Shown: one piece after another, positions 1 through 64,000 of the stretch
How the letters are laid out: each line of letters opens with the position of its first letter
Position numbering within the stretch: the stretch's first letter is position 1
DNA from: Bacillales bacterium UBA7581
GTDB taxonomy: Bacteria > Bacillota_I > Bacilli_A > RFN20 > CAG-826
Direction of reading: 5' to 3'
Assembly: GCA_002477825.1 (NCBI GenBank)
Contig: DLKT01000014.1
Span: 1,825-65,824, forward strand
DNA: 64,000 nt
Translations under genes and position numbers: made by a program
The notes under the pieces: generated by a model
Told to the model about the DNA's origin: nothing
Databases searched by the model: none
The model's input: the letters and a program-made list of their open reading frames with translations, nothing else

Positions 1-38
1 CCCGAACCAAGCGCACTACCAAGCTGTGCTATATCCCG
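1..38 (-). tRNA. tRNA-Pro (anticodon CGG), 5' part only; the gene runs off the left window edge
   Basis: Reverse complement of 1-38 reads CGGGATA-TA-GCAC-AGCTTGGTA-GTGC-G-CTTGG-TT-CGG-G. It shows an acceptor arm, U8, A14, D-stem GCAC/GTGC, GG in the D-loop, A21, the start of the anticodon stem, U33, anticodon CGG and G37. It closely resembles bacterial tRNA-Pro 5' halves. Confidence 0.7.
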
Positions 39-64
39 GGAGAAGATAGCTAAAAAGCTATCTA

Positions 65-3000
65 TTAAAATTCAAAGGAAAATAAATCCATTTGATTAGT
101 GTCTTGAAGATCATCTAAAACATGAAGTTCTTCTAAAGCCGCCATATTTTGCGAATTGAGTTTGGTTCTTTCCACCAAATCCTCTTTTGATAAGAATGGA
201 CCATCTTTACGTGCCTCAATAATACTTAAAGCTGCGTTTGCGCCTAATCCGTCAATTGCGCTGAAGGAAGGAATCACCTTTCCTTTTTCTTTATCAACAA
301 CGAAACGTGTCGCTTCTGAGCGATATAAGTCGATATTTTCAAAGCTATATCCTCTTTCATACATCTCTAAAGCAATACATAGCGTCTTTTCTTGTTCTTG
401 CTCTTTTGCCGATAATGCACCAGCGCCGTTAGTATTATATCGTTTTTCTTTGAGTTCTTCAAGTCTACGAATAATAGCTTCTCTTCCCTCTAACATCGGT
501 TTTAAATCATATTGATCACAACGAATGGAGAAGAAACAAGCGTAGTACGCTAACGGTTGATAAACTTTAAACCAAGCAATACGTACCGCCATCATAACAT
601 ATGCAGTAGCGTGTGCTTTTGGGAATAAGTATTGAATTTTATTACAAGAATCAATATACCATTGTGGTACGTTATTCTTCTTCATAATTTCTTCGTATTC
701 TGGTTTTACTTTTTTACCTTTACGAACGTCTTCCATGATTTTAAAGGCAGTAGAAGGTTCTACGCCCATTTTAGAAAGACCAATCATAATATCGTCACGG
801 CAACCAATAACTTCCGATAATGTACAAGTTCCGCTAGTCACTAAATCCTGTGCATTTCCGTTCCACACGTTCGTACCATGAGATAAACCAGAAATAATTA
901 ATAAATCAGCAAAGGTTTTAGGACGGGTTTCTTTTAACATACCACGGACGAAGTTGGTGCCGAATTCTGGTAAACCCAAAGCCCCGGTTTCTTCTTTTAA
1001 ATAGTTAGAAGAACGATGTAAAGCTTTATCGGATGAGAACAAAGAAAGAACTTGTTTATCGCCCATAGGAATGGTCGTAGGATCAATACCTGTAATATCT
1101 TCTAACATCTTCATTGCGGTTGGATCAACGTGACCTAATAAGTCAAGTTTTAATACGTTATCGTGAATCGCATGGAAGTCGAAGTGAGTGGTTTTCCAGT
1201 TTGCGTCTTTTTTATCGGCTGGATATTGAATCGGTGTAAAGTCATAGACCGAGTAATCACGCGGAATAACAACGATACCGCCAGGGTGTTGGCCGGTGGT
1301 TCGTTTTACATCTTGGCAACCTACCGCAATACGGGCGATTTCCGCTCGTGAAATGGTATCTGGATTTTTACCAATTCTTTCAAAATAGCCACGGACATAA
1401 CCAAAAGCAGTCTTTTCAGCAACGGTTTCAATCGTGCCTGCTTTAAATACGTTATCTTTTCCTAATAATTCTTTGGTCATTTCATGGGCTTTCGCTTGAT
1501 AATCACCTGAGAAGTTTAAGTCAATATCAGGTACTTTATCCGCGTTGAAGCCTAAGAAGGTTGCGAAAGGAATATCTTGTCCATCATGAATCATAGGTGT
1601 TCCACAATGTGGACAATTCTTTTCTTCTAAGTCAAAGCCGGAATGTATTTCCGGACGATTCGTAACAAATTCGCTATATTTGCAGTGTGGGCAACGATAG
1701 TGTGGTGGCAGTGGATTCACTTCTGTAATGGACGCCATCGTCGCAACAAAAGAAGAACCAACCGAACCTCTAGATCCAACTAAGAAGCCATCTTCATTTG
1801 CGCGTTTAATTAACTTATGCGCAATATAATAAATAACGGAATAATTGTGTTTAATAATACCGGTTAACTCTTTATCTAGACGTTCTGCAACTAAATCAGG
1901 TAATTTCCCTTCATAACCATACCAGGCATAGCATTTATCATAACAAAGTTTTTGTAATTCTTCCGCACAGTTTTCAATTTTAGGTGCATACAAATCTGAT
2001 TTAATAGGGAACAATTGTTCAATTTGGTCATTTACCCAATGCGTATTGGTAATGACATATTCTTTGGCCTTTTCTTCACCAAAAATGGGAATAAAGGCAT
2101 CTAACATTTCTCTCGTCGTTCTAAAATGTTGATCCGGATTCGGATACATCGGTTGTGATTCTCTTCTAAATGGGTTTAAAGGATGGCGGACGCCTTGAAT
2201 TCCTTTGGCCATAATATAGACATCACGATAGATCTTATCTTCTGGGTTTAAGTAGTGAGCGTCACCAGTAGCTACTACTCTTTTTCCCATCTTTTCGGCA
2301 GCAGAAGCGATATCTTTTACAAACTGTGTTAATTTTTCTTTCGATTCAATTTGACCGTCATAAAGTAAGAAAGAATAGTTTTCTAAAGGTTGTAATTCAA
2401 TATAATCATAGAATTTCACTTTTTCTTCTAGTACTTCTTTTGATCTTGTCATGGCCGTATCAAAAACTTCACCATTAAAACAAGCTGAGCCAATAATAAA
2501 GTTTTCTCTATATTTTTCAATTTGACTACGAGGAATCTTTGGTAAATCGGCGATATATTCAATGTTGGATAAAGACACTAATAAGAATAAATCTTTTAAA
2601 CCTTGTGGGTTTTTAGGATAAACAACGACATGTTTCGGTCTTAAATGCTTCAATAATTCAACACTGGCTTCTAAGTCATTGAGTTCACAATGTTTCATAT
2701 TGAAATTGTTTTTGGTTAAAATCGCTAGCATCGCTAACCAAACGTCTAATAATACTTCCGCGTCATAATCAGCACGGTGAGCTTTACCTTCTTCATAGGT
2801 TACTTCTAAGTTTCTTGATAAAGCACCTAAGTTATGTTGACGTGCTTCTGGAAACATATAACGCGATAAGGATAAAGTATCAATCACTGGGTTAGATACC
2901 GATGGATATCCCATTTGATGGAAAGCTTCATTCATAAAGCCAATATCGAAGTCAGCGTTATGAGAAACTAAAATAGAGTCTTTAATAAAGCTACGAATAA

Positions 3001-4390
3001 TTTCCACTGCTTCTTTAATATAAGGTTTTCCCTTTAACATTTGGGGAGTAATATTTGTTAAGTTTTGAATCTTTTTCGATAAAACAAAATCATCGCCTGG
3101 GTTCACTAATAAATCAAGACGATCGACGATGACGCCACCTTCTAAACGCACCGCGCCAAATTCAATAATGCGATCATATCGAGCGGATAAACCTGTAGTT
3201 TCAAAGTCGAATACGACGTAACTTGCTTTATTTAAAATGACGTCTGATGGATTTTGAATATAAGATAATTTTTCATCCACCATATACATTTCGCAGCCAT
3301 ATAAAACTTTAATATTAAATTCTTTCGCGGCTTTTTGCGCTTCTGGAAAAGCCTGGACATTTCCGTGATCGGTTAATCCAATTGCAGGATGACCAAAATG
3401 CGACGCTAATTTACAATAATCGGTAATGGTTGCGACGGCATCCATCGCGGACATTTTCGTATGAAGATGAAGTTCAATTCTTTTTTCTTCTTCATCATCT
3501 TCTCGTAAAGGATCTGGTTCTAAGAAATCAATAAAATGGGCTAAAATTACGATTTGTTGGGTGAATTTATCGATTTGCACCGAACCACGAATACGTACCT
3601 TTTTGCCTTTTTTTATTTCTAATATTTTTTCTTCATTTATAATTTTATTTTCAAAAACACGAACCGCAACGGAATAGGTTAAATCGGTAATATCAAAAGT
3701 TAATATCTTTTTTCCTTCGCGAGAGGTTTTCATTTCATCAACAAAGAAAATATTACCTTGAACACTGACATTCCCCGAATTCGTATCAATATCAATAATT
3801 TTCATTTCGGTATAATCACCGCGTTTAAAAGCGGCTTTTTGTCGACGCGCTTCTTCTTCTCTCTTTTTTAATTCAGGAACCACTTGATCAATATAAGCCA
3901 AATGCTCATCTTCTAGTGTTTCTTCTTGTTGTTCAGGTTCTTCAATCACTTCTTTTAAAGTAAAAGGATAACCTAAATAAGTTAAAAAGTCTTGGAATTC
4001 TTGAATCGTTCCATGCATTTTATCTCTTTCTAATGCACTTTGAAAAATACAATTGATTTCTCTATCGCGAAATGTAACGTTTAAAGGATTCAAAGCGATA
4101 TGATAAAAAGATTTATACCATGTATAAAGTAAATCTAATACTTCATTACAAGTCGGTAGTTGAGTGTAGGAGAAATGAAGAGCATACGAATAATCAATGA
4201 ATTCTAAATGATGACGAAATTCGTATAATAAATCAAAATCCCAAGGGGTTTCTTTTTTGATTCTATAATGCCAAATGCCATTTTCTTTATAGAATGCATT
4301 TTCTTTTTCAAAAGACAAATCAAAGCGATCAATGTCTTCTAATTGTATGGATTCTAAAAATCGTTTCATTGTCTCGTCCATGTTGCTCAC
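65..4390 (-). CDS. polC: DNA polymerase III alpha subunit, Gram-positive PolC type
   Basis: 1441-aa ORF. It has a PHP region, an internal DnaQ-like exonuclease (VVFDFETTGL, SHNADFD, HRADYDA), a zinc-finger CPHC..CPHC and a Pol III alpha core. Position after rseP matches the Bacillus order. Confidence 0.97.
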   Translation of the reverse strand: MSNMDETMKRFLESIQLEDIDRFDLSFEKENAFYKENGIWHYRIKKETPWDFDLLYEFRHHLEFIDYSYALHFSYTQLPTCNEVLDLLYTWYKSFYHIALNPLNVTFRDREINCIFQSALERDKMHGTIQEFQDFLTYLGYPFTLKEVIEEPEQQEETLEDEHLAYIDQVVPELKKREEEARRQKAAFKRGDYTEMKIIDIDTNSGNVSVQGNIFFVDEMKTSREGKKILTFDITDLTYSVAVRVFENKIINEEKILEIKKGKKVRIRGSVQIDKFTQQIVILAHFIDFLEPDPLREDDEEEKRIELHLHTKMSAMDAVATITDYCKLASHFGHPAIGLTDHGNVQAFPEAQKAAKEFNIKVLYGCEMYMVDEKLSYIQNPSDVILNKASYVVFDFETTGLSARYDRIIEFGAVRLEGGVIVDRLDLLVNPGDDFVLSKKIQNLTNITPQMLKGKPYIKEAVEIIRSFIKDSILVSHNADFDIGFMNEAFHQMGYPSVSNPVIDTLSLSRYMFPEARQHNLGALSRNLEVTYEEGKAHRADYDAEVLLDVWLAMLAILTKNNFNMKHCELNDLEASVELLKHLRPKHVVVYPKNPQGLKDLFLLVSLSNIEYIADLPKIPRSQIEKYRENFIIGSACFNGEVFDTAMTRSKEVLEEKVKFYDYIELQPLENYSFLLYDGQIESKEKLTQFVKDIASAAEKMGKRVVATGDAHYLNPEDKIYRDVYIMAKGIQGVRHPLNPFRRESQPMYPNPDQHFRTTREMLDAFIPIFGEEKAKEYVITNTHWVNDQIEQLFPIKSDLYAPKIENCAEELQKLCYDKCYAWYGYEGKLPDLVAERLDKELTGIIKHNYSVIYYIAHKLIKRANEDGFLVGSRGSVGSSFVATMASITEVNPLPPHYRCPHCKYSEFVTNRPEIHSGFDLEEKNCPHCGTPMIHDGQDIPFATFLGFNADKVPDIDLNFSGDYQAKAHEMTKELLGKDNVFKAGTIETVAEKTAFGYVRGYFERIGKNPDTISRAEIARIAVGCQDVKRTTGQHPGGIVVIPRDYSVYDFTPIQYPADKKDANWKTTHFDFHAIHDNVLKLDLLGHVDPTAMKMLEDITGIDPTTIPMGDKQVLSLFSSDKALHRSSNYLKEETGALGLPEFGTNFVRGMLKETRPKTFADLLIISGLSHGTNVWNGNAQDLVTSGTCTLSEVIGCRDDIMIGLSKMGVEPSTAFKIMEDVRKGKKVKPEYEEIMKKNNVPQWYIDSCNKIQYLFPKAHATAYVMMAVRIAWFKVYQPLAYYACFFSIRCDQYDLKPMLEGREAIIRRLEELKEKRYNTNGAGALSAKEQEQEKTLCIALEMYERGYSFENIDLYRSEATRFVVDKEKGKVIPSFSAIDGLGANAALSIIEARKDGPFLSKEDLVERTKLNSQNMAALEELHVLDDLQDTNQMDLFSFEF

Positions 4391-4420
4391 CTACTTCTTT
4401 AAAACTATGAATCATAGCGA

Positions 4421-5620
4421 CTAGAATAATCCGATAATATCTTTGATAAACACTACTGCCATTAAAGCAAAGAGTAAGATCATTCCTACCGCAGAAACAA
4501 TATTTTTTACTTTGGAAGGTATTTCCTTTTTAGTAATACCTTCAACAATAATCACTAATAAATGCCAACCATCTAAACCAGGGAATGGTAATAAATTAAA
4601 GATGGCTAAGTTTACAGAAATCATGCCCCAAAGCATTAAATAGGAACCAAACCCATAATTTAAGATTTCTGAAGAAACTTGAAGAATGGCGACAGGTCCA
4701 CCAATTTGGTCATAGCCTTTACCGACAAAAAGGCCTGCTAAAGTTTTCGCGATTAAAGAAGTGGATTCCCACCAATCTTCACCTGCCACTTTTAAAGCTG
4801 TACCGAATTTATAACGGAATGTTCTTACAAAACTAATACCCATCGTTTCCCAACCATAGAAAACTTCGGTTTTGCTTTCACTAGCAATAACTGCAGATAA
4901 AGTCATCGTATGGGGGTTTCCTATAAATTCAGGATTTTCTTTAAACTCTTCATATGTACAAGTATAAAGCGTAATATTAAGTTTATCCTTCGCGTTCGTT
5001 GGCGTTGGAATTTTGTTATTAAAAGCGTCTGTTAAATCGGTATAGCTTTTAATTTCAACTGATTGCAATTCTTCCGCATCTTTTTCAAAAGGCATGTATT
5101 GCCAAGTGATTTTACGAACAAATTCATCCGTGGTTAAACCAGCCGCATGTGCTGGACTTTCTTTATCTTCTAACTTTTCCACTACAGTAATTTGATTCGT
5201 ACCATATCTTTGGGGGAAGAAAACCGTATTTGCAGCAAATAAAACATAACCTAAAACAAAGTTTAAAATAATACCCGCCGAAACGATAATCGCACGTTTC
5301 CACTTTTTCACCGCTAATAAACTGCGTTCAGGTGGTACTTCTACGCCTTCCGGTATCGTTTCACTTTCACCATACATTGCCACATAACCACCTAAAGGAA
5401 TGGCCCTTAAAGAAATGGTGGTTTCTTGACCTTTTTCTTTTTTTGGCTTTTTTTGCCAAATGGCGGGTCCAAAACCAACGGAAAATTCAAAGCAATAAAC
5501 TTTAAATAATTTCGCCATGGATAAGTGTCCTAATTCATGAATAATGACGAGTAAACCTATAGAAATAATAAACAAAATCACACTGAGAAAACTAATTGAT
5601 GTTGATGCTAAAATCATCAT
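4421..5620 (-). CDS. rseP: RIP site-2 zinc metalloprotease RseP/YluC
   Basis: HELGH motif in the first TM helix, a central PDZ-like region, and C-terminal NLLPFPGLDG. Confidence 0.9.
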   Translation of the reverse strand: MMILASTSISFLSVILFIISIGLLVIIHELGHLSMAKLFKVYCFEFSVGFGPAIWQKKPKKEKGQETTISLRAIPLGGYVAMYGESETIPEGVEVPPERSLLAVKKWKRAIIVSAGIILNFVLGYVLFAANTVFFPQRYGTNQITVVEKLEDKESPAHAAGLTTDEFVRKITWQYMPFEKDAEELQSVEIKSYTDLTDAFNNKIPTPTNAKDKLNITLYTCTYEEFKENPEFIGNPHTMTLSAVIASESKTEVFYGWETMGISFVRTFRYKFGTALKVAGEDWWESTSLIAKTLAGLFVGKGYDQIGGPVAILQVSSEILNYGFGSYLMLWGMISVNLAIFNLLPFPGLDGWHLLVIIVEGITKKEIPSKVKNIVSAVGMILLFALMAVVFIKDIIGLF

Positions 5621-6798
5621 TTTACATTCATCTCCTTTACGAGTAAACTTGCTTCTTCTCTTGTTATTTTATCCACATATAGAACATCATCTATCGTAGG
5701 ATTTTCAATAACACGATGCCGTTTCATACAAGTTTCAATAATTTTTTCAATTCCTAAGAAAGGAATTTGATGAGCTAGAAAGGCATAAACAGCAACTTCG
5801 TTAGCAGCGTTTAAACACGCTAACATCGTGCCGCCTTGTTCCATGGCTTTTCTAGCAAACTCCACACAAGGATAACGATCTTTATCGAATGCATGGAAAT
5901 GTAAAGTGCCAAATTCTTCTAATGGTAACTTAGAACATTGCACTTCTTTTCTCTTTAAATGATATAAGGCATAGGAGATGGGAATTCTCATATCGCTTGG
6001 ACCTATATCGCATAAATAACTACCATCTTGGCATTCAATTAAGGAATGAACCTTCGATTCATCGTGTAATAAAACATCAATTTTTTCCATCGGCATATGG
6101 AATAAATAATGCGCTTCAATGATTTCAAATCCCTTGTTCATCATGGTAGCACAATCGATGGTAATTTTTTGTCCCATCGACCAAGAAGGATGCTTTAAAG
6201 CTTGTTCTACGGTTACACTTTCTAACTCTTCTCTTTTTAAGTTTCTAAAAGCGCCACCTGAAGCCGTTAAAATTAAACGTCGTACTTCTTTTTTATTTCC
6301 TTTTAAACATTTAGCTAAAGCGACATGCTCAGAATCAATCGGATAGATTTTTGCTCCGGTTTCTTTTTGCGCTTTTTCTAAAAGTTCTCCACCAACCACT
6401 AAAGATTCTTTGTTTGCTAAAGCCACAGAAATCTTTGCTTTTAAAGCATGATAGGTAGGAACAAAGCCACAAAAACCGACTAAAGCATTCACCACTAAAG
6501 TTGGTTTAGAAGCATCAATAATATCCAATAAGCCTTGGTCTCCATAAAAGAAATGAATAGAGGAATATTGTTTTTTAAGTACTTCATAGTCTTCTTTTTC
6601 TTGTACACAAATGTACTTTACTTCTTTAAAAGAAGACAAAATCGTAGGAATTTGTTCAATACGATGACCTAAAGAAAAACCTACTAAATGAAAACGTTTG
6701 TCGTTTTTCATTACATCTAAAGTTTGATTCCCAATGGAGCCACTGGCCCCTAATAATAAGATATTCTCTTTCATCATTTTTAAATCAAGAAATTCCAC
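5617..6798 (-). CDS. dxr: 1-deoxy-D-xylulose-5-phosphate reductoisomerase
   Basis: LLGASGSIG NADPH-binding motif, DSEH, and the conserved Dxr core. The true start may be the ATG at 6777 rather than the GTG at 6798. Confidence 0.9.
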   Translation of the reverse strand: MEFLDLKMMKENILLLGASGSIGNQTLDVMKNDKRFHLVGFSLGHRIEQIPTILSSFKEVKYICVQEKEDYEVLKKQYSSIHFFYGDQGLLDIIDASKPTLVVNALVGFCGFVPTYHALKAKISVALANKESLVVGGELLEKAQKETGAKIYPIDSEHVALAKCLKGNKKEVRRLILTASGGAFRNLKREELESVTVEQALKHPSWSMGQKITIDCATMMNKGFEIIEAHYLFHMPMEKIDVLLHDESKVHSLIECQDGSYLCDIGPSDMRIPISYALYHLKRKEVQCSKLPLEEFGTLHFHAFDKDRYPCVEFARKAMEQGGTMLACLNAANEVAVYAFLAHQIPFLGIEKIIETCMKRHRVIENPTIDDVLYVDKITREEASLLVKEMNVK

Positions 6799-7862
6799 TT
6801 ATTATTTAAGAAAATCACGAAGATAGCGACAAAAAGCGCTACACAAAGAAGGGAATCAACACGATCTAATACACCACCATGGCCTCTTAATAAAGAACCA
6901 TAGTCTTTAATTTCAAAATGTCTTTTTAAAGCGGAGAAAATGAAATCGCCTAAATTAGCAATAAATGGCATTAGGAAAGATAAAATCAAAATCCAATACC
7001 AATGTTTGTGATCTAAAATTGGAAGTAAAGGATGTCCCACTTTACAACAGACAAAGGCAAATCCTGCACTCGCAACAAAAGATAGAATGACACCACCAAA
7101 GAAGCCTTCCCAAGTTTTCTTAGGAGAAATTCTTTCATTCATTTTATTTCTTCCAAATAAAACCCCTGTAAAATAAGCTCCTATATCGGTAGTAAATGTT
7201 CCAATAATTACATAAAATAGCAACAAAGAAGTTTGAAATGTATTCGGCATAATTAAATTGGTTTGTGCTTCATCCCATCCTCTTCCAACAGAAGCATCTA
7301 CAAATGCTTGCTTTGGAAAATAGCGTAGGAATAATATCGCTTGCATTGCGATACCAATAAAGACGGACATGGTAAATAGATAAGTTACATCATTAATTCC
7401 AAAGTTTTTATCTAATATGGATAAGAAAAATAAAACAAATATTGTTGTAGCTACTCCAATAGTAGAAACCGAAATACTTGCCGATGTAGCGTCTTTTCCA
7501 TCTCGGTTAATAATGGTAAAAAAGCCACTTTCAAACGACCATGATTCTACCCAGTTATCCGCAGCAACATTTTCCATATTGTTTTTGGCCATAATCCAAA
7601 ATACAAATGAAAACGTCATAACATAAATAAACCCATGAACAAAGGTAGAATATCTTTTATGTATTGGTGCGTTAATAAATTCGTGAATAATGATTAATAA
7701 CGCGACGGAAATAAAAATTAAAAACCACCATCCGCCGATTAAAATCGTTGGAATACCAATTAAAGCTAAAATAGCCGCGGTAATCGTTCTCGTCCACATG
7801 GACTTTTTAGTATCTTCTGAAATTTTATTTACTTGCATCTTTTCCATTACTAAGCCCTCCAT
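6780..7862 (-). CDS. cdsA: Phosphatidate cytidylyltransferase (CDP-diglyceride synthase) with an extended N-terminal/loop region
   Basis: Polytopic membrane ORF with the C-terminal CdsA signature SALKRHFEIKDYGSLLRGHGGVLDRVDS. Lies between uppS and dxr. The start is probably an internal ATG (7847 or 7838). Confidence 0.88.
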   Translation of the reverse strand: MEGLVMEKMQVNKISEDTKKSMWTRTITAAILALIGIPTILIGGWWFLIFISVALLIIIHEFINAPIHKRYSTFVHGFIYVMTFSFVFWIMAKNNMENVAADNWVESWSFESGFFTIINRDGKDATSASISVSTIGVATTIFVLFFLSILDKNFGINDVTYLFTMSVFIGIAMQAILFLRYFPKQAFVDASVGRGWDEAQTNLIMPNTFQTSLLLFYVIIGTFTTDIGAYFTGVLFGRNKMNERISPKKTWEGFFGGVILSFVASAGFAFVCCKVGHPLLPILDHKHWYWILILSFLMPFIANLGDFIFSALKRHFEIKDYGSLLRGHGGVLDRVDSLLCVALFVAIFVIFLNNKWNFLI

Positions 7863-8565
7863 AGCGACGATTACGTGATTGATATTCTTCTAAACAAGCG
7901 ATAAATTGTTTTCTTTTAAAATCAGGCCAACAAGTCTTGGTAAAGACCATTTCTGCATAAGCGAGTTCCCAAAGCATAAAATTGGAAATTCTTTGTTCTC
8001 CTGAAGTACGAATTAATAAGTCTACATCGGGTAAACCTGCAGAATCTAAATAATGAGAAAAAGTTTCTTCGGTCAATTCTTCTTTATTTTCATCTGCATT
8101 ATATTTTCTAATGGCGCGAATAATTTCATCTCTGCCACCATAATTTAAGCAAATATTAAAAACATAGTTTTGATTATTTTTCGTTTTTTCTTTTGCTTCT
8201 TGAATGACGTCTTGCGTTCTTTTAGGAAGGCGAGATAAATCTCCCATTGTTCTAACTTTAACACCATCTCTCATTAAATGATTGATTTCACGATGGAAAA
8301 ATTCTTCTAAATATTCAAAAAGATGTTGAATTTCATCTTGTGGTCTTTTCCAGTTTTCCGTAGAAAAGGCATATAAAGACATGACTTGAATATGAAATTC
8401 TTTACAAACATCAAAAATTTCTATAATACGTTTGCAGCCTTCTTTATGACCTAAATGACGAGGTAATAATCTTTTTTTCGCCCAACGTCCATTTCCATCC
8501 ATAATGAAAGCCACATGCGTTAATGGTTTTGTTAATTGAAAAGTAGTTTCTTCTTTCTTTTTCAA
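7825..8565 (-). CDS. uppS: Undecaprenyl (isoprenyl) diphosphate synthase
   Basis: HVAFIMDGNGRWA, YAFSTENWKRP, RTSGEQRISNFMLWE. Confidence 0.95.
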   Translation of the reverse strand: MKKKEETTFQLTKPLTHVAFIMDGNGRWAKKRLLPRHLGHKEGCKRIIEIFDVCKEFHIQVMSLYAFSTENWKRPQDEIQHLFEYLEEFFHREINHLMRDGVKVRTMGDLSRLPKRTQDVIQEAKEKTKNNQNYVFNICLNYGGRDEIIRAIRKYNADENKEELTEETFSHYLDSAGLPDVDLLIRTSGEQRISNFMLWELAYAEMVFTKTCWPDFKRKQFIACLEEYQSRNRRYGGLSNGKDASK

Positions 8566-8628
8566 AATGGAATCCTCCTTTTTTATAATGTATTTACATT
8601 ATACATTATAAGAGGCCATTAATGATAC

Positions 8629-8662
8629 AAAAAAAAGAAAAAGGATGAGAAATTTCTCACCC
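8629..8662 (-). terminator. Rho-independent terminator after frr
   Basis: Minus strand directly after the frr stop reads GGGTGAG-AAATTT-CTCATCC followed by TTTTTCTTTTTTTT. Confidence 0.75.
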
Positions 8663-9208
8663 TTAAATCGACATGATTTCTTTTTCTTTTTCGCTAACGA
8701 TTTCGTCCACCATTTTAATCGCGGCATCGGTCTCTTTTTGAAGGTCTTCTTCTAAGCGACGGCGCATGTCTTCTGGTGTATCTTTGTCCGCTTTTACGAA
8801 ATCCATATATTCACGACGGACATTACGAATAGCGACTTTGGTATCTTCACCATATTTTTTGGCGTTTTTCGATAAATCTCTTCTTCTATCTTCAGTTAAA
8901 GCGGGGAAGATTAAGCGAATGGAGGTTCCATCGTTAATTGGATTAATACCTAAATCTGAACCATTTAATGCGGTTAAGATGGCTTTAATATCACCTTTAT
9001 CATAAGGCTTAATTAATAATTGACGTGGTTCTGGTGAAGAGATGGAAGCGATTTGATTGATTGGCATGGGTGAACCATAATAATCAATTTCAATATTGTT
9101 TAAAATCGCCGGGCTTGCTCTTCCCGTACGAAGGGTCACTAATTGGGCGCGTAAAGCTTCAATTGATTTTCCCATTTTGGTTTTACATTCTAATACTAAT
9201 TCATCCAT
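8663..9208 (-). CDS. frr: Ribosome recycling factor
   Basis: 181 aa. Typical RRF sequence (LRTGRASPAIL, IPALTEDRRRDL). Confidence 0.96.
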   Translation of the reverse strand: MDELVLECKTKMGKSIEALRAQLVTLRTGRASPAILNNIEIDYYGSPMPINQIASISSPEPRQLLIKPYDKGDIKAILTALNGSDLGINPINDGTSIRLIFPALTEDRRRDLSKNAKKYGEDTKVAIRNVRREYMDFVKADKDTPEDMRRRLEEDLQKETDAAIKMVDEIVSEKEKEIMSI

Positions 9209-9211
9209 AAT

Positions 9212-9934
9212 TTATTCTCCTTTCAAAATTCTTGTTCCAATGCGTTCTCCTCTAACTACACGTTTGAAGTTTTCGGAATTTTGCATATTGAATACGACAA
9301 TTTCAATACCGCTTTGCATACATAAGCTTACCGCCGTTAAATCCATAACTTTAAGTTCTTTCGCCAACATTTCTTTATAAGTAATTTCAGAAATAAACTC
9401 TGCTTTTGGATCAACATTGGGGTCAGCGGTATAGACACCATCTACTCCATTTTTCGCCATTAAGACGGCTTCTGCACCGATTTCCATTGCACGAAGTGAA
9501 GCAGTTGTGTCTGTGGTAAAGAAGGGATTTCCCGTGCCCCCTGCAAAAATAACCACTCTACCTTTTTCTAAATGGCGAATTGCACGACGACGAATATAAG
9601 GTTCGCAAACCGCTTTGACTTCAATAGAACTTAATACGCGGCATTGCATTCCATCATTTTCTAAAGCAGATTGAAGAGCTAAAGAATTAATAATGGTTCC
9701 TAACATTCCCATATAATCAGCGGTTGTTCTTTCAATGCCAATCATATCGGCAAGTTTACCTCTCCAGATATTACCAGCACCAATAACAATCGATACTTCG
9801 ACGCCTTCTTCTTTCATGCTTTTAATCGCATGTGCAATTTTGCTTAAGGCTTCGGCATCTAATATCATATGATTTTTCTTATCTTGTAATGCTTCTCCAC
9901 TTAGTTTTAATAGTACTCTTTTATAGGGCTTCAT
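9212..9934 (-). CDS. pyrH: UMP kinase
   Basis: YKRVLLKLSGEAL, GGGNIWRG, FAGGTGNPFFTTDTTA. Confidence 0.96.
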   Translation of the reverse strand: MKPYKRVLLKLSGEALQDKKNHMILDAEALSKIAHAIKSMKEEGVEVSIVIGAGNIWRGKLADMIGIERTTADYMGMLGTIINSLALQSALENDGMQCRVLSSIEVKAVCEPYIRRRAIRHLEKGRVVIFAGGTGNPFFTTDTTASLRAMEIGAEAVLMAKNGVDGVYTADPNVDPKAEFISEITYKEMLAKELKVMDLTAVSLCMQSGIEIVVFNMQNSENFKRVVRGERIGTRILKGE

Positions 9935-9976
9935 GGGCTTCCTCCTTTAAAAAAAGAACACTCAAAAGAGTGCCCC

Positions 9977-10858
9977 TTATTTTGCTTGGTTCATGACTTC
10001 TTCAACGAAGTTATCTTGACGTTTTTCAATACCTTCACCAACGCCATAACGAACGAAATGAACGATGTGGAAGTTATGTTGTTTTAAATAATTGCCAACA
10101 GTTAAAGAATCATCCATTAAGTACTCTTGATCAGCAAGAACGGATTCGGAGAAGATTTTATTCACTTTTCCTTCAACAATTTTCTTTAAAGCGGCTTCTG
10201 GTTTACCCGCTAAACGTGGGTCATTTTTGGAGACTTCCATTTGAACTTCCATTTCATGAGCAAGGACGTCAGCAGGAATATCTTCTTTGGTTAAATATAA
10301 TGGCTTGTTGGCTGCGATGTGGATGGATAAATCCTTAGCAACGGCAGCATCATCTTCCGCTAATAAAACGATAGCAGAGACTTTTCCGCCCATGTGGATA
10401 TAGTAACCAAAAGATTGACCTTCGGCTTTGTGTAAAATTTCGAAACGACGTAAGTCGAGTTTTTCACCGATTTTAACGGTAGCGTCTGTGAATAAATCTT
10501 TGACGATTTCTTTAGCGCAGTTAATGCAACCTGGTTCTTCTTTTAAAAGAAGTTCAGCGACATCATTGACTAATTGCTTAAAGGCATCACCTTTAGCAAC
10601 GAAGTCGGTTTCACAGTTAATTTCTAAAATAATGGCTTTATCACCTTCTGGTGTCACTTTTACTACGGTTAATCCTTCAGCAGCAATACGTGTGGCGGAT
10701 TTCTTAGCAGCTTTAGCAATACCTTTTTCTCTTAACCAGTCACAAGCTTTATCTAAGTCCATATTGGATTCTTCTAAAGCTTTTTTGCAGTCCATCATAC
10801 CAGCGCCGGTACGTTCTCTTAAAATTTTAATTGCTTCAATCATTGTAGGTGCAGCCAT
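9977..10858 (-). CDS. tsf: Translation elongation factor Ts
   Basis: N-terminal UBA-like LRERTGAGMMDCKKAL. 293 aa, immediately downstream of rpsB. Confidence 0.96.
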   Translation of the reverse strand: MAAPTMIEAIKILRERTGAGMMDCKKALEESNMDLDKACDWLREKGIAKAAKKSATRIAAEGLTVVKVTPEGDKAIILEINCETDFVAKGDAFKQLVNDVAELLLKEEPGCINCAKEIVKDLFTDATVKIGEKLDLRRFEILHKAEGQSFGYYIHMGGKVSAIVLLAEDDAAVAKDLSIHIAANKPLYLTKEDIPADVLAHEMEVQMEVSKNDPRLAGKPEAALKKIVEGKVNKIFSESVLADQEYLMDDSLTVGNYLKQHNFHIVHFVRYGVGEGIEKRQDNFVEEVMNQAK

Positions 10859-10864
10859 GGTTCA

Positions 10865-11863
10865 TTACTCCTTTTTTTCTTCAACAGTTGTGGTGGTTTC
10901 AGCGGATTTGTCTTCTGCTTTTGGAGCAGGTTTTCTGCCGGTGCGTTTTCCTTGACGTCTTTCGCCACCATTAGCTTCTTTTTCTTCTCTAGCTTTTTGG
11001 GCTGCTGCTCTCTTTTCAGCATCAGCTTTATCAACGGCTTGAATTGCATCTGTCATTGTGACATCGCCTTCGCCTTCATCTTTGGTGTAAGCAACTAAAG
11101 TTTGTCCACCTTTAGATTCGACAACAGCATCGGCCATGACCGCTAAAATTAAACGGACGGAACGAATGGCATCGTCGTTAGCTGGAATGGCATAATCAAC
11201 TTCATCTGGATCACAGTTGGTATCAACAATACCGAACACTGGGATACCTAATTTATGAGCTTCAGCAACAGCGTTGTGTTCAATGCGTGGATCAATGACA
11301 AAGATAGCATTTGGAATCTTACGCATTTCTTTAATACCCTCTAAGTTACGGGTTAATTTTTCTTTTTCTTTACGAAGTAAGGCTACTTCTTTCTTTGGAA
11401 GGACATCGAATTCTCCATCTTCTTCCATTTTTTCTAAGCTCTTTAAATAGCGAATACGTGTTTGAATGGTCTTAAAGTTAGTTAAGGTACCGCCTAACCA
11501 ACGAGCGGTGATAAAGAATGAACCAGAACGAAGGGCTTCTTCTTTCACTGCGTCTTGGCATTGTTTTTTAGTACCAACGAAAAGTACTTTTCCGCCTTCA
11601 TCAACGATAGCTTTTAAAGCTTTATAAGCGGTATCAATCATAGCGGCAGTCTTTTGTAAGTCAATAATGTATACGCCGTTACGAGCACCATAGATGTATT
11701 TGCCCATTTTTGGGTTCCATCTTCTGGTTTGATGTCCAAAGTGAACACCGGCTTCTAATAATTTTTTCATGGTGATGACAGGTGCATCTGGATCATGCAT
11801 GACTGTTTCCATGACATTTTCGGTTGCTTCTTCTAAAGCAACTTCCTTTTGTTCTTCTTCCAT
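10865..11863 (-). CDS. rpsB: 30S ribosomal protein S2 with acidic N-terminal and charged C-terminal extensions
   Basis: Core [23 protein letters not shown] strong SD (GGAGGAA) lies 7 nt before the ATG at 11863, which supports the long form (332 aa). Confidence 0.93.
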
Positions 11864-11994
11864 GAGAACTTCCTCCTATTTTGTTTTCCCTCCATTACTT
11901 CGAACAATTACCCCCTATAAAAACGCCCTTGCGCAAAGGGAACCGATAATTGAATCCATAATGTGTGTAGTCTCTTTTTTTCAAGAGCCTACTT

Positions 11995-12024
11995 ATTCTA
12001 TCATGGATAGCAAAGGAAAATCAA
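11995..12024 (-). promoter_or_regulatory. Candidate extended -10 promoter for rpsB-tsf
   Basis: Minus strand reads TTGATT-N18-TAGAAT, with TG one base upstream of the -10 (TGATAGAAT). About 130 nt upstream of the rpsB ATG. The leader contains a CCCTT-TGCGC-AAGGG hairpin plus a T5 run at 11919-11940. Confidence 0.45.
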
Positions 12025-12066
12025 TATTTATTTATTATATAAATAGTTTATATAGTATTCGACACT

Positions 12067-12984
12067 TTATCCTTTTTTATGCGCTCTTGGATGCGCGTTA
12101 AAATAGGTCGTTTGCATCTTCTCCATGCTTACGTGTGTATAGATTTGGGTGGTTGATAAAGAAGCGTGTCCTAAAAGTTCTTGAATGACTCTTAAATCTG
12201 CGCCATTATCTAATAAATGCGTAGCAAAAGTATGCCGCATTTTATGCGGGTAAAGTGAAAGATACACGCCGGTCTTTCTTTCAATCTCTTTTAAAATAAA
12301 TTCCAATCCCCGGGTAGTTAATGCTTTTCCTTGGTCATTTAAAAAGAAAGTATCCGGTAATGTTTCGTCGTGATTCTTTTTTAATAAAGTCGGGCGTAAT
12401 TCTTTTTGGTAACGGACCATTGCGTCTTTTGCGGTCACGGAAAAAGGAATGATTCTTTCTTTATTCCCTTTACCTACAATGCGTAAACAACGATTTCCAT
12501 AGTCAATATTAAAAATTTCTAAAGTGCAAATTTCAAAAGCCCGCATGCCCGAAGCATACAGTAATTCTAGAATGGCTTGATCACGAATCATCAAATGATC
12601 CGTTCTTAAAGCATTTTGCGCTAATAACTTCTCGACTTCTTCATAATAAAGAAATTCCGGTAATCTTTTATCTACTTTTGGCGAAGTAATCGTAAGAAAA
12701 GGATTCATTTTTACGTACTCGCGGTCCACTAAAAATTTAAAGAAATGGCGTAAAGCGCTCAGTTTTCTTTTAATGGATCTTTTGGAAATCCCATGCATCA
12801 TTTGAATGGTCAAAAAGTCACGAATATCCGTATTTTTTACCTCTAAAATATTTTTATCCATGTCTTCTAAAAATTTTAAATATTCTTCTATATCTCGAAC
12901 ATAAGCATCTTTTGTGTGCGTAGAATAATTTCTTTCTAACAAAAGATAGTCTTGAAAAAGTTTCACTAAATCATTCATGGACAT
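12067..12984 (-). CDS. xerC: Tyrosine site-specific recombinase XerC/CodV type (chromosome dimer resolution)
   Basis: N-terminal SAM-like domain. C-terminal catalytic HKMRHTFATHLL...LLGHASLSTTQIYTHV. Sits after trmFO as in B. subtilis (gid-codV). Confidence 0.85.
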   Translation of the reverse strand: MSMNDLVKLFQDYLLLERNYSTHTKDAYVRDIEEYLKFLEDMDKNILEVKNTDIRDFLTIQMMHGISKRSIKRKLSALRHFFKFLVDREYVKMNPFLTITSPKVDKRLPEFLYYEEVEKLLAQNALRTDHLMIRDQAILELLYASGMRAFEICTLEIFNIDYGNRCLRIVGKGNKERIIPFSVTAKDAMVRYQKELRPTLLKKNHDETLPDTFFLNDQGKALTTRGLEFILKEIERKTGVYLSLYPHKMRHTFATHLLDNGADLRVIQELLGHASLSTTQIYTHVSMEKMQTTYFNAHPRAHKKG

Positions 12985-14260
12985 GGTCCCACCATTCTTT
13001 TAAAGAAGCAAGGGAGCGGTCTGCTACCGCTAAACGATCTTTTGAAACTTGATACATAATGCCATAATTCGCGTTCATCGGTGAAAAATGTTTCACTGCC
13101 GCATGCGTAATATAAAATACCAAAGAGCCTAACATGGTGGTTTGTGGAATGATTTCAACATGGCCTTTTTTTAATTTTTGATCAATATAAATAGCTGCTA
13201 ATAAACCAGTAGCGGCACTTTCAACATAACCTTCTACGCCAGAAAGTTGTCCAGCCACATAAACATTTTCATCTTGCTTTAGTGTCAAGTTTTCGTTTAA
13301 ACAAGCCGGGGCGCATAAATAGGTATTTCGATGCATCAATCCATAACGAACAAACGTAGCGTTCTCTAATCCTGGTATCATAGAAAACACTCTTTTTTGT
13401 TCCGCATAGGTTAAATTGGTTTGAAAACCAACAATGTTATATAAACTGGCGGAAACGTTATCTTGACGTAGTTGCACGACCGCATAAGGACGATCTTCTG
13501 GTGTTCTTCTTAACCCCATTGGTTTTAAAGGTCCATAACGAAGCGTCTTTTCTCCTCTTTTAGCAATGGCTTCAATGGGCATACAGGCTTCAAAATAATT
13601 CACGCGATCAAAGTCGTGAAGTGGAGCCAATTCCGCATGAACTAAAGCATCGTAAAAACGTTCATATTCTTCTTTGTTCATCGCACAATTAATATACGAA
13701 TCATCCCCTTGTTCATAACGGGATTTATAATAAGCCTTGGTAAAGTCAATAGAATCTTTTTCAACAATCGGTGAACACGCGTCAAAAAAAGAAAGCGTTT
13801 CTGTACCGATTTTTTCTTGAAGAGCTTTCGTTAAGCTTGAAGAAGTTAAAGGTCCAGAAGCTAAAATTACGATTCCTTCTGGGATTTCTTTCACTTCTTC
13901 TTCAACAATTTGAATATTGGGATGCGATCGAATTTTCTCCGTAATGGTTGAAGCAAAAAGCGTACGATCAACGGATAAGGCTTGACCAGAAGGGACTTTA
14001 GCAGCTTCAGCCGCTTCCATCGTTAAAGAACCCATGTGACGCATTTCTTCTTTTAATAAGCCACAAGCATTTTCTAAGCGATTGGATTTTAAAGAATTGG
14101 AGCAAACAAGTTCTCCAAATAAAGAAGTATGATGAGCGGGTGTCATTTTTGTTGGGCGCATTTCATAAAGCACGACTTGATAGCCTTGATTCGCTAAATA
14201 ATAAGCAGCTTCTGAACCCGCAAGTCCCGCGCCAATAATTTGTATTTTTTCCATGCTCAT
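12971..14260 (-). CDS. trmFO: Methylenetetrahydrofolate-tRNA-(uracil54-C5)-methyltransferase TrmFO (Gid)
   Basis: IIGAGLAGSEAA FAD-binding motif. 429 aa. Lies between topA and xerC. Confidence 0.92.
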   Translation of the reverse strand: MSMEKIQIIGAGLAGSEAAYYLANQGYQVVLYEMRPTKMTPAHHTSLFGELVCSNSLKSNRLENACGLLKEEMRHMGSLTMEAAEAAKVPSGQALSVDRTLFASTITEKIRSHPNIQIVEEEVKEIPEGIVILASGPLTSSSLTKALQEKIGTETLSFFDACSPIVEKDSIDFTKAYYKSRYEQGDDSYINCAMNKEEYERFYDALVHAELAPLHDFDRVNYFEACMPIEAIAKRGEKTLRYGPLKPMGLRRTPEDRPYAVVQLRQDNVSASLYNIVGFQTNLTYAEQKRVFSMIPGLENATFVRYGLMHRNTYLCAPACLNENLTLKQDENVYVAGQLSGVEGYVESAATGLLAAIYIDQKLKKGHVEIIPQTTMLGSLVFYITHAAVKHFSPMNANYGIMYQVSKDRLAVADRSLASLKEWWDHVHE

Positions 14261-14286
14261 TCCTTCTTTCTTTTCTCAGTATAGCA

Positions 14287-14308
14287 TAAAAAAACGGGGT
14301 TTACCCGT
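14287..14308 (-). terminator. Terminator overlapping the topA stop codon
   Basis: Minus strand reads ACGGG-TAAAC-CCCGT followed by TTTTTTT. The topA TAA lies in the loop. Confidence 0.6.
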
Positions 14309-16412
14309 TTTCTTTTTCATCTTTTGGTTCGTATTTTTCAATATGCTTACAGCGTGGATAATTGGAGCATCCTAGGAAAGGACTTCTTCCTCTTACCCCT
14401 GGTTTTAAAATCAAATCTCCACCACAATCAGGGCATTTTTTAATAACGATTCTTTCTTTCGGTTCCGCCCCTTTAATGTAATGACAATGAGGATAATTGC
14501 TACAAGCTTCAAAAACCTCACCTTTTTTGTTTTTACGGTATACCATTTCATGTCCACATTTTGGACAAAGTTCGCCTGTTGGTTTCGGTGCTTCTTTTTT
14601 CTCCACGACTTTATATTTGCACTTTGGATAATTACTACAGGCAATAAAATCACCATAGGCGCCATGTTTTTTTACTAAAGCCGAGCCACATTCTGGGCAA
14701 GTACCATATGTTTCTTCAGGAATAGGAATGGTATAATCTCCATCCACTGCCGCTTCATAAATCGGCATAAATAAATCGTAGAAAGATTTTAATAGATGTA
14801 ACCTGGTTTCTTTATGACGCATTACACTATCGAGATCTTCTTCCATTTCCGCGGTAAAGGTTGTATTGATTAAACGTAAGAAATACTTATCTAAGTAATC
14901 CGCCGTAATTTTACCTTCACGGGTTGGAATTAAATATCCAGATTCGCTTTCTACATATTTTCTCTTAAGAAGAATTTGAATCGTAGAAGCATAAGTAGAA
15001 GGTCTACCAATACCTAATTCTTCCATGAGTTTAACAACTTTTGCTTCCGAATAATGCGCTGGCGCTTTGGTAAAATGTTGTTCTTTGGTCATTTCTTTTA
15101 CGTCGTAAGTTGCGCCTTCTTCCACTTTAGGAAGGGTATTTGTTTTTTCTTCATCTTCGGCACTTCGATAGATTTTTTCATAACCATCGAAGACTAAGGT
15201 TTCGCCTTCCGCTTTAAAAACGTAATTCTTTACGTTCATTAAAATGGTGGTGACTTCGTATTCACTCGCTTTCATTAAAGAAGCAAGGGTACGATAATAA
15301 ATCATTTTATATAATTGATATTCATCACGAGATAAATATTCTTTCATCATTTCTGGTGTGCGCTTTAAAGAAGTTGGACGAATAGCTTCGTGAGCATCTT
15401 GTACTTGTCCTTTTTGTTTAGCAATATGAACTTTTCCTAAATAGGCTTCGCCATAATTTTCAAGAATATATTTCTCTGCTGATTCCACGAATTGTAAAGA
15501 AAGACGAGCGGAATCCGTTCTCATATAAGTAATTAAACCGGTAATTTCATCGCCAATGGTTTTACCTTCATAAAGCTTTTGGGCGATGGAGGCGGTCTTC
15601 TTCGTTGAGAATTTATAACGATTGAAAGCTTCTTGTTGTAAAGTGGAAGTAATAAAAGGAGCCTTGGGTTCTTTTTTCTTAGTCTTTTTAATCACACTAT
15701 CCACTTTAAAAGCACTCGGTAATTCATCTAAAATGCTTTGTGCTTCTTGTTCATTATGAATTTGTGGTTGCTTTCCATCGATTTTATCTAGTTTAATAGG
15801 AAGCTCTTTTTTCATTACGGATAAAGCACCTTGAATGGTCCAATATTCTTCAGGAACAAAGGCTTCAATTTCTTTTTCGTGATCCACGATTAATTTTAAA
15901 GCAGCGGATTGAACACGGCCCGCTGATTCCATTTTAATCTTTTTCTTTAAAAGGCCCGTTAATTTAAAGCCCATGATACGATCAAGAATTCTACGACATT
16001 CTTGCGATTCCACTAAATCCATATTAATGGTTCGAGGATGTTCAATCGCATTTTGAATGGCTGGACGAGTAATTTCATGAAATTCTAGTCTTTTGGTTTG
16101 GTCGACAGGTAAATGTAAAACTTCGGCTAAATGCCAGGCAATCGCTTCCCCTTCACGGTCAGGGTCGGTAGCGAGTAAAACTTCTGAAGCTTTTTGCGCT
16201 TCTTTTTCTAATGAGGTAATAATTTTTGCTTTGGTTTTATCTTCAATGTAATGAGGGGCAAAATCGTGTTCGATATCAACACCTAACCCTCCTTTACCGG
16301 TAGTGGCTAAATCGCGGATATGTCCATACGACGCCATAACCTTATAATCATTACCTAAATACTTTCCAATGGTTTTACATTTGGCTGGTGACTCAACTAT
16401 GACTAGCTTCAT
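14301..16412 (-). CDS. topA: DNA topoisomerase I
   Basis: TOPRIM N-terminus (KLVIVESPAKCKTI), DPDREGE, and several C-terminal Cys4 zinc ribbons (CPECG, CPKCG, CPDCG). Confidence 0.96.
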   Translation of the reverse strand: MKLVIVESPAKCKTIGKYLGNDYKVMASYGHIRDLATTGKGGLGVDIEHDFAPHYIEDKTKAKIITSLEKEAQKASEVLLATDPDREGEAIAWHLAEVLHLPVDQTKRLEFHEITRPAIQNAIEHPRTINMDLVESQECRRILDRIMGFKLTGLLKKKIKMESAGRVQSAALKLIVDHEKEIEAFVPEEYWTIQGALSVMKKELPIKLDKIDGKQPQIHNEQEAQSILDELPSAFKVDSVIKKTKKKEPKAPFITSTLQQEAFNRYKFSTKKTASIAQKLYEGKTIGDEITGLITYMRTDSARLSLQFVESAEKYILENYGEAYLGKVHIAKQKGQVQDAHEAIRPTSLKRTPEMMKEYLSRDEYQLYKMIYYRTLASLMKASEYEVTTILMNVKNYVFKAEGETLVFDGYEKIYRSAEDEEKTNTLPKVEEGATYDVKEMTKEQHFTKAPAHYSEAKVVKLMEELGIGRPSTYASTIQILLKRKYVESESGYLIPTREGKITADYLDKYFLRLINTTFTAEMEEDLDSVMRHKETRLHLLKSFYDLFMPIYEAAVDGDYTIPIPEETYGTCPECGSALVKKHGAYGDFIACSNYPKCKYKVVEKKEAPKPTGELCPKCGHEMVYRKNKKGEVFEACSNYPHCHYIKGAEPKERIVIKKCPDCGGDLILKPGVRGRSPFLGCSNYPRCKHIEKYEPKDEKENG

Positions 16413-16517
16413 AGAATCACTCCTTTCAGCATTTCATTATTATGCGTTCAATTTCTAATGTCAATAACGCTTTTTTATTCCTTATATATTTATTTAAATA
16501 AATTAAATAAAAATTTT

Positions 16518-17303
16518 TTACTCCAATTTGAATTCTTCTAATATGTCTTGACCTTTCTCTATTAAAATGGCGCCTTCACGAATTAAACGATTGGTATAAT
16601 GATGTTCATTAAAAATGGAATGCGGGATACATAGGATGTCTTTTCCAAATTCTAATGCCGCTTGAATGGTATACGCTGTCCCTGATTTTTCTGAAGCTTC
16701 TACTACTAAAGTCGCTTTGGATAAAGCGGCAATTAAACGATTACGCGTGGGAAAATGATATTGATTCGGCGCGGTGTCTAAAGGATATTCACTGATTAAC
16801 AATCCGTTTTCCTTTATATAATCATAGATTTTTTGATTTTCTTTCGGATAACATAGGTCAATTCCACTTCCTAAGATAGCAATCGTTGGCGCTTTAGTTT
16901 CTATAGCTGTAAGATGCGCAGTTGCATCAATTCCTTTGGCTAATCCAGAAACGATAACGAGTTGCGCTTGTAACTCTTGAATTACTTTCTTCACCGACTT
17001 TTTCCCATATTCCGTACATTTTCTTGATCCTACCACCGCAAGACGAGGTAAACGAAGTAAATCATAATTTCCATAATAAAATAATATAAATGGCGGTTTA
17101 TAAATCTTCTTTAAGTCTTCTGGGTAATCATCATCAATAATCGTTACATAATTAGCGTGATTAACTGAAATTACTCTTTGTAGTTCTTCTTCATCAATAT
17201 ATTCTTTCTTTTCTAACGCTTTTAAAATGCTTTCCCATTCTCCATGATGCTTTATCGCTAAATAAAGTAAAACTTCTCTTCCTCTTCCTTTTCCTGTACT
17301 CAT
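16518..17303 (-). CDS. dprA: DNA-processing protein DprA (Smf)
   Basis: Rossmann-like DprA core (VVGSRKCTEYG, SGLAKGIDATAH, SGTAYTI). The start is set at the ATG at 17303, preceded by AAGGAG. The ORF-track upstream extension is rejected. Confidence 0.88.
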   Translation of the reverse strand: MSTGKGRGREVLLYLAIKHHGEWESILKALEKKEYIDEEELQRVISVNHANYVTIIDDDYPEDLKKIYKPPFILFYYGNYDLLRLPRLAVVGSRKCTEYGKKSVKKVIQELQAQLVIVSGLAKGIDATAHLTAIETKAPTIAILGSGIDLCYPKENQKIYDYIKENGLLISEYPLDTAPNQYHFPTRNRLIAALSKATLVVEASEKSGTAYTIQAALEFGKDILCIPHSIFNEHHYTNRLIREGAILIEKGQDILEEFKLE

Positions 17304-17349
17304 ATTTTTTCTCCTTTTCTTTTTTAATACGAAGAAAAGAAAAAAATCC

Positions 17350-17973
17350 CTAATCAAATAGGGATAATTGTTCGTTCATCGCTTTTTGTACAGGTCCATA
17401 AGTATAACGATGTATACCGGGAATCGGTCCATATTTATCTAAAGCAAGAAGATGCTCTTTGGTACCATAACCTTTATGGTGCTTAAAGCCATACTGCGGA
17501 TATAGTTCATCTAAGGATTCCATCATTTCGTCTCTTGTTACTTTCGCAATGATAGAGGCTGCGGCAATACATTGCGCTTTCGCATCACCTTTAATAATGT
17601 CGATAACCGGAACATCATAGCCAAATAAAGGCATTGCATCCGTCAAGACCAAATCAAATTGATGGGCCATATTTTCAATGGCCATATTCATCGCCAGGCG
17701 ACTAGCTTGATAAATATTAATTTCATCAATCTTTTCCGCGCTTACGATGCCAATTCCAAAGGCAATCGCGTGATTTTCAATTTCATCTAATAACGCTCTT
17801 CTTTTTTTATCGGTTAATTTTTTTGAATCATTAATATCTTCATTATGATAATCACTAGGAAGAATACAGGCAGCTGCAACCACTGGACCCGCTAAAGGGC
17901 CACGACCTGCTTCATCACAGCCAACAATGAGGTGATAGCCTTGTTCAAAAAATTCTTTTTCGTACGTTAACAT
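17350..17973 (-). CDS. rnhB: Ribonuclease HII
   Basis: GCDEAGRGPLAGPVV and DSKKL motifs. 207 aa. Confidence 0.95.
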   Translation of the reverse strand: MLTYEKEFFEQGYHLIVGCDEAGRGPLAGPVVAAACILPSDYHNEDINDSKKLTDKKRRALLDEIENHAIAFGIGIVSAEKIDEINIYQASRLAMNMAIENMAHQFDLVLTDAMPLFGYDVPVIDIIKGDAKAQCIAAASIIAKVTRDEMMESLDELYPQYGFKHHKGYGTKEHLLALDKYGPIPGIHRYTYGPVQKAMNEQLSLFD

Positions 17974-18830
17974 GCACTTTCCCTCTTTTCAATGGTGATT
18001 CTACCTAAAGTACCATCTTTAAATTCTTTTAAAAGTAAACGTTCGGCTTTTTCTACATCCGGTTCACCTTTCGTTAATAAGCCTCTTTTCTTAGCGACTT
18101 GAAGCCAAATTTCTTCTAAAGGCATATCTTTTATTTTCTCTATTTGAAAGCGACTTTCTAACTTTTCACTATGATATTCTTTTAAAAAAGAAAGCAGTTC
18201 TGTGGCGATTACAGTTAAAGGTAAGATATCTTCTTTAATGGATCCTAGCCATGCTAAATGCATGCTATAAGTAGCGTCTTCATATTGCATAGGAAGAATT
18301 CCTGGTGTGTCTAATAATTCAAAAAGTTGATCTACTTTAATCCATTGTTGCGCTCTAGTATGCCCCGGTGTATTTTGTACACTAGCGGCATTTCTACGGC
18401 TTAACCGATTGATTAATGTCGATTTTCCGACATTTGGAATACCAATAATCATCGTTTTTAAAGGTTGCGGTTTTAATCCTCTTCTTTTATCTCTTTCCCA
18501 CTTATCTTTACCTAAAGATTGAATGGCTTTTTTTAATTCAGCATCCGATTTTGGATAAGTTAAATCTAGCGGAAGTGCAATAATTCCTTCATTTTTAAAA
18601 TATTCAACCCAACGTTTGGTTTCTTCTTCATCCGCTAAATCTTTTTTAGCTAAAACGACTAAACGCTTTTTTTGTGGCGCTAAATCTTTTAAATAAGGAT
18701 TGCGGCTTGATATAGGTGCACGAGCGTCCACAATTTCAATAATAACATCCATGATTTTTAAGCGCTCTTCAATTTCTTTTAACGCCTTTTTCATATGGCC
18801 TGGAAACCAATGAATACTCTTTTGTTGCAT
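17967..18830 (-). CDS. rbgA: Ribosome biogenesis GTPase A (YlqF)
   Basis: Circularly permuted GTPase. Shows WFPGHMKKA, LAKKDL (NKxD-like) and GIPNVGKST. Confidence 0.93.
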   Translation of the reverse strand: MQQKSIHWFPGHMKKALKEIEERLKIMDVIIEIVDARAPISSRNPYLKDLAPQKKRLVVLAKKDLADEEETKRWVEYFKNEGIIALPLDLTYPKSDAELKKAIQSLGKDKWERDKRRGLKPQPLKTMIIGIPNVGKSTLINRLSRRNAASVQNTPGHTRAQQWIKVDQLFELLDTPGILPMQYEDATYSMHLAWLGSIKEDILPLTVIATELLSFLKEYHSEKLESRFQIEKIKDMPLEEIWLQVAKKRGLLTKGEPDVEKAERLLLKEFKDGTLGRITIEKRESAC

Positions 18831-18847
18831 CTATCTCGCCTCCTTTT

Positions 18848-19477
18848 TTAAAAATATTGTTTTTTAATTTTTTTCTTTTTTACACATACTCTTTCGCCAC
18901 TAGATTGGCCAATCTCTTCACAAACGGTATCGACATACCATAACACACCATCAATTTCTTCATAAGGTACTAAACCTAATCCGTGTTCAGAGTCTAATGA
19001 TTTACCCGGATTTCGATTATCACCTAAAACATAATAATAGCCTTTAGGTATGGTTAATTCTTTTCCACAAGCCATGTTATAGGATCCAACGCAAGTTGTT
19101 CTTTTCGTTTGTTCCCATTCCATTTGAGCATCATCGGTTGGAATAAAATTTTGTAATACGATTTTTCCATTAATGGTTATTTCGCCGGTTATATTATCAA
19201 CTGAGACTGTTTCTCCTGGTAAAGCAATAACGCGCTTAATCAAGCGTTCTCCTCTAGCCTTACTATCAAAAATGATGATATCAAACCGTTTGAGATGTTT
19301 TTTTCGATAGGTTGTTCTTATCGTTTTTCCTTCTGATAAATCACCTAATGTAGGTGACATTGAAGTTCCATCAATAATGACTCCACCAGTTAAAAATCGA
19401 AACAAGCAAAAACTAATACTAAAAATAACGACAAGGGCCGTAAAAATATTGAGAATGACTTGTTTTTTCGGTTTCAT
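18848..19477 (-). CDS. lepB: Signal peptidase I (bacterial P-type, LepB/SipS-like)
   Basis: N-terminal TM helix, Ser box DGTSMSPTL, Lys box KRVIALPGE, and GDNRNPGKSLDS. Confidence 0.92.
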   Translation of the reverse strand: MKPKKQVILNIFTALVVIFSISFCLFRFLTGGVIIDGTSMSPTLGDLSEGKTIRTTYRKKHLKRFDIIIFDSKARGERLIKRVIALPGETVSVDNITGEITINGKIVLQNFIPTDDAQMEWEQTKRTTCVGSYNMACGKELTIPKGYYYVLGDNRNPGKSLDSEHGLGLVPYEEIDGVLWYVDTVCEEIGQSSGERVCVKKKKIKKQYF

Positions 19478-19536
19478 ACGGATTTCACCTGCTTCTTATT
19501 CTATATTTTACCACAAAAATGCAGTTATCAAAACTG

Positions 19537-19563
19537 AAAAAAAGGCCCTTATGAAAAAGGGCC
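19537..19563 (-). terminator. Rho-independent terminator after rplS
   Basis: Minus strand reads GGCCCTT-TTTCAT-AAGGGCC followed by TTTTTTT, 10 nt after the rplS stop. Confidence 0.85.
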
Positions 19564-19572
19564 CAATGAGCA

Positions 19573-19920
19573 TTAAAGAATTTCCTTAATACGAGCAGAT
19601 TTACCAGATAATTTTCTTAAGTAGTAAATCTTATGACGACGTACTTTACCACGTTTTAAGACTTCAATGGAGCTAATAGATGGAGAATGAAGTGGGAATG
19701 TTCTTTCTACACCAACGCCATTGGAAACTTTACGTACAATGAAAGTTTCGGAGACACCACTACCACGGCGAGCTAAGCAAACGCCTTGGAAAGCTTGGAC
19801 ACGTTGTTTATTGTTTTCAATAATACGAACGTTAACACGAATGGTATCACCAGAACCAAATTCTGGAATGTCTTTTTTTAATTGAGAAGCGGTAATTTCT
19901 TTTACTAAATTGTTGTTCAT
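19573..19920 (-). CDS. rplS: 50S ribosomal protein L19
   Basis: 115 aa. Typical L19 sequence ([34 protein letters not shown]). Confidence 0.97.
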
Positions 19921-20045
19921 CGTTAAGTTCTCCTTCCCGTTTTCTAACGCGATATAATCCTATCAAAATCGACTATAAAAATCAACATTTTTTTAAAATT
20001 TTGTAAAAAAATTAATTTTGACCCGTCAAAATGAAGAAAAACGAG

Positions 20046-20366
20046 TTATAGCTTTTCTAGTTTTTCAGTTTCATAGTCTACTACTATGAATGTTCCATCA
20101 TTAATCTTAGATAATCTATTTTTTATTTTTCGAATTAGTTCTAACATTTTATCTTTAGTTTTTTTCTCTAGTTCTTCATTAAACCAACAATTTTGATTAT
20201 GAGAATCAAATTCATAATATGAATCAAATAATTTTCTAGTTTCTTCATTTAGTTTTATCAATTCCAAATCTTTATCAATTAAATCGTAATTAGTTGAAAT
20301 CCCTTCTTCGTCACACACCCACAATATCCCATGAATGAATTCATTCATTAATTTAATTATATACAT
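20046..20366 (-). CDS. Small acidic cytosolic hypothetical protein (106 aa)
   Basis: ORF with GGAG 9 nt before the ATG at 20366. The upstream TTG/ATG extension in the ORF track has no RBS. No family recognised. Very AT-rich. Confidence 0.45.
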   Translation of the reverse strand: MYIIKLMNEFIHGILWVCDEEGISTNYDLIDKDLELIKLNEETRKLFDSYYEFDSHNQNCWFNEELEKKTKDKMLELIRKIKNRLSKINDGTFIVVDYETEKLEKL

Positions 20367-20627
20367 TTCATTTTTCTCCTTTTTCATAGTGCCTATGATT
20401 AAATAGTGTTTTTCATAATTATAGATTCTTTTAAGTTTCATGCTGCTTTTCATATGTCTAAGAGTGGCAGTATTTAATGTTTTTTCTTCTTTTCATAAGA
20501 AGAAATGTTTACACTTTTTTCTTAATGAAAGAATATCATACTTTAGTAAAACATCCCAATTAACTAACATAATAAATCACATAAAAACTCCTCCACCATT
20601 TGATGAAGGAGTTAGAAAGTTCATTTT

Positions 20628-22121
20628 TTATAATAATGGCAGTATCGCCGATAGTGCAAACGATAAAATGAAGAATAAAGTAATGATATAAATAGGTAAA
20701 CATACTTCTTTTCTTCTTTTAGAAAATAACATCATGACGACATAAGCAATTAAGCCAATACCGATGCCTGAGGCAATCGAATAAGTTAAAAGTGAGAATA
20801 TCACCATGATAAAGCCGGTAAAGGCCACTACTCGATCACTAAAGTTAATATCTTTAAAATTACCTACGAAAATCATTGCGCCCACGCACACTAACGCAGG
20901 AGCGGTTACAGAACCTGCTGTAAAGATAGAAAATACTGGATAAATAAATCCGGACAATAAGAACATTAAGCCAGCCACAACCGCTGCTAAACCGGTTTTA
21001 GCCCCCATCTCTACACCAATATTACTTTCAGCAAAAGAAGTAACGGTAGAAGTTCCTAATGGTCCACATACGGCCGCGCCAACAGCGTCCGCTAACACGG
21101 CTTTTTGGTAATTTTCCATTTTTCCTTCTTCGTTAATAATTCCGGTATTTCTTCCTACCGCTAACAAGGTTGCTGTAGTGTCAAACAAGTTAACAAACAT
21201 TAATGAGAAAATAGCAACATAAGAAGTTGGATTAGAGAACACTTTTACGATATCGCTTTGGAAATCTTTTCCCGAATAATTAGAATCTAATAAACCAAAG
21301 AATAAAACGTCTTTTACTCCACTCATGCCCCATTTAGCGCTATCATCAAACCAAGGAGCAATTGGCAATTTAACAGGAAGATCCTTTAAAGCATTACTCT
21401 TATACGCCCACCAACTATCCAATCCTGTTGATGTTGTTACAAGTTCCAAACTTCCAGTTTTAATCATAATAGAAGAAACAATAACGCCTGTAACAGCGGC
21501 AAATAAAATACAAAGTGGGATAGCTAAAGTTGATAAAATTTTATTTTTGGAGAACATCATACCAAAACATAAAACAATACTTACAATAGCGATTAAAGTA
21601 GATGGATTTAATAAACTACCTAAGGTAACAAGCGTTCCACCATCTTGAACGATAATACCTGAATTTTTAAGACCTACAAAGCAAATAAATGCACCTAAGG
21701 CACTTGAAATGATTAATTGTAAATCTTTAGGAATGGATTCAATAATAATTTTACGAATTGGCGTTAATGAGAAAACAAAGAATAATAAGCCAGAAATCGT
21801 AAGTAGAATCATACATTGATGCCAATTAAAACCAGCATTAATCGAAATCGTATAGGCTAAATAAGCATTCAGTCCCATACCTGCGCTTAATACAACTGGA
21901 TAGTTGGCTACAAAGCCCATAATAAATGTGACTAAGGCACCGACTAAAGCGGTCATTGCAAAGACACCCATTGTGTTCATTCCCATTGCGCTTAAAATGG
22001 AAGCATTGACGGGTAAAATGTAGCACATGGCAATAAAAGTAATTAAACCACCAATGACTTCATTTTTAATCGATGATCCTTTTTCCGACACATGGAAAAG
22101 CTTTTCTAAAATTTTTTTCAT
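20628..22121 (-). CDS. NCS2/AzgA-family purine (adenine/guanine/hypoxanthine) permease
   Basis: 497-aa polytopic ORF. The N-terminus FHVSEKGSSIKNEVIGGLITFIAMCYILPVN is typical of PbuG/PbuO/AzgA permeases. Confidence 0.88.
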   Translation of the reverse strand: MKKILEKLFHVSEKGSSIKNEVIGGLITFIAMCYILPVNASILSAMGMNTMGVFAMTALVGALVTFIMGFVANYPVVLSAGMGLNAYLAYTISINAGFNWHQCMILLTISGLLFFVFSLTPIRKIIIESIPKDLQLIISSALGAFICFVGLKNSGIIVQDGGTLVTLGSLLNPSTLIAIVSIVLCFGMMFSKNKILSTLAIPLCILFAAVTGVIVSSIMIKTGSLELVTTSTGLDSWWAYKSNALKDLPVKLPIAPWFDDSAKWGMSGVKDVLFFGLLDSNYSGKDFQSDIVKVFSNPTSYVAIFSLMFVNLFDTTATLLAVGRNTGIINEEGKMENYQKAVLADAVGAAVCGPLGTSTVTSFAESNIGVEMGAKTGLAAVVAGLMFLLSGFIYPVFSIFTAGSVTAPALVCVGAMIFVGNFKDINFSDRVVAFTGFIMVIFSLLTYSIASGIGIGLIAYVVMMLFSKRRKEVCLPIYIITLFFILSFALSAILPLL

Positions 22122-22283
22122 TCTTTTTTTATATAGTCCTCCGCTCTAAAAATGAGACATTTAGACTATATGTTCCTTTCTTTGAGAATATATTTTACAT
22201 TTCTTTTTTTGATTCTCAAGCAAAGAAAAGAAACGCTATTTCAATTTCAAATAGAATAAATTCTCCAGAAATTTACATAGAAA

Positions 22284-22309
22284 GAGTGGAGACTTCTTTT
22301 TCTCCACTC
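22284..22309 (-). terminator. Hairpin terminator downstream of the EF-Tu-like lipoprotein gene
   Basis: Minus strand reads GAGTGGAGA-AAAAGAAG-TCTCCACTC (perfect 9-bp stem) followed by the T-rich TTTCTATGTAAATTT. Confidence 0.55.
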
Positions 22310-22477
22310 CAATTAACTTAATTATAAATAATTGAAAGATGCTTTGCAAGTTTCCGCACCACCAACGCACATATTCTTTTTATGAATAGCGTTACGTTTT
22401 ATCATTTTCAACTTCAAAAAAAATTCATAAGGAAACTAATTTTCTTTATTCTTAATTTTCCTTATCTAATTTCATTG

Positions 22478-23599
22478 TTAGTTTTTATCATTGCTATCTA
22501 TTAAACAAAAAGTAACGTCGTTTTTATTCGCTTTGCCTTCAATAATAATTAAATAAATTTTTCCTGTCTTTAAATTTCCAGTATAAAGCTTATCTTCTTC
22601 ATCATACACCAAGAGAGTAAAATCATCAGCACTTGCACCCACAACGTGCGTTTTCCACTCTTTTTCTAAGTTACTAGAGTCATAAGGTGCAACTCTTAAA
22701 AAATTCTTATGATTTGCTTTTAAATTCGTTTTAAAATAATATCTTCCTTTTGATTCATCAAAATTAAACATCTCATATTGATCAAAAGTACAAACATTAC
22801 AAATCCCCATTTTGTCATAGTTTTCATCATGTTCGTGATGCTCAAGCGCAGTAATTGTACCATAAGCAACTTTTCTACCGCCTTCAACGGCGCCTATTTC
22901 CATACCCTTATCTAAAATAAATTGGGTTTTAAGAATAATCGTAACTTCATGTGTTTCTCCTGCCTTAAAGCATTCTAAATCGCTAGGCAAAAGAATCGAT
23001 CCGTAAACATCTGCCGTATAATAAGTAGTGCCAAGAATAACATTAGGATACAATTTAATAATCAAGTGATATTTGGTAAAGAAGGGCGTGTTTCTTCCAC
23101 CTTCGTCCTTAGTTAAGGTAGTTAAATTTACTTTCAATTGGTTATAATATTGTTTCGTTGAAGGTGTAAAGAGTGAATAGCCTTTTTGAATTTGTTTTCC
23201 ATCCACACCTTCAATAGATAATTCAACTTCTTCTCCTTTTGATGCATTTTCATACGCTTTATTATTTTTTTCAATCCCAGTAATAGTTACATTTTTATCT
23301 AAGTTTGAAAGCGTTAAAATATCGCCTGTTTTCACAGAGCCACTATAGATGGTGCCTGAAACAACTGTTTTTCCGCCAGTGGTTGAAAGTACATCACTAA
23401 TTGGCATAAAGAAAGATTTGTCTTCCGTTGGCGCTACTGTCGTTTGCGTTCCTGTTGTTGAAGTAACTATTGTTGGTTCAGTTGTTGATTGTGTTGGATT
23501 ACCACTTGTTGGTTTTTTATTTCCACAGGCGGTTGCTGTTGAAAGTAAGGAAACCAATAATAAAGAAGCGGTTAAAATAGTTTTTATTGTTTTTTTCAT
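22478..23599 (-). CDS. Lipoprotein containing EF-Tu domain II and III homologs without a GTPase domain, plus an unknown C-terminal domain
   Basis: Signal peptide with lipobox (LLSTATA-C25) and a T/S/P-rich linker. Residues about 60-252 are colinear with EF-Tu domains II-III (FFMPISDV, GGKTVVSGT, VKTGD, ITGIE, LTKDEGGRNTPFF, VEGGRKVAYGTIT). Confidence 0.85.
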   Translation of the reverse strand: MKKTIKTILTASLLLVSLLSTATACGNKKPTSGNPTQSTTEPTIVTSTTGTQTTVAPTEDKSFFMPISDVLSTTGGKTVVSGTIYSGSVKTGDILTLSNLDKNVTITGIEKNNKAYENASKGEEVELSIEGVDGKQIQKGYSLFTPSTKQYYNQLKVNLTTLTKDEGGRNTPFFTKYHLIIKLYPNVILGTTYYTADVYGSILLPSDLECFKAGETHEVTIILKTQFILDKGMEIGAVEGGRKVAYGTITALEHHEHDENYDKMGICNVCTFDQYEMFNFDESKGRYYFKTNLKANHKNFLRVAPYDSSNLEKEWKTHVVGASADDFTLLVYDEEDKLYTGNLKTGKIYLIIIEGKANKNDVTFCLIDSNDKN

Positions 23600-23891
23600 T
23601 GCTTTTCTCCTTGCACGATATGTAATTTAGAAATATGTTTATTAAAATCAATATTTTATACTCATATCAATGAACCCGATTAGGTTCAAAAATTTTTGAT
23701 TTAGAAGTCCTATAGCATATAATCTAAATGAAAAGATTATATTATAATTATGTACTTTAACAAGTTGCATACAACGAATTAAGTCCGCTGTTTCTCCTTA
23801 TCTCTATTCTAGGGATGTATTCTTTTACCCGCGAGACTTAGTTTACTTTCTGAGCCAGGACTCCTATATCTTCTTATTCAGAAAGTAGGCG

Positions 23892-24122
23892 TTGTTCATG
23901 TTTGATTATCATCAAACTTTGTTCGTCGGTATCGACGTCAGTAAAGATTCTAATCAAGTCTGTTTAATCAACTTTGAAAGAAAAAAATTACTGAATAAGT
24001 CCTTCAAAAACAATTTAGAAGGCGCTACTGAGATGAAAACAACGATCATCTCTTATTTATTTAAACACGATTTTGCTTTATCAATTCGCTTTTTAATATC
24101 AAAAATAGAAGACCCTTACTAA
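23892..24122 (+). pseudogene. IS110-family transposase, N-terminal stub of about 55-75 codons
   Basis: LFVGIDVSKDSNQVCLIN...NNLEGATEM matches the DEDD/RuvC-like N-terminus of IS110 transposases. The ORF stops after 76 codons, whereas an intact protein is about 350-400 aa. It is the only plus-strand ORF in the island. Confidence 0.7.
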
Positions 24123-24140
24123 TTCTCATTAGCTTGGGTC
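24100..24140 (-). terminator. Possible terminator of the SipW/TasA-like operon
   Basis: Minus strand reads AGACCC-(20-nt loop)-GGGTCT, then TCTATTTTT, 18 nt after the stop of the 762-aa gene. The long loop makes it weak. Confidence 0.35.
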
Positions 24141-24157
24141 TACGAATCATCAATTTC

Positions 24158-26446
24158 TTATTGTTTATTTATTGTGCAATTTGTATACGAACAATTATTA
24201 AATGTTCCTTCACCAGTCCCTTTGATTTCAGAAGCATCGCTACCAAGTGAAGCAGTAATTGTCGCATTCGTTAGCGTGCAGCCTTCAACAGTGACGTTAG
24301 TTTTAAGTAACCCCACAATTCCTCCAACATTGTTTTCAGCTGTAACATTAATATTCGATATACAATTCTTTATATACACTATAGATGTTGTTTCATTTTC
24401 TCCAGTATGACCAATCATACCTCCAACATATTGTGTTCCTTTTACATAACTTTCTTCTTCTACAGCAATGATACAATTCTTTAAAATATCGGTGGAAGTA
24501 ACATTATAGTTATTTAATACATAATTAGTCGCTTCAATTTTGCCAGCAAAAGCACCAACATTATTCTTTCCATTCACCATGACTTTTCCTTTTAAAGTCA
24601 CATTTTCTAATACACATCCTCCAATTAAATCATAGGAATTACGTTTTCCTTTGAGGCTATAATTTCCGCCACCAAAGACTACACCAACATTATCATTTCC
24701 TGAAACAAAAGCGTTTTCGATAGTTAAGTTTTCCACTTTCATAAATTTATATAGTTGTTGACGGTTATAAGTTGTCATTTTTCCACCTGTAGCAAAAAGA
24801 CCTTTACCATATTCACCAGATGTATCAATGTCATCCGTTGCATTCATTAGCAAATTAGAAATCGTATGTCCATTACCATTAAAGGTACCAACAAAGCCAT
24901 AAATTGGAGTAAACGGTTCATTTTTTAAATCAACATCACATTCTAATTTAACATTACTTAAATATAAACCTTCTCCACTATTTACATAATCACGGAAATA
25001 TTGAAGACCAATTTCTTCATCAATTATGCCACTGTCGCTTGTATAATAGAATCCCTCTCCAAAACGGGAAAGATATATATTGGATTGTGTAAAACTTCCG
25101 ATATAGTTATTTGTTTGGTTCTCGCAAGTTATGGCATAAACCCATGCACCTTTTGATTCATCATATTTCATGAAATCATAAAGGGAACCTTTAATGGTCG
25201 CCGTATTCCCTTTTTCTTGATAACCTAGAATAGAAGCACATCCCCCACTAGAAGTAGAAGTTATTTCTACTATGGATGTATTATCGAAATCTCCTGCGAT
25301 TTCTCTAATTTCCAATTCATCACCATCATAATATCCACAAACACCACCAGCATAAGTAGATGGCGTAACATGAATGTCACTTACAAATGTGCTGTCAATT
25401 GTCGTCGTACCTGTCGCTTTTCCAACAATACCACCACCATATTCCACATTACGAATAGTAACATTCTCAAGACGAATGTTTTCGCTCTTAACCGAAATAT
25501 TCTCTCTCACATTGCCAAATAAAGCACCACCAGCACTTCCGCTTCCTGTACCTTCAAATGTAGCGTTGCGAATTGTTAAATTCTTTACATTGACAGAATT
25601 TGAAACATTTCCAAATAAGCCAACATATTGATCTGCCATCTTGAAGTTTGAAATTGAATAATTGTTTCCATCAAAAGTTCCAGCAAAATTATTTAAAGGA
25701 AGAATGGAAGCTCCTTCTAAGTCAACATTTCCGCCTAAATGAACAACTCTTCCAGCATACGTCTTTCCTTCATTCACATTTTTAACAAATGCATTAAAAT
25801 CTTCTTTTGAACATATATACATTTCATTAGGTTCATTTACTGTATCTGCATTTCCTTGTACAGCCTCAACACGATAAACGATTTTACACGAAGTTCCCTC
25901 ATATTGGTTACTATCCGCACTCTCAGCAAATTCTACACTAACTGGAAATGTTACCGCTGTTTTATTTGTGCCTTCGATTGGATTGAGTGTTTTCCATTCA
26001 GAATTAATTTTCCAAGTAAACTCTCCATCAACGCCTAAGAAAGTTTCTGTTCCTAACGTAATGGTTAATGCTGAAAATAAACCTGTATCATCTGCTTTGG
26101 TGACAACAGTACGATATTTTACAGGGACATCACTATTATTTTGAATATTGATGTTAAATTTTGCACCATCACCTGGCATAAAACGGGCTAAAGACAAGCT
26201 ACCATCACTTAAAAGAGAAATCTCTCCTCCTAAAGTGTGATTATCGCCTAACTCATATCCTTGGTTTAATTGTTTTGTTTGAATACTCGTTTGATCAACA
26301 ACAGCAGTCACATCAACTTTACCTGATTTTACGACAATATTCACTTCGTCTTCAGAAGTAAATAAAGCATAAGTTCCGCCAGCAATAAGACTTGCACTCA
26401 AGCAAATTCCTAATATTGCAGAAGCAATTACATTACTCTTTTTCAT
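24158..26446 (-). CDS. Secreted adhesin-like protein: SipW-type signal peptide, TasA/camelysin-like beta-sandwich, and two GLUG-motif beta-helix modules
   Basis: Start set at the ATG at 26446 (GGGGGA SD). Signal LIAGGTYALFTSED. The TasA-like module ends at QYEGTSCKIVYRVEAVQGN. It is followed by FAGTFDGNNYSISN...YVGLFGN and FVGTFNGNGHTISN...GKGLFATGG, with repeated NVGG(I/V)VG-type GLUG motifs. Confidence 0.8.
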   Translation of the reverse strand: MKKSNVIASAILGICLSASLIAGGTYALFTSEDEVNIVVKSGKVDVTAVVDQTSIQTKQLNQGYELGDNHTLGGEISLLSDGSLSLARFMPGDGAKFNINIQNNSDVPVKYRTVVTKADDTGLFSALTITLGTETFLGVDGEFTWKINSEWKTLNPIEGTNKTAVTFPVSVEFAESADSNQYEGTSCKIVYRVEAVQGNADTVNEPNEMYICSKEDFNAFVKNVNEGKTYAGRVVHLGGNVDLEGASILPLNNFAGTFDGNNYSISNFKMADQYVGLFGNVSNSVNVKNLTIRNATFEGTGSGSAGGALFGNVRENISVKSENIRLENVTIRNVEYGGGIVGKATGTTTIDSTFVSDIHVTPSTYAGGVCGYYDGDELEIREIAGDFDNTSIVEITSTSSGGCASILGYQEKGNTATIKGSLYDFMKYDESKGAWVYAITCENQTNNYIGSFTQSNIYLSRFGEGFYYTSDSGIIDEEIGLQYFRDYVNSGEGLYLSNVKLECDVDLKNEPFTPIYGFVGTFNGNGHTISNLLMNATDDIDTSGEYGKGLFATGGKMTTYNRQQLYKFMKVENLTIENAFVSGNDNVGVVFGGGNYSLKGKRNSYDLIGGCVLENVTLKGKVMVNGKNNVGAFAGKIEATNYVLNNYNVTSTDILKNCIIAVEEESYVKGTQYVGGMIGHTGENETTSIVYIKNCISNINVTAENNVGGIVGLLKTNVTVEGCTLTNATITASLGSDASEIKGTGEGTFNNCSYTNCTINKQ

Positions 26447-26462
26447 TGCTTTTCCCCCACTT

Positions 26463-27134
26463 TTATCTTGCACTTGTTGCTTGAACGGCTTCAACATATA
26501 AATCAATATTTGTTTTTAATCCTTTGGCTTCGTTATTATCGAAGTGAACGTCATTTAACCGATCATCAACAAATTCAATTTTCACTTTAAACACCGATTG
26601 AGCACTTTCATCGTCGTTCACTAAAACTTTGCCACTTGCAATTTCATAATTCTTATTTAGATCTGATAAAAATTCACTGGTTTCTGTTCCATTTTGATTT
26701 GTAATGGTAACTTTGATTTGTTCAGCAAGTTTCTTATCGGTGCCTTCGCCAAGTTTTAAATACACATTGTAATCAAATGCAACAGTCCCCCCATTATTAG
26801 CGATGCACATAGTGGCCGTATAACTAGAAGTTGGAACGATGAGTTCTTCATTATCCATTCCAAACACGTTTTCAGTTGTTCCTTTTGTAAAATCGACTGG
26901 TGCATCGGATGAACTTTGTACAGTTTTTTCTTTTACAATACCATCGTTCTTATCTAATCGATTTTGTACGAGTTCTTTTCTTACAAGTTTAATCTTTAAA
27001 TCTCCTGCTTGTAAATGATTAGTTAATGTAACATCACTGCTCCAAAGAGCATAGGTTCCACCAGCTAATAAAGCGACGCTAAGCATGAGCATCATGCTCG
27101 CCGTCATTAATGTTTTTGTTTTTCTTTTTTCCAT
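26463..27134 (-). CDS. TasA/CalY (camelysin, M73-like) family secreted protein
   Basis: Start at the ATG at 27134 (AAGGGGA SD). SipW-type signal peptide LLAGGTYALWSSDVTLTNHLQAGDLKIKL. C-terminal NNEAKGLKTNIDLYVEAVQ is typical of the family. Confidence 0.82.
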   Translation of the reverse strand: MEKRKTKTLMTASMMLMLSVALLAGGTYALWSSDVTLTNHLQAGDLKIKLVRKELVQNRLDKNDGIVKEKTVQSSSDAPVDFTKGTTENVFGMDNEELIVPTSSYTATMCIANNGGTVAFDYNVYLKLGEGTDKKLAEQIKVTITNQNGTETSEFLSDLNKNYEIASGKVLVNDDESAQSVFKVKIEFVDDRLNDVHFDNNEAKGLKTNIDLYVEAVQATSAR

Positions 27135-27184
27135 TTTAAAAATCCCCTTTCTTTTTATATAAATCATCCATTTGAAACAACAAA

Positions 27185-27832
27185 CTATTTTGCTGCCATT
27201 GATGCTTTATCCTTTGTTAATTCATGTCGATGACTATTTCGACGAATTCTTGCTTTTTCTTTTTTATATGCTTTCTCTTCTTCAATTGCATCCACTGCAA
27301 TTCGAATACTGTCCTTCACCGCAGAGAGCGATTCCCCATCTGTAACCTTTATCACTGCTGGTGCTTGTTTTACTACAACTTTGTTATCATTTACATAGTT
27401 CTTAAATTGAAGATTCGGTATCATTAGTTCACAAACAACGACGCCACGTCGTATCTTTAATCGCACCAAGCTTCTTTTACCAAGTCTAAAATCCTCATAC
27501 TGTGCTTTTTTAAAGTGCTTAATGTTATTAATCATTCCAGCAAATTCAACGATTTCATCATAATATTCTTTGTATTTTGATGAAAGAGCATTATATTTTT
27601 CTAACAAGGTTTCATTTCCTGTAGTAAACTTAACATTCTCGTCATTTTGTTCGACAATCTCATTTTCCACATTCGCAACTGTCGACGCTTCTAGCGTTAC
27701 TTGAGCATCTTCTTTCACTTCTTGCATTTTATGTTCATGCTTTTCTTCTATAATGTCACAACAGACAACTACTACACAAAAAAGACTAAACGCTAAGACT
27801 AATGCGACAAATATGATTAATAAAGTTTGCAT
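27185..27832 (-). CDS. Single-pass membrane protein of unknown function inside the SipW operon
   Basis: 215-aa ORF. It has an N-terminal hydrophobic helix ending in CC, an acidic linker, a globular segment and a basic tail. No family recognised. Confidence 0.6.
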   Translation of the reverse strand: MQTLLIIFVALVLAFSLFCVVVVCCDIIEEKHEHKMQEVKEDAQVTLEASTVANVENEIVEQNDENVKFTTGNETLLEKYNALSSKYKEYYDEIVEFAGMINNIKHFKKAQYEDFRLGKRSLVRLKIRRGVVVCELMIPNLQFKNYVNDNKVVVKQAPAVIKVTDGESLSAVKDSIRIAVDAIEEEKAYKKEKARIRRNSHRHELTKDKASMAAK

Positions 27833-27879
27833 TTGCGACTACCTCCTTTCTTAAATAATATTTTACCTCAAGGCACATG

Positions 27880-28713
27880 CTATTTTTTTTCTTCATCTTT
27901 GCTCAACGACGAGCCTTCTTGAGGAAGATCGGAAATAGGCGGTGCCGTAGATTTATTAGATTTTTGTTGAAGTTCATCAAGTTGACGCCTTAATTCTTTA
28001 ATTTCATTAGCCTGGCTTTCCCAAGCAATGGCTTCTTTTTCTTTCTTTTCTTTATTTAATACGCCAATGATACGAATAATCTGAAAACCAATTAGAGTAA
28101 GACAAGGAATGATAATAATACAAATAATTCCTATAGGACTTCTTAATGCATAAACAATTGAACCAACGAATCGGCTTTGACCAGTTACTCTTCCAATAAT
28201 ATAATTAGGACTATTCTCATCGCTGGTATCAATAATTTGTTGCCCCACACCACTAGAATCTAATTTATTGTCTCCTTCTAACGTTATAATATAGCCCCCT
28301 TGATTTTTTTCTTCTATCTTTACAACGCGGTGAGTAATTGTAACTTGTTTTTGATAAACATATTTAAATGTTAGAACATCTCCAATTCGGAGTGTTTCTA
28401 GCCACTTTTGCTGTTTAGCCTCTTCTTTGGGCATAACTTCGATAAACACACAAGATTTTACAGGAATACTTTTGATTTTATATTCAGACACATCTGTCTG
28501 ATCACATTTTTCCATGGAGCTTGATTGTACAAAACGAAGTTGATACCCAAATATTGTCGCGGCACCATCACTATCTTTTTTTGCCATTACACTTATTGAG
28601 AGAATAAAAATTGCGAAAATCAAAATTAAAAATACAATAATATTCCCCATAAAACTTAGCGCTTTTTTTATTGGTCTCTTTTTTTCATCTGATGGTAATA
28701 CTTTGCTTTCCAT
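27880..28713 (-). CDS. sipW: Signal peptidase I, SipW (ER/archaeal) type, with a long charged C-terminal tail
   Basis: TM1, Ser box VQSSSME, GDVLTF, His box VTITHRVV, EGDNK, RSPIG plus TM2, matching B. subtilis SipW boxes (SGSMEP, GDVITF, VTHRIV, KGDNN, SQPIG). An extra tail of about 58 aa follows. Confidence 0.88.
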   Translation of the reverse strand: MESKVLPSDEKKRPIKKALSFMGNIIVFLILIFAIFILSISVMAKKDSDGAATIFGYQLRFVQSSSMEKCDQTDVSEYKIKSIPVKSCVFIEVMPKEEAKQQKWLETLRIGDVLTFKYVYQKQVTITHRVVKIEEKNQGGYIITLEGDNKLDSSGVGQQIIDTSDENSPNYIIGRVTGQSRFVGSIVYALRSPIGIICIIIIPCLTLIGFQIIRIIGVLNKEKKEKEAIAWESQANEIKELRRQLDELQQKSNKSTAPPISDLPQEGSSLSKDEEKK

Positions 28714-28718
28714 ATTGA

Positions 28719-29219
28719 TTACCTCAATTCCATTGTTTTAGCCAATAAATCAACATAAAAATTTGCTTCAGCACCTTTTGCTTCATTTCCTACGCTTTCT
28801 GGCATTGTATACGTAATTATGATTTGATTTGTTCTCATTCCAAGATTTAATATCTTACTATTGTCGTCTAATAGTTCCTTTAAGGAGTTTTCGATTATGA
28901 CTTGTTTTGTCTCAACTTTTACATTTATATAATTCTTTAATTGATTTTCATCATTATCGCTATCGCGAAAGCTTAGATAAACATTTAAATTCACAATATT
29001 TTTACCATTCAAATGAATCGTATAAGACGTGCTACTTCCCGGATAAATATTTGAAATTTTCGTAGACAAAGTTTGGGTGGTATTTTCCTTTAATGTTACG
29101 CTTACATTCCCAGGCAGTTTATTTTCTTTAGCAATATTAAAATAGACGCCAATTCCAATTAACGCTAATAAAATGCATATCATAGTTAAAACATATTTAA
29201 TTTTCTTATATGCCCCCAT
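28719..29219 (-). CDS. Membrane-anchored TasA/camelysin-fold protein lacking the SipW cleavage motif
   Basis: Start at the ATG at 29219 (GGGGGAG SD 8 nt upstream). TM helix VLTMICILLALIGIGVYF, then IYPGSSTSYTIHLNG and C-terminal GNEAKGAEANFYVDLLA, resembling TasA-family strands. Confidence 0.6.
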   Translation of the reverse strand: MGAYKKIKYVLTMICILLALIGIGVYFNIAKENKLPGNVSVTLKENTTQTLSTKISNIYPGSSTSYTIHLNGKNIVNLNVYLSFRDSDNDENQLKNYINVKVETKQVIIENSLKELLDDNSKILNLGMRTNQIIITYTMPESVGNEAKGAEANFYVDLLAKTMELR

Positions 29220-29348
29220 ATGCTCGTCTCCCCCTATCAAACATTTAAAAATGCTATTAAGCTAATGTCGTATTTCCCAAAAACTTTTGTAAATTTAGAA
29301 ATTTTAATTTAAAAATATTGAAAATAGATTTATTCAATATTGAAAAAT

Positions 29349-29379
29349 ATCATACCCCCCCCCCGTACTTTTTTGTCAA
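29349..29379 (-). promoter_or_regulatory. Sigma-A-type promoter of the SipW/TasA-like operon with a homopolymer in the spacer
   Basis: Minus strand reads TTGACA (29379-29374), then AAAAAGTAC plus G10 (19-nt spacer), then TATGAT (29354-29349). About 125 nt upstream of the first CDS. Confidence 0.75.
29355..29364. repeat. C10/G10 homopolymer tract
   Basis: Counted directly: catacccccc ccccgtac. Conspicuous in an AT-rich genome. Confidence 0.98.
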
Positions 29380-29908
29380 GACTTTGTGCGAAGGTCATTT
29401 GCACTTGCAGTGCAATGATATTTGCAAATTGAACTGAACTGCTATATTCAACGTCTTATGCTATTTTTATTCGTAACAAACGTATAGCAAAGGCTTTGTA
29501 AAATAAAATTGCTATCAATTGCTATATTTTTCACATAGCCTCAACATACTACTCTTAGATATTCATTATTGTCAATATATAATTTACATTAAAAATAATG
29601 GGGGTTATATTAATTTTGGTTTGTCCTTGTCACTCCAATGTCGCAAAACATTTAGCACGATATTTTCTTTGTAAACATCATTTTTTTCATAGATAAATAG
29701 AAAAAGTAGAAAAGCATCAATCAGTACTTGGTTTTCCTACTTTTTTTTGCTTTTCAACTATGGAAGATGGAATGATACCATACTTTTTGCAACACCTCTT
29801 TTGAGGTTTGCTATGCTTTTAACTTTTTACGTTAATTCAATGGAAAATTATTTACTTTGTCCTTGATTTTCCTCATCTAATTTCATATATAAAAAACTAT
29901 CTTTATTG

Positions 29909-31753
29909 TTAATTAGCCAGGCTGTTTTTCTTTAATAAAATGGCCCCCATGAAAAGTAATAAACTAAAGGTTGCAATTACAGCAGTAGAAGCCTTCTGGC
30001 ATCCATTTTTCTTTGAAGGCTTGGAAGTTTCATATTCCTGAATTTCAAAAGGTGCTGTATAATAAACCAATTCCATCGATTCATCTTTAAAGGCTGCAAT
30101 CACTGAATATTTGCCACGTTCCTTTTCTTGATAAGAGAAAATCTGTCCTTCAACTTCTATTGTTCCACCTACATAAGTTGTGGCCGTTAAAGTAACAGCC
30201 AAATCCTTAGTGAAATCTTGGCCTTTTTCTAATTTCATATCATTGCCTTTTATTTCAAAAATTCGGTTGGTAAAATAATCGGCAATATTGTTTGTAATAC
30301 CAATAAGACCATTTTTGATACAGGTGTGCTTCATATTGTAAATATTATCAATCGTCCAATACCAACCAATATAACCTCTATCGCGTAAATATAATTCGTT
30401 AAATTCCTTAGAAAATGCATTAAGCGCCGAATCAATACCCGCATTCAATCTTCCCAATAAAGCAAGGTTTTTATCAAATGTTTTTTCACTTACATTTCCT
30501 AAGTAAGCTGTAGGAATCATTGGAAGATTATTTTTCACTCTTTCTAATGCTGTAGTAGAGAAAGAGATAATTACGATTTGATCATACAATTGATATTGAT
30601 CGAGTTTTTCTTTTAGTAAAGTGGGAAAATTTTCCTTTTCTGTTTTTACTTCTAAAACAAGAATCGTTTGGGTATCTTTTAACGTTTGGAAAATATCATC
30701 AACATTAGGAATTTTTTCGTTTGGCTTATAAACATCTAATTCAAATTTTTCTAATTCTTCGGAGGTGTAATTCTCGAGAGAACCAGTGCCTGATGTAGTA
30801 CGGTCAATCGTTCCATCATGCATAAAATAAATTTTATTATCTTTGGTAACATATGCATCTAATTCGACGTGAGTCGCACCAACTTCCATTGCTTTTTTTG
30901 TTCCACTTACAGAGTTTTCATGAGCTTGTTTAGGTAATCCACGATGACCGACATTAAAGAAAGGGCGGAAAGCCGTACCTTCTTCTAATTGCTCAAATAG
31001 TTCATATATGTGTTCATAGTCTTTTACAATTAATCCATATGTCCCTGTTTGTAAAGCCGAATAAATATCAAAATCTGTTTCTTTATCCAATCTTGTCCAA
31101 ACCGTTTTAAAACGAGCATGAACATATGTGACGTTCTCTTTTGTAGCTAAAGAAGAAGGAAGTACAGCGACTTGTGCTAGATTTTCATTGGTAGGAGCAA
31201 CAACCATTTCATATAAGTTTTTCTCTTCCGATAATTCACTATATTCAACAATACCACGAATTTTGGTATTAGTTTCTCTTATTGTTTTTACATAGGATGG
31301 TGTATTAGAAAGAACCGCCATATCTAGCATATCCAATTGTGTTTTTGAAAATTTCATAAAGGCGTTCATACTATTTTCATCTTGAATGGATAAAATTGGA
31401 ATGATAAAAGGTGTTATCTCGTTATAAACATTGATAAAAGAGTCAATAACATTACCCTCTTTATCTATGATATTTGCATTTTCATCAAAATGTAAGATGA
31501 CGTTAGAAGGCCGCGTATCCGTTGTTACCACTTTATCTAAATCATCTTTAGATTCAACGTCAACAATTAAGGTAGGCAAATTTCTTACTGCCGTCTCATA
31601 TTCAAATGTCTCGATAAGTTCATTATCTGTAATAAGTCCTGTTTCATTTGCATTTTTGTTTTCAGCGTTAGCTTTAACGCTTTTTGAAGTTTGGAAAAAA
31701 TTACAACTTGCAAACAAAAAAGCGCCTATCATCAATAAAGGTATTCTTTTCAT
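29909..31753 (-). CDS. Surface lipoprotein glycerophosphodiester phosphodiesterase, paralog 1
   Basis: Lipobox LFASC. An N-terminal domain of about 250 aa is of unknown family. GDPD core: HRGLPKQAHENS, GATHVELDAYVTKDNKIYFMHDGTIDRTT. C-terminal hydrophobic anchor. Confidence 0.85.
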   Translation of the reverse strand: MKRIPLLMIGAFLFASCNFFQTSKSVKANAENKNANETGLITDNELIETFEYETAVRNLPTLIVDVESKDDLDKVVTTDTRPSNVILHFDENANIIDKEGNVIDSFINVYNEITPFIIPILSIQDENSMNAFMKFSKTQLDMLDMAVLSNTPSYVKTIRETNTKIRGIVEYSELSEEKNLYEMVVAPTNENLAQVAVLPSSLATKENVTYVHARFKTVWTRLDKETDFDIYSALQTGTYGLIVKDYEHIYELFEQLEEGTAFRPFFNVGHRGLPKQAHENSVSGTKKAMEVGATHVELDAYVTKDNKIYFMHDGTIDRTTSGTGSLENYTSEELEKFELDVYKPNEKIPNVDDIFQTLKDTQTILVLEVKTEKENFPTLLKEKLDQYQLYDQIVIISFSTTALERVKNNLPMIPTAYLGNVSEKTFDKNLALLGRLNAGIDSALNAFSKEFNELYLRDRGYIGWYWTIDNIYNMKHTCIKNGLIGITNNIADYFTNRIFEIKGNDMKLEKGQDFTKDLAVTLTATTYVGGTIEVEGQIFSYQEKERGKYSVIAAFKDESMELVYYTAPFEIQEYETSKPSKKNGCQKASTAVIATFSLLLFMGAILLKKNSLAN

Positions 31754-31868
31754 TCATTATTCCCCTTTTCCTTTAAAGTGCTTATAAAATACTTTGCACA
31801 ATTCAATTATCCATATCTTTTATTTGATATGTCAAGATAATGAATAACATTAAATTTATTGAAAAGCC

Positions 31869-31904
31869 AAAAAATAGTGGCGTACGTACTAAATACACCA
31901 CTAT
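31869..31904 (-). terminator. Terminator between the two GDPD paralogs
   Basis: Minus strand reads ATAGTGG-(17-nt loop)-CCACTAT followed by TTTTTGG. Confidence 0.5.
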
Positions 31905-31954
31905 CGATTTTAAAGTCAACTTTAATAGATTAAAAACTAATTTCTTATTTCAAA

Positions 31955-33805
31955 TTATTTAGCAAAACTACTTTTCTTTAGTACGATAGCGCCTAAGAAC
32001 ACTAACAAACTAAAGGAAGCAATGACGGCCGTTGAAGCCTTTTGACAACCACTCTTTTTCGGCGGATTCACGATTTCTTCTTCGCCATCTTGAATCTCAA
32101 AAGGTGCGGTATAGTATGTAAGACTTGTTGAATAATCAGTGTAATAAGCAATAACAGAATACTTGCCTTTCTCAATTTCTTGATAGAAATAAATTTGTCC
32201 TACTACTTTTGTCTCTTCACCTTTATATGTTATAGCGGTTAAAGGAACAACCGTATCTTTAGAAAGGGTTTGTCCTTTTCCTAATTGCATATGATTTCCT
32301 TTTAAAGAATAAACTTTATCGCTAAAATAATCTGCGACATTATTGGTAATTCCAACAGCACCACTTTGTGGTCCCATATTTTCAATAGAAGAAACATTAT
32401 CGTAAGTCCAGAACCAACCAATGAAACCTCTATCTCTTAAATAGAGTTCATTAAATCTCGTTGAAAAGGCACCCATAGAAGTATCTACGCCAGCATTCAT
32501 TTGTCCTAATAAAGGTAAAGCTTTCGTAAAATTACTTTGGTTTACACTTCCTAAATATGCAGTTGGTACTTCAGGTAAAACATCTTTCATTTGTTCTAAC
32601 ATTGAGCTTGAGAAAGAGATCACCACGATTTGAGGATAGAAATTATATTCATCCAATTTTTCCTTTAATAAAGTAGTAAAATTTGCTTTGGTCGTTTTAA
32701 TTTCTAAAACCAAAATAGTTGACGTTCCTTGTAATGTTTGAATAATCTCATCAATATTAGGAATTTTTTCATGTGGTTCAAATAAATCAAGTTCATATTT
32801 TTCTAATTCTTCGGATGTATAGTTTTCTAAAGCACCTTCACCATTAGACGTACGCATAATCGTGCCATCATGCATAAAATAAATTTTATTATCTTTAGTA
32901 ACATAAGCATCTAATTCAACATGTGTTGCTCCTACTTCTGTTGCTTTTTTCGTACCACTTATAGAATTTTCATGTGTTTGCTTTGGAAGTCCTCTATGTG
33001 CCACATTAAATGATGGACGGAAAGAACTACCCTCTTTTATTTGCGTGTACATTTCATATACATGCTCATAATCTTTAACAATCAATCCATACGTTCCCGT
33101 TTGAATTGCTGAAAGAATATCTAAATCCGTTTCACCCGTTAATCGTGTCCAAACAGTTTTAAAACGAGCTTGAATGTAAGTGACATTTTCTTTTGTTGCT
33201 ATAGAAGGAGAAAGCACCGCTACATTAGCAAAATGAGCGTTCGTAGGAGCGATAACCGAATGATACATATCTCCATCAGTGATATCGTTATATTCAATAA
33301 TTCCACGTATTTTGTTATTTTCATCCTTAATCCCTTTTATATAGTCAGGTGTGTCGGACATAATTGATAAGTCAAGAATATCCATTTTATTTTTAAAGAA
33401 ATCCACAAATGCAATATAACTGTCTTGATTTTCAATATAAACAATCGGCAAAATCTTTTTATTTAGTTGCGCATAAACATTAACGAAAGAATCAATAACA
33501 TTTCCTTCTTTATCGGTAATATTTTGATCTTTATTCATGTGTAAAATTACATTCGATGGTCGAACTTCTGTACTCGTTACTTTGGTTAATTGTTCTTTTG
33601 ATTCAATATCCACAATTACGGTAGGAAGATTATTCGCGACCGTTCCTTGATAATACGTTGAAGCTAAATTGTTATCGACCACTAATTCTTCGCTTGATGT
33701 TTCATCCGCCAAAGCTCTTTTTTCCATTTTAGGGGATTGAAATAAACATGCACCAATACATAAAAATAAGCTTAATGATAAAAGTTTTCTTCTTTTCATA
33801 TTCAT
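31955..33805 (-). CDS. Surface lipoprotein glycerophosphodiester phosphodiesterase, paralog 2
   Basis: Lipobox CIGAC. Colinear with paralog 1 over its full length (HRGLPKQTHENS, GATHVELDAYVTKDNKIYFMHDGTIMRT). Same C-terminal tail. Confidence 0.85.
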   Translation of the reverse strand: MNMKRRKLLSLSLFLCIGACLFQSPKMEKRALADETSSEELVVDNNLASTYYQGTVANNLPTVIVDIESKEQLTKVTSTEVRPSNVILHMNKDQNITDKEGNVIDSFVNVYAQLNKKILPIVYIENQDSYIAFVDFFKNKMDILDLSIMSDTPDYIKGIKDENNKIRGIIEYNDITDGDMYHSVIAPTNAHFANVAVLSPSIATKENVTYIQARFKTVWTRLTGETDLDILSAIQTGTYGLIVKDYEHVYEMYTQIKEGSSFRPSFNVAHRGLPKQTHENSISGTKKATEVGATHVELDAYVTKDNKIYFMHDGTIMRTSNGEGALENYTSEELEKYELDLFEPHEKIPNIDEIIQTLQGTSTILVLEIKTTKANFTTLLKEKLDEYNFYPQIVVISFSSSMLEQMKDVLPEVPTAYLGSVNQSNFTKALPLLGQMNAGVDTSMGAFSTRFNELYLRDRGFIGWFWTYDNVSSIENMGPQSGAVGITNNVADYFSDKVYSLKGNHMQLGKGQTLSKDTVVPLTAITYKGEETKVVGQIYFYQEIEKGKYSVIAYYTDYSTSLTYYTAPFEIQDGEEEIVNPPKKSGCQKASTAVIASFSLLVFLGAIVLKKSSFAK

Positions 33806-33819
33806 TCCCTTTCTTTAAG

Positions 33820-33854
33820 AAAAAATGGACTATGGAAGATGGATTCCATAGTCC
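33820..33854 (-). terminator. Strong rho-independent terminator after the 779-aa lipoprotein gene
   Basis: Minus strand reads GGACTATGGAA-TCCATC-TTCCATAGTCC (11-bp perfect stem) followed by ATTTTTTCTT. Confidence 0.85.
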
Positions 33855-33870
33855 ATTATGTTTTCTTTAA

Positions 33871-36210
33871 TTACATTTCAACAGCAGCGGCTAAAGCGAT
33901 ATTAGAAGGTTGTTCATAGTTTCTAAAGTCACTCCATTCAAAGCGGAAGACGAAGAGTAAACGATCTCCTTCTTGTAATTCGACGAAATCGCAACCAAAG
34001 TTTCCTCTTGTGCCTGCCGAAGACTTAATTAAATCAGTTTCACCAGTAGCAGCACGATAGACAGCATATTCTAAAACAGTATTGGCTCCAGCATCATCAA
34101 CCCAACCTGCTAAATTAGATTTTTCAACGATCTTAGCGAAGATATGTTGTTTTGCTTCAATCGCGTACACAACACCATCATTATAGCCACTAATAGCTCT
34201 CCATCCTTGAACAGATGCTTTATGTTCACCTTCTGAGCCTAAAGTATAATCAGTAGAACCTTCAGCAGTAATATTTTTCATAGGTTCATAAGATTCATAA
34301 GTACCATGAGCAATCGTCATTTTAGCTAAATCATTTTCCACCCAACCAGTTGTAGATTCTAATTGTTTGGCAAATAAATCGGTTTTATAATCGACATCAG
34401 TAACAGTGTCACTTGGCTTATATTCTTTAGCACCTTTTTCTTTTACACCTGCAATTTCAATATAAGGAGGATATTGAACATTTCTATTTTCTGTATGAGA
34501 GAAGAGATATAAGAAGGATTCACCTTTTTGTAACTCAACATAATCGGTGCCTAAAGTTCCTGCTCCACCCATCCAATCATCATGTAATACATCTAAATCG
34601 CCTTTGGCTGAAAGTATAGCATAGCTTAAATGACCTTCTGGCCAACCATTTGTTTTTGTCGTATCATCGTCATTTTTTTGTTCGACCATACGTATAAAGC
34701 AATGATCTTTGGCTTCAAATTGATATCCGAATCCACCAGAAGCTCCATAATAGAATCTCCAACCTTCAGCAAAAGTATTGCTACCTTCAGCATTTTGTCC
34801 TTCTTCAATACCTAATTGATATGGGTTGTCATTGATTCTTGTAAATGCTTTACGATCATTCATCGTTCCATAGAAGAACGTTGCTTTACCATAAGAATTT
34901 TCTAAGGCAGCACTTTCTAGTTGTTGCGCAAAAACGCTATTGAAAGACACTTGAGTTGTCACTTTACTTGGTTCATATTCGACATCTGGTAATTTGTAGT
35001 CTTCATCATCTACATCACCAACTAAACGAATATCATCTAAATAAACGAAAGTTTTCTTATCAGAGTTTGCACCTAAATCTCTATCCCATGGGCAAACATA
35101 GAATGGGATTTCTCTTAAAGAAGCTTTTACTGGTGCTGCATCCGCTTTATCGTTTGTGTCACCAGACATTTCCATTTCTTGCATATTGACTAAGAAACGA
35201 TACCATTTATTACCTGGAAGGGTGATTTTGCCTTGAAAATTTCTACCTACTTCATTACCTTTGGTATCAAAGACTTTCATCGAGTGATAAACGGCATTAA
35301 AGCACATTTCACCATTGATGTTATTCGTTTTTAAATCAAAATACATCCAGAAGGAGACATATTTATCGGTGGTATTATATAGATAAACATCTCCTAACAT
35401 GGAGTAGTCATTAAACCATGTGGTAGCTTTATCATACATACCAAATTCATAAGAATGAGTTCCATTATAAGCAACATCCTCACTAATTTCACTCGCGTAC
35501 CATTCATTGTTATAATAAGCACCATGTTCAAAATCCATTAATGTATAAACATAATAGGTTTCATCTCTCATGTTACCTGAACTATCGGTAGCGGTAACAT
35601 TAATGCTATACGCACCTTTTTGATCAAAGGTAACTATGTCACCTTCTAAGTTTAATTCTTCGCCATTAAAAGCAACTTTAATCGTAGGTGTAATGGTTTC
35701 TCCACTGTTATCGGTAACGGTAATATCTTTTAAATCATAGGAAGTGCCAAGTTGCGTAATATTATGGAAATCCGTTGTGCTTGCACTTGCATCTTTTTTG
35801 GAGCGTAATTTAGAAGAAATTACTGGATCTCCAACGTCGATAACACGTACGGTATAGGTTTTTGATGCGGTTTGTCCATCATCTAATGTAGCGGTATAGG
35901 TGACTTTATAATCACCCATTTTTGCACATAAGAAGCGGTTATCCGTCACTTCCACATCTTGTCCATCTGGATCTTTAACGCTGATTGCACAGATATAGTA
36001 TTTTCCATTACTATCTTTTGCGCTAACGGCTTTGACTTGATAATACTCTTGGACGTTTGCATTATCAATTTTGGATTCGTCTACATTAAATTCATCAATT
36101 GTTAAACTTACTGTAGATGTTGGTCGATTTGAACCACCACACGACGTGAGTGTTCCACCACCAACCATTAATAGAGCGAGACATAATACAAATAATTTTC
36201 TCTTTTTCAT
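33871..36210 (-). CDS. Large surface lipoprotein with Ig-like repeats, a CBM-like region and a duplicated C-terminal domain of about 180 aa
   Basis: Lipobox LTSC. Ig/HYR-like segments (YKVTYTATLDDG..., AYSINVTATDSSGN). The tandem C-terminal repeats share FAxQLES, EG, GW and YVELQxG. Confidence 0.7.
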   Translation of the reverse strand: MKKRKLFVLCLALLMVGGGTLTSCGGSNRPTSTVSLTIDEFNVDESKIDNANVQEYYQVKAVSAKDSNGKYYICAISVKDPDGQDVEVTDNRFLCAKMGDYKVTYTATLDDGQTASKTYTVRVIDVGDPVISSKLRSKKDASASTTDFHNITQLGTSYDLKDITVTDNSGETITPTIKVAFNGEELNLEGDIVTFDQKGAYSINVTATDSSGNMRDETYYVYTLMDFEHGAYYNNEWYASEISEDVAYNGTHSYEFGMYDKATTWFNDYSMLGDVYLYNTTDKYVSFWMYFDLKTNNINGEMCFNAVYHSMKVFDTKGNEVGRNFQGKITLPGNKWYRFLVNMQEMEMSGDTNDKADAAPVKASLREIPFYVCPWDRDLGANSDKKTFVYLDDIRLVGDVDDEDYKLPDVEYEPSKVTTQVSFNSVFAQQLESAALENSYGKATFFYGTMNDRKAFTRINDNPYQLGIEEGQNAEGSNTFAEGWRFYYGASGGFGYQFEAKDHCFIRMVEQKNDDDTTKTNGWPEGHLSYAILSAKGDLDVLHDDWMGGAGTLGTDYVELQKGESFLYLFSHTENRNVQYPPYIEIAGVKEKGAKEYKPSDTVTDVDYKTDLFAKQLESTTGWVENDLAKMTIAHGTYESYEPMKNITAEGSTDYTLGSEGEHKASVQGWRAISGYNDGVVYAIEAKQHIFAKIVEKSNLAGWVDDAGANTVLEYAVYRAATGETDLIKSSAGTRGNFGCDFVELQEGDRLLFVFRFEWSDFRNYEQPSNIALAAAVEM

Positions 36211-36344
36211 GATGAGTCCTTTCTTTTTTATAAAACCGCTTTCATTTTTTAAAAAAGCGGAAAAAACTATACTATAATACTAACTTTTTCATAATTTACA
36301 TTGAATGGATATTTTTTAGTTTCAACTTGTTATTTTATCAGTTG

Positions 36345-37262
36345 TTATTCCTTATCTTTATCAAAGAATAGTTGATTATTTTCAAAAACAAAACCCATAC
36401 AGAGGTAGCATGATTTCGTATAATCAAATTCTTCGATTTTTTCCCAATTTACGCCGCCCCAGCAATCACCTAAATAGTACAGAAATCCATTATGTTCAAA
36501 GATAAATGCAGGTTGACTATGGTAAGTATTGAAATTTCCAATGTTTTGGAGCTCACTCCAATTTCCTTCAATACTTTCCGCCGTTGCATACTGACATTGA
36601 TTCGGTAACCATCCAGTACAATAAGAAGTTAACAAATAATAAATTCCATCCTTTTTCATTAACGCTGGTGCTTCTCGATATAAGCCAATAAATAACTTTT
36701 GTACTAGACAATCAATAGAAAGATAATCTGCACTTAATCGATAGATATGCAAGTCTTGATTATCATTACTTGCGGAAATAAAGTAAGCAGTACCATCTTC
36801 TTTTTGATATAAGGTGCAATCTCTTGACATATAATCTAATGGTCGGAAGGCTCCTCGATAGGTAAAGCCATGATCAGGATAATTGGAAGTTGCAATCGCC
36901 GCCATAGCGTCTAAATAGTCTTTTCCATTTTCAAAATGCATCCACATCACGAATTGCTTGGTTTCTTTATTATAAATAACCTTTGGTCTTTCTAAATTTA
37001 CCTTTGTTCCGTCAGTGTTAATTAAGTTATGTTTGATTTTTCCTTTATTAAAAGGCACAACGGGCGTAAGTGTTGTAATAATTGCACCTAGGTCTTCCCA
37101 ATCTTTTAAATCTTTTGAGCGATAACAATGAACGTAGTAATTTTCGTTTCGATCTTCCCCATACCAATAATACATCCCTTCATGATAAAGAAGATGTCCG
37201 CCATGCGCTTCCACACGCTTTCCATTTTGATCTACAAAAGAAATTACTTCATTATTCTTCAT
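36345..37262 (-). CDS. Glycoside hydrolase family 43 (exo-beta-1,3-galactanase-like subfamily), cytosolic
   Basis: No signal peptide. AHGGHLLYHEGMYYWYGEDR, ERPKVIYNKETKQFVMWMH and REAPALMKKDGIYYLLTSYCTGW resemble the GH43 five-bladed propeller. Confidence 0.65.
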   Translation of the reverse strand: MKNNEVISFVDQNGKRVEAHGGHLLYHEGMYYWYGEDRNENYYVHCYRSKDLKDWEDLGAIITTLTPVVPFNKGKIKHNLINTDGTKVNLERPKVIYNKETKQFVMWMHFENGKDYLDAMAAIATSNYPDHGFTYRGAFRPLDYMSRDCTLYQKEDGTAYFISASNDNQDLHIYRLSADYLSIDCLVQKLFIGLYREAPALMKKDGIYYLLTSYCTGWLPNQCQYATAESIEGNWSELQNIGNFNTYHSQPAFIFEHNGFLYYLGDCWGGVNWEKIEEFDYTKSCYLCMGFVFENNQLFFDKDKE

Positions 37263-39327
37263 AAGTCACCTCAAAAAGACGTGCAGAACCCTCTTTTTCT
37301 GGATAGAAAATCAATTCATTTTCCTTTACTTCATATTTGGTTAATAAATCTAAAGGATAGGCAAGTCGAATTTCTTTTACTTTCTTTAAACGAAGACGGA
37401 TTGGCTTTAATCCTTTCATGTTATAAACCCAAATATAAGCTTTATTTTGCTTTTTTAAACCAAAGGCTAAATGATTGTCCATATAAGAAGATAGTCCTAA
37501 TGGGAAAATAGGGACGCCTTGATTACGAATTTCATCTAATTGATGATAGAAAGCAAGGCAGTTTTTGATTCTTTTTTGTTTTTCTTCACTCAATAAATAG
37601 AGTTTGCTTGCTAAATGCACTCTTCCTATCATAGCGTTTAATAAATTCATATTTACCGCTTCATCATCAATTTGTTCATCCGCTAACGACTCTACTTTGG
37701 GATAACACCAAATTCCTGCTTGTTCAGGTAAAATAGCTGTTAATAAATTAGCGATAATATAAGGATAAATGCGGTAATCGGTTTGATCGGAAGTAGAAGC
37801 TAAATTGACATTGCTTAATGTGAGATAGTCTAAACGATTACCTCCTGAAGCACAACTTTCAATGAGTAAATCTGGATGTTTTTTTCCAACTTCATTAATG
37901 AGCTCATAATAGGCGCGGTTATGTTCTAAAAGAGCTTCACCATAACCATCTTCTGCATCTAAACCAACACCAGGTTCAATATTATAATCGAGTTTAATAT
38001 AACCGATTCCATATCTTTCTACCAATTCATCAATTTTTTTAAGAATTCCTTGTTGCACTTTAGGATTTCTAAAGTCGAGTTGATAGCGATTGGAAACAAC
38101 TAAACGCTTTCCATTTCGATGGAAATAGCAATCTTCGTCCCAAATGGAAGAAGCATCGCCTAAAGCGCCTACCACTTCTGGTTCCATCCATAAGCCTGGT
38201 TTTAATCCTAAAGAGCGAATGTAGTCTAATGTATTATTTAATCCTTCCGGATATTTTTTCTTACTTTCTTCCCAGCGTCCGACATGGTAAAAAGGATTAA
38301 TCTCTTCATCATGCCATCCGCAATCAATGACGAAATAATCTGCGCCCATTCTTTTCGCAATTGGCGCTAAAGCATAAGCGGTTTCTTTAGAAGGACAATT
38401 CCATGACGCAAACATATATTCATTAAAGATAATAGGGCTTTCTTTCGCGTCATTTAATCTTTGAGCAATCTTTCTACGATAAAGGGTCATGTTTTGGAAA
38501 CATTCTTCTTCCTCTTTACCTGAAGTTAAAGCAATTTTTACGGATACAAATTCTTCCTTTGGCTTTAAAGTCTTTTGCCAACCGTTTTCTTCTAAAGTCG
38601 GTCCCGAAAGATTTAAAGTGACATTGCCGTTTAAATCTCCGAGTTCATAACTCCAACTACCATTTGCTTCAATTTGCCATAAGAAACTCTTTTTGATTTT
38701 TTTATCTTTTAATAAGCCCATCGGCAAATAATTCTTAGAAGACCATGCGCCTGTATTACTTACACAATATTTTTTAAAGTTTTTTAATTCATTGCAAGAA
38801 ACAATTCCGATATCTAAAAGTCGATAAGCTTTCCATTGACATTCTAAATACCAAGAGTTATGGGGAACGAATAATTCTGCTGTATCATAATGGTAATAGC
38901 CAATCATGTCTTTTTTCGCAAAGCTACTTACATATTCTAAAGTAATGGGACTTGAAGCAATATTTTTCACTTTGACAAAAGAACGAATCGTATGCGCCTC
39001 TTGATAAAATTCATAATAAGAAACAACTTCAATCCATTGGTTCTTTTGATGAATTTTTAATATCTTTCCATATTCCGTTTTTTTGATGGAATGCGAAACG
39101 TAACTTAGCGTTTCACTTTCCGAAGTAAAAATATGGCGGTCTCCACAATGTTGGGTTGTTTTATTTCCGCTAATAGAAATTTCAACAGGATTTGAAAAAT
39201 TTTCAATAAAATATTTTTGGTTAGGGGTTAATTCATATTTGGGTTCATCATATAAATGAATTTTATTTTGATCATCAATCACGAACCATAATTTTAATTT
39301 TTTATCGCCAAAAGTAAATGTTTTCAT
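37252..39327 (-). CDS. GH36-family alpha-galactosidase-like glycosidase
   Basis: FVIDCGWH, YIKLDYN and ESCASGGNRLD motifs, typical of the GH36 catalytic barrel. Confidence 0.75.
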   Translation of the reverse strand: MKTFTFGDKKLKLWFVIDDQNKIHLYDEPKYELTPNQKYFIENFSNPVEISISGNKTTQHCGDRHIFTSESETLSYVSHSIKKTEYGKILKIHQKNQWIEVVSYYEFYQEAHTIRSFVKVKNIASSPITLEYVSSFAKKDMIGYYHYDTAELFVPHNSWYLECQWKAYRLLDIGIVSCNELKNFKKYCVSNTGAWSSKNYLPMGLLKDKKIKKSFLWQIEANGSWSYELGDLNGNVTLNLSGPTLEENGWQKTLKPKEEFVSVKIALTSGKEEEECFQNMTLYRRKIAQRLNDAKESPIIFNEYMFASWNCPSKETAYALAPIAKRMGADYFVIDCGWHDEEINPFYHVGRWEESKKKYPEGLNNTLDYIRSLGLKPGLWMEPEVVGALGDASSIWDEDCYFHRNGKRLVVSNRYQLDFRNPKVQQGILKKIDELVERYGIGYIKLDYNIEPGVGLDAEDGYGEALLEHNRAYYELINEVGKKHPDLLIESCASGGNRLDYLTLSNVNLASTSDQTDYRIYPYIIANLLTAILPEQAGIWCYPKVESLADEQIDDEAVNMNLLNAMIGRVHLASKLYLLSEEKQKRIKNCLAFYHQLDEIRNQGVPIFPLGLSSYMDNHLAFGLKKQNKAYIWVYNMKGLKPIRLRLKKVKEIRLAYPLDLLTKYEVKENELIFYPEKEGSARLFEVTYEE

Positions 39328-39336
39328 ATTGCTTTC

Positions 39337-40521
39337 CTATTTTAATAAATTCATGGTGGTTTCTTTGGAGAAGTAATGAGCTAATTCATCTGCCCAATAG
39401 AAATAAATCTTTTCTCCTGCTTTTAAACGTTCTAGTTCTTCTTTTTTAATTTCAATGGTGGGAACAATGACGATAATATTTTTCATTTGCCCCGCGTTAA
39501 TATGAAGGTGAATCATGCTACCCATTGATTCGGTAACCAATATTTCTCCTTCAAGTGCATCTTTTTTCGGTTTAAAGGATATTTTCATGTGTTCAGGACG
39601 AATACCTAAAACAAAATCACAATCCGTAATACTCTTTTCAATAAATTGGCTGACTAAATCATCGCTGATTGGAAGAGGAACGCCATTGATGATCACTTTT
39701 TTACGATTTAATGAGAGATGGGCATCAAGAAAGTTCATTTGAGGTGTCCCAATAAAGCCCGCTACAAAGAGGTTACTTGGTTGATAGAACACTTCATCTG
39801 GAGTTCCGATTTGTTGCACTAATCCATCTTTCATAATGACAATTCGATCACCTAACGTCATAGCTTCGGTTTGGTCATGGGTTACATAAATGAAAGTGGT
39901 GTTAATTCTTTTTCGTAATAAAATGAGTTCTGCCCGCATTTGGTTTCTTAATTTAGCGTCCAAGTTGCTTAATGGTTCATCCATCAAGAAGACTTTTGGA
40001 TTTCTAACAATCGCACGACCAATGGCCACTCTTTGTCGTTGTCCGCCGGAAAGAGCTTTGGGTTTGCGAGAAAGATAATCTTCAATTTCTAGCATTCTTG
40101 CGGCCGCCATAACTTTTTCATGTATTTCATCTTTCTTTAATTTCCGATAAATAATTTTCTTCGTTTTTTGATGTGTCTTTTTATCTTCCACTTCAACTTC
40201 AAAAGGGAATTTTCTGAGTTTTAAAGAAAAAGCCATATTTTTATAAACAGTCATATGTGGATATAAAGCATAGTTTTGGAAAACCATAGCAATATCGCGA
40301 TTTTTTGGCTCAACATAGTTCACCAAATTATCACCAATATAGATTTCTCCAGCCGTAATGGATTCAAGTCCTGCAATCATTCGAAGAGTGGTCGTTTTTC
40401 CACATCCGGAAGGGCCGACAAAGACAATAAATTCCTTATCTTCAATTTTTAAAGAAAAATCATTAACAGCAATGACATCTCCAAATATTTTATAAACATT
40501 TTTTAATTCGACTGTGGCCAT
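39337..40521 (-). CDS. Sugar ABC transporter ATP-binding protein (MsmK/MalK/UgpC type) with an internal insertion
   Basis: Walker A GPSGCGKTT, Q-loop, LSGGQRQRVA, Walker B FLMDEPLSNLD, H-loop THDQ, and a C-terminal TOBE-like domain. Confidence 0.92.
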   Translation of the reverse strand: MATVELKNVYKIFGDVIAVNDFSLKIEDKEFIVFVGPSGCGKTTTLRMIAGLESITAGEIYIGDNLVNYVEPKNRDIAMVFQNYALYPHMTVYKNMAFSLKLRKFPFEVEVEDKKTHQKTKKIIYRKLKKDEIHEKVMAAARMLEIEDYLSRKPKALSGGQRQRVAIGRAIVRNPKVFLMDEPLSNLDAKLRNQMRAELILLRKRINTTFIYVTHDQTEAMTLGDRIVIMKDGLVQQIGTPDEVFYQPSNLFVAGFIGTPQMNFLDAHLSLNRKKVIINGVPLPISDDLVSQFIEKSITDCDFVLGIRPEHMKISFKPKKDALEGEILVTESMGSMIHLHINAGQMKNIIVIVPTIEIKKEELERLKAGEKIYFYWADELAHYFSKETTMNLLK

Positions 40522-40536
40522 TTCTTGTTACCTCCA

Positions 40537-42783
40537 TTAATAACTATAATAAACGCGGTGTGTAACTTCTTTATTTTGAAGTTTAAACACGGGTTCAGTT
40601 AATTCTTTTCCATCATATAAACAGTGCATAACTCCTGTTTTTTCTATCGTAATTTCAAAAGTTTCTTTTTGCATTACTCTTTTAATTTTCACTTTTTTCC
40701 ACGCTGATGGTAGACATGGTCTTAATATCAAAGCATCATACGATGCATCAATTCCTAATAACATTTCCGTAATATCTTTATATAACCAACCTGCCGTTCC
40801 CGTAATCCAAGATAAAGGAGCGTATCCTTTTAATGGCTCACATTCTGGACCAATAAACATATTGGATGTTGCATACGGTTCCATACCTGAATCTGGATTT
40901 TTAGGATTATCGTAGCGGATACTTAAAAGTGTTTCATAAGCTCGATCTGCTTCTTTTAGTTTTAAATCTGCAGCGATTTTAAAGGCAACTCCATGCAAAT
41001 AACATGAGCCATTTTCATAAGTTCCAGGTTGGAAATAAGACGCTCTTCCGATATGGTCATCGCCTTTAGAATAAGAAGGATAAACTTGTACATATCCAAA
41101 AGGCGCTTTTAACTTTTGGTCAATCACTTTACATAGTTTTAATGCTTCTTCTTTTGAAACAATATCCGCTAAAATAGCCCAGGTTTGTGGATTTAAATAG
41201 ATTTGGCCTTCTTTCGTTTCATAAGAACCAATCTTTTCACCCTCATCGTTATAACCATAAATAAAGTGATCTTTATTCCATCCATAAGTAAGGATGGTTT
41301 TTTTCATTTCTTCTGCTCTTTCTAAATAAGAAGAATAGTCAATAGAAAGATGATAATGATTAATAATTTCTTCTAAATCATGTACCGCTTTTATCGTAGC
41401 GATACTTAGCCAAACGCTTTCGCCTTTTCCTTTTCTTCCACAATTATTTAAAGAGTCATTCCAGTCTCCACCGCCCCAAAGGGTTAAATGATGTTCTCCT
41501 TTTTGATTGAGTAAGAAATCAAGACCTTTGAGCATATGTTCTAAAACCGTTTCTTCTTTCTCATCATCATAATAAGCGACTTTTTCTTCTAGAATCGTAG
41601 CGTCATTACTCTCTTTTAAATAAGAAAGAATGGTAGCAGGAATCCAACATGCCCCATCGCGATAAGGATAATCAAAAATAGGATCAAATTGACGAATGGT
41701 ATTTCCATCTTTCTTTTGGTAGCGGAGAGTATGTAAAATTCTTTCTCTTGCTAATGATGAATCTAATGAAACAAATGCAGAAATATCTTGCATCACATCA
41801 CGGAAACCTTTTCCATAAACTCTTCCCCAGGTTTTTCCTAAAGCAATTTGACGTTTTAACCAAGTATTCACTTGAATATTTAAAATAGGGTCTGGTGTTT
41901 CTACTTCGAATACTTTTTCCATTTGCTCAGCTTCTTTTTGATATAGCTTTAACTCTTTTTCAAAGTACTCTTTGGTCACTTGTTTTTCAATTTGAGCAAG
42001 TTCTGCATCAATATTTTGACTTACGCCAATACCTAAATGAATTTCTTTTATTTCTTTAGGTTTTAACGTAACTTTAAAATGCAAAGCCGCGACAAACTGA
42101 TCTTCAAAGGTGGTTTCTTTAGAAGATAGTTGATCTTGTTCTAGTCCAATGGGATGATCATAATTTCGATAAAATCCTTTAAAGAATCTTCCACTTACAT
42201 CAAAGGATTCAATAGGATAATCCGCTTTGTTATACACATAAACATATTGATCTTCAATTTCATAACCGACATGCGAGAAACGAAGCATATTGTTTTTCTT
42301 ATCGAATTTTCCTGTATTATAAGCCGTATGCCAAGTGACATTGACGTGGGGCCTTAAAAGATGATAAACATCATAATTTTCTAAAGAATCATGTAAATTT
42401 TCTAACGTAATCTTTAATAGTTCTTGATAACCTTCATGGGGAACCATGATGGTATAAGTAACTTTTAAGCCTTGATAAATACTTTCAATTTTTTGATAGC
42501 CAATTCCCACATGGGAACAGAATAAATCAAAAGGTAAATCGTCATAATTACGATTGGGAGAATAATACATTTTTGTTTTGGCATTTTTTACATATACTAA
42601 ATGCTCTTCAAAATCTAAAGGTTTAAACCCTGTTGGCATTTGCATTTGAGGCACACCAAAACCAAATTGATCATAATTTGCCACCACGTTTTGATTCCAT
42701 AAATAATTTTTTAATGGTCGAACGGGGTGCATATTCGTAATGACATATTCCCTTTTTTCTTTATCAAAATATCCTGTTTCCAT
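40537..42783 (-). CDS. GH94-like glycoside phosphorylase (cellobiose/chitobiose/laminaribiose-phosphorylase-like)
   Basis: The N-terminus GYFDKEKREYVITNMHPVRPLKNYLWN resembles GH94 N-domains. GGGDWNDSLN matches the catalytic-Asp region. No signal peptide. Confidence 0.6.
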   Translation of the reverse strand: METGYFDKEKREYVITNMHPVRPLKNYLWNQNVVANYDQFGFGVPQMQMPTGFKPLDFEEHLVYVKNAKTKMYYSPNRNYDDLPFDLFCSHVGIGYQKIESIYQGLKVTYTIMVPHEGYQELLKITLENLHDSLENYDVYHLLRPHVNVTWHTAYNTGKFDKKNNMLRFSHVGYEIEDQYVYVYNKADYPIESFDVSGRFFKGFYRNYDHPIGLEQDQLSSKETTFEDQFVAALHFKVTLKPKEIKEIHLGIGVSQNIDAELAQIEKQVTKEYFEKELKLYQKEAEQMEKVFEVETPDPILNIQVNTWLKRQIALGKTWGRVYGKGFRDVMQDISAFVSLDSSLARERILHTLRYQKKDGNTIRQFDPIFDYPYRDGACWIPATILSYLKESNDATILEEKVAYYDDEKEETVLEHMLKGLDFLLNQKGEHHLTLWGGGDWNDSLNNCGRKGKGESVWLSIATIKAVHDLEEIINHYHLSIDYSSYLERAEEMKKTILTYGWNKDHFIYGYNDEGEKIGSYETKEGQIYLNPQTWAILADIVSKEEALKLCKVIDQKLKAPFGYVQVYPSYSKGDDHIGRASYFQPGTYENGSCYLHGVAFKIAADLKLKEADRAYETLLSIRYDNPKNPDSGMEPYATSNMFIGPECEPLKGYAPLSWITGTAGWLYKDITEMLLGIDASYDALILRPCLPSAWKKVKIKRVMQKETFEITIEKTGVMHCLYDGKELTEPVFKLQNKEVTHRVYYSY

Positions 42784-42793
42784 ATTGAAATTC

Positions 42794-44695
42794 CTATAAT
42801 GTTACTTTAATTTTTAGTGCTTTTCCATATACGCCTGTATCCGAAACGGGTACGATAACGTAATAATGATCACCACTCGTTGATGGTGAATAAGAGAATG
42901 TTGGTTCGGTTACTTGGCCTACCATTTTACGATAATCCATATCTTCATCCATGGCTAAATCAAAAATGTTGTAGTGCCAGACACTTCCCTTATTTTCTTT
43001 CCAGTTAATGGTTAATTTTTCTTTTTCATACGTCACTTTTGGATTATAGGGATTCGCTGGATAGCTTTCATCCACTAATTCATAAGTAGCGTTTAAGTCT
43101 CTTTTTTGCCATGCTTCAAAAGTTTGACCACGAGAAGGACGGTAAGGTTGAGCGCCTTCATCGATGTTGATATTCACCGCTTCGGTACTCTCTAATACTT
43201 TAAAAGTACTCGTATCGTAGCTATAGTATTTATTGCTATCAAACTTGTACCAAGGTAAAGAGGCATCAACATTTACAAATGTAGTGTCTGAAGGATCTTC
43301 ACCTAAATAGACAAGGTGATTGTTATTAAATTCATTACCAGAAAAATCTTCATCACCATTCGAAGGTTTAACTAAGAATAAACTATTATTTTTCGCAGTA
43401 TGACGAATTAAGTTGTCTTCAATTTTTAAATCTTTGACCGCATGCATACTTTCATCTACACAAGCATAACGAGAAGTAAAGTTAGTGATAGAAATTGCAC
43501 CTGGGTGATTGGTTTCACCACGGCAATTTTCAATGCGGTTATTACGAATAAAGCTTTGTTGATTGGCCATCGTTCCTACGCCTGGTCCTTGGCAATCATG
43601 TAAGTAGTTATATTGCACATTAACATTAATGGTGTTCCAGTCAATATCAATACCCATTGCATCATAACCAGTTTTTTGATCAAAAACGTTATAGCACTCA
43701 TTGAATAAAATATCACAATTCTTTGTGCCTAACGCCATGATTCCGCATTCACCTTCCATGACTTGGTTTTCTTCAAAAACACCCGTATCATGCACTAAAT
43801 TACGGTTAATGGTAGAATCGGTACACGCTAAGATGTAGATACCAATACAACCAACGTTATAAACGACATTGTTATCAAAATAGAAGTTTTTATATAAATC
43901 CATTAAAGAGTTATTTTGGTTAATCTTTTCACTGGATAACCAACCACTAGCGACAATGCCGCTTCGTCCAAGATCATGAACGTTATTCATTTTTACATAA
44001 GCGTTGGTTAAAATACCACGAGGCGAAGATTCCGCTGTACTTTCTAAAGAACTGATGGTAATTCCCATCAAATTATCTTGAGTACTACTACCTTCTACTT
44101 CGTTATTAATGATATAAATATTACGATATTTCGTATCTCCTACATAAGAATAATAGAAGCGAATACCTGTTCTACAATCGTTAGGATTAGTGCCACGGTT
44201 TACGCCTTTTACTTTGACTTTTAAATCACGAACAACAACGTTACTTGCTTTTTCAATATTAATCGTGTGTCCGATTGTTGATTCAATAATTGGTCTTTCA
44301 CCTTCCCCATAAGAGGCAAAAGTAATAGGATTATCATCTTCACCACTAATATTAGAGAATGTAAGATTTCCTTTAAAAGTTTCACCTTTATGGAATAAAA
44401 CAGAATCGCCTGCTTTTAAAGTTAAAGCGTTCACTTCTTCTAAAGTTTTAAAAGGTGCTTCTAGAGTGCCATTTGAAACGCCTTGAAAGGAGGAGGATAC
44501 ATAGTAATTATCTCCAGTAGATAAAGGATAAAGCTTTTCTTCATTTTCTAAATTAGAAGTAAATGAGAAGGAATGCGTTTCCGCTATACCTTTAACGGAT
44601 GAATAACCTTCATTTTTCATATTTGTTTCTGTAGCGCATCCACACATTGCTCCAATAAGAAGGGCTACACATGTCCATTTTTTTATTTTTTTCAT
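42794..44695 (-). CDS. Right-handed parallel beta-helix lipoprotein (candidate polysaccharide lyase/hydrolase) with a C-terminal FN3-like domain
   Basis: Lipobox AMCGC. Repeated PbH1-like turns (NNEVEGS, NNRIENCRG, DNNVVYNVG). Confidence 0.6.
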   Translation of the reverse strand: MKKIKKWTCVALLIGAMCGCATETNMKNEGYSSVKGIAETHSFSFTSNLENEEKLYPLSTGDNYYVSSSFQGVSNGTLEAPFKTLEEVNALTLKAGDSVLFHKGETFKGNLTFSNISGEDDNPITFASYGEGERPIIESTIGHTINIEKASNVVVRDLKVKVKGVNRGTNPNDCRTGIRFYYSYVGDTKYRNIYIINNEVEGSSTQDNLMGITISSLESTAESSPRGILTNAYVKMNNVHDLGRSGIVASGWLSSEKINQNNSLMDLYKNFYFDNNVVYNVGCIGIYILACTDSTINRNLVHDTGVFEENQVMEGECGIMALGTKNCDILFNECYNVFDQKTGYDAMGIDIDWNTINVNVQYNYLHDCQGPGVGTMANQQSFIRNNRIENCRGETNHPGAISITNFTSRYACVDESMHAVKDLKIEDNLIRHTAKNNSLFLVKPSNGDEDFSGNEFNNNHLVYLGEDPSDTTFVNVDASLPWYKFDSNKYYSYDTSTFKVLESTEAVNINIDEGAQPYRPSRGQTFEAWQKRDLNATYELVDESYPANPYNPKVTYEKEKLTINWKENKGSVWHYNIFDLAMDEDMDYRKMVGQVTEPTFSYSPSTSGDHYYVIVPVSDTGVYGKALKIKVTL

Positions 44696-44712
44696 TTGGT
44701 GTGACGCTCCTT

Positions 44713-46407
44713 TTATTTGTTAAAAATATTTTTAGCGGATTCATTCATTGCGGTAATATAAGAAGAACCTTGAGTATTATATTTTCTTACGAAATTGCTC
44801 CAAATTTGATTTCTCTTATCTGTTGTTGTGTTGCTAATAATATTTTTGAAATTGGTTTCAATTAAATCTTCTAATGCTGATACTGTCGTAGCGTAAGAAG
44901 TATCCACTGTACAATAATCTAATGGGTTGGTCACTAAATATTGGCTTTCCCAAGCATTTAATAATTGCATTTGTTCATCGCGGTGTTCCATTTGTTCTGG
45001 AATATTCGTTGACCAAGAAACCATACCTTTAATACGGTAAGCACCTGGTGCCACGGTTTCATCATAAAGGGTCTTTGGATAACCTGCTTTATCATTCCCT
45101 AATAAACTAACGATTTCTCCACTTGTACCATCAATACGATAATGAGTTCCTTCAATACCATAGTTTAATAATCTTTGGCCTTCCTCTGAAAGCATCCAAT
45201 CCATAATGGAAAGAATTACTCTTTTCTTATTACGCGTTAAGTCATTGTTAATAGCACGGAAGCCATAGTTATTGGAATAACCGAACATGGTCTTTTGACC
45301 AAACGCATTTGTGACAACTGGCATAGCGCGTACGACATCTGATAAAGATGTTGTACTATCGGTATAACTCATCATTAAGTCTAAAATGCCTTTACCCATT
45401 GGGTAGGTCGCATTATAACACATCATACCTGCAACACCATTTACGAATTCGTTTTTCATAACGGATTGCGTGGTTGTCGTTGCGTAGTTTGAGTTGATAT
45501 AACCATTATCAAACATTTTAGCAATGTAATCTAAAGCTGTTTTCATATTATCGGAAGTACAATCAGGTTCATAGGACTGAGTTGTTTCATTATAATGCCA
45601 ACCATCCCAAATCACATTGAACATACTGAATAACGGATACCACCAATAAACACCGCCATCTTTTGTTAAAACGTAACCATAAGTATCGTTTTCACCATTG
45701 TTATCTGGATCACCTAAAGTATAACCTTCTACTAAATCATAGAAGTTTTCATAGTTGAAGGATGGATCTTCAGGATCCACTAAATCTCTTCCGCTTTTTG
45801 GTTTATATTTCTTCGCTACTAAATTCGTGTACCAGTCACGACGATAATATAAAGCATGTTCATTGATGCGGTTAGAATCCGTATTACTATTCATTACGAT
45901 TGGATAAGAATAATAATCGCCACCTAAATACGCTTTCATTTCTGCTTCTGGGAATCTTTCAAAAGCAGCTTTTAAATTAGGATAATCATTTAAATATGGT
46001 GAATAATTAAATAAATACTTATCATCTAACCAAGTGGAATAAGAAGGTTCACTATGGTCATGGAAGAAAACGTCAGGAACATCACCGCCACCAATATATT
46101 GGTTTAAAACGTTTTCCCAAGAGGATGTTGAACCCGTTAAGTATTTAAAAGAAACATTAAACTTATTTTCAATGTAATCAATAATTAACTTGGTATCTTT
46201 GGTTTGCGATTGCAGACTATCTAAGTCAATACCAAAGAAAGAAATGATAAGTTTTCCGTCTTTATCATACTTATCAGGAATGACATCTTGTTGACCAGGG
46301 TCACGGTCATCATCACTCGTACCACCTGGTTGTTCCGTGCTTCCACAGCCTACGCAAGCACCTAAAATCATCAACGAACTTAGAACTCCTAAAATTGATT
46401 TTTTCAT
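44713..46407 (-). CDS. Extracellular solute-binding lipoprotein (LplA-like, ABC sugar uptake)
   Basis: Start at the ATG at 46407 (AAGGAG 8 nt upstream). Lipobox LGACVGC. About 560 aa, as for LplA/YtcQ-type binding proteins. Adjacent to the permeases. Confidence 0.8.
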   Translation of the reverse strand: MKKSILGVLSSLMILGACVGCGSTEQPGGTSDDDRDPGQQDVIPDKYDKDGKLIISFFGIDLDSLQSQTKDTKLIIDYIENKFNVSFKYLTGSTSSWENVLNQYIGGGDVPDVFFHDHSEPSYSTWLDDKYLFNYSPYLNDYPNLKAAFERFPEAEMKAYLGGDYYSYPIVMNSNTDSNRINEHALYYRRDWYTNLVAKKYKPKSGRDLVDPEDPSFNYENFYDLVEGYTLGDPDNNGENDTYGYVLTKDGGVYWWYPLFSMFNVIWDGWHYNETTQSYEPDCTSDNMKTALDYIAKMFDNGYINSNYATTTTQSVMKNEFVNGVAGMMCYNATYPMGKGILDLMMSYTDSTTSLSDVVRAMPVVTNAFGQKTMFGYSNNYGFRAINNDLTRNKKRVILSIMDWMLSEEGQRLLNYGIEGTHYRIDGTSGEIVSLLGNDKAGYPKTLYDETVAPGAYRIKGMVSWSTNIPEQMEHRDEQMQLLNAWESQYLVTNPLDYCTVDTSYATTVSALEDLIETNFKNIISNTTTDKRNQIWSNFVRKYNTQGSSYITAMNESAKNIFNK

Positions 46408-46436
46408 AAATTTATCTCCTTTCAATTTTTGAAAAT

Positions 46437-47357
46437 TTAACCTTTAATTGAGCCAATCATAACACCTTTAGTAAAGTGTTTTTGTAAGAATGGATAGATA
46501 ATAATAATTGGTAATGTTGATACCACAATTGCAGCATACTGTACGGATTCTCCAATGACTTCTACCATTCCACTACCAGGGTCAACGTTCGCCCCTGTTG
46601 ATTTTTCAATAATGACCTGTAGCGTATATGCCATCGGTCTCTTTAATGGGTCTTGAATAAATAACATTGTCGTAAACCAGTTATTCCATACACCGACAGC
46701 AATAAATAAAGCTATCGTAGCAAGAATCGCTTTTGATAAAGGTAACACCACTTTGATAAAAGCGCCTAATTCACCCGTACCATCAATCTTCGCAGCTTCT
46801 AATAGTTCTTGTGGGAAGCTTTGGAAGAAGGACTTCATAATCAATACGTTATAAATAGAAATAAAAGAAGGAACAATTAAGACAAGGATATTATCTAAAA
46901 GTCCTAATTCACGAATCACTAAATAATAAGGAATCATACCACCGCCAAAATACATGGTGAAGATATAGAAGAAATGAAAGAATTTCTTTCCTGGTAACGT
47001 TTTTTTACTTAATGCATAAGCGGTAATTGTTGTGATAATTAATTGATAGATTGTATCAGTAACCGTTACAAACACTGAGTTTAAAAACGCTCTTCCGAAG
47101 TTATACGTCTTATCTTGGAAAATGGTTTTATATCCTTCAAACTGCCATGTTTTTGGCCACCAAAATGATTTAGAAGAAATAATTTCTTTGTCGGTCATAA
47201 AGGATTTAACTAAGATTTCCCAAAGCGGATAAATCATAGAGAATCCAATTAACACTAACAAAACCACATTGATAAAACGTAAGACTTTGGTCCCTGTTAT
47301 CTTAAATTTCTTTTTTGGTTTCTGGGCTTCTAGTTTTTTTAATAATTCTTTATCCAT
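46437..47357 (-). CDS. Carbohydrate ABC transporter permease (LplC/YtcP-like)
   Basis: Six-TM MalG-type permease with an EAA loop (EAAKIDGTGELGAF). Confidence 0.88.
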   Translation of the reverse strand: MDKELLKKLEAQKPKKKFKITGTKVLRFINVVLLVLIGFSMIYPLWEILVKSFMTDKEIISSKSFWWPKTWQFEGYKTIFQDKTYNFGRAFLNSVFVTVTDTIYQLIITTITAYALSKKTLPGKKFFHFFYIFTMYFGGGMIPYYLVIRELGLLDNILVLIVPSFISIYNVLIMKSFFQSFPQELLEAAKIDGTGELGAFIKVVLPLSKAILATIALFIAVGVWNNWFTTMLFIQDPLKRPMAYTLQVIIEKSTGANVDPGSGMVEVIGESVQYAAIVVSTLPIIIIYPFLQKHFTKGVMIGSIKG

Positions 47358-47359
47358 AA

Positions 47360-48382
47360 CTATTCCCCCCTCTTATTGATGAAACCAACAATTTGGTTAG
47401 CGAATAATAATAATGCAATATTAGCCACATTGGATAATAATCCTACTGCAGTACCTAAAGCATAGTTGCCATTACCGATACCATATCGATAAATGAAGGT
47501 GTCGAGAATATCAGCGACATCATAAACTTGCGTGTTATATAAGTTATATACTTGATCAAAGCCACCACCAATTAACCCGCCTACGCGTAAAATTAGCATA
47601 ATTGAAATCGTGGGCATCAGTTGGGGTAAAGTAACATGGAAAAATTGTTGAATGGTATTGGCCCCATCAATTTCTGCTGCTTCATATAAATCAGCAGAAA
47701 CACCAGATAGTGCCGCTAAATAGATAATTGCACCCCAGCCTACTTCTTTCCAAATATCACTAATAACTAGAAGCGTTAAAAACTGCTTTCCATCAGAAAA
47801 TACATGCAGATTAAAGCCCAATGAGGTCAGTAAGCGATGTAAAGAACCCGTTCTTTCATTTAATAATGAGAAAATCAAACCTGAAACGACAACCCAAGAA
47901 ATAAAGTGTGGCAAATAAACGACGGTTTGAATCGCATTTTTAAAGAATTTATTATGGATTGCATTAATCATCAACGCTAACAAAATAGAGGCTGGAAAAC
48001 CAAAAATTAATTTGAGTAAATTTAACACAATCGTGTTTTTAAAAGCGGCCCAGAAACCCTCCATCGCAAAAAGTGTTTCAAAGTTTTGAAATCCTACCCA
48101 TTTACTACCTAAAATACCTAAACGTGGTGAATATTTTTTAAACGCTAAAACAATTCCATACATCGGCTTATAAGCAAAAATAAGAAGCAAGATAAAAGAA
48201 GGAACAAGCATAATGTAAAACACACGATGCGCCCATATTTCTCTAAGTAAGTTTTTGAACTTTTCTTTACGAGTCATGGGGTGATATTGTTCCATGAGAG
48301 ATTTGGCTTTTTTCTTTTTTTCTTTTAAGATTTTTCGTTGGTCTTTACGACTCAACTTTTTCTCTTCTATGACTGCTTCCAT
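47360..48382 (-). CDS. Carbohydrate ABC transporter permease (LplB/YteP-like)
   Basis: MalF-type permease. Shows YKPMYGIVLAFKKY and the EAA loop EAAEIDGANTIQQF. Confidence 0.88.
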   Translation of the reverse strand: MEAVIEEKKLSRKDQRKILKEKKKKAKSLMEQYHPMTRKEKFKNLLREIWAHRVFYIMLVPSFILLLIFAYKPMYGIVLAFKKYSPRLGILGSKWVGFQNFETLFAMEGFWAAFKNTIVLNLLKLIFGFPASILLALMINAIHNKFFKNAIQTVVYLPHFISWVVVSGLIFSLLNERTGSLHRLLTSLGFNLHVFSDGKQFLTLLVISDIWKEVGWGAIIYLAALSGVSADLYEAAEIDGANTIQQFFHVTLPQLMPTISIMLILRVGGLIGGGFDQVYNLYNTQVYDVADILDTFIYRYGIGNGNYALGTAVGLLSNVANIALLLFANQIVGFINKRGE

Positions 48383-48481
48383 ATATTCTCCTAGTTTGCT
48401 TCATTCTATATGCATATTGTAAAATGATAGGGCTATCATTTGAATGGAAAAAAGTTATGGATAAGTTGTATTTTTATTATG

Positions 48482-49861
48482 TTATTTTACGTGCATCTCC
48501 CGATATTTCGTGGGAGAATAGTCGGTGTACTTTTTAAACATTTTCGAAAAATGATAATAATCATCATAGCCGATTTGACTAGCGATTAAAGTTAAGGATA
48601 AGTCTGTATTTGCAATTAAGTTTTTAGCTCTTTTCATCTTTAAACTTATAAAATATTCAGCAAAAGAACAACCGCATACTTTTTTAAATAGTTGACTAAA
48701 ATAGGAGGGATTATAGTTATATTTTTCCGCAAAATAAGAAAGCGTGAGCTTTTGATCAATATGATCCTCTAATTCTTGAATGACATCAGAAATAATCGCG
48801 CTTGTACCATCATTTTCTTCTTTTTCTTGGAAGTTCGATAAAATATCCTGCATCATATCTTCAAAAGAAGAATAATAATCAAGTACGGAGATATCTAATA
48901 GATTATCATCATAACCCACTACACCAAATTTCGTCATATTAAAAACAATGACGCGATAAATCTTTTGTAAATCATAGACTTTAATTTGATATTGTTCAAT
49001 TAAAGAAGGTAGCGTTTGTAAAGCCGCTAAAAGCTCATACGCATTTTTGGTTTTATCGATTTCTTGTATCACTTGATTCACCGATTCATTTATCGAATAA
49101 ACCGTACATTCTTCTTTTCCACTAATAAATTTTTGTTTAGCGGCAATACGCGCTAATCGTAGATGTAATGCGATTTTTCGATAATCGGTAAATTCTTCGC
49201 TTACCCCAATAGAACAATGGTTTTCAATCGCATATTGATTTAATTTTTCAAGATTAACTTCCGCGCATAAAAAGATTCTCATTTTTTCATCATCGTAAAG
49301 TGAAATGGAGTATTGACAAAGGCTCTGCATACATTTCTCATCCCATTTCTTTCCTTTAATGAAAACAACAATGCGTTCTTTTTCATGTTGAGGAAGCATC
49401 GGATTTTCTTTAAATAAATGCTCCAGAACCTCATCATTTTCTATAAAAGCGTGGTTCACTATCGAATCAAAAACTTTGGCATTGAACGTTTCTTTTTCAT
49501 TTTCTTTAATTTCCGTTAATAAAGAAATTAAATCTTTGGTACGAATCGGCTTTTTTAAATATCGGATAGCGCCTAATCTTACCGCTTCTTGTGCATATTC
49601 AAAGGTGTCAAACGCACTTAAAAAACAAAATTTAATTTTCTTTTGTTTTCTTACATGTTCAAATAGAGTAAAACCATTCATTTTATCCATAGAAACATCA
49701 CAAAAAACGAGATCTGGATGGTTTTCTAAAATCTCTTTTTCGGCTTTCACTGGATCTGTAGAACTACCAATCACATGAAATCCATAATCTTCCCATGCAA
49801 TTAAATAGCGAAGCTCTTCAATAATTAAAGCTTCATCATCTACTAAATATACTTTAAACAT
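48482..49861 (-). CDS. Response regulator with a C-terminal AraC-type HTH (YesN-like)
   Basis: Receiver domain (VYLVDDE, phospho-acceptor context FCDVSMDKMNG, K in YLKKP). C-terminal AraC HTH (IASQIGYDDYYHFSKMFKKYTDYSPTKYR). Confidence 0.88.
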   Translation of the reverse strand: MFKVYLVDDEALIIEELRYLIAWEDYGFHVIGSSTDPVKAEKEILENHPDLVFCDVSMDKMNGFTLFEHVRKQKKIKFCFLSAFDTFEYAQEAVRLGAIRYLKKPIRTKDLISLLTEIKENEKETFNAKVFDSIVNHAFIENDEVLEHLFKENPMLPQHEKERIVVFIKGKKWDEKCMQSLCQYSISLYDDEKMRIFLCAEVNLEKLNQYAIENHCSIGVSEEFTDYRKIALHLRLARIAAKQKFISGKEECTVYSINESVNQVIQEIDKTKNAYELLAALQTLPSLIEQYQIKVYDLQKIYRVIVFNMTKFGVVGYDDNLLDISVLDYYSSFEDMMQDILSNFQEKEENDGTSAIISDVIQELEDHIDQKLTLSYFAEKYNYNPSYFSQLFKKVCGCSFAEYFISLKMKRAKNLIANTDLSLTLIASQIGYDDYYHFSKMFKKYTDYSPTKYREMHVK

Positions 49862-51593
49862 TTGGTTTCACCCCCAAAGGTATTTGAATACGGACAATGA
49901 CTGCATCTTGATTTCGACTTAAAAGCATTTCTAATCCTGCTCTTTTTTCATAAAGAATCTGTAAACGTTTTTGAATATTTTTTAAAGCCACACCATGGCC
50001 TTTTTTACGATTGACTTCGCATATAATATCACTTAAAATTTGTCGATTAATACGCACAATATCCTCTTCTTTTAGTTGCGTTTCGTTTTCATTCACCACG
50101 TCAATGATAGCCTGATTATCTTTTTGATAAACATGAATATGTATCATTCCTTTTTTATCCACAAAGCCATGCACAAAACAATTTTCAACGATCGGTTGAA
50201 GTAAAACTTTAGGTACAACTACTTGATTGAGCTCTTCATCTACTTCTAACGTATAACGAACTTCGGGATAGCGCACCATTTGAATATTTAAGAAACTCGT
50301 TACCGCATCTATTTCTTTTTCAATCGTAGAAGAAGTCTCTATGGTGAGTGAGTAACGCAAGAATTCACTAAGATTTTCGATACAATACTTAGCTTTTTCT
50401 AAATCTTTTAAATTCACTAATGAACGAATGGAGCTTAAAACATTAATTAAGAAATGTTTATTGATTTGGGAATATAAGCTATTTAATTCATAAGCCATAT
50501 TATCTAATTGTAGTTGTAAACGACTATTCTTCTCAATGATGATTTGTTCATTTAATTTCGTAATACTCTCCACTAATTCGTTATAAGAAGAAATCACTCG
50601 GTCTACTTCTTTATCACCAATTAAGGCAATGGTAGATAAAGAATTTTGGTCTTTAATCATGGAGAAATTATCGAACAAATATTGAAGCGCCATGCGGTTC
50701 TTTTTTCGAATTCGATAAATAGAAATTCCAAAAAATGTGATAACTAAAATAATGACAAGTGTAATAATTAAATAAGTACGAATAAGCTCATTAAAAATCA
50801 TATGAGAATCCATATAAACAGTTAGATTCCAATCTAAAAAATCTAAAGATATCGTTCTTTTGAGATAGCGTCGCCCATGATAGACACTAAAATCTTGATC
50901 CATATCCGAGGAATAAACCATGCCATTACTATCATTTACAATCGCGTGGAAATAAGAAATATTTTCAAAGTTATTTAAAATATTGATTACCATCGAACGA
51001 TGAATATATAGGATACCTAGTCCTAATTTCGTATTAAAGTTATAGGATTGTACACTATTGATATTTCTAGCAAAAACAAAATAATCACTATCTTGTTGGT
51101 CTAAAAAATGCTGTGCTTTTAAGAAGATTAGTTTACCTCTTTGATATTCATTTCTTTTTGCCATTTCTAATATCTTTGGCATATTATAATTGAGAATCGA
51201 ATAATCAACTCCATCATAAATGATATCAGAAGTGCTGTATTCTCCATTAATTAGAGGAATGAAACCCGCTCCTTTAAGTTCTGAACTATTGGAAGCCATT
51301 AGTAGATTCATCGTCTTTTCTATTTCTAAAGAAGCTTCTTGATCTTGAGAATGGGTGGCTGCATTTTGGAAATCTTCATTCATAAAATAAGTAGAAAATG
51401 AAAAATCCGTATCATCTAATTTGGTCTCTAATGAAGATGAAATACGAGCAGAAACACTATTAAACTGCTGATAAGCATATCTTTTTTGATTGGTATATGA
51501 AATGATAGAATAGGTTAAAATGATAGTCAAAAACATCATGGCAAGAAGTGCCATTTGTAAGATATCTCTTTTAAACCACCTATTCTTTTTCAT
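49854..51593 (-). CDS. Sensor histidine kinase (YesM-like, His_kinase/LytS-type dimerisation domain)
   Basis: Two TM helices flank a sensor domain of about 250 aa. LYSQINKHFLINVLSSI is the H-box. The HATPase N and G boxes are VENCFVHG and GHGVALKNI. Overlaps the regulator gene by 8 nt. Confidence 0.85.
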   Translation of the reverse strand: MKKNRWFKRDILQMALLAMMFLTIILTYSIISYTNQKRYAYQQFNSVSARISSSLETKLDDTDFSFSTYFMNEDFQNAATHSQDQEASLEIEKTMNLLMASNSSELKGAGFIPLINGEYSTSDIIYDGVDYSILNYNMPKILEMAKRNEYQRGKLIFLKAQHFLDQQDSDYFVFARNINSVQSYNFNTKLGLGILYIHRSMVINILNNFENISYFHAIVNDSNGMVYSSDMDQDFSVYHGRRYLKRTISLDFLDWNLTVYMDSHMIFNELIRTYLIITLVIILVITFFGISIYRIRKKNRMALQYLFDNFSMIKDQNSLSTIALIGDKEVDRVISSYNELVESITKLNEQIIIEKNSRLQLQLDNMAYELNSLYSQINKHFLINVLSSIRSLVNLKDLEKAKYCIENLSEFLRYSLTIETSSTIEKEIDAVTSFLNIQMVRYPEVRYTLEVDEELNQVVVPKVLLQPIVENCFVHGFVDKKGMIHIHVYQKDNQAIIDVVNENETQLKEEDIVRINRQILSDIICEVNRKKGHGVALKNIQKRLQILYEKRAGLEMLLSRNQDAVIVRIQIPLGVKPNV

Positions 51594-51605
51594 TGTTAAA
51601 TACCT

Positions 51606-52625
51606 CTATAATTTATTTAAAATCAAAGCAATAAAATTTTGATAAATTTCTTGATGTCCTTCTAAGGTTGGATGTACTAAATCAGCACATAAATACTTGC
51701 GACTTTTTAATAACGCATCCCCACGAATATAAAACACATTTTGTCGCTTTATTTTTTCTACTTCTTCTTTCACAATGCTTCGATAATTCTCAACTTTTTC
51801 TAGGCTAACAGCACTGCAACATTCATTAAAATAACTCATGATATCCGTAATAAAGAAAGTTTCTTTTTCATGAGTAGAAAGCGCAACATTTAAGAATTCA
51901 TGTACTTTACTTTGAAACATTTTTTCATCCCATTCAGCAATCACATTAATGCCTAACTCAATCGTAGCAATATCAAAATCATGTGATTTAGCAATAAATT
52001 CCGCTACTTCTTTTTCTAATCGACAAGAACCGGGAAAACCAATGTTGATTAAATCGTACCCAATATGACTTGCAATCAAATAAGGATAAGAAAGATTTTG
52101 AAGGTAAGTTAAGGAAGAAGAAGTAATGCTAGATCCATAGGATAAATATCTTTTTTGAGGCATATCTTTTTCTTCAATCTGAAGAAATTCACCTTCAATA
52201 TCGAATAGTTCAAAACTCGTATAATCAAACACCAACCGATATAAATGACTGGAGAAAGGCGATTTTCTTTCATGGTTTAGCCATTCCACTTGCGCATTAA
52301 CTTCCTTAAAAGGATCGATTTCTATCATCGTTATTTTTTCATTTGAGATGGTGAAATACGATTGTTGCCATTCTGCTTGTACGACCCCACGATATAAATA
52401 CGCTCGTGTCATTTGTGGATCTTTTGATTTTAAATAAAATTTTACTTTGCCTTTAGGAATAAAGCGAAACTCCACGCCAATTGCGGTTTGATTCATGAGT
52501 TTTCCTTGTTCAAGCATATTCTTTTCTACTTCATGAGGAAGTCTTAAAAGCGAATAGCCTCCATCTTCATTTTTTATTAACTCACGAACATTCCATAAAA
52601 GAACATTTTTAAAATACTGCATCAT
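51606..52625 (-). CDS. SGNH/GDSL-family hydrolase (probable carbohydrate esterase)
   Basis: An N-terminal beta-sandwich-like region, then block I YLSYGSSIT and block V DLVHPTLEGH. Confidence 0.7.
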   Translation of the reverse strand: MMQYFKNVLLWNVRELIKNEDGGYSLLRLPHEVEKNMLEQGKLMNQTAIGVEFRFIPKGKVKFYLKSKDPQMTRAYLYRGVVQAEWQQSYFTISNEKITMIEIDPFKEVNAQVEWLNHERKSPFSSHLYRLVFDYTSFELFDIEGEFLQIEEKDMPQKRYLSYGSSITSSSLTYLQNLSYPYLIASHIGYDLINIGFPGSCRLEKEVAEFIAKSHDFDIATIELGINVIAEWDEKMFQSKVHEFLNVALSTHEKETFFITDIMSYFNECCSAVSLEKVENYRSIVKEEVEKIKRQNVFYIRGDALLKSRKYLCADLVHPTLEGHQEIYQNFIALILNKL

Positions 52626-52637
52626 GGTAATAACTCC

Positions 52638-53579
52638 TTAATCGACTTGCATCGCTCTTGCCTTTTCGCTAAAAGAATCAACAGGGTTTGTTTTCTTTTC
52701 TTCAAAAGTAGTCACTGCTGTTCTTGCAATATAATCATGGAAAGACTGTCCTTTTTTGGTAGCGCATGAAATAACAAAAGAAATCAAAGGAATAAATCCA
52801 TAAGTCATGATACCCAAAATCAGTTCAATAAATACGAAGAAAAAGAAACGCAAAAGAATTTGGATATGCGAAGGAACATAGTTTTCTTTTTTATAGTTAT
52901 ATATCTTTAAGCCCATCAACTTTTTACCAATGGTTGGTCCTTTAAAAATAAGAGGGAATAAAAGATAAATCACAGTTGCACATATCACCATTGAAAGCGT
53001 GATATATTGAACGATTAATCTTGATGCTGCACTAGCGGCATTTTGCCATTTTTCTGTTTTTTCTAAAATGTTAGAAATGGATGCATCCACAACATTCGAT
53101 AACCAACTTTTCATTTCTTTAGAATCAATTTTTTCTTCTACTGGTAAATAGGTATTATTATCCGCTAAATAAAAGATACGATAATCTTCATCTTCTACTT
53201 CTGCTTGTGCTTTTTTGTATCCATTATAAACATCTACTTTTTCATAGCTTTCATAGAACGTTAATAATTTTGCGTCGATATCATAAAAACCATAACTTGA
53301 ATTGCTCGTTATTTTTTGATAGTCACCATTTTCTTTATATTCATATAAACCCGATTCTACTAAAACAACTTTAAATTCATTATATTTTTCTTTATAGGTA
53401 GAAGAGCGATTCGCAATCGGTTGCACAACAAAAGCGTATAAACAAGAAGTTAAAACAATAAGAAGCATAAAATCAAGTAAAAAGGCCACAAAACGACGTA
53501 GGGTTTGTGGTTTTAAAAACGGTTCTTTTTCTTCCGCTTTAGTTTCTAAAACTTCTTTCGCTTCATCCATAGTTTTCAC
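52638..53579 (-). CDS. RDD-family membrane protein
   Basis: RRFVAFLLDFMLLIV at TM1, a large loop, then further TM helices and SFHDYIARTAV. Confidence 0.7.
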   Translation of the reverse strand: MKTMDEAKEVLETKAEEKEPFLKPQTLRRFVAFLLDFMLLIVLTSCLYAFVVQPIANRSSTYKEKYNEFKVVLVESGLYEYKENGDYQKITSNSSYGFYDIDAKLLTFYESYEKVDVYNGYKKAQAEVEDEDYRIFYLADNNTYLPVEEKIDSKEMKSWLSNVVDASISNILEKTEKWQNAASAASRLIVQYITLSMVICATVIYLLFPLIFKGPTIGKKLMGLKIYNYKKENYVPSHIQILLRFFFFVFIELILGIMTYGFIPLISFVISCATKKGQSFHDYIARTAVTTFEEKKTNPVDSFSEKARAMQVD

Positions 53580-53712
53580 CTAATATACTATATAAATATA
53601 GTATCACTTACTTATATCATATATCTATTGTCTTCTAAGAAAAATGGAATTTTCTTTGATATTTTTTGTTACTTTTTTATGAAAAAATTCTTAACATGTT
53701 AAGCAAAAATAC

Positions 53713-53741
53713 TTGACAGGCAACAACTAATCCTATACAAT
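53713..53741 (+). promoter_or_regulatory. Consensus sigma-A promoter of the rpsP operon
   Basis: TTGACA (53713-53718), a 17-nt spacer, then TACAAT (53736-53741). AAAGGAGA SD lies 7 nt before the ATG at 53771. Confidence 0.85.
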
Positions 53742-53770
53742 AGTCATGTTAGAAAAAGGAGATTAAAATT

Positions 53771-54052
53771 ATGTCAGTAAAAATTAGATTAACAAGAACC
53801 GGTCGTCATAAAGATCCTTCTTATCGTATCGTTGCCGCCGATAGCCGTTACCCACGTGATGGTCGTTTCATCGAACAAATTGGATATTATGATCCAGAAG
53901 ATGTCAACAATGCAGCAAAGATCGATGAAGAACTTGCTTTAAAATGGTTAAATGCTGGTGCTCTTCCAAGTGATACCGTTCGTGCTTTATTCTCTAAAGC
54001 CGGTATTATGACAAAATACGCAGAAGGCAAGAAAACCAAAAAAGGAGAATAA
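53771..54052 (+). CDS. rpsP: 30S ribosomal protein S16
   Basis: [26 protein letters not shown] is the classic S16 N-terminus. Confidence 0.97.
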
Positions 54053-54054
54053 TC

Positions 54055-54321
54055 ATGGATTACGAGAAGATCATTCACACTTTAGTCGACGATATCGTTG
54101 ATAATAAAGAGATAATGATCCGTCAAATGCCCAGTGAAAATCCAAAAGAAGTTCTTTTAATGATTTTCAGTGATCCTGAAGATACCGCAAGACTTATTGG
54201 CCGTAAAGGCATCATCGCTGATGCGCTTCGCGAAGTCATGTCTATTGCTGGTAAAACCGAAAACAAGAGAATTATTCTCAAATTTGAATCATTTGATCAA
54301 ATTGAAAAAGATGAGGACTAA
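54055..54321 (+). CDS. KH-domain RNA-binding protein (YlqC/UPF0109)
   Basis: 88 aa with LIGRKGIIADALREV (GxxG KH motif). Conserved position between rpsP and rimM. Confidence 0.88.
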   Translation: MDYEKIIHTLVDDIVDNKEIMIRQMPSENPKEVLLMIFSDPEDTARLIGRKGIIADALREVMSIAGKTENKRIILKFESFDQIEKDED

Positions 54322-54357
54322 CCTTATCTTTTTTCTTATATTGAGGAGAAAAACATT

Positions 54358-54864
54358 ATGGAATATTTAACACTTGGAAAAATCGTTAAAACTTGTGGAT
54401 TAAAAGGAGAAGCCAAAATTCTCTGCTCTACCCACTTTAGTTATGATCGCTACCAAAAGAACCACCATGTTTATTTATGGAATGAAAAAACGGATGAACG
54501 GATAGAAGTTACCGTTAAATCTTTCCGTAAAGATGGCCTTTTTGATTTCGTTCAATTCAAAGAAATTCCCTCTATTGATGCCCTGACCCCTCATATTAAT
54601 GAATACGTTCAAGTAGAAAAAGACCTTTCCTTTTTATTAGAGAATGAATATTTCTATAGTGATTTATTAGGCTCTGAAGTTTATGATGGCGATACTCTTT
54701 TAGGAAAAGTCAAGAAAATAGAAGAATATGCAAGTTATGCAACTTTAAGAGTTGAAAGAAAAGCGCAAAAAGATATACTGATTCCTTTTGTAAAAGCCTT
54801 TATTCAAAAAGTCGATATTGAAGCAAAGAAAATTTGGATTCATCACTGGGAGGGGTTAGAATGA
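54358..54864 (+). CDS. rimM: 16S rRNA processing protein RimM
   Basis: LTLGKIVKTCGLKGEAKI N-terminus, plus a PRC-barrel C-terminal domain. Confidence 0.93.
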   Translation: MEYLTLGKIVKTCGLKGEAKILCSTHFSYDRYQKNHHVYLWNEKTDERIEVTVKSFRKDGLFDFVQFKEIPSIDALTPHINEYVQVEKDLSFLLENEYFYSDLLGSEVYDGDTLLGKVKKIEEYASYATLRVERKAQKDILIPFVKAFIQKVDIEAKKIWIHHWEGLE

Positions 54865-55628
54865 AAATCACCATTTTAACACTATTCCCTGAAATGTACC
54901 AAGGTTTTCTTTCCACTTCTATTTTAAAAAGAGCGATTGCTAAAGGTGTTGTTTCGATTGATGTCGTCGATATCCGTTCTTATACCCAAGATAAATATGG
55001 CCGCGTCGATAGTGCTCCTATTGGTGGAGGTGCGGGTTTAATTATGAAATGTCAACCCGTCATTGATGCTTTAAAAAATCAAGGAGAAGGAAAGAAAATC
55101 TTATTTTCTCCACGGGGAAAAACTTTTTCTCAAGAAAAAGCGCACGCTTTAAGTAAAGAAGACCACATCATTCTTTTATGTGGACACTATGAAGGTATGG
55201 ATGAAAGAATATCTTCATATATCGATGAAGAATTATCCATTGGCGATTATATTTTAACCGGTGGAGAACTCGCCTCTATGGTGGTAAGCGATGCAATTAT
55301 TCGTTTATTAGATGGAGCGATTAAAGAAGAATCGACCATTGAAGAGTCTTTTGAAAATGGCTTATTAGAATATCCTCAATATACCGAGCCTTATGAATAT
55401 GATGGAAAAAAAGTCCCCGATATCCTCTATTCTGGAAATCATGGGGCGATTGAAAAATGGCGTAAAAAAGAAAGTTTACGAATTACTAAAGAAAGACGTC
55501 CTGATTTGTTTATGAAATTTCCCTTCACTAAAGTAGATATGCGCTTATTAAAAGAGATTGAAAATCAAGAACAAGGAAAATGGGAAATAGACGCGATTAA
55601 CAAAGGAAAAAAATTTATGAAAAATTAA
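54861..55628 (+). CDS. trmD: tRNA (guanine37-N1)-methyltransferase
   Basis: MKITILTLFPEMY, CGHYEGMDERI, IGDYILTGGE. The ATG overlaps the rimM TGA (ATGA) and is preceded by GGAGG. Confidence 0.96.
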   Translation: MKITILTLFPEMYQGFLSTSILKRAIAKGVVSIDVVDIRSYTQDKYGRVDSAPIGGGAGLIMKCQPVIDALKNQGEGKKILFSPRGKTFSQEKAHALSKEDHIILLCGHYEGMDERISSYIDEELSIGDYILTGGELASMVVSDAIIRLLDGAIKEESTIEESFENGLLEYPQYTEPYEYDGKKVPDILYSGNHGAIEKWRKKESLRITKERRPDLFMKFPFTKVDMRLLKEIENQEQGKWEIDAINKGKKFMKN

Positions 55629-55653
55629 AAGATCGCAAACCGCGATCTTTTTT
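55627..55653. terminator. Bidirectional terminator between convergent trmD and ffh
   Basis: AAAAGATCGC-AAACC-GCGATCTTTT: a GC core stem flanked by an A-run and a T-run, so it can serve both strands. Confidence 0.8.
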
Positions 55654-55657
55654 CATT

Positions 55658-57010
55658 TTATTTAAATGGGAAACCACCTTGTCCACCCATTGGAGGCATC
55701 TTACCGCCTTTTTGATATTGTTTCATTTGTTGCATCATTTGTTTCATTTGATCAAATTTCTTTAACATACGATTAATATCAGCGTTTGTTAATCCACAGC
55801 CTCGAGCAATACGGACTTTACGAGAGTTCTTTAAAATTTCAGGATGCGCTCTTTCTTCTGGGGTCATCGATTGAATGATGACTTCCACGGTGCGCATTTC
55901 TTTTTCTGCTCTTTCTTGGTCTTCTTTAGAAATTTTTGGCATACCTGGAATTAATTTTAGTAAACCACCTAAAGAACCCATCTTTTTAATTTGTTTCATT
56001 TGTTCTAGCATGTCCACTAAATCAAAGTTGCCCTCCATCATTTTATTGACGGTACGACGAGTTTGCTTTTCATCGAAGTTTTCTTGGGCTTTTTCGATTA
56101 ATGTCATGACGTCACCCATACCTAAAATACGGTCCGCCATACGATCAGGATAGAACAATTCTAAGTCTTCCATCTTTTCACCGACACCGGTGAGTTTAAT
56201 AGGAATACCGGTTAAATGTTTAATGGATAAAGCGGCACCACCACGGGCGTCACCATCTAATTTAGACATAATGACACCAGTTAAAACAAGCTTTTCATTA
56301 AAGGCATTCGCAACGTTAACAGCGTCTTGACCTGACATTGCGTCAACGAGTAATAAAACTTCTTCTGGATGCACTTCATGTTCAATTTGATTGAGCTCTT
56401 CCATGAGTTGTTCATCAATATGAAGTCGACCAGCGGTATCAATAATTAATACATCATAAAATTCTTGATAAGCTTTATCTTTAGCGGCTTTAGCAATTTC
56501 AACCGGTGAAACTTTCGTGCCCATATTGACGATATCGACACCGACTTGTTTAGCAATCGTATCCAATTGTTCAATAGCAGCTGGACGATAGACGTCACAA
56601 GCCGCTAATAAAACTTTTTTCTTGAGCTTATTTTTCATTAAAAGCGCTAATTTACCAGCAGTCGTGGTTTTACCTGCACCTTGAAGACCACAAAGCATAA
56701 TAATCGTAGGTTTCCCTTTTGCGTAACGGATTTCACTTTGATCTGAACCTAAAAGTTCAACCAATTCATCATGAACGATTTTAACGACCATTTGCGAAGG
56801 TGATAACGCTTTAAAAACTTCTTGTCCTAAAGATTTCTCTTTTACGTCATTCACGAATTCTTTTACAACTTTGTAGTTTACATCAGCTTCTAAAAGGGCA
56901 ACACGGATTTCTTTTAACATTTCATCCATGTTAGCTTCTGTAAGTTTCGATTGTCCTTTTAATTTCTTTAAAATTTGTTGAAAACGATCGGAAAGTGATT
57001 CAAATGCCAT
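55658..57010 (-). CDS. ffh: Signal recognition particle protein Ffh
   Basis: GLQGAGKTTT, DTAGR, and a Met-rich M domain ending in a MMQQMKQ-type tail. Confidence 0.97.
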   Translation of the reverse strand: MAFESLSDRFQQILKKLKGQSKLTEANMDEMLKEIRVALLEADVNYKVVKEFVNDVKEKSLGQEVFKALSPSQMVVKIVHDELVELLGSDQSEIRYAKGKPTIIMLCGLQGAGKTTTAGKLALLMKNKLKKKVLLAACDVYRPAAIEQLDTIAKQVGVDIVNMGTKVSPVEIAKAAKDKAYQEFYDVLIIDTAGRLHIDEQLMEELNQIEHEVHPEEVLLLVDAMSGQDAVNVANAFNEKLVLTGVIMSKLDGDARGGAALSIKHLTGIPIKLTGVGEKMEDLELFYPDRMADRILGMGDVMTLIEKAQENFDEKQTRRTVNKMMEGNFDLVDMLEQMKQIKKMGSLGGLLKLIPGMPKISKEDQERAEKEMRTVEVIIQSMTPEERAHPEILKNSRKVRIARGCGLTNADINRMLKKFDQMKQMMQQMKQYQKGGKMPPMGGQGGFPFK

Positions 57011-57323
57011 CGTCCATCATCCTTTCTAGTTCTTCAAGAATTTCTTCTTTTGATAATTTTTTCCATGCTTCTAAACGCGCTTGCATTTCTTTTTTCTTTT
57101 GTAGATAATGAAGTTTATTTTCATAATCTTCTAATTTTAATTCGCTTTTCTTTAAGCAGTCTGAAACCGCGGCTCGAGAAACACCATAGTTTTCACTTAT
57201 CTCGGATAACGAAAGATTATATTGATAATAATCTTCCATCATCTTTCGTTGCATATCGGTTAATAGACTTCCATAAGTTAAAAGCAATTGATTGCGATAT
57301 TCAAGGAGTTGAAGATCAGTCAT
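57000..57323 (-). CDS. ylxM: YlxM/UPF0122 helix-turn-helix protein associated with the SRP operon
   Basis: 107 aa with LTDMQRKMMEDYYQYNLSLSEISENYGVSRAAVSD. Lies between ftsY and ffh. Confidence 0.9.
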   Translation of the reverse strand: MTDLQLLEYRNQLLLTYGSLLTDMQRKMMEDYYQYNLSLSEISENYGVSRAAVSDCLKKSELKLEDYENKLHYLQKKKEMQARLEAWKKLSKEEILEELERMMDDGI

Positions 57324-58302
57324 TTTCTTCTTCTCCTAAACAAAGTCCATAGAGATATTGATCTAAGTCAAATTCTTCTAAATCATCCATCTTTTCACCT
57401 AAACCGATAAAGCGGACAGGAACACCAATTTCATCACGGATAGCTAAGATAATTCCACCTTTAGAAGTTCCGTCCATTTTGGTAATCACTACACCGGTTA
57501 AATTGGTAACTTCCGAGAAAGCTTTCGCTTGAATAACCCCATTTTGTCCGGTGGTCGCATCGATGATTAAGAAAGTTTCATGCGGTGCTTCTGGTAATTC
57601 TTTTTGAATAACACGACGAATTTTACTTAATTCCGCCATTAAATTGGTTTTATTTTGTAAACGTCCTGCCGTATCAACAATTAATAAATCAATTCCCTTT
57701 TCTTTCGCTCTTTTAACGCCTTCATAAGCAACGGAAGCTGGGTCACTATTGGGTTTACCGCTTACGACTTCAATACCTAAGCGTTCGCCCCAAATTTGAA
57801 TTTGTTCGACGGCACCCGCTCTAAATGTATCTGCCGCAGCAAGCATAACTTTCTTTCCTTGGTCTAAATATCTTTTCGCGAGTTTCGCAATCGTGGTGGT
57901 TTTACCTACCCCGTTAACGCCGACTACTAAAAGTACGGTTACACCTTCAGGAGCAAAGCGAACTTCATTTACGATATTTTCGCCTTGATTGGCGTAAGAA
58001 ACGAACATCTTATCAACGAGTAATTCGTTAATTTGTTTCGGATCTTCCATCCCTTGAAGACGCGATTCTTTTTTGGTAGCATCAATAATTTCTAAGGTTA
58101 AATTCACACCAACATCGGCTTCAATTAAGATTTGCTCTAATTCATCAAAATATTCTTCATTAACTTTCGCATAACGTGAAGTTAATTCTTTTAAACGGTT
58201 AGCAAAATTCTTTCTAGACTTATGCATACCCGCCACATATTTTTCTTTTTGTTTATTGGATTTTCCAAATATTGCTTCTTTAATTTTTTTAAATAAACCC
58301 AT
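57316..58302 (-). CDS. ftsY: SRP receptor FtsY
   Basis: NG domain: VGVNGVGKTTT, DTAGRL, TKMDGTSKGG. Confidence 0.96.
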   Translation of the reverse strand: MGLFKKIKEAIFGKSNKQKEKYVAGMHKSRKNFANRLKELTSRYAKVNEEYFDELEQILIEADVGVNLTLEIIDATKKESRLQGMEDPKQINELLVDKMFVSYANQGENIVNEVRFAPEGVTVLLVVGVNGVGKTTTIAKLAKRYLDQGKKVMLAAADTFRAGAVEQIQIWGERLGIEVVSGKPNSDPASVAYEGVKRAKEKGIDLLIVDTAGRLQNKTNLMAELSKIRRVIQKELPEAPHETFLIIDATTGQNGVIQAKAFSEVTNLTGVVITKMDGTSKGGIILAIRDEIGVPVRFIGLGEKMDDLEEFDLDQYLYGLCLGEEEND

Positions 58303-58307
58303 ATTGT

Positions 58308-58991
58308 TTATCCCGCCTTTTTACTTAAAGCATCTTTTGCTGCTAATTGCTCGGCTTCTTTTTTCGTCGAAGCATGGCCTCGACCTAAACATAAGCCATT
58401 AAAATAAACTTCCGCTACAAAGATAGGGGCATGGGCAGGTCCCGATTGTTCCACAATTTTATATTGCACCACACCTCTACGGTCCATTTGCATTTCTTCT
58501 TGTAGACTGGTTTTATAATCCACCATGGTCGATTCATCAAAATTTTGAATATCGGCAATGAAAAGTGAACGTAATAATTGATAAGTAAAGTCAAAGCCTT
58601 GATCCATGTAGGTAGCGCCCATAAACGCTTCAAATACGTTTTCTAATACTTTAGAAGAATCACTCCCACCATTTAATTGTAAGCCATGACTTAATAAAAT
58701 ATAATCGCCTAAATGAAGGGCACGCGCATGTTTCGCTAAAGATTCTCCGCGAACTAAACTCGCCCGAATTTTGGTCATATCACCTTCTTGGCGATTGGGG
58801 AAACTGCGGAAAATTAAATCTGCTACTACGAAGTTCACAATACTATCACCCATAAACTCTAATCGCTCATAATCGTGATGTTGTGTTTTTGCTTCACCAT
58901 TATAAGAAGGGTGCGTAAACGCCGTTTCAAATAAAGAAATTTGGTTAGGGTGAATGTGAAGTTCTTTTAATAATTCATTAATGTCCTTCAT
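58308..58991 (-). CDS. rnc: Ribonuclease III
   Basis: ERLEFMGDS signature and a C-terminal dsRBD (GPAHAPIF...GHASTKKEAEQLAA). Confidence 0.96.
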   Translation of the reverse strand: MKDINELLKELHIHPNQISLFETAFTHPSYNGEAKTQHHDYERLEFMGDSIVNFVVADLIFRSFPNRQEGDMTKIRASLVRGESLAKHARALHLGDYILLSHGLQLNGGSDSSKVLENVFEAFMGATYMDQGFDFTYQLLRSLFIADIQNFDESTMVDYKTSLQEEMQMDRRGVVQYKIVEQSGPAHAPIFVAEVYFNGLCLGRGHASTKKEAEQLAAKDALSKKAG

Positions 58992-59967
58992 AGGCTTTTA
59001 GACCTTCTTTCATTTTTTCTACAATGTTAGCTTCTACCATTTTATACGCTACTTCTAAGGTGCAACTAAAGCTATAAGCATCACTAGAACCATGGCCTTT
59101 TACAACCACGCCATTTACCCCTAAAAGCATCGCGCCACCAACGGACTTGTAATCCATGGTTTGCTTCATTTCTTTAAATCCCGATTTAGATAATAAATAA
59201 CCTAAACCCGAAAAAACATTTCTTTTAAAGGCCTTTTTAATCATACCACTCATCATAGAGGCAATACCTTCTACGGATTTTAAGAAAATATTTCCAGCGA
59301 AGCCACCGGTAACGATAACATCCGCTCTACCATCAAGAGCTTCTCTAGCTTCTACATTACCCATAAAGCCTTTAATATTTCTTTGTTTTAAGAGTTGGTG
59401 CGCTTCTTTTACTTCAGGAGCGCCTTTTTCTTCTTCTACACCATTGCTTAATAAATAAATTTTAGGTTCTTCTATATCAAAAATCTTATTCGCATAAATG
59501 GAGCCTAAAATAGCAAATTGCACGAGTTGCTCGGCATTGTTTTCATTATTCGCACCAATATCCAAAATGGTAACTTTTTTACCTTTAATTTTGGTGGGGA
59601 ATGGTGACACTAAAGCCGCTCTTTGAACGCCTTCAATGAGTTTTAATTTAATCGTAGCAGCGGTTAAGAAACCACCCGTAGATCCTGCCGATACAACCGC
59701 GTCTAAGTCTCTATCTTTCATCGTTTGAATCGCGACCATTAAAGAAGAAGAGCGCATTCTCATCACATCCTTTGCGCTAACATCCATAGGGACGACATCG
59801 GGGGTGTCGATGATTTCACATTTTCCTTCTAATTCTTTTAATTCTTCTTTTTTACCTACCGCGATGACTTGAATATCGGGATGTTTTTTTAAAAAAGTTA
59901 ATAATCCTGGTACTGTAGCTTTGGTACCTAAATCAGAGCCCATCATATCGACGACAATTGTTTTCAT
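58978..59967 (-). CDS. plsX: Phosphate:acyl-ACP acyltransferase PlsX
   Basis: IVVDMMGSD, NGVVVKGHGSSD. 329 aa. Confidence 0.94.
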   Translation of the reverse strand: MKTIVVDMMGSDLGTKATVPGLLTFLKKHPDIQVIAVGKKEELKELEGKCEIIDTPDVVPMDVSAKDVMRMRSSSLMVAIQTMKDRDLDAVVSAGSTGGFLTAATIKLKLIEGVQRAALVSPFPTKIKGKKVTILDIGANNENNAEQLVQFAILGSIYANKIFDIEEPKIYLLSNGVEEEKGAPEVKEAHQLLKQRNIKGFMGNVEAREALDGRADVIVTGGFAGNIFLKSVEGIASMMSGMIKKAFKRNVFSGLGYLLSKSGFKEMKQTMDYKSVGGAMLLGVNGVVVKGHGSSDAYSFSCTLEVAYKMVEANIVEKMKEGLKAYEGH

Positions 59968-60093
59968 ATATCTTATGAGTTGAGTGGAATCTCAACCTAC
60001 CTCACTTTCTTTTTAGAAACTTTGTTTCTATTGATTTATTTTACCATAAAAACGCAGATTATTATAGAGAAAAGCCGACGTTTCCTCAAGAAA

Positions 60094-60115
60094 GAAAAAA
60101 GGTACGCATGTACCT
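60094..60115 (-). terminator. Rho-independent terminator after recG
   Basis: Minus strand reads AGGTAC-ATGC-GTACCT followed by TTTTTTCTTTCTT, 9 nt after the recG stop. Confidence 0.75.
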
Positions 60116-60123
60116 TTCTACTT

Positions 60124-62109
60124 CTATCGCTTAGGATCATCGACTTCTTGTAACATTTTTTGAAAAATCGCTTGATTCTCTTCTTTTTTGGGATGACGAA
60201 TAATTTCTAGTGCATCCTCTCTAGCGACTTCCATCATTTTAAAATCTTGGATGAAGTTCACGTAGCGGAAATCGGGTAAGCCACTTTGTTTAACGCCCAC
60301 TAATTCGCCAGGGCCTCTTCTTTTTAAGTCTTCTTCCGCTACCACGAAACCATCTTCAGTTTTTTCTAAAACTTGAAGTTTTTCTTTTTCTTCTTCCTCT
60401 TCTCCATCATAAAGAAGGAAGCAATAGGCTTTTTCGCCGTCTCTTCCAATTCTTCCGCGTAACTGGTGTAAAGAAGCTAAGCCAAATTGATTGGCGTTAT
60501 AAATGAGCATTAAAGAAGCGGTTTTAACATCAATACCAACTTCCACTACGGTCGTGGAAATTAAAATTAATTTTTCTCCTTTTTGAAATTCTTGTAATAC
60601 TTCTTCTTTTTCTTCTTGGGAAAGTTTTCCGTGTAAAAGTCCTACCATACCCGGATAGTTATTTTCATATTCTTCATATAATTGAAGTACGGAAGTAGCT
60701 TGACCTTCGTTTTCTTCAATTAAAGGAGCAATTACATAGATTTGGCGATGTGCATCCAGCATTTCTTTAATTTTAATCGCTAAAATTTCCGCATCGGAAG
60801 GTAATACTTTCGTTACGATATCTCGTTTTTTAAACGGGAACGTTTGAATGGTTGTAATATCTAAATCTCCATATAACGTAAGCGCTAAAGTACGAGGAAT
60901 TGGGGTGGCTGACATGAGTAACAAGTCAGCGCGTGGTCCTTTAGAAGCTAAAAGATTTCTTTGGTTTACGCCAAAACGATGTTGTTCATCAATGACCGCT
61001 AAACCTAAAGAAGGATAAAAGACATCTTCACTAAATAAAGCGTGTGTACCGATTAAAATATCGATATTTCCTTCTTTTAATTCATCTTTGATTTCTTGTT
61101 TTTCTTTATTGGTTAAAGCCCCCACTAATAAACCAATCTTAACGGGTGTGTCTTTAAATAACTCGGTAAAGTTTTGGTAGTGTTGTCTTGCTAAAGCATC
61201 GGTAGGTGCCATAAACGCACCTTGATCGTTTCTTAAATAGTTTCCGTATAAGGCAATCGCCGCTACTAAAGTTTTGCCCGTTCCGACATCACCTTGAATA
61301 AGACGATACATTAAAGTTGGACAATTCATATCTAAAATAATCTCACGAACCGCGTTTAATTGGTCTTTTGTTAGTTTATAAGGCAAATGACGAACGAAAT
61401 CGTTAATGCCCATTAAATCAATCTTTTCCTTCTTTTCGTTTTCTAACGCCTTATTTTGTAAACGAATCCATTGTGTCTTTAAACTAAATAAAAGACACTC
61501 TTCATATTTTAACGTACGATAGCCTTGATGGATTTCTTCTCTTGTTTTGGGAAAATGGATTTGATAATAGGCCTGTTTTTTATCTAATAAACGATACTTC
61601 TCTTGTAAAGAAATAGGCACATATTCTTCAATATGTAAAGGAAGCGCAAAGGCTTTTTTTAACAAACGAACAAATTGGTAATTTTCTACATCCGCGGGTA
61701 AAGAATAAATTGGGCGAATGCGATCTTCGTCTTTAATTTCTCCAAAAATCATGGAAACCATATTAATCACTCGTTTGGGGTAATCATATGTTCCGACAAT
61801 GACATAATTTTCCCCTAATTTTAATTGTTTCATTAAATAAGGACGATTATAAGCGACAATATTGTAAAATTGATTTTGGTTCGAAACAAAACAAAAACGA
61901 ATAATGGTCAGTTTTTGGTGTTTGACCATGGTAGGCGTACTCACTAATTTTCCTTCGACAACAACTTTTTGTTTATCTTTAAATTCAATCAATTCCGTAG
62001 GATGTAAATCCATATAGGTACGAGGTAAAATATCGAGTAAATCTTCATATTTTTCAATATCTTTTTCGCGCAAAAAGGCTTGTAAAGCTTTTGATTTTGT
62101 AAACTCCAT
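60124..62109 (-). CDS. recG: ATP-dependent DNA helicase RecG
   Basis: Wedge/OB N-terminal domain. Helicase motifs GDVGTGKT, DEQHRFG, SATPIPRT, QLRGRIGR. Confidence 0.96.
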   Translation of the reverse strand: MEFTKSKALQAFLREKDIEKYEDLLDILPRTYMDLHPTELIEFKDKQKVVVEGKLVSTPTMVKHQKLTIIRFCFVSNQNQFYNIVAYNRPYLMKQLKLGENYVIVGTYDYPKRVINMVSMIFGEIKDEDRIRPIYSLPADVENYQFVRLLKKAFALPLHIEEYVPISLQEKYRLLDKKQAYYQIHFPKTREEIHQGYRTLKYEECLLFSLKTQWIRLQNKALENEKKEKIDLMGINDFVRHLPYKLTKDQLNAVREIILDMNCPTLMYRLIQGDVGTGKTLVAAIALYGNYLRNDQGAFMAPTDALARQHYQNFTELFKDTPVKIGLLVGALTNKEKQEIKDELKEGNIDILIGTHALFSEDVFYPSLGLAVIDEQHRFGVNQRNLLASKGPRADLLLMSATPIPRTLALTLYGDLDITTIQTFPFKKRDIVTKVLPSDAEILAIKIKEMLDAHRQIYVIAPLIEENEGQATSVLQLYEEYENNYPGMVGLLHGKLSQEEKEEVLQEFQKGEKLILISTTVVEVGIDVKTASLMLIYNANQFGLASLHQLRGRIGRDGEKAYCFLLYDGEEEEEKEKLQVLEKTEDGFVVAEEDLKRRGPGELVGVKQSGLPDFRYVNFIQDFKMMEVAREDALEIIRHPKKEENQAIFQKMLQEVDDPKR

Positions 62110-62135
62110 GGTTTCACCTCCTACATTTATATACG

Positions 62136-62156
62136 AAAAAAAGGGAAAAATCCCTT
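62136..62156 (-). terminator. Terminator after the DAK2/YloV gene
   Basis: AAGGGA-TTTT-TCCCTT followed by T5 on the minus strand. Symmetric A/T flanks. Confidence 0.55.
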
Positions 62157-62173
62157 TTTTATTTTGTTTATTA

Positions 62174-63811
62174 TTATTCTACACCGATGATAAAAGAATA
62201 TACCGGTTGTTTTCCTTCACGAAGTTCGACATCGATATCATCGTGATTTTCGTTAATCTTTCCGACTAAAGCATCCGCTTCTTCCGCGGTAACATCTTCA
62301 CCATAAAGAATGGTAATAATGCTTGTCATATCATCAATCATCGATTCGATGAGTTGATAAGCCGCTTCCATTTTGTCTTCTAAACAACAAATAATCTTTT
62401 TATCACAAATTCCCATAAAATGGTCTTTTTTAATCTCAATATCATCAATTACGGTATCTTTGATAGAGAAAGTAACTTGACCACTTTTTACGGTCTTTAA
62501 CGCTCTTTTCATTTCTTCATAGTTTTCTGAGAATGAAGCGTCAGGATTAAACATCATACACGCGACTAAACCTTGTGGAATGGATTTAGAAGGAACGACT
62601 TGTGCTTGCACATCGCCTTCAATGACATCACAGGCTTGTGCAGCTGCCATTACAATATTGGAATTGTTTGGAAGAATTAAAATCTTCTTGGCTTTTACTT
62701 TATTAATCGCATCTACAAAATCTTCAGTTGAAGGATTCATCGTTTGTCCGCCACTTACAATATAATCGACGTTTAACTCTTTAAACATGGCGTCTAATCC
62801 TTCACCAGCAGAAACGGCAATAATTCCATATTCTTTCATTTCTGGCTCTTGTTCTTCTGGTTCATCAAAATCAGTAATTAAACAAGTATGACCTTCCGAT
62901 AAATTTTCAATCTTTAATTCTTTAAATTCACCGAATTGTTGTGCATAAGTTAAGATGGTTCCTGGTGTCTCGGTATGTACATGAACTTTTACGATATCTT
63001 CTCTAGCTTTTACGCGTACTAAACCACCATGGGACGATAAAATATTGGTAAATCTTTTCTCTACAAAGGTCTTTTTTCCTTCTTTTGGGCCTAAAACAAG
63101 CACAAATTCCATACAATAGGAGAATTCTTCGCCTTCAATAGCGACCGCCATTGGAACTTTCTTTTCTTCTAATACGGTAGCCATCTTCTTTTCGACAACT
63201 TCTCCGTGAATCGCGGATTCAAATCCTTCTAAAATCTTAATAAGACCCGCGGCACCAGAGTCCACAACACCCACTTCTTTTAAAACCGGTAAAAGATCAG
63301 GGGTACGCTTTAAAGACGCTCTTGCCTCTTTTAAAAGAATATCAAAAGCTTTTTCAATGCTCATATTGTCATTGACTTTTTCTTGTAAAGCTTCGGCAGC
63401 TTCACGAATTACTGTTAAAATCGTACCTTCAACTGGTCTCATAACAGCTTTATAAGCCACTTCTTTACCTTTCATAAAGGCTGCGGCTAAATCGGTAGGT
63501 TTAATAATTCTTTTATCTTCTAAGGCTTGCGAAAAACCTCTAAAAATTTGTGATAAGATAACACCAGAGTTTCCTCTTGCGCCCATTAGTAAGCCTTTAG
63601 AAAAAGCCTTAGCAATGGGATAGACATCGCTATCGGTTCTATTGGCTACTTCTTTTGCGCCAGAAGAGATGGTTAGATTCATATTTGTACCTGTATCGCC
63701 ATCGGGAACAGGAAAAACATTTAAGGCATCAATCTCTGGATAATTGTTATATAAATTGTTCGCACCAGATATAATCATCTGCTTGAGAACAAGTCCATTA
63801 ATTGTCTTCAT
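62174..63811 (-). CDS. DAK2 domain-containing protein (YloV-like)
   Basis: PVPDGDTGTNM Dak phosphatase motif. 545 aa with a DegV-like C-terminal half. Lies between Asp23 and recG, as in Bacillus yloU-yloV-recG. Confidence 0.9.
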   Translation of the reverse strand: MKTINGLVLKQMIISGANNLYNNYPEIDALNVFPVPDGDTGTNMNLTISSGAKEVANRTDSDVYPIAKAFSKGLLMGARGNSGVILSQIFRGFSQALEDKRIIKPTDLAAAFMKGKEVAYKAVMRPVEGTILTVIREAAEALQEKVNDNMSIEKAFDILLKEARASLKRTPDLLPVLKEVGVVDSGAAGLIKILEGFESAIHGEVVEKKMATVLEEKKVPMAVAIEGEEFSYCMEFVLVLGPKEGKKTFVEKRFTNILSSHGGLVRVKAREDIVKVHVHTETPGTILTYAQQFGEFKELKIENLSEGHTCLITDFDEPEEQEPEMKEYGIIAVSAGEGLDAMFKELNVDYIVSGGQTMNPSTEDFVDAINKVKAKKILILPNNSNIVMAAAQACDVIEGDVQAQVVPSKSIPQGLVACMMFNPDASFSENYEEMKRALKTVKSGQVTFSIKDTVIDDIEIKKDHFMGICDKKIICCLEDKMEAAYQLIESMIDDMTSIITILYGEDVTAEEADALVGKINENHDDIDVELREGKQPVYSFIIGVE

Positions 63812-63843
63812 GTTAAAAGTCCTCCTATGTGTACGGAGGGTCG

Positions 63844-64000
63844 TTAAATCACTTTAATACCCTGTACATAGACATTAATTGCTTTGAATTTGATATCGAA
63901 CGTTTTTTCTAGAACGTATTTTACTTTTTTTTGCACTTCGGTAATTACTTCGGTGATTTTTACACCATAAGCAACAATAATATAAATATCTACCTCATAG
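63844..64000 (-). CDS. Asp23/Gls24-family alkaline shock protein (YloU-like), C-terminal 51 codons; the 5' part lies outside the window
   Basis: My own translation of the minus strand gives YEVDIYIIVAYGVKITEVITEVQKKVKYVLEKTFDIKFKAINVYVQGIKVI*, a typical Asp23 C-terminus. Confidence 0.8.
   Translation of the reverse strand, partial: YEVDIYIIVAYGVKITEVITEVQKKVKYVLEKTFDIKFKAINVYVQGIKVI

Follow-up and report, generated by a model that had tools for sequence, protein, structure and literature searches.

A gene of an uncultured human-gut bacterium encodes a predicted lipoprotein that descends from the translation factor EF-Tu minus its GTPase domain. The product has four parts, namely a signal peptide, a linker, EF-Tu domains II and III (D2-D3) and a C-terminal beta-sandwich (Table 1), and it is maintained by purifying selection within a small family of modular surface lipoproteins from uncultured gut Bacilli. 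The architecture is new, and the function is one that we infer: we lean towards an exapted surface binding module of the adhesin type. The gene lies in a 64-kb stretch of DNA, hereafter called the window.

Table 1. Position of the lipoprotein gene, its parts and the adjoining elements in the window.
Feature	Position (nt)	Strand	Basis
Whole CDS, EF-Tu-derived lipoprotein	22478..23599	-	ORF list; ATG start, 373 codons (373 aa) and TAA stop
Signal peptide with lipobox (MKKTIKTILTASLLLVSLLSTATA/C, Cys25)	23525..23599	-	PS51257-type pattern
Thr/Ser/Pro-rich disordered linker, residues 26-59	23423..23524	-	Composition; pLDDT <50
EF-Tu domain II beta-barrel, residues 60-146 (= E. coli EF-Tu 208-295)	23162..23422	-	PF03144 3.6e-9; PDB and Foldseek matches; residue mapping
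EF-Tu domain III beta-barrel, residues 147-252 (= E. coli EF-Tu 296-392)	22844..23161	-	PF03143 3.4e-6; PDB and Foldseek matches; residue mapping
Conserved DEGGRNTPFF loop, within domain III	23078..23107	-	
10-aa domain III insertion PNVILGTTYY, residues 185-194	23018..23047	-	Gaps in HMMER alignment to EF-Tu; family alignment
121-aa C-terminal beta-sandwich domain, family-specific	22481..22843	-	Separate AlphaFold2 model, pLDDT 92
HxH...CxxC motif (H255, H257, C267, C270), putative structural zinc site opening the C-terminal domain	22790..22837	-	Conservation; zinc binding inferred
Shine-Dalgarno AAGGAG	23607..23612	-	7 nt upstream of ATG; sequence read
Promoter-like site TTGTTA-16-TATAAT, 5' of the gene	23736..23763	-	Match to consensus only
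IS110-family transposase N-terminal fragment, just upstream	23892..24122	+	PHROG transposase 6.8e-7; weak PF01548 match of this gene in L013

An earlier note on this DNA, made from the sequence alone, had aligned residues 60-252 of the protein with EF-Tu domains II and III and had found domain I to be absent. Our searches recovered the same segment. With E. coli EF-Tu as the query, tblastn matched the gene only at nt 23422-22844, equivalent to EF-Tu residues 208-392 (E=4e-23), and it found no second EF-Tu-like sequence within the window, so that no nearby tuf is present as a source of a recent duplication. The Pfam profiles GTP_EFTU_D2 (PF03144, residues 78-141, 3.6e-9) and GTP_EFTU_D3 (PF03143, residues 153-252, 3.4e-6) scored 37.4 and 27.8 bits against gathering cut-offs of 30.3 and 27, respectively; PF03143 is stronger in the relatives (up to 5.6e-16). 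The NCBIfam EF-Tu models matched at 1.9e-32 and covered only profile positions 208-394 of 396, and a phmmer search found EF-Tu chains of the PDB at E=2.7e-25. The window protein scores 107-113 bits, far below the NCBIfam EF-Tu cut-offs of 449-522 bits; for TIGR00485, the whole-protein score is 106.8 bits against an equivalog cut-off of 522.4. No match to the GTPase domain (PF00009) was found with Pfam, and only 59 residues, comprising the signal peptide and the linker, stand upstream of domain II.

A structural comparison, which the earlier note had proposed as a check, points to the same relationship. The AlphaFold2 model has a pLDDT mostly above 90 from residue 60 to about 370, and it superposes on EF-Tu D2-D3 over ~196 columns at 2.2-2.5 A (Foldseek E=2.5e-16). 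As in EF-Tu, the two domains form a double beta-barrel, with an equal mutual orientation of domains II and III. The similarity to EF-Tu is thus highly significant by profile as well as by structure. The insertion in domain III that had been noted before is present, but it comprises 10 rather than about 12 residues. It is specific to the sub-clade of the window protein and is shorter or absent in the distant relatives P0042 and P0043, which both lack the long form and match EF-Tu at 4e-41 and 2e-39. Because distant family members are more EF-Tu-like, we conclude that the family descends from a true EF-Tu (tuf; TIGR00485 / PF00009+PF03144+PF03143), the E-values for the homology of domains II and III reaching 1e-32 (window protein) and 4e-41 (relatives). 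In contrast to EF-Tu, the lipoprotein combines the lack of a GTPase domain with an export signal, a predicted lipid anchor and the additional C-terminal beta-sandwich.

The sequence predicts that the gene product is an exported protein of the Sec/lipoprotein type. The signal peptide has three lysines in its n-region and a mean Kyte-Doolittle hydropathy of 2.09 in its h-region, and the lipobox LVSLLSTATAC, which ends at Cys25, fits the PROSITE PS51257-type rule with an atypical Ala at position -3. The lipobox is thus a prediction from a pattern rule. The signal peptide and lipobox that the earlier note had described are also conserved in the family: the lipobox Cys is invariant in the alignment of close members (9/9), and the strict PS51257-type pattern fits 13 of the 15 full-length members with an EF-Tu module, the other two having near-lipoboxes. 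The linker, likewise recognised before as rich in Thr, Ser and Pro, contains 12 Thr, 3 Ser and 4 Pro among its 34 residues and is modelled by AlphaFold2 as disordered (pLDDT <50). In the family alignment it occupies the position of zinc-binding repeats in the relatives.

The appended Cys/His-containing C-terminal domain had been thought to match no recognised family, and its 121 residues indeed yielded neither a Pfam nor an NCBIfam family. An exhaustive HMMER search, covering 1.84 billion representatives, recovered the domain in eight clusters only. Across 15 sequences, three of the four putative zinc ligands (H257, C267 and C270) never vary and the fourth, H255, has a conservation of at least 90%, and the ligand set of the HxH...CxxC motif is the same as in the His2Cys2 sites of homologous ZBD repeats (PMC12237041). 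The overall shape of the domain resembles that of several binding beta-sandwiches. Foldseek gave weak fold matches to the lysozyme inhibitor PliG (3e-3, the best), PPC (8e-2) and the claudin-binding C-CPE (1.5e-1), with TM scores of about 0.45-0.55, and botulinum HA70, GOLD and PPC/collagen-binding domains were also among the weak matches (TM about 0.5). However, none of these reaches E<=1e-3, and the identity is 6-15%, which is no evidence of membership. The viral structure library BFVD gave no significant match, and matches in the PDB were likewise sub-significant. As the beta-sandwich has no significant structural relative, it provides no functional clue. The mature protein consists of a flexible Thr-rich tether, a rigid EF-Tu D2-D3 unit and a family-specific beta-sandwich that opens with a His2Cys2 motif.

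Searching for orthologues, as had been proposed, revealed a small modular family of ~15 related clusters that are all unnamed and all devoid of the GTPase domain (PF00009 is lacking in P0001-P0009, P0041-43, P0045, P0069 and P0070). A scan of species-representative genomes found a single carrier, an uncultured Bacilli MAG. The earlier note knew of no described case of such a protein; in agreement with this, we found none in Pfam, NCBIfam or the source annotations, and the literature searched contained nothing relevant on an exported or GTPase-less EF-Tu D2-D3 protein. Most relatives carry between one and seven His2Cys2 zinc-binding repeats in place of the Thr-rich linker. The window protein has none of these repeats (~65 aa, HxH...HWH..TCxH...TCxxC) and contains only the HxH...CxxC motif at residues 255-270. 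Domain shuffling is evident from P0044, where repeats and the C-terminal domain occur without D2-D3. Flg_new (Listeria-Bacteroides) repeats are present in P0041 and P0044.

The repeats of the relatives match ZBD1/2 of the IgA protease of Thomasclavelia ramosa (9qa6_A, E=7e-13). In this protease (IgAse/ThomasA, PDB 9QA6), the ZBDs are His2Cys2 structural-zinc modules on flexible linkers that are dispensable for catalysis (PMC12237041). Both the protease and, by prediction, the lipoprotein family are surface proteins of human-gut Bacilli, and the DUF6273 N-terminal domain of the protease is also found on the usual downstream neighbour of the lipoprotein genes, itself a lipoprotein. DUF6273 has a C-type-lectin-like fold, which is found in the N-terminal domain of the IgA protease and in DGR-diversified receptor-binding proteins. 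The lipoprotein family differs from the protease in lacking the M64 peptidase domain and in having a predicted lipid anchor rather than a sortase motif, and the window protein differs further in that it has kept the HxH...CxxC motif alone.

When examining the neighbours of the lipoprotein genes, another check proposed before, we found that the genes of the relatives lie in a conserved operon, together with those of a two-component system, of a 183-aa lipoprotein and of the C-type-lectin-like (DUF6273) lipoprotein. A 7TM histidine kinase (7TM-HK, about 560 aa), a second histidine kinase (425 aa), a LuxR-type response regulator (216 aa) and a 127-aa receiver-like protein are encoded directly upstream of the lipoprotein genes at L001, L004-L009 and the distant L012. 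The 183-aa lipoprotein is homologous to residues 106-221 of P0041 (4e-9) and is thus fused in one relative. This arrangement raises the question of whether the lipoprotein serves as an extracellular accessory or co-sensor, with the head passing a captured signal to the 7TM histidine kinase, or as an envelope-stress effector induced by the system. The adjacency extends to the distant L012, where the 127-aa protein has 63% identity to its L004 counterpart, and the 425-aa kinase weakly resembles the envelope-stress kinases MadS/LiaS. By itself, the association with the two-component system would fit a role in envelope stress or as an accessory in sensing just as well as a binding module. Nevertheless, neither the window copy nor P0042 has such a two-component system nearby, the fold is used by no known co-sensor, and transcriptional control of surface proteins is a simpler account of the conserved adjacency. 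We thus consider a role in sensing or envelope stress to be rather unlikely.

In the window, tblastn found no match to the usual operon partners (the two-component system and the 127-, 183- and 552-aa proteins). The window copy stands alone, in a reduced form, beside an IS110 fragment, the mark of a rearrangement that has cut it off from the operon setting typical of the family. Three further assemblies are broken immediately upstream of this gene. Its promoter-like site is weak evidence, as the region contains no more sites of this kind than expected from shuffled sequence. Rfam detected no RNA elements around the gene at the gathering score, nor any at E<=1 for nt 22050-24200. The PHROGs models did not match the lipoprotein, and the PADLOC defence models matched neither the lipoprotein nor its usual partners, save marginal HTH-type matches of the response regulator.

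To compare the family with EF-Tu at the residue level, we used 88 positions that are at least 90% conserved across 61 EF-Tu sequences. The family retains 69% of the Gly/Pro positions among these but 36% of the other positions. Family members and EF-Tu share 29-38% identity in D2-D3, whereas EF-Tu sequences share 72% in this region, and real EF-Tu sequences are 60% or more identical to each other. E215 is kept in 2, N273 in 1, F261 in 4, and R223, H319 and R377 each in 3 of the 15 family members. The glycines and prolines of the fold are thus kept but the residues of the aminoacyl-tRNA pocket, the T-stem contacts and the ribosome and antibiotic (thiopeptide) sites are lost; therefore, EF-Tu-like action is not expected, and the lipoprotein would not be a translation factor. 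The residue pattern argues against aminoacyl-tRNA binding as well as against a canonical thiopeptide-binding decoy, and an adhesin or ligand-binding scaffold would remain the most plausible among the functions suggested in the earlier note.

A decoy that mimics EF-Tu at the surface and soaks up GE2270A-class thiopeptides, EF-Tu-requiring toxins, phage proteins or host antibodies and receptors would profit from the preserved D2-D3 fold and inter-domain geometry, from the predicted extracellular location and from linked regulators of the envelope-stress type. However, only 33% of the GE2270A-site residues are retained (G257 in 5, N273 in 1, G275 in 6 and R223 in 3 of 15), the low identity to real EF-Tu is poor for surface-epitope mimicry, and the protein matches no PADLOC defence model, which together make a decoy very unlikely. 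We judge it even less probable that the lipoprotein binds extracellular RNA or aminoacyl-tRNA in the scavenging of nucleosides or amino acids. EF-Tu domains II and III provide much of the aminoacyl-tRNA binding surface, and a nucleobase permease gene (Xan_ur_permease) lies 356 nt downstream on the same strand. Yet conservation is lost in the aminoacyl/CCA pocket and at the T-stem contacts (41% and 43% retention), other residues stand in place of several universally conserved arginines (R230, R333 and R373 are kept in 0/15), and the protein lacks domain I, from which half of the tRNA site comes. The permease gene, moreover, has its own leader with a hairpin and neighbours the lipoprotein gene only at the window locus, not at the other family loci. 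The net charge of D2-D3 is similar to that of EF-Tu, with Arg mostly replaced by Lys in this AT-rich lineage, which is uninformative on a loss of RNA binding.

In unsaturated pairs of family members, dN/dS is 0.10-0.32. The earlier note had considered that the ORF might be a decayed tuf pseudogene; we reject this given the intact frame and orthologues, the ~15 related clusters and purifying selection (dN/dS 0.1-0.3). An assembly chimera is rejected as well, since the exact 373-aa protein recurs in independent assemblies of NCBI, ENA and Logan (11 contigs; NCBI GCA_002438695.1 is among the assemblies). The window copy might be a remnant that is decaying or without function, namely a truncated paralogue left behind by an IS-mediated rearrangement. 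This would fit the missing repeats and operon partners, the adjoining IS110 fragment and the raised dN/dS of the C-terminal domain (0.55 vs P0003), but it is highly improbable in view of the intact 373-codon frame with a strong ribosome-binding site, the recurrence of the identical protein or a one-residue variant in many independent assemblies, the D2-D3 dN/dS of 0.25 vs P0002 and two folded domains modelled at pLDDT >90.

The function that we favour is thus that of a surface binding or adhesin-type module. Lipidation at Cys25 would hold the protein at the outer face of the membrane, and the linker, or the stalk of zinc-binding repeats in the relatives, would project the EF-Tu-derived double barrel and the beta-sandwich from the cell. 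The barrel and the sandwich may then form a head of the adhesin or receptor type that binds a macromolecule outside the cell, most plausibly one of host mucosal or other environmental origin. The relatives would act jointly with the 183-aa lipoprotein and the C-type-lectin-like lipoprotein, probably under the control of the dedicated two-component system. The window copy would be a derivative that stands alone, with a ribosome-binding site of its own; lacking the stalk repeats and operon partners, it may differ in function from its relatives.

EF-Tu is among the most conserved proteins, and its moonlighting form on the cell surface has fibronectin, plasminogen, heparin and mucin as ligands. 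Reports of EF-Tu at the surface go back decades, to our knowledge with neither a secretion route nor proof of adaptive value. The lipoprotein resembles the moonlighting EF-Tu of Mollicutes, staphylococci and lactobacilli in that domain II/III material is (here by prediction) exposed at the surface of a bacterium of the low-G+C Gram-positive lineage. Full-length surface EF-Tu of Mollicutes and Firmicutes binds fibronectin, and in M. pneumoniae this binding maps to where domain II begins and to the greater part of domain III (PMC5593925, PMC6822514). However, moonlighting EF-Tu is the full-length cytosolic factor without a signal peptide, whereas we here describe, from sequence, a separate and diverged D2-D3-only gene with a lipoprotein signal. 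A bolder reading, which we put forward tentatively and consider somewhat doubtful, is that the family is a first genetic resolution of the long debate over EF-Tu moonlighting at the surface: D2-D3 would have been duplicated and have gained a lipoprotein signal and a zinc-stabilised stalk, and it would now serve in gut Bacilli as a host- or mucus-binding adhesin head that works with a C-type-lectin-like lipoprotein from the module set of the IgA protease.

The finding brings to light a family of predicted surface lipoproteins from uncultured human-gut Bacilli that had no annotation. Its members might be wrongly labelled 'elongation factor Tu, partial' in annotations and confuse tuf-based marker analyses. 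The modules in common with the IgA protease (ZBD repeats and DUF6273) suggest a wider host-interaction toolkit. A copy of D2-D3 that has a gene of its own, is under selection and carries an export signal indicates that the EF-Tu fold can be recruited for an extracellular job, and the gene, being non-essential and deletable or expressible alone, would offer a clean experimental handle on extracellular binding by EF-Tu-type barrels.

The window protein contains domains II and III of EF-Tu (D2-D3) and no domain I. ORFs run unbroken across the whole window under the standard genetic code, and the lipoprotein ORF lies exactly where the earlier note placed it (Table). When the whole window was searched with E. 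coli EF-Tu (tblastn), the sole match fell on the segment for which EF-Tu similarity had been proposed (nt 23422-22844, EF-Tu residues 208-392, E=4e-23), and a genuine tuf is therefore absent from the window. Pfam places GTP_EFTU_D2 at residues 78-141 and GTP_EFTU_D3 at residues 153-252, both exceeding the gathering scores, and finds no GTPase domain. NCBIfam EF-Tu models matched only with profile positions 208-394 of 396 (1.9e-32; 107-113 bits, far under the cut-offs of 449-522 bits), in agreement with the proposed absence of domain I. EF-Tu chains among the PDB sequences were matched as well (phmmer, E=2.7e-25). In an AlphaFold2 model built from 24 sequences, pLDDT is <50 for residues 1-59 and mostly >90 for residues 60 to ~370. 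With Foldseek (E=2.5e-16), ~196 columns of this model superpose on EF-Tu D2+D3 at 2.2-2.5 A, which upholds the likeness at the level of structure and means that the two barrels, as well as their orientation to each other, are preserved. The insertion in domain III, put at about 12 aa in the earlier note, measures 10 residues (185-194).

Table. Features of the window and order of genes in the conserved block of related loci
Feature	Position	Strand	Details
Lipoprotein ORF	22478-23599	-	373 codons, ATG start
Shine-Dalgarno AAGGAG	7 nt 5' of the lipoprotein ATG		
Promoter-like site of lipoprotein gene	23763-23736	-	
IS110-family transposase N-terminal fragment	23892-24122	+	immediately upstream of lipoprotein gene
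Cluster of camelysin/TasA-like (Peptidase_M73) secreted proteins and three unannotated ORFs, with S26 signal peptidase ~5 kb away	24158-29240 and 18848-19477	-	secreted proteins of 782 aa and 234 aa
Tandem paralogues with glycerophosphodiester phosphodiesterase (GDPD) domain	29909-31753 and 31955-33805	-	~615 aa
G+C-rich 10-bp hairpin	22283-22310	-	in 356-nt leader of xanthine/uracil-family permease gene
135-aa ORF	20046-20453	-	between permease gene and rplS
7TM histidine-kinase protein	block, 1st		~560 aa
Kinase	block, 2nd		425 aa, weakly similar to MadS/LiaS
LuxR-type response regulator	block, 3rd		
Receiver-like protein	block, 4th		127 aa, 63% identity between distant loci
Lipoprotein	block, 5th		183-188 aa
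EF-Tu-derived lipoprotein	block, 6th		
Lipoprotein with Flg_new and DUF6273	block, 7th		~552 aa
Conserved operon, extent	locus L004, 3199-13150; locus L012, 5785-12058		also loci L007, L008

The N-terminus, MKKTIKTILTASLLLVSLLSTATAC, satisfies a PROSITE PS51257-type lipoprotein rule; its n-region has three Lys, and the mean Kyte-Doolittle value of the hydrophobic core is 2.09. The proposed lipobox residue, Cys25, is invariant across all nine close relatives. The strict rule is met by 13 of the 15 full-length members with the EF-Tu module, and the remaining two have near-lipoboxes followed by GKK. Lipidation of the window protein is predicted from these sequence features. Of residues 26-59 (n=34), which are predicted to be disordered, 12 are Thr, 3 Ser and 4 Pro, as expected of the Thr/Ser/Pro-rich linker described in the earlier note.

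An initial search, covering 5.8 billion proteins, detected a near-identical protein and eight relatives (440-532 aa, 51-63% identity), none of which carries PF00009; the next matches were true EF-Tu at 31-35% identity. Using the C-terminal 121 aa alone as the query, an exhaustive HMMER search traced this domain to no more than eight clusters at 50% identity. Four of them, P0041, P0042, P0043 and P0045, are more distant lipoproteins that combine it with D2-D3, and a profile search with D2-D3 and the C-terminal domain gained P0069 and P0070, after which true EF-Tu followed at E ~1e-39 to 1e-40, across a gap of >50 orders of magnitude. These proteins form a small family, for which no source gives any member a name. 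Another of the eight clusters, P0044 (484 aa, ENA metagenome), has Flg_new, a domain of the type found in the 183-aa operon lipoprotein (1e-7), one zinc-binding-domain (ZBD) repeat and the C-terminal beta-sandwich, without the EF-Tu module; the D2-D3 unit thus behaves as a swappable cassette. Nei-Gojobori dN/dS, estimated from unsaturated pairs only, was 0.19-0.26 in D2-D3 and 0.10-0.32 in the C-terminal domain, which indicates purifying selection on the family, weaker than expected for a translation factor. A pseudogene or one-off was rejected because a related family exists and dN/dS indicates this selection. A protein identical to that of the window is encoded on 11 contigs of independent assemblies, including NCBI GCA_002438695.1, which excludes an assembly artefact.

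Conserved neighbours do exist: at the loci of P0003, P0004, P0005, P0006 and the distant P0041, the gene forms part of a conserved block of genes on one strand (Table). The operon at L004 includes one more lipoprotein of 577 aa. The P0041 locus is without the 183-aa gene, and a homologous domain is found inside P0041 itself (residues 106-221, E=4e-9). This fusion argues that the two lipoproteins may act together. DUF6273 has a C-type-lectin-like fold; the Thomasclavelia ramosa IgA protease has it as its N-terminal domain, and DGR-diversified phage receptor-binding proteins have it as their variable domain (PMC12402451, PMC10743442). The linked two-component system raises the alternative that the lipoprotein is its accessory or co-sensor, which we consider rather unlikely.

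Distant members are more EF-Tu-like (P0042, NCBIfam 4e-41; P0043, PDB 1.9e-39) and do not have the long domain III insertion. The family thus goes back to D2-D3 of a genuine EF-Tu, and the window clade is the more derived. Family D2-D3 is 29-38% identical to real EF-Tu sequences (n=61), which share 72% on average among themselves (minimum 60%). We scored residue retention on E. coli numbering at the 88 D2-D3 positions that are >=90% conserved in EF-Tu and observed that Gly/Pro are retained at 69% compared to 36% for the others. The kept scaffold includes FxMPIxD, G229, G234, G271, G280, G289, the EGGRxTPF loop, G339, MPG, EGG and G386. Retention was 41% in the aminoacyl/CCA pocket (E215 2/15, N273 1/15, F261 4/15), 33% in the GE2270A site (R223 3/15, G257 5/15, G275 6/15) and 43% for T-stem contacts (H319 3/15, R377 3/15), and no family member keeps R230, R333 or R373, which are universal in EF-Tu. 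Net charge did not discriminate between family and EF-Tu D2-D3, because Arg was largely swapped for Lys in this AT-rich lineage. The lost site residues and the missing domain I rule out EF-Tu-like handling of aminoacyl-tRNA and make a canonical thiopeptide-binding decoy unlikely. A decoy for EF-Tu-directed agents in general is improbable, as the site residues are not conserved and a PADLOC match is absent. Scavenging of RNA or aminoacyl-tRNA, tied to the downstream permease, is very improbable, since the relevant residues are lost and no other family locus has the permease next to the gene.

None of the usual operon partners is present within the window, so that the gene here is a derivative that stands alone and has no repeats. 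Its product is similar to P0003 in signal peptide and linker, and to P0002 in the C-terminal domain. That the gene is a non-functional remnant is very improbable, being contradicted by selection and by the recurrence of the gene. One Logan sample, ERR8981346 (loci L005 and L015), holds the full operon version (P0003) together with a window-type solitary gene, either from two species or as two paralogues of one genome. The window gene has a camelysin-like (Peptidase_M73) cluster on one side and a nucleobase permease on the other, and the locus adjoins a rplS - signal peptidase - rbgA - rnhB - dprA - topA block, an order typical of Bacilli. In three other assemblies (L014, L015, L016) the contig breaks off shortly upstream of the lipoprotein gene, which fits a repeated element at this point. 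The Peptidase_M73 cluster, which also holds three unannotated ORFs (215, 277 and 173 aa), and an S26 signal peptidase ~5 kb away are reminiscent of TasA/SipW fibre loci. Even at a threshold of E<=1, Rfam does not match the hairpin in the permease leader, which is therefore not a recognised purine riboswitch. The 135-aa ORF, without a Pfam match, keeps its position in loci L013-L015. Among species-representative genomes, the family occurs in a single one, an 'uncultured Bacilli bacterium' MAG from Hadza gut samples. Window TopA has relatives at 71-75% identity; the closest named ones, at only 55-57%, are from Bacilli, Bacillales and Erysipelotrichales/Erysipelotrichaceae MAGs.

Most relatives have 1-7 Cys/His repeats of ~65 aa (HxHTF..W....HWH..TCxH ... 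TFTCxxCG) instead of the Thr-rich linker or after it. These repeats are homologous to the C-terminal part of the T. ramosa IgA protease (PDB 9QA6, E=7e-13). In that enzyme the matching regions, named ZBD1 and ZBD2, have tentative structural zinc sites of two His and two Cys each; flexible linkers connect them, and catalysis does not require them (PMC12237041). The repeats of the relatives are therefore read as a stalk. The C-terminal domain is a beta-sandwich (separate model, pLDDT 92) that opens with H255-x-H257...C267-x-x-C270, in which H257, C267 and C270 are invariant and H255 nearly so. As this ligand set is the same as in the repeats, we infer a putative structural zinc site. PDB fold matches of the C-terminal domain were sub-significant (best PliG, 3e-3; botulinum HA70, GOLD, PPC/collagen-binding and C-CPE, TM ~0.5), and a viral library gave no significant match.

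We thus describe a selected EF-Tu D2-D3 protein with a family-specific beta-sandwich that, compared to EF-Tu, contains its domains but has no G domain, scores under the curated cut-offs, has lost the functional residues and is predicted to be exported. Nor is it moonlighting EF-Tu, since a gene of its own encodes it and it carries a signal peptide. In our reading, which we hold to be probable with modest confidence, the window protein would be anchored by lipid at Cys25, and a tether (zinc-stalk repeats in relatives) would hold a D2-D3 and beta-sandwich head outside the cell, where the head may bind an extracellular macromolecule. A precedent is surface EF-Tu of M. pneumoniae, in which fibronectin binding maps to the beginning of domain II and to the greater part of domain III (PMC5593925). 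Consistent with the earlier note, which knew of no described case, we found no exported EF-Tu D2-D3 protein in Pfam, NCBIfam, the source annotations or the literature searched. The family has modules in common with the T. ramosa IgA protease, whereas the peptidase domain is absent here, and its module set is one used by gut Bacilli surface proteins. The domains are known; the architecture and cellular location are new, and presumably so is the role of these EF-Tu domains.

Follow-up and report, generated by a model that had tools for sequence, protein, structure and literature searches.

Which structure is built by a five-gene operon that combines a SipW-type signal peptidase with TasA-like proteins, and how is its expression controlled? 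The question is raised by a minus-strand locus in a 64-kb stretch of DNA (the whole stretch analysed, hereafter the window). We favor, with a probability of roughly 60%, the reading that the product is a SipW-processed fibre, anchored to the cell and composed of TasA-like subunits, which displays a large beta-helix protein and whose expression is phase-variable.

Organization and conservation of the five-gene cassette

An earlier sequence-only reading had described five tightly spaced minus-strand genes, named here P1 to P5 for the proteins and g1 to g5 for the genes. All five ORFs were reproduced with the claimed positions and sizes (Table 1), and the intergenic gaps from P1 to P5 (5, 47, 50, and 16 nt) bear out the proposed spacing of 5-50 nt. 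A Shine-Dalgarno-like site is located 5' of all five start codons, and the terminator-like hairpin after P5 (RNA fold of -15.7 kcal/mol) is followed by TCTATTTTT. The five genes probably form a single transcription unit that spans about 24101-29379 on the minus strand; tight spacing, the lone terminator, and the synteny kept in relatives all support the operon that had been claimed. A separate lepB was also recovered, with Pfam Peptidase_S26 matching the ORF at 18848-19477. The "atypical composition" attributed to the locus, when read as base composition, was rejected: its GC content of 0.31-0.36 falls inside the 0.29-0.40 of the remaining window.

Table 1. Positions of the operon features in the window
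Feature	Position	Strand	Remark
-35 hexamer TTGACA	29374-29379	minus	read from sequence
G10 homopolymer in promoter spacer	29355-29364	minus	candidate slipped-strand on/off switch
-10 hexamer TATGAT	29349-29354	minus	read from sequence
Operator-like perfect inverted repeat AATATTGAA-N10-TTCAATATT	29314-29341	minus	directly downstream of -10
P1 (g1)	28719-29219	minus	166-aa ORF
P2 (g2)	27880-28713	minus	277-aa ORF
P3 (g3)	27185-27832	minus	215-aa ORF
P4 (g4)	26463-27134	minus	223-aa ORF
P5 (g5)	24158-26446	minus	762-aa ORF
P5 N-terminal part (SipW-type signal and TasA-like domain, residues 1 to ~200)	25847-26446	minus	
P5 C-terminal part (~560 aa, two repeat modules)	24158-25846	minus	probable beta-helix cargo/adhesin
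Intrinsic-terminator-like hairpin and T run	24101-24141	minus	past P5 stop codon

The gene neighbourhood was compared among 73 species-level loci, all of which come from MAGs and are mostly labelled Clostridia. The five-gene cassette recurs in 48 of these loci, and 13 further loci carry g2, g3, and g4. The order g1-g2-g3-g4-g5 is kept in L001 and L008-L011, with an identity of 26-76% per gene, and because this order recurs in dozens of species, the grouping is more than chance. Judging from these loci, dozens of gut Clostridia that have not been cultured share the cassette. The gene g4 is present in nearly every locus (37-76% identity), while g5 is the most divergent gene of the cassette, occurring in one to four copies per locus with a variable C-terminus.

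Predicted properties of the encoded proteins

The proteins P4 and P5 had been described as TasA/camelysin-like with SipW-type signals, and both pass the Pfam family PF12389 (Peptidase_M73), only slightly over its gathering threshold of 22.5: P4 with 24.0 bits over the full model length, and P5 with 30.9 bits over residues 7-200, nearly the whole model. Both also exceed the cutoff of 19 of the SipW-type signal model TIGR04088 (P4 24.5, P5 24.0), which gave no match on P3. The corresponding signal motifs LLAGGTYALWSS and LIAGGTYALFTSE were confirmed, and a six-frame translation of the window contains no further motif of this type. By hhalign, P4 is related to the g5 N-domain with 98.8% probability (E=1e-16), while it stays below the cutoff of 60 of the BsaA family TIGR04090 with 18.4 bits. 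P4 is named here as the candidate major subunit.

The TasA-like N-domain is kept by every g5, with 35-43% identity between P5 and its relatives. Behind it, each of the two C-terminal modules of P5 begins with F-x-G-x-F-(D/N)-G-N. The GLUG adhesin repeats suggested earlier for this part did not hold up: Pfam PF07581 reaches E=0.19 and 12.6 bits on the first module (cutoff 20.5) and finds nothing on the second. Pectate_lyase_5 scored E=2.2 on the P5 C-terminus, and a search against PDB sequences gave no match. Weak BLAST matches lead from the same region to the beta-helix regions of the g5 proteins of L009, L010, and L011, in which Pfam finds Beta_helix, Pel9A-like, or Pectate_lyase_5, and the P5 C-terminus is a probable beta-helix cargo or adhesin.

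P1 carries one hydrophobic helix (residues 9-27), which is uncleaved by prediction and conserved in the family. No Pfam or NCBIfam family and no TIGR04088 match was found for P1. Its relationship to TasA-like proteins emerges from profile-profile comparison, where P1 matches the g4 family with 92% probability (E=6e-7) and the g5 N-domain family with 84% (E=8e-6), the alignments covering residues ~54-161. The AF2 model of P1 (pLDDT 77.7) consists of a helix followed by a beta-sandwich. In Foldseek, the TasA structures 5OF1/5OF2 gave the highest query TM among the matches listed (0.48-0.50, E from 7e-4 to 1.6e-3), with CUB and PliG jelly-rolls better than TasA by E-value; neither the g1 nor the g4 profile retrieves TasA from PDB sequences. 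These results agree with the description of P1 as a TM-anchored TasA-like protein that has no cleavage motif. As for the claim that all three proteins can be placed in the TasA/camelysin fold by profile searches, it stands directly for P4 and P5, both above threshold, and for P1, which has no direct match, through the hhalign link only. None of the outcomes named in advance as counting against the earlier reading was encountered.

P1 had further been proposed as a TapA analog. This assignment fails, as P1 has no NCBIfam model above cutoff, no SipW signal, and an uncleaved helix, and shows TasA-domain homology instead. According to the alignments, the N-terminal segment of 30-40 residues in which TasA and BsaA carry their donor strand is present in P4 and P5 but missing from P1. 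A TapA homologue was therefore rejected, and P1 is, as far as profiles and models tell, a membrane-anchored, N-terminally truncated TasA-like paralogue. Since the donor-strand-equivalent region is missing, P1 would more probably accept a strand at the end of the chain and anchor it than donate one as TapA does.

P2 matches the SipW model NF046067 (E=1.8e-16, 60.2 bits, below the curated cutoff of 190) and TIGR02228 (E=8e-10, 38.8 bits, below the curated cutoff of 51.85), and is therefore placed as a divergent relative, not an equivalog. In eight family members, residues S66, H128, and D148 do not vary, and an alignment with human SEC11A/C extends across the HR and GDN motifs; the catalytic residues are Ser (SxSM motif), His (HR), and Asp (GD) rather than a Ser/Lys dyad. 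Two hydrophobic helices (25-43 and 194-212) are accompanied by an insertion and a long charged tail of ~65 residues, predicted to be cytoplasmic. The prediction that P2 is a divergent SipW/ER-type signal peptidase I is in line with the ER/archaeal-type enzyme named earlier, for which the Ser/His/Asp residues and the SEC11A/C alignment speak, together with a sub-cutoff TIGR02228 match.

The single-pass membrane protein P3 had been said to belong to no recognisable family. No Pfam family (including DUF4047, which is found in CapP) or NCBIfam family was matched, but P3 is a member of a conserved unnamed family, for which one search gave over 120 clusters of homologues and clustering at 50% identity gave 451. 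The AF2 model (pLDDT 84.3) shows an alpha/beta domain, and comparison of this fold with the PDB gave no match at E<0.1. Two natural SipW-P3 fusions (P0142 and P0214) place the P3 domain directly behind the last SipW membrane helix, so that this basic domain (pI 9.6) should be cytoplasmic, and it is probably coupled to SipW. In 8 of the 73 species loci, the P3 family is found outside SipW loci.

A candidate phase-variable promoter

The operon promoter has the layout TTGACA-N9-G10-TATGAT, which confirms the homopolymer-containing promoter reported earlier, and its elements agree with the vegetative TTGACA/TATAAT consensus. The G10 tract is the sole G/C run of at least 7 in the window. Tract length would set the spacer, with G10 giving 19 nt, G9 18 nt, and G8 17 nt. 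Among seven assemblies of the same species, six carry G10 and one (L006) carries G9, a difference seen in a single assembly and of a kind to be read with caution, homopolymer lengths being error-prone in short-read assemblies.

A poly-G tract of G8-G13 occupies the corresponding promoter spacer in at least four other species. G10 is found in the same spacer position in L001 and L085, and tracts of G8-G13 in the identical position, between TTGACA and the -10 element, in L023, L029, and L033. A 29-nt block (CTTGACAAAAAAGTAC-G10-TAT) is identical among the window, L001, and L085, which represent three species, and the upstream flanks have diverged. The inverted repeat downstream of the -10 element, a putative operator, is also kept in L001 and L085. 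Apart from this promoter, a second promoter-like site was observed upstream at 29575-29546.

Among phase-variable promoters of surface structures, homopolymeric or repeat tracts between -35 and -10 elements are known from Neisseria opc/porA, Haemophilus hif, and the poly-G of Treponema pallidum tpr, and promoters inverted by a tyrosine recombinase from E. coli fimS and gut invertons. The promoter described here resembles the former in that the homopolymer lies exactly in the spacer and varies in length from species to species and, in the sequences as assembled, between assemblies. The G tract probably turns the operon on and off by phase variation. The promoter may simply be functional as it stands, because G10 with its 19-nt spacer is seen in nearly all assemblies.

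Relatives of this locus resemble the second type, with inverted repeats, a tyrosine recombinase, and both orientations. Inverted repeats of 19-32 nt, counted when 100-320 nt apart, flank the promoter in 16 of 50 upstream regions, one per species, as compared with 7 of 289 control windows, and a tyrosine recombinase adjoins 12 of these 16. The promoter segment between the repeats measures 126-266 nt; its orientation in L027 is opposite to that in L009, L031, and L082, and internal promoters point either way. We infer that these relatives use an invertible promoter and a tyrosine recombinase toward the same end. At the window locus itself, no inverted-repeat pair of an inverton was found and this device is absent; the only recombinase match lies 16 kb away. 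Counting either type, candidate on/off promoter switches occur in 21 of 50 species. A full-text search of the literature found no paper linking a poly-G or invertible promoter to a SipW/TasA-type operon. Beyond the initial description, the cassette is widespread, and its promoter is a recurrent candidate phase-variation device.

Proposed fibre assembly, alternatives, and known systems

In the preferred reading, P4 and P5 would be exported by Sec and then cleaved by P2, which would release an N-terminal strand that complements the beta-sandwich of the subunit following it; such insertion has been shown for TasA (PMC9674648) and BsaA (PMC11580942). P4 would form the fibre shaft, and P5, with one or a few copies in each fibre, would carry its beta-helix outward. 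P1 would accept a strand and could neither be cut nor donate in the manner of TasA; therefore, the chain would end there, tied to the membrane, with P1 as the terminus that holds the fibre. P3 would act together with the SipW tail at the cytoplasmic side of the membrane, possibly in substrate delivery or signalling. Slipped-strand changes of the G tract would alter the -35/-10 spacing and shift transcription between low and high.

The most serious competitor, which we consider possible but clearly less probable, is surface display in place of a long fibre. The N-domain strand of P5 would plug into P1, directly or via one or a few P4 spacers, and the chief role of the operon would be to attach beta-helix enzymes or adhesins to the surface of the cell. 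This would fit the multiplied g5 genes (1-4 per locus) with variable, pectate-lyase-like or beta-helix C-termini, the same N-domain retained by every g5, and the acceptor-type P1 domain that has no donor region. However, the strongly conserved, domain-only g4 found in nearly every locus looks like a shaft subunit, and the homologues TasA and BsaA polymerise (PMC9674648, PMC7395162).

In an unlikely alternative, the product would be a biofilm matrix that leaves the cell, like that of B. subtilis; P4 and P5 would be shed and polymerise outside, and P1 would be a membrane chaperone or cap against early polymerisation. On/off promoter switches typically control structures exposed on the cell surface, not shared matrix goods, and the occurrence of candidate switches in 21 of 50 species argues against a released product, as does the conserved membrane helix of P1, uncleaved by prediction. 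The truncated-paralogue form of P1 would nevertheless suit a capping factor, TasA fibres are largely matrix-associated, and a chaperone-like CapP was proposed in B. cereus (10.1101/2024.02.27.582368). Spore-associated appendage or coat proteins are very improbable: the sole support is that TasA was originally described as spore-associated (PMC9674648), whereas the promoter matches the vegetative consensus, no sporulation genes were found among the adjacent genes, and on/off switches would be unusual for spore structural genes. Least credible are chance neighbours or false-positive TasA assignments, as might be read from near-threshold Pfam scores and PDB sequence searches that gave no match, but the three TasA-like families find each other in profile-profile comparison, two of the proteins exceed the cutoff of the cognate SipW signal model, and a chance neighbourhood is effectively refuted by the five-gene synteny in 48 species loci.

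Returning to the anchored fibre, its closest described counterparts include B. subtilis tapA-sipW-tasA (PMC9674648, PMC10151520), whose TasA fibres form by donor-strand exchange. Both loci place a dedicated ER-type signal peptidase gene beside substrate genes; the substrates combine a signal of the GGT-aromatic-A type with a jelly-roll domain of the TasA/camelysin family, and for an accessory protein of each locus a role at the end of the fibre has been proposed. Unlike in B. subtilis, this accessory protein is no TapA homologue but the truncated paralogue P1. The window locus also adds P3, the 762-aa TasA-domain/beta-helix fusion, and the insertion and tail of its SipW, and a poly-G promoter, probably a switch, stands in place of SinR control.

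C. perfringens sipW-bsaA-bsaB-bsaC (PMC7395162, PMC11580942) is likewise clostridial and combines SipW with several TasA-like secreted proteins of different sizes; its expression is bimodal and confined to a subpopulation. In the BsaA model, a membrane-held oligomer grows at its base and SipW cuts after strand exchange, and the non-cleavable P1 would fit this base-growth model as a terminator. In contrast to that locus, P4 falls short of the BsaA family model, the window locus has no von Willebrand A protein or two-component system, equivalents of g1 and g3 are not described for BsaA loci, and BsaA heterogeneity reflects regulation, not a DNA switch.

B. cereus sipW-tasA and calY also provide two TasA-family subunits, and CapP (BC1280) resembles P3 in outline, with an N-terminal hydrophobic segment, a ~150-aa domain, and a Lys/Glu-rich C-terminus (10.1101/2024.02.27.582368). 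However, P3 does not share the DUF4047 of CapP, which was reported as extracellular, while the SipW fusions predict a cytoplasmic P3 domain. The archaeal bundling pili AbpA/AbpB (PMC9245690) consist of TasA-like jelly-roll subunits linked through donor strands, as is predicted here; neighbouring genes encode single-pass membrane proteins, and a minor protein was proposed to initiate the fibre and to bear adhesive domains. These archaeal loci differ in host domain and gene set, have no dedicated signal peptidase, and encode an AbpB that is TapA-like, not TasA-like.

By analogy only, Gram-negative chaperone-usher pili share strand-complemented subunits, a tip protein with an extra binding domain, a terminating subunit that anchors the fibre, and common on/off switching. 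The proteins are unrelated, and the present system lacks an outer membrane as well as a chaperone and an usher; its extra domain lies at the C-terminus, and the signal peptidase would free the strand.

Gene layout and recurrence of the five-gene cassette

Five minus-strand genes, g1 to g5, encode the proteins P1 to P5 as ORFs arranged head to tail, with intergenic gaps of 5, 47, 50 and 16 nt. A Shine-Dalgarno-like site is located 5' of each start codon chosen in the sequence-only reading and is missing from the longer alternative starts, which agrees with the positions that this reading had assigned to the five genes; lepB, which it had set apart from the operon, was likewise recognized at its predicted position. 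A hairpin and T run follow the P5 stop codon, and the terminator-like sites returned by a scan inside the operon genes are weak and intragenic. No base-composition anomaly was found at the operon (GC 0.31-0.36, versus 0.29-0.40 in the rest of the window).

Coordinates of the operon genes, lepB and the poly-G promoter elements in the window
Feature	Position	Strand	Basis
P1 (g1), 166 aa	28719-29219	-	ORF
P2 (g2), 277 aa	27880-28713	-	ORF
P3 (g3), 215 aa	27185-27832	-	ORF
P4 (g4), 223 aa	26463-27134	-	ORF
P5 (g5), 762 aa	24158-26446	-	ORF
Hairpin (-15.7 kcal/mol) and T run, just past P5 stop	24141-24101	-	RNA fold
lepB, separate from operon	18848-19477		carries Peptidase_S26
-35 element TTGACA	29379-29374	-	read from sequence
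Spacer sequence AAAAAGTAC, between TTGACA and G10		-	read from sequence
G10 tract	29364-29355	-	read from sequence
-10 element TATGAT	29354-29349	-	read from sequence

Loci of relatives, located via P3 homologues in other MAGs, have the same gene order as the window: g1 (about 160 aa), g2 (262-317 aa), g3, g4 (about 210 aa), and at least one large g5. According to BLAST, identity to the window proteins is 26-69% for g1, 47-69% for g2, 41-58% for g3, 37-76% for g4, and 35-43% for the g5 N-domain, and all five genes are orthologous across these loci. The most divergent gene is g5, which in the closest relative (L001) aligns over the first ~360 residues only.

When GTDB species were scanned, each represented by one genome, 73 loci emerged, on which an HMM survey was run. 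Record titles mostly point to the animal or human gut, and nearly all of the genomes are gut-derived Clostridia MAGs, with labels such as Christensenellaceae, Oscillospiraceae, Candidatus Scatosoma, and Eubacteriales, although some bin names look mis-assigned. The neighbourhood survey that had been proposed from the sequence found the five-gene order recurring, with all five genes at 48 of the 73 loci; a further 13 loci have g2, g3, and g4, four have partial sets (often at contig ends), and eight have g3 alone. One g5 copy was detected at 24 loci, two at 22, three at 10, and four at one, while 16 loci possess a second SipW gene. TasA-type fibres are known mainly as Bacillus biofilm matrix and have more recently been described in C. 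perfringens and archaea. The cassette places a TasA-like building block in a different, conserved five-gene layout, found at no fewer than 48 species-level loci of uncultured bacteria.

Protein families encoded by the operon

P4 and P5 are members of the TasA/camelysin family with a SipW-type signal, as had been proposed. Both exceed the gathering threshold of Pfam Peptidase_M73 (24.0 and 30.9 bits, respectively, against 22.5) over almost the whole model, as well as the cutoff of the NCBIfam SipW-dependent signal peptide model (24.5 and 24.0 against 19). Among the window ORFs, the motif GGT-Y-A-L-(W/F) is present in these two only, and their TasA-like domains align to each other in hhalign with 98.8% probability (E=1e-16).

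P1 has no direct family match in Pfam or NCBIfam. Its orthologue profile, however, matches the families of g4 (92% probability, E=6e-7) and of the g5 N-domain (84%, E=8e-6), with the matches spanning only from a Pro-Gly strand (residue ~54-58) to the C-terminal G-N-E-A-x-G...A strand. The AlphaFold2 model (19 sequences, pLDDT 77.7) consists of a helix (residues 4-27) followed by a beta-sandwich. A fold search of the PDB returned TasA (5of1, 5of2) at E ~1e-3, with the top query TM-scores of the list at 0.48-0.50 and better E-values for CUB/PliG jelly-rolls. No conserved cleavage motif was found after the helix, in agreement with the earlier description of P1 as a membrane-anchored TasA-like beta-sandwich without a SipW motif. 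The donor strand of TasA comprises residues 28-38 in its N-terminal segment (PMC9674648). P1 lacks this segment, because only 31 residues separate its helix from the Pro-Gly motif, compared with 71 (P4) and 62 (P5) from the predicted cut. When the PDB was searched by sequence with P5 and with the profiles of g4 and g1, neither TasA nor any other meaningful match came up.

Beyond residue ~205, P5 contains two modules, each starting with F-x-G-x-F-(D/N)-G-N and carrying G-G-(I/M/V)-x-G motifs. The sequence-only reading had regarded P5 as a GLUG adhesin cargo, a label we dropped, since Pfam Glug stayed below its threshold on both modules, which were tested separately (E=0.19, 12.6 bits against 20.5 on the first, no match on the second). 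The match of the C-terminal region to Pectate_lyase_5 has an E-value of 2.2; the g5 proteins of relatives have Pfam matches to Beta_helix, Pel9A-like, or Pectate_lyase_5, and the second P5 module shows weak BLAST matches to their beta-helix-type regions. Beta-helix-like is a fair description of what the C-terminal part of P5 probably is. In addition, an invariant Asn (N39 in P4, N36 in P5) is located 9-10 residues past the predicted SipW cut. In BsaA, N35 makes an intermolecular isopeptide bond (PMC11580942) and appears at a similar distance from the signal peptide, which makes the two residues candidates for such a bond. No matching Lys/Glu partners were identified from sequence for the rest of an isopeptide triad, and the g1 outer domain has no invariant Lys or Glu.

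P2 was predicted to be an ER/archaeal-type (SipW-type) signal peptidase, and the comparisons point the same way. Matches to the models for SipW (E=1.8e-16) and for archaeal-type signal peptidases (E=8e-10) were obtained, both under the curated cutoffs, and the human SEC11A/C catalytic subunits align with P2 over the HR and GDN motifs. Ser66, His128, and Asp148 show no variation within the family, and hydrophobic helices at the N- and C-terminal ends are followed by a charged tail of ~65 residues. On account of the sub-cutoff SipW matches, the SEC11A/C alignment, and the invariant Ser/His/Asp, P2 is assigned as a putative divergent ER-type signal peptidase.

P3 had been described as a protein of no recognizable family; this holds for Pfam and NCBIfam, neither of which gave an assignment, but not beyond them, as P3 belongs to an unnamed family of 451 clusters (50% identity) among 1.84 billion representatives. 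Retrieval of homologues gave over 120 clusters, all unnamed, and a Pfam scan of 42 members revealed no family common to them. In the window protein, a tRNA_anti-like match (21.1 bits against 23.5) was discarded, as it is not common to the family. In P3, a membrane helix is joined by a variable Pro/Glu/Ala-rich linker to a highly conserved domain of ~100 residues, which is followed by a long basic helix (pLDDT 84.3). Foldseek found nothing in the PDB at E<0.1 and a weak but consistent resemblance to YjbR/YdhG-like small alpha/beta domains, so that no fold was assigned. With a pI of 9.6 the P3 domain is basic, in contrast to the acidic mature P4 and P5 (pI 4.6-4.7).

P0142 and P0214, two P3-family proteins encoded elsewhere than in the window species, are natural fusions in which one or two P3 domains come directly after the C-terminal membrane helix of a SipW-type peptidase (NF046067, E=7e-10 and 5e-13). 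The catalytic domain of signal peptidases acts on the outer membrane face. As the P3 domain directly follows the C-terminal SipW helix, its cytoplasmic location in these fusions is a well-grounded prediction, with which the basic residues after the helix of the stand-alone P3 agree. SipW has already been suspected of a second, non-catalytic role. Placing the P3 domain on the cytoplasmic side of SipW, the fusions offer a testable handle on this unnamed 451-cluster family. P3 domains are also fused to multi-pass membrane regions (P0275, P0277, P0282, P0266). Eight loci (L036, L049, L050, L055, L056, L065, L075, and L084) carry a P3-family gene without a detectable SipW/TasA-like neighbour, and at three of these it lies beside the gene for a large protein (1008, 859, and 387 aa) whose N-terminus is a hydrophobic leader.

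Probable DNA switches upstream of the operon

The homopolymer-containing promoter noticed earlier is borne out by a G10 tract between TTGACA and TATGAT, which sets the spacer at 19 nt; G9 would correspond to 18 nt and G8 to 17 nt. No other G/C run of at least 7 occurs in the 64-kb window. Five of six other assemblies of the same species carry G10 and one (L006) G9, a variant that could be a sequencing artefact. L001 and L085, two further species whose operon proteins are ~69% identical to those of the window, share the 29-nt promoter core exactly, and their upstream flanks do not align. G tracts between TTGACA and -10 with a different spacer sequence were found in L029 (G10, 18-nt spacer), L033 (G8, 15 nt), and L023 (G13), while L015 is a less clear case. 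Among 934 kb of fetched loci, 21 G/C runs of at least 8 were detected, nearly all of which lie inside genes of this operon or shortly ahead of them, including some within g5 genes and one at a broken reading frame. The window promoter is read as a candidate switch from the placement of the tract, its conservation, and the single, possibly artefactual, G9 variant. Just past the -10 element, a perfect inverted repeat (AATATTGAA-N10-TTCAATATT, 29341-29314, minus strand), kept in L001 and L085, may be a repressor site or operator. Some 200 nt before the poly-G promoter lies a second promoter-like site, TTGACA-18-TAGTAT (29546-29575, minus strand), from which transcription, if it occurs, would render the switch leaky.

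Switches were surveyed at the 50 species loci where 350 nt or more are available in front of g1. A tyrosine recombinase together with an inverted-repeat pair (19-32 nt, spaced 100-320 nt) was found at 12 loci, inverted repeats only at four (some at contig ends), a recombinase only at two, a poly-G tract at three, and none of these devices at 29; the same inverted-repeat search was positive in 7 of 289 control windows. The repeat arms hold a core such as ACATAAC-N4-GTTATGT. The inter-repeat segment of L027 aligns to those of L009, L031, and L082 in reverse only (scores 88-91 versus 26-28), with collinear flanking genes. Within the shorter segments, the orientation of a TTGACA-17-TATAAT-like promoter differs: it faces the operon in L016 and L077, and the opposite way in L011, L013, and L037. 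The window locus has neither recombinase nor invertible segment, and the only integrase-like ORF of the window (12067-12984) is 16 kb away from the operon.

Because two unrelated DNA switches precede the same operon in many species, there is strong indirect evidence that its product is made in an on/off manner. That different species put a poly-G tract or an invertible promoter before the same operon argues that the product is under strong fluctuating selection, for example, from host immunity or phage, and a switchable product may shape colonisation by these bacteria. A full-text literature search, covering part of the journals, found no report that connects operons of the SipW/TasA type with gut bacteria, phase variation, or invertible promoters.

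At L008 and L083, which have no recombinase, a TetR-family gene precedes the operon, and a TTGACA promoter is flanked by the palindrome TATAGAAAATTCTATA, present three times (L008 4534-4664); this suggests that repressor control may replace the DNA switch there. Further G8-G12 tracts are located within g5 or g4 paralogues, or shortly before them, in L010 (8686), L013 (9724), L029 (10333, 11617), L076 (10222), and L077 (7932). The L010 G9 tract codes for Gly-Gly-Gly, and that of L029 is followed by TAGTAG, with a broken reading frame. Such tracts suggest possible frameshift-type switching of individual cargo genes, additional to the promoter switch. An identical core, CTTGACAAAAAAGTAC-G10-TATAAT, was found at the apparently unrelated L086 (12757-12780, contig ERZ842401 NODE-5665), directly upstream of a 176-aa lipoprotein gene, behind which come two genes whose small products have hydrophobic leaders at the N-terminus.

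Proposed assembly, known systems and flanking genes

The locus can be likened to tapA-sipW-tasA, sipW-tasA/calY, and sipW-bsaABC, but lacks the TapA of the B. subtilis-type operon. In family tests it scores above threshold for the TasA domain and the SipW-type signal, and below the curated cutoffs of the SipW and BsaA equivalogs and the GLUG threshold. The core biology, SipW with TasA-like subunits, is already established; what is new compared with the described systems we found is the conserved g1/g3 partners, the SipW-P3 coupling, the multiplied TasA-domain/beta-helix fusions, and the recurrent DNA-level on/off switches.

According to previous studies, the N-terminal strand of TasA freed by SipW inserts into the next subunit to form a polymer, with the first strand proposed to come from TapA (PMC9674648), and BsaA of C. 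perfringens forms very stable, SipW-dependent polymers (PMC7395162). In the BsaA model, a membrane-held new subunit accepts the strand of the growing oligomer before the SipW cut, so that growth takes place at the base (PMC11580942). All mechanistic steps for the present locus are predictions. Most likely, P4 and P5 would be exported and then cut by P2; P4 would build the shaft, and the beta-helix of P5 would be displayed at the distal end or along the fibre. P1, which retains the acceptor part of the fold and has neither donor region nor cleavage site, would take the last strand, ending growth and tying the fibre to the membrane; in the opposite polarity, P1 would be the starter. P3 might work with the SipW tail at the cytoplasmic face, in substrate delivery or signalling.

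Taken jointly, these features allow a tentative reading, to which we give a probability of roughly 0.3, as a third kind of Gram-positive pilus beside the sortase and type IV pili. It would have a phase-variable, donor-strand TasA-like shaft growing at the base. The g5 proteins, with one to four copies per locus and divergent C-termini, would serve as exchangeable beta-helix adhesins; g1 would be the non-cleavable truncated subunit that terminates the fibre and fixes it to the membrane; and g3 would supply a new domain that binds the SipW tail and organizes export and cleavage from the cytoplasmic side. If true, this would be a functional Gram-positive counterpart of chaperone-usher pili and a means of switchable adhesion for uncultured gut Clostridia. 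A short display system without a long shaft seems rather unlikely. A shed matrix, with P1 as cap or chaperone, is improbable, as the membrane-anchored truncated subunit and the large adhesin-like fusions suggest a cell-bound appendage instead. Spore appendages are very improbable, and chance adjacency of the genes is ruled out by the synteny.

Directly past the operon terminator, a 76-aa ORF (23892-24122, plus strand) resembles the N-terminus of IS110-family transposases (Pfam DEDD_Tnp_IS110, weak) and looks like a remnant. A predicted 373-aa lipoprotein (22478-23599, minus strand), with a signal sequence ending in Cys, matches Pfam EF-Tu domains 2 and 3, which is an unusual pairing in a protein destined for export. 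Finally, two tandem paralogous GDPD (glycerophosphodiester phosphodiesterase) proteins of 614 and 616 aa (29909-31753 and 31955-33805, minus strand) both end with G-C-Q-K-A-S-T-A-V-I-A, a hydrophobic stretch, and a basic tail; this C-terminus might act as a sorting or anchor signal not recognised so far.

Follow-up and report, generated by a model that had tools for sequence, protein, structure and literature searches.

A length-polymorphic G tract in the promoter spacer of a SipW/TasA-like operon is a candidate slippage switch in gut bacteria

The predicted promoter of a SipW/TasA-like operon in Bacillales bacterium UBA7581 contains a homopolymeric tract of G residues between its −35 and −10 hexamers. 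The length of this tract is polymorphic among close strains, while its flanks are conserved. In our judgement the tract is probably a hypermutable contingency element in a sigma-A-type promoter, through which the expression of a fibre encoded by the five-gene operon would be toggled. A slipped-strand switch of promoter spacing had been proposed by a sequence-only reading of the window (the whole stretch of 64,000 nucleotides of DNA that was analysed), and this proposal is now supported by the conservation of the element, by its position and by its length polymorphism. The element was found in lineage A, which is the window's own species, in lineage B (contigs L024 and L025) and in lineage C (L029, L037 to L039 and L041 to L043).

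On the minus strand, positions 29379 to 29349 read TTGACA-AAAAAGTAC-GGGGGGGGGG-TATGAT, with a spacer of 19 nt of which 10 are G. Re-reading this strand returned the letters, boxes and spacing that had been described before, namely a perfect −35 box, a −10 box with five of six matches and a 19-nt spacer with G10. The element is composed as follows.

29374 to 29379, minus strand: −35 hexamer TTGACA, six of six consensus positions, invariant in lineages A, B and C
29365 to 29373, minus strand: spacer segment AAAAAGTAC, invariant across the lineages
29355 to 29364, minus strand: G10 homopolymer GGGGGGGGGG (C10 on the plus strand), the variable part of the spacer; G10, G9, A+G9 or A+G8 in relatives
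29349 to 29354, minus strand: −10 hexamer TATGAT, five of six consensus positions
29341 to 29343, minus strand: predicted transcription start, placed 6 to 8 nt past the −10 box according to the usual sigma-A geometry

The tract stands out from its surroundings. It is the longest homopolymer of any base in the window, which has a GC content of 34% and A or T runs of at most 8 nt. The sequence-only reading had seen no comparable G/C run, and a count bears this out, since the C10 run at 29355 to 29364 alone exceeds 6 nt among the G and C runs of the 64 kb. A first-order Markov model predicts about 0.002 + 0.006, i.e. about 0.008, runs of G or C of at least 10 nt in the window. The length of the tract is far beyond chance and sufficient for hypermutability. 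The hexamers are less telling: 12 sites in the window match the consensus at 11 of 12 positions with spacers of 13 to 23 nt. The hexamer match is thus not significant alone, and the assignment as a promoter is based on conservation and position rather than on the consensus score. The site with its G10 tract is absent from a promoter scan of the window, which admits spacers of 16 to 18 nt only. A spacer of 17 nt would require a shifted −35 box, which was rejected as it matches only two of six consensus positions. The tract appears to lie between −35 and −10 hexamers that are backed by conservation, as expected of a promoter-spacer repeat.

The window differs from the metagenome-assembled genome (MAG) GCA_002438695.1 (contig DJQI01000037.1) by one single nucleotide polymorphism (SNP) in 6.8 kb, and its relatives are gut Clostridia and Christensenellaceae MAGs. 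Lineage A comprises six public assemblies after similar places had been collapsed, and the same set was recovered with the first operon gene (g1), the SipW-like gene, the third operon gene (g3) and the glycerophosphodiester phosphodiesterase (GDPD) gene as queries. A scan of genome contigs for the exact flanks gave no match; the sole match of a pattern scan of metagenome contigs, L020, is an unrelated chance match without a G run.

Comparison of the lineages argues that the tract is maintained. The DNA of the operon is about 72% identical between lineage A and lineages B and C, and 88.5% identical between B and C. Nevertheless, a 29-nt block, CTTGACAAAAAAGTAC-Gn-TAT, is identical in all three. 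In both comparisons the homology between lineages starts exactly at C-TTGACA, one base 5′ of the −35 box. The gene upstream of the operon is a GDPD gene in lineage A and an ABC transporter gene in lineage C, and the flanks are unrelated. Because the block is identical at such a low identity of the operon and next to unrelated upstream flanks, the uninterrupted G tract appears to be kept by selection although it is unstable. The −10 box reads TATGAT in lineage A, TATTAT in B and TATGCT in C; T1, A2, T3 and T6 are kept, and the variation is confined to positions 4 and 5, the least critical ones. In lineage C, where about 65 nt separate the end of the upstream gene from the −35 box, the promoter scan of the G9 allele returns TTGACA-18-TATGCT as the sole same-strand site between this gene and g1.

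Distant orthologous operons share a common gene order, and canonical promoters precede them at a comparable distance from g1.

L007 and L018: TTGACA-17-TATAAT, no G tract
L008 and L011: TTGACA-18-TATAAT, no G tract
L044: TTGACA-17-TACAAT, no G tract

It might be argued that TTGACA...TATGAT is not the operon promoter at all and that transcription starts elsewhere, for example from TTGACA-18-TAGTAT (29575 to 29546), so that the G run would lie in the 5′ leader or have no role in expression. Matches at 11 of 12 consensus positions are indeed common in this AT-rich window, and the alternative site, with its 18-nt spacer, lies 200 nt upstream. We regard this explanation as very unlikely. The upstream site is not conserved, conservation sets in at the −35 box of the G-tract element and has the form that a −10 box would show, lineage C has no same-strand site besides the G-tract promoter, and the leader is without an Rfam match or significant structure. 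Neither the window nor the intergenic region yielded an Rfam family (the sole weak match, BTnc231, scored 18.6 bits against a cut-off of 80.4), and the leader RNA folds no better than shuffled sequence (z = −0.09). It is on the conservation pattern, the sole site of lineage C, the canonical orthologous promoters and the lack of an Rfam family or RNA structure in the leader that we infer the G-tract element to be the promoter of the operon.

The leader contains two further elements that are relevant here.

29315 to 29340, no strand assigned: palindrome ATATTGAA-N10-TTCAATAT, about +1 to +27, the sole match in the window with 0 expected by chance
29230 to 29234, minus strand: G5 run in the ribosome-binding region of g1, with a G5/G6 equivalent in lineage C

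The arms of the palindrome, ATATTGAA and TTCAATAT, are conserved in lineages B and C. Since the leader RNA shows no significant fold, the palindrome is taken for a DNA operator rather than an RNA element; its location over the predicted start site suggests a candidate operator for a conventional repressor. A cognate regulator gene for it was not found nearby. Further repeats are located upstream of the −35 box: a perfect palindrome, TTGCACTGCAAGTGCAA, at 29399 to 29415 and, at about 29440 to 29540, five copies of ATAGCA together with one inverted copy (TGCTAT). In lineage B a single ATAGCAGTTCA is retained, directly adjoining the −35 box.

The lengths of the tract in the public assemblies of the three lineages are listed below.

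Lineage A, G10, 19-nt spacer: GCA_002438695.1, ERR8981346, SRR1747045, SRR29834428 and ERZ26858483 (n = 5), plus the window
Lineage A, G9, 18-nt spacer: ERZ26858458 (L003 and L028; n = 1)
Lineage B, G10, 19-nt spacer: L024 and L025 (two runs)
Lineage C, G9, 18-nt spacer: L029, L041 and L042
Lineage C, G10, 19-nt spacer: L038
Lineage C, A+G9, 19-nt spacer: L037
Lineage C, A+G8, 18-nt spacer: L039 and L043

The spacer thus amounts to 19 nt in nine of 15 public assemblies and to 18 nt in the remaining six; spacers of 17 or 20 nt occur in none of the 15. Alleles from G8 to G10 are present among strains that are at least 99.3% identical. Within lineage A, the one-G indel that yields G9 is the sole difference across 4,545 nt, and a single G is likewise all that separates L037 from L039 in 2,981 nt. 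Aligned over about 5.8 kb, the lineage C sequences differ by SNPs in 39 columns and by indels in only two, each of which falls in a G run. The length of the tract has changed independently at least three times inside clades that are at most 0.7% diverged, and, roughly estimated, the tract changes at hundreds of times the rate of an average site. Heterogeneity of the tract in related strains had been named as a check of the proposed switch, and with alleles of G8 to G10 at such identities the tract is not invariant across these assemblies. The second indel site of lineage C, the only other one in the 5.8 kb, is the G run in the ribosome-binding region of g1, which is G6 in L029 (2219 to 2224) and in L037 to L039 and G5 in L041 and L042. 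A change between G5 and G6 at this place alters the distance of the Shine-Dalgarno sequence from the start codon as well as the frame of an upstream ATG.

The tract alleles are consensus calls of assemblies, several contigs have a coverage of only about 4 to 5x, and homopolymers are error-prone. It therefore has to be considered that the tract is real but of invariant length, and that the differences represent sequencing or assembly errors. Besides the low coverage, the frequent ends of Logan contigs near or inside G runs show that such runs trouble these data sets. Yet most alleles recur: G9 of lineage C was obtained from three independent data sets (L029, L041, L042), A+G8 from two (L039, L043) and G10 of lineage A from five. 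Moreover, a single data set, ERZ26858483, gives G10 for lineage A and G9 for lineage C, and differing calls for co-occurring lineages in one data set make a run-specific bias unlikely. On this evidence we consider homopolymer errors a highly improbable explanation of the variation. Lineages A and C co-occur in the metagenomes ERR8981346, SRR1747045, SRR29834388/428, ERZ26858458 and ERZ26858483, each with its own poly-G promoter copy.

The contig ends themselves were examined as a possible sign of heterogeneity within samples, and this idea was rejected. The start of contig L005 is 9 nt ahead of the tract and that of L025 and of L039 33 nt ahead, and L040 begins within the G run of the ribosome-binding site; the offsets of 9, 33, 33 and 83 nt contrast with the approximately 20 to 21 nt of a k = 31 bubble. 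In lineage B, each of the 11 contigs terminates no more than about 85 nt upstream of the promoter. As one contig also breaks in another G run, technical causes are indicated, and the contig ends near G runs are probably an effect of short-read assembly, with structural variation upstream of the promoter in lineage B as the alternative.

These observations can be combined into a model of the proposed switch. Replication slippage would add or remove one G in the tract, and the spacer would then move between 18 nt, a length within the functional range of the clade, and 19 nt, a length outside of it. Cell lineages would toggle in this way, heritably but reversibly, between higher and lower or no expression of the fibre. 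The G10 tract of the window would correspond to the 19-nt state, presumably low or OFF, and a repressor bound to the conserved palindrome over the predicted start may provide additional control. In this model the effect of tract length on expression, the rate and reversibility of switching, the start site and the repressor are all inferred. A spacer of 18 nt is deemed functional because the orthologous promoters and the other promoters of the window use 17 or 18 nt: the intergenic promoters in the window have spacers of 17, 18 and 17 nt, and a 19-nt spacer occurs in none of about ten comparable promoters of orthologous operons and window. By analogy with porA of Neisseria meningitidis, the G10 state of the window should be the weaker of the two. 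The sequence-only reading had assumed that the loss of two Gs would restore an optimal 17-nt spacer. Such a spacer is absent from all 15 assemblies, in which only 18 and 19 nt occur, and the natural toggle is most likely one between 18 and 19 nt instead of 17 and 19 nt.

Two observations are difficult to reconcile with a pure switch of spacing. The presumed weak 19-nt allele is the majority allele in lineages A and B, which is odd unless the OFF state is favoured in the gut. In addition, the half of the spacer that is not a repeat, AAAAAGTAC, is also invariant; a pure spacing model leaves this unexplained, and it hints at a bound protein. The promoter could accordingly be a fixed, suboptimal and factor-dependent one, in which the spacer (AAAAAGTAC and the G run) is bound by a protein or has a structural role, as when an activator makes up for the 18- to 19-nt spacing, and in which changes by one G are near-neutral noise. 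Invariance of the entire spacer across lineages, and not of the repeat alone, is what such a promoter would show; the prevalence of the 19-nt allele in lineages A and B, the G-to-A exchange at the 5′ end of the tract that preserves the total length in L037, and the conserved palindrome adjoining the promoter, which implies that regulators act there, point in the same direction. A binding site, however, needs no uninterrupted homopolymer, and length changes would shift a bound factor relative to the −10 box, yet six of the 15 assemblies differ by one base. Furthermore, no inverted repeat has both arms inside 29349 to 29379, and neither a MerR nor another regulator was found among the neighbouring genes scanned. 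We therefore consider a factor-dependent promoter of fixed architecture unlikely. A promoter of the MerR type, which the 19-nt spacer might suggest, was rejected, as there is no dyad inside the spacer region (29349 to 29379) and no MerR match in 18 neighbouring proteins. The slippage switch remains the reading that we favour, and the present data fit stable, strain-specific alleles (a slow tuning of the promoter) as well as rapid phase variation.

Five co-directional genes are located downstream of the promoter.

28719 to 29219, minus strand: g1, first gene of the operon, membrane-anchored protein of 166 aa, no family match, syntenic in all relatives
27880 to 28713, minus strand: SipW-like (ER/archaeal-type) signal peptidase I; NCBIfam SipW E = 1.8e-16 and TIGR02228 E = 8e-10, both under the curated cut-offs
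27185 to 27832, minus strand: g3, membrane-anchored protein of 215 aa, no assigned family
26463 to 27134, minus strand: g4, TasA/camelysin-like protein of 223 aa with a SipW-type signal peptide; PF12389 23.8 bits (cut-off 22.5), TIGR04088 24.3 (cut-off 19)
24158 to 26446, minus strand: g5, about 762 aa, N-terminal TasA/camelysin-like domain and SipW-type signal peptide; PF12389 30.8 bits, TIGR04088 23.9

The scores of the peptidase, 60 bits for NCBIfam SipW against a cut-off of 190 and 38.8 for TIGR02228 against 51.85, place it below both thresholds, and a Pfam match was not obtained. Its sequence contains SSSME and ITHRV, which we take to resemble the catalytic Ser and His motifs. Both g4 and g5 exceed the curated cut-offs for PF12389 and TIGR04088, and the C-terminal region of g5 is long, Gly-rich and repetitive. 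An AlphaFold (AF2) model of g4, built from 37 homologues, has a pLDDT of 84. A sequence search of the PDB with g4 gave no match; among PDB structures the model is matched best by the TasA fibre 8AUR (E = 7e-5, probability 1.0), with a TM score of only 0.45. At this TM score, the model indicates a TasA-like fold for g4. The family scores together with the match of the g4 model to 8AUR justify the designation as a SipW/TasA-like operon. Of the surface fibre and adhesin genes that had been announced downstream of the promoter, the TasA-like members are thus supported by profile scores and by the g4 model and the SipW-like member by sub-threshold scores, whereas an adhesin role of the operon products is conjecture.

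Some features of the window outside the operon may be recorded. Directly upstream of the operon are two tandem paralogous GDPD-domain proteins (29909 to 31753 and 31955 to 33805; 614 and 616 aa), each with a signal peptide and a C-terminal hydrophobic tail, and the pair is followed by a 779-aa protein with a weak match to an Ig-like surface domain. A 373-aa open reading frame (ORF) at 22478 to 23599 matches domains 2 and 3 of elongation factor Tu only, the GTPase domain being absent, and encodes either a truncated paralogue or a protein derived from EF-Tu. The window also has an extreme strand bias: the minus strand carries 44 of the 47 ORFs with 150 aa or more, and 175 T runs of at least 6 nt stand against 38 A runs, which is consistent with the leading-strand gene bias typical of Firmicutes-type genomes.

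In more distant relatives, the region in front of the operon is arranged differently. G or C runs of more than 7 nt were not found in 123 kb of outgroup loci. In L009, L012 and L015 the orthologous operon is preceded by a gene for a tyrosine recombinase (Pfam Phage_integrase), and adjoining this gene is a segment of about 230 to 270 bp that is flanked by inverted copies of an 18-nt motif, ACATAATGGTTGTTATGT.

L012, 3047 to 3370: ACATAATGGTTGTTATGT-flanked segment with a promoter-like site inside
L015, 3010 to 3325: the same arrangement
L009, 2883 to 3245: the same arrangement

The segment of L012 carries a TG-extended TTGACA-18-TAATAT promoter aimed at the operon and a terminator-like hairpin on the opposite strand. 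The layout of these three loci resembles an invertible promoter, each assembly showing one orientation, and may be described as inverton-like. An inverton was also considered for the window and rejected: the ACATAATGGTTGTTATGT motif is absent, no inverted-repeat pair of note flanks the element, the neighbourhood of the operon lacks a recombinase, and every region-spanning contig of lineages A and C shows the same orientation. Beside the operon of other relatives lies a divergent gene for an XRE-type helix-turn-helix (HTH) protein (L007, L016, L018) or a LysR gene (L011). The differing recombinase, HTH and LysR contexts indicate a rapid turnover of the regulatory region of the operon. A different stochastic switch seems to be in use in at least one other lineage, and this would fit the reading of the G tract as a device for phase variation.

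Slippage that alters the spacing of the −35 and −10 boxes is known to phase-vary the fimbriae of Haemophilus influenzae (hifA/hifB, TA repeats) and the surface lipoproteins of Mycoplasma hyorhinis (vlp, poly-A). The principle would be the same here; the type of the repeat (dinucleotide, poly-A) and the taxa differ, and ON/OFF phenotypes have been demonstrated for hif and vlp. Close parallels are porA (poly-G) and opc (poly-C) of Neisseria meningitidis, where, as in our case, a G/C homopolymer of about 9 to 11 nt is situated in the promoter spacer and changes by one base, and where the target likewise is a surface-exposed protein. For porA, with the G tract between −35 and −10, 11 Gs give high expression, 10 Gs a 2-fold and 9 Gs a 13-fold lower expression (PMC3639595). 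Whereas N. meningitidis is a proteobacterial pathogen, the present element belongs to an uncultured gut anaerobe of Gram-positive type (Clostridia) and would control a multi-gene operon for a TasA-like fibre. The spacers also differ in range, with 18 to 19 nt on the long side of the optimum here and 15 to 17 nt in porA, and the effect on expression, measured in porA, is a predicted one here.

Two other tracts resemble the one described here in part. In Bifidobacterium breve UCC2003, slippage in a G tract switches a pilus and the tract length is under selection in vivo (PMC9187656). This organism, too, is a gut commensal with a G tract of similar length at a surface-filament locus, but its tract is intragenic and acts by frameshift, whereas the tract in the promoter spacer would affect the initiation of transcription. 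In Streptococcus pyogenes M28, alleles of 9 or 10 residues of the intergenic T tract of Spy1336/R28-Spy1337 dominate among isolates, and a single base shifts transcript levels (PMC7098570). Gram-positive background and intergenic homopolymer are common to both cases; the T tract, however, lies between divergent genes and alters the spacing of repeats or regulator sites, and it is not known to be a −35/−10 spacer. As regards the target, tapA-sipW-tasA of Bacillus subtilis and sipW-bsaA of Clostridium perfringens also combine a SipW-type peptidase with fibre subunits of the TasA/BsaA family. Expression of sipW-bsaA in C. perfringens is bimodal through regulatory circuits (PMC7395162). Heterogeneity in these two systems originates from circuits (SinR and others, or a two-component system with the pilA2 mRNA) and not from a mutable DNA repeat, and the gene content differs as well, with g1, g3 and the 762-aa protein being without assigned families in the operon described here.

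The G-tract promoter is a credible new instance of a known mechanism, the promoter-spacer repeat of porA and opc, in a new taxon and on a new target. A limited search of the literature returned no earlier case of such a promoter-spacer repeat switch, either in Clostridia or for a SipW/TasA operon. Most of the phase variation mapped in gut commensals consists of invertons, mainly in Bacteroidota, and of intragenic repeats, as in Bifidobacterium. If the proposed switch is true, a tuning mechanism of mucosal pathogens also operates in anaerobic Firmicutes-type commensals, the TasA-like matrix or fibre would be a candidate target of selection by host or phage in the gut, and the locus would allow the ON/OFF ratios of a population to be read directly from metagenomic reads. 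More tentatively, and as a possibility that we rate somewhat below even, stochastic and heritable ON/OFF control of the TasA-like fibre operon may have been selected recurrently within this group of gut Clostridia and reached through two unrelated mechanisms at the DNA level, poly-G slippage in lineages A, B and C and a recombinase-driven invertible promoter in the sheep- and human-gut loci L009, L012 and L015, next to ordinary repressor or activator genes in L007, L016, L018 and L011. Different switching devices on one operon in sister lineages would then represent a clear case of convergent evolution of stochastic regulation.
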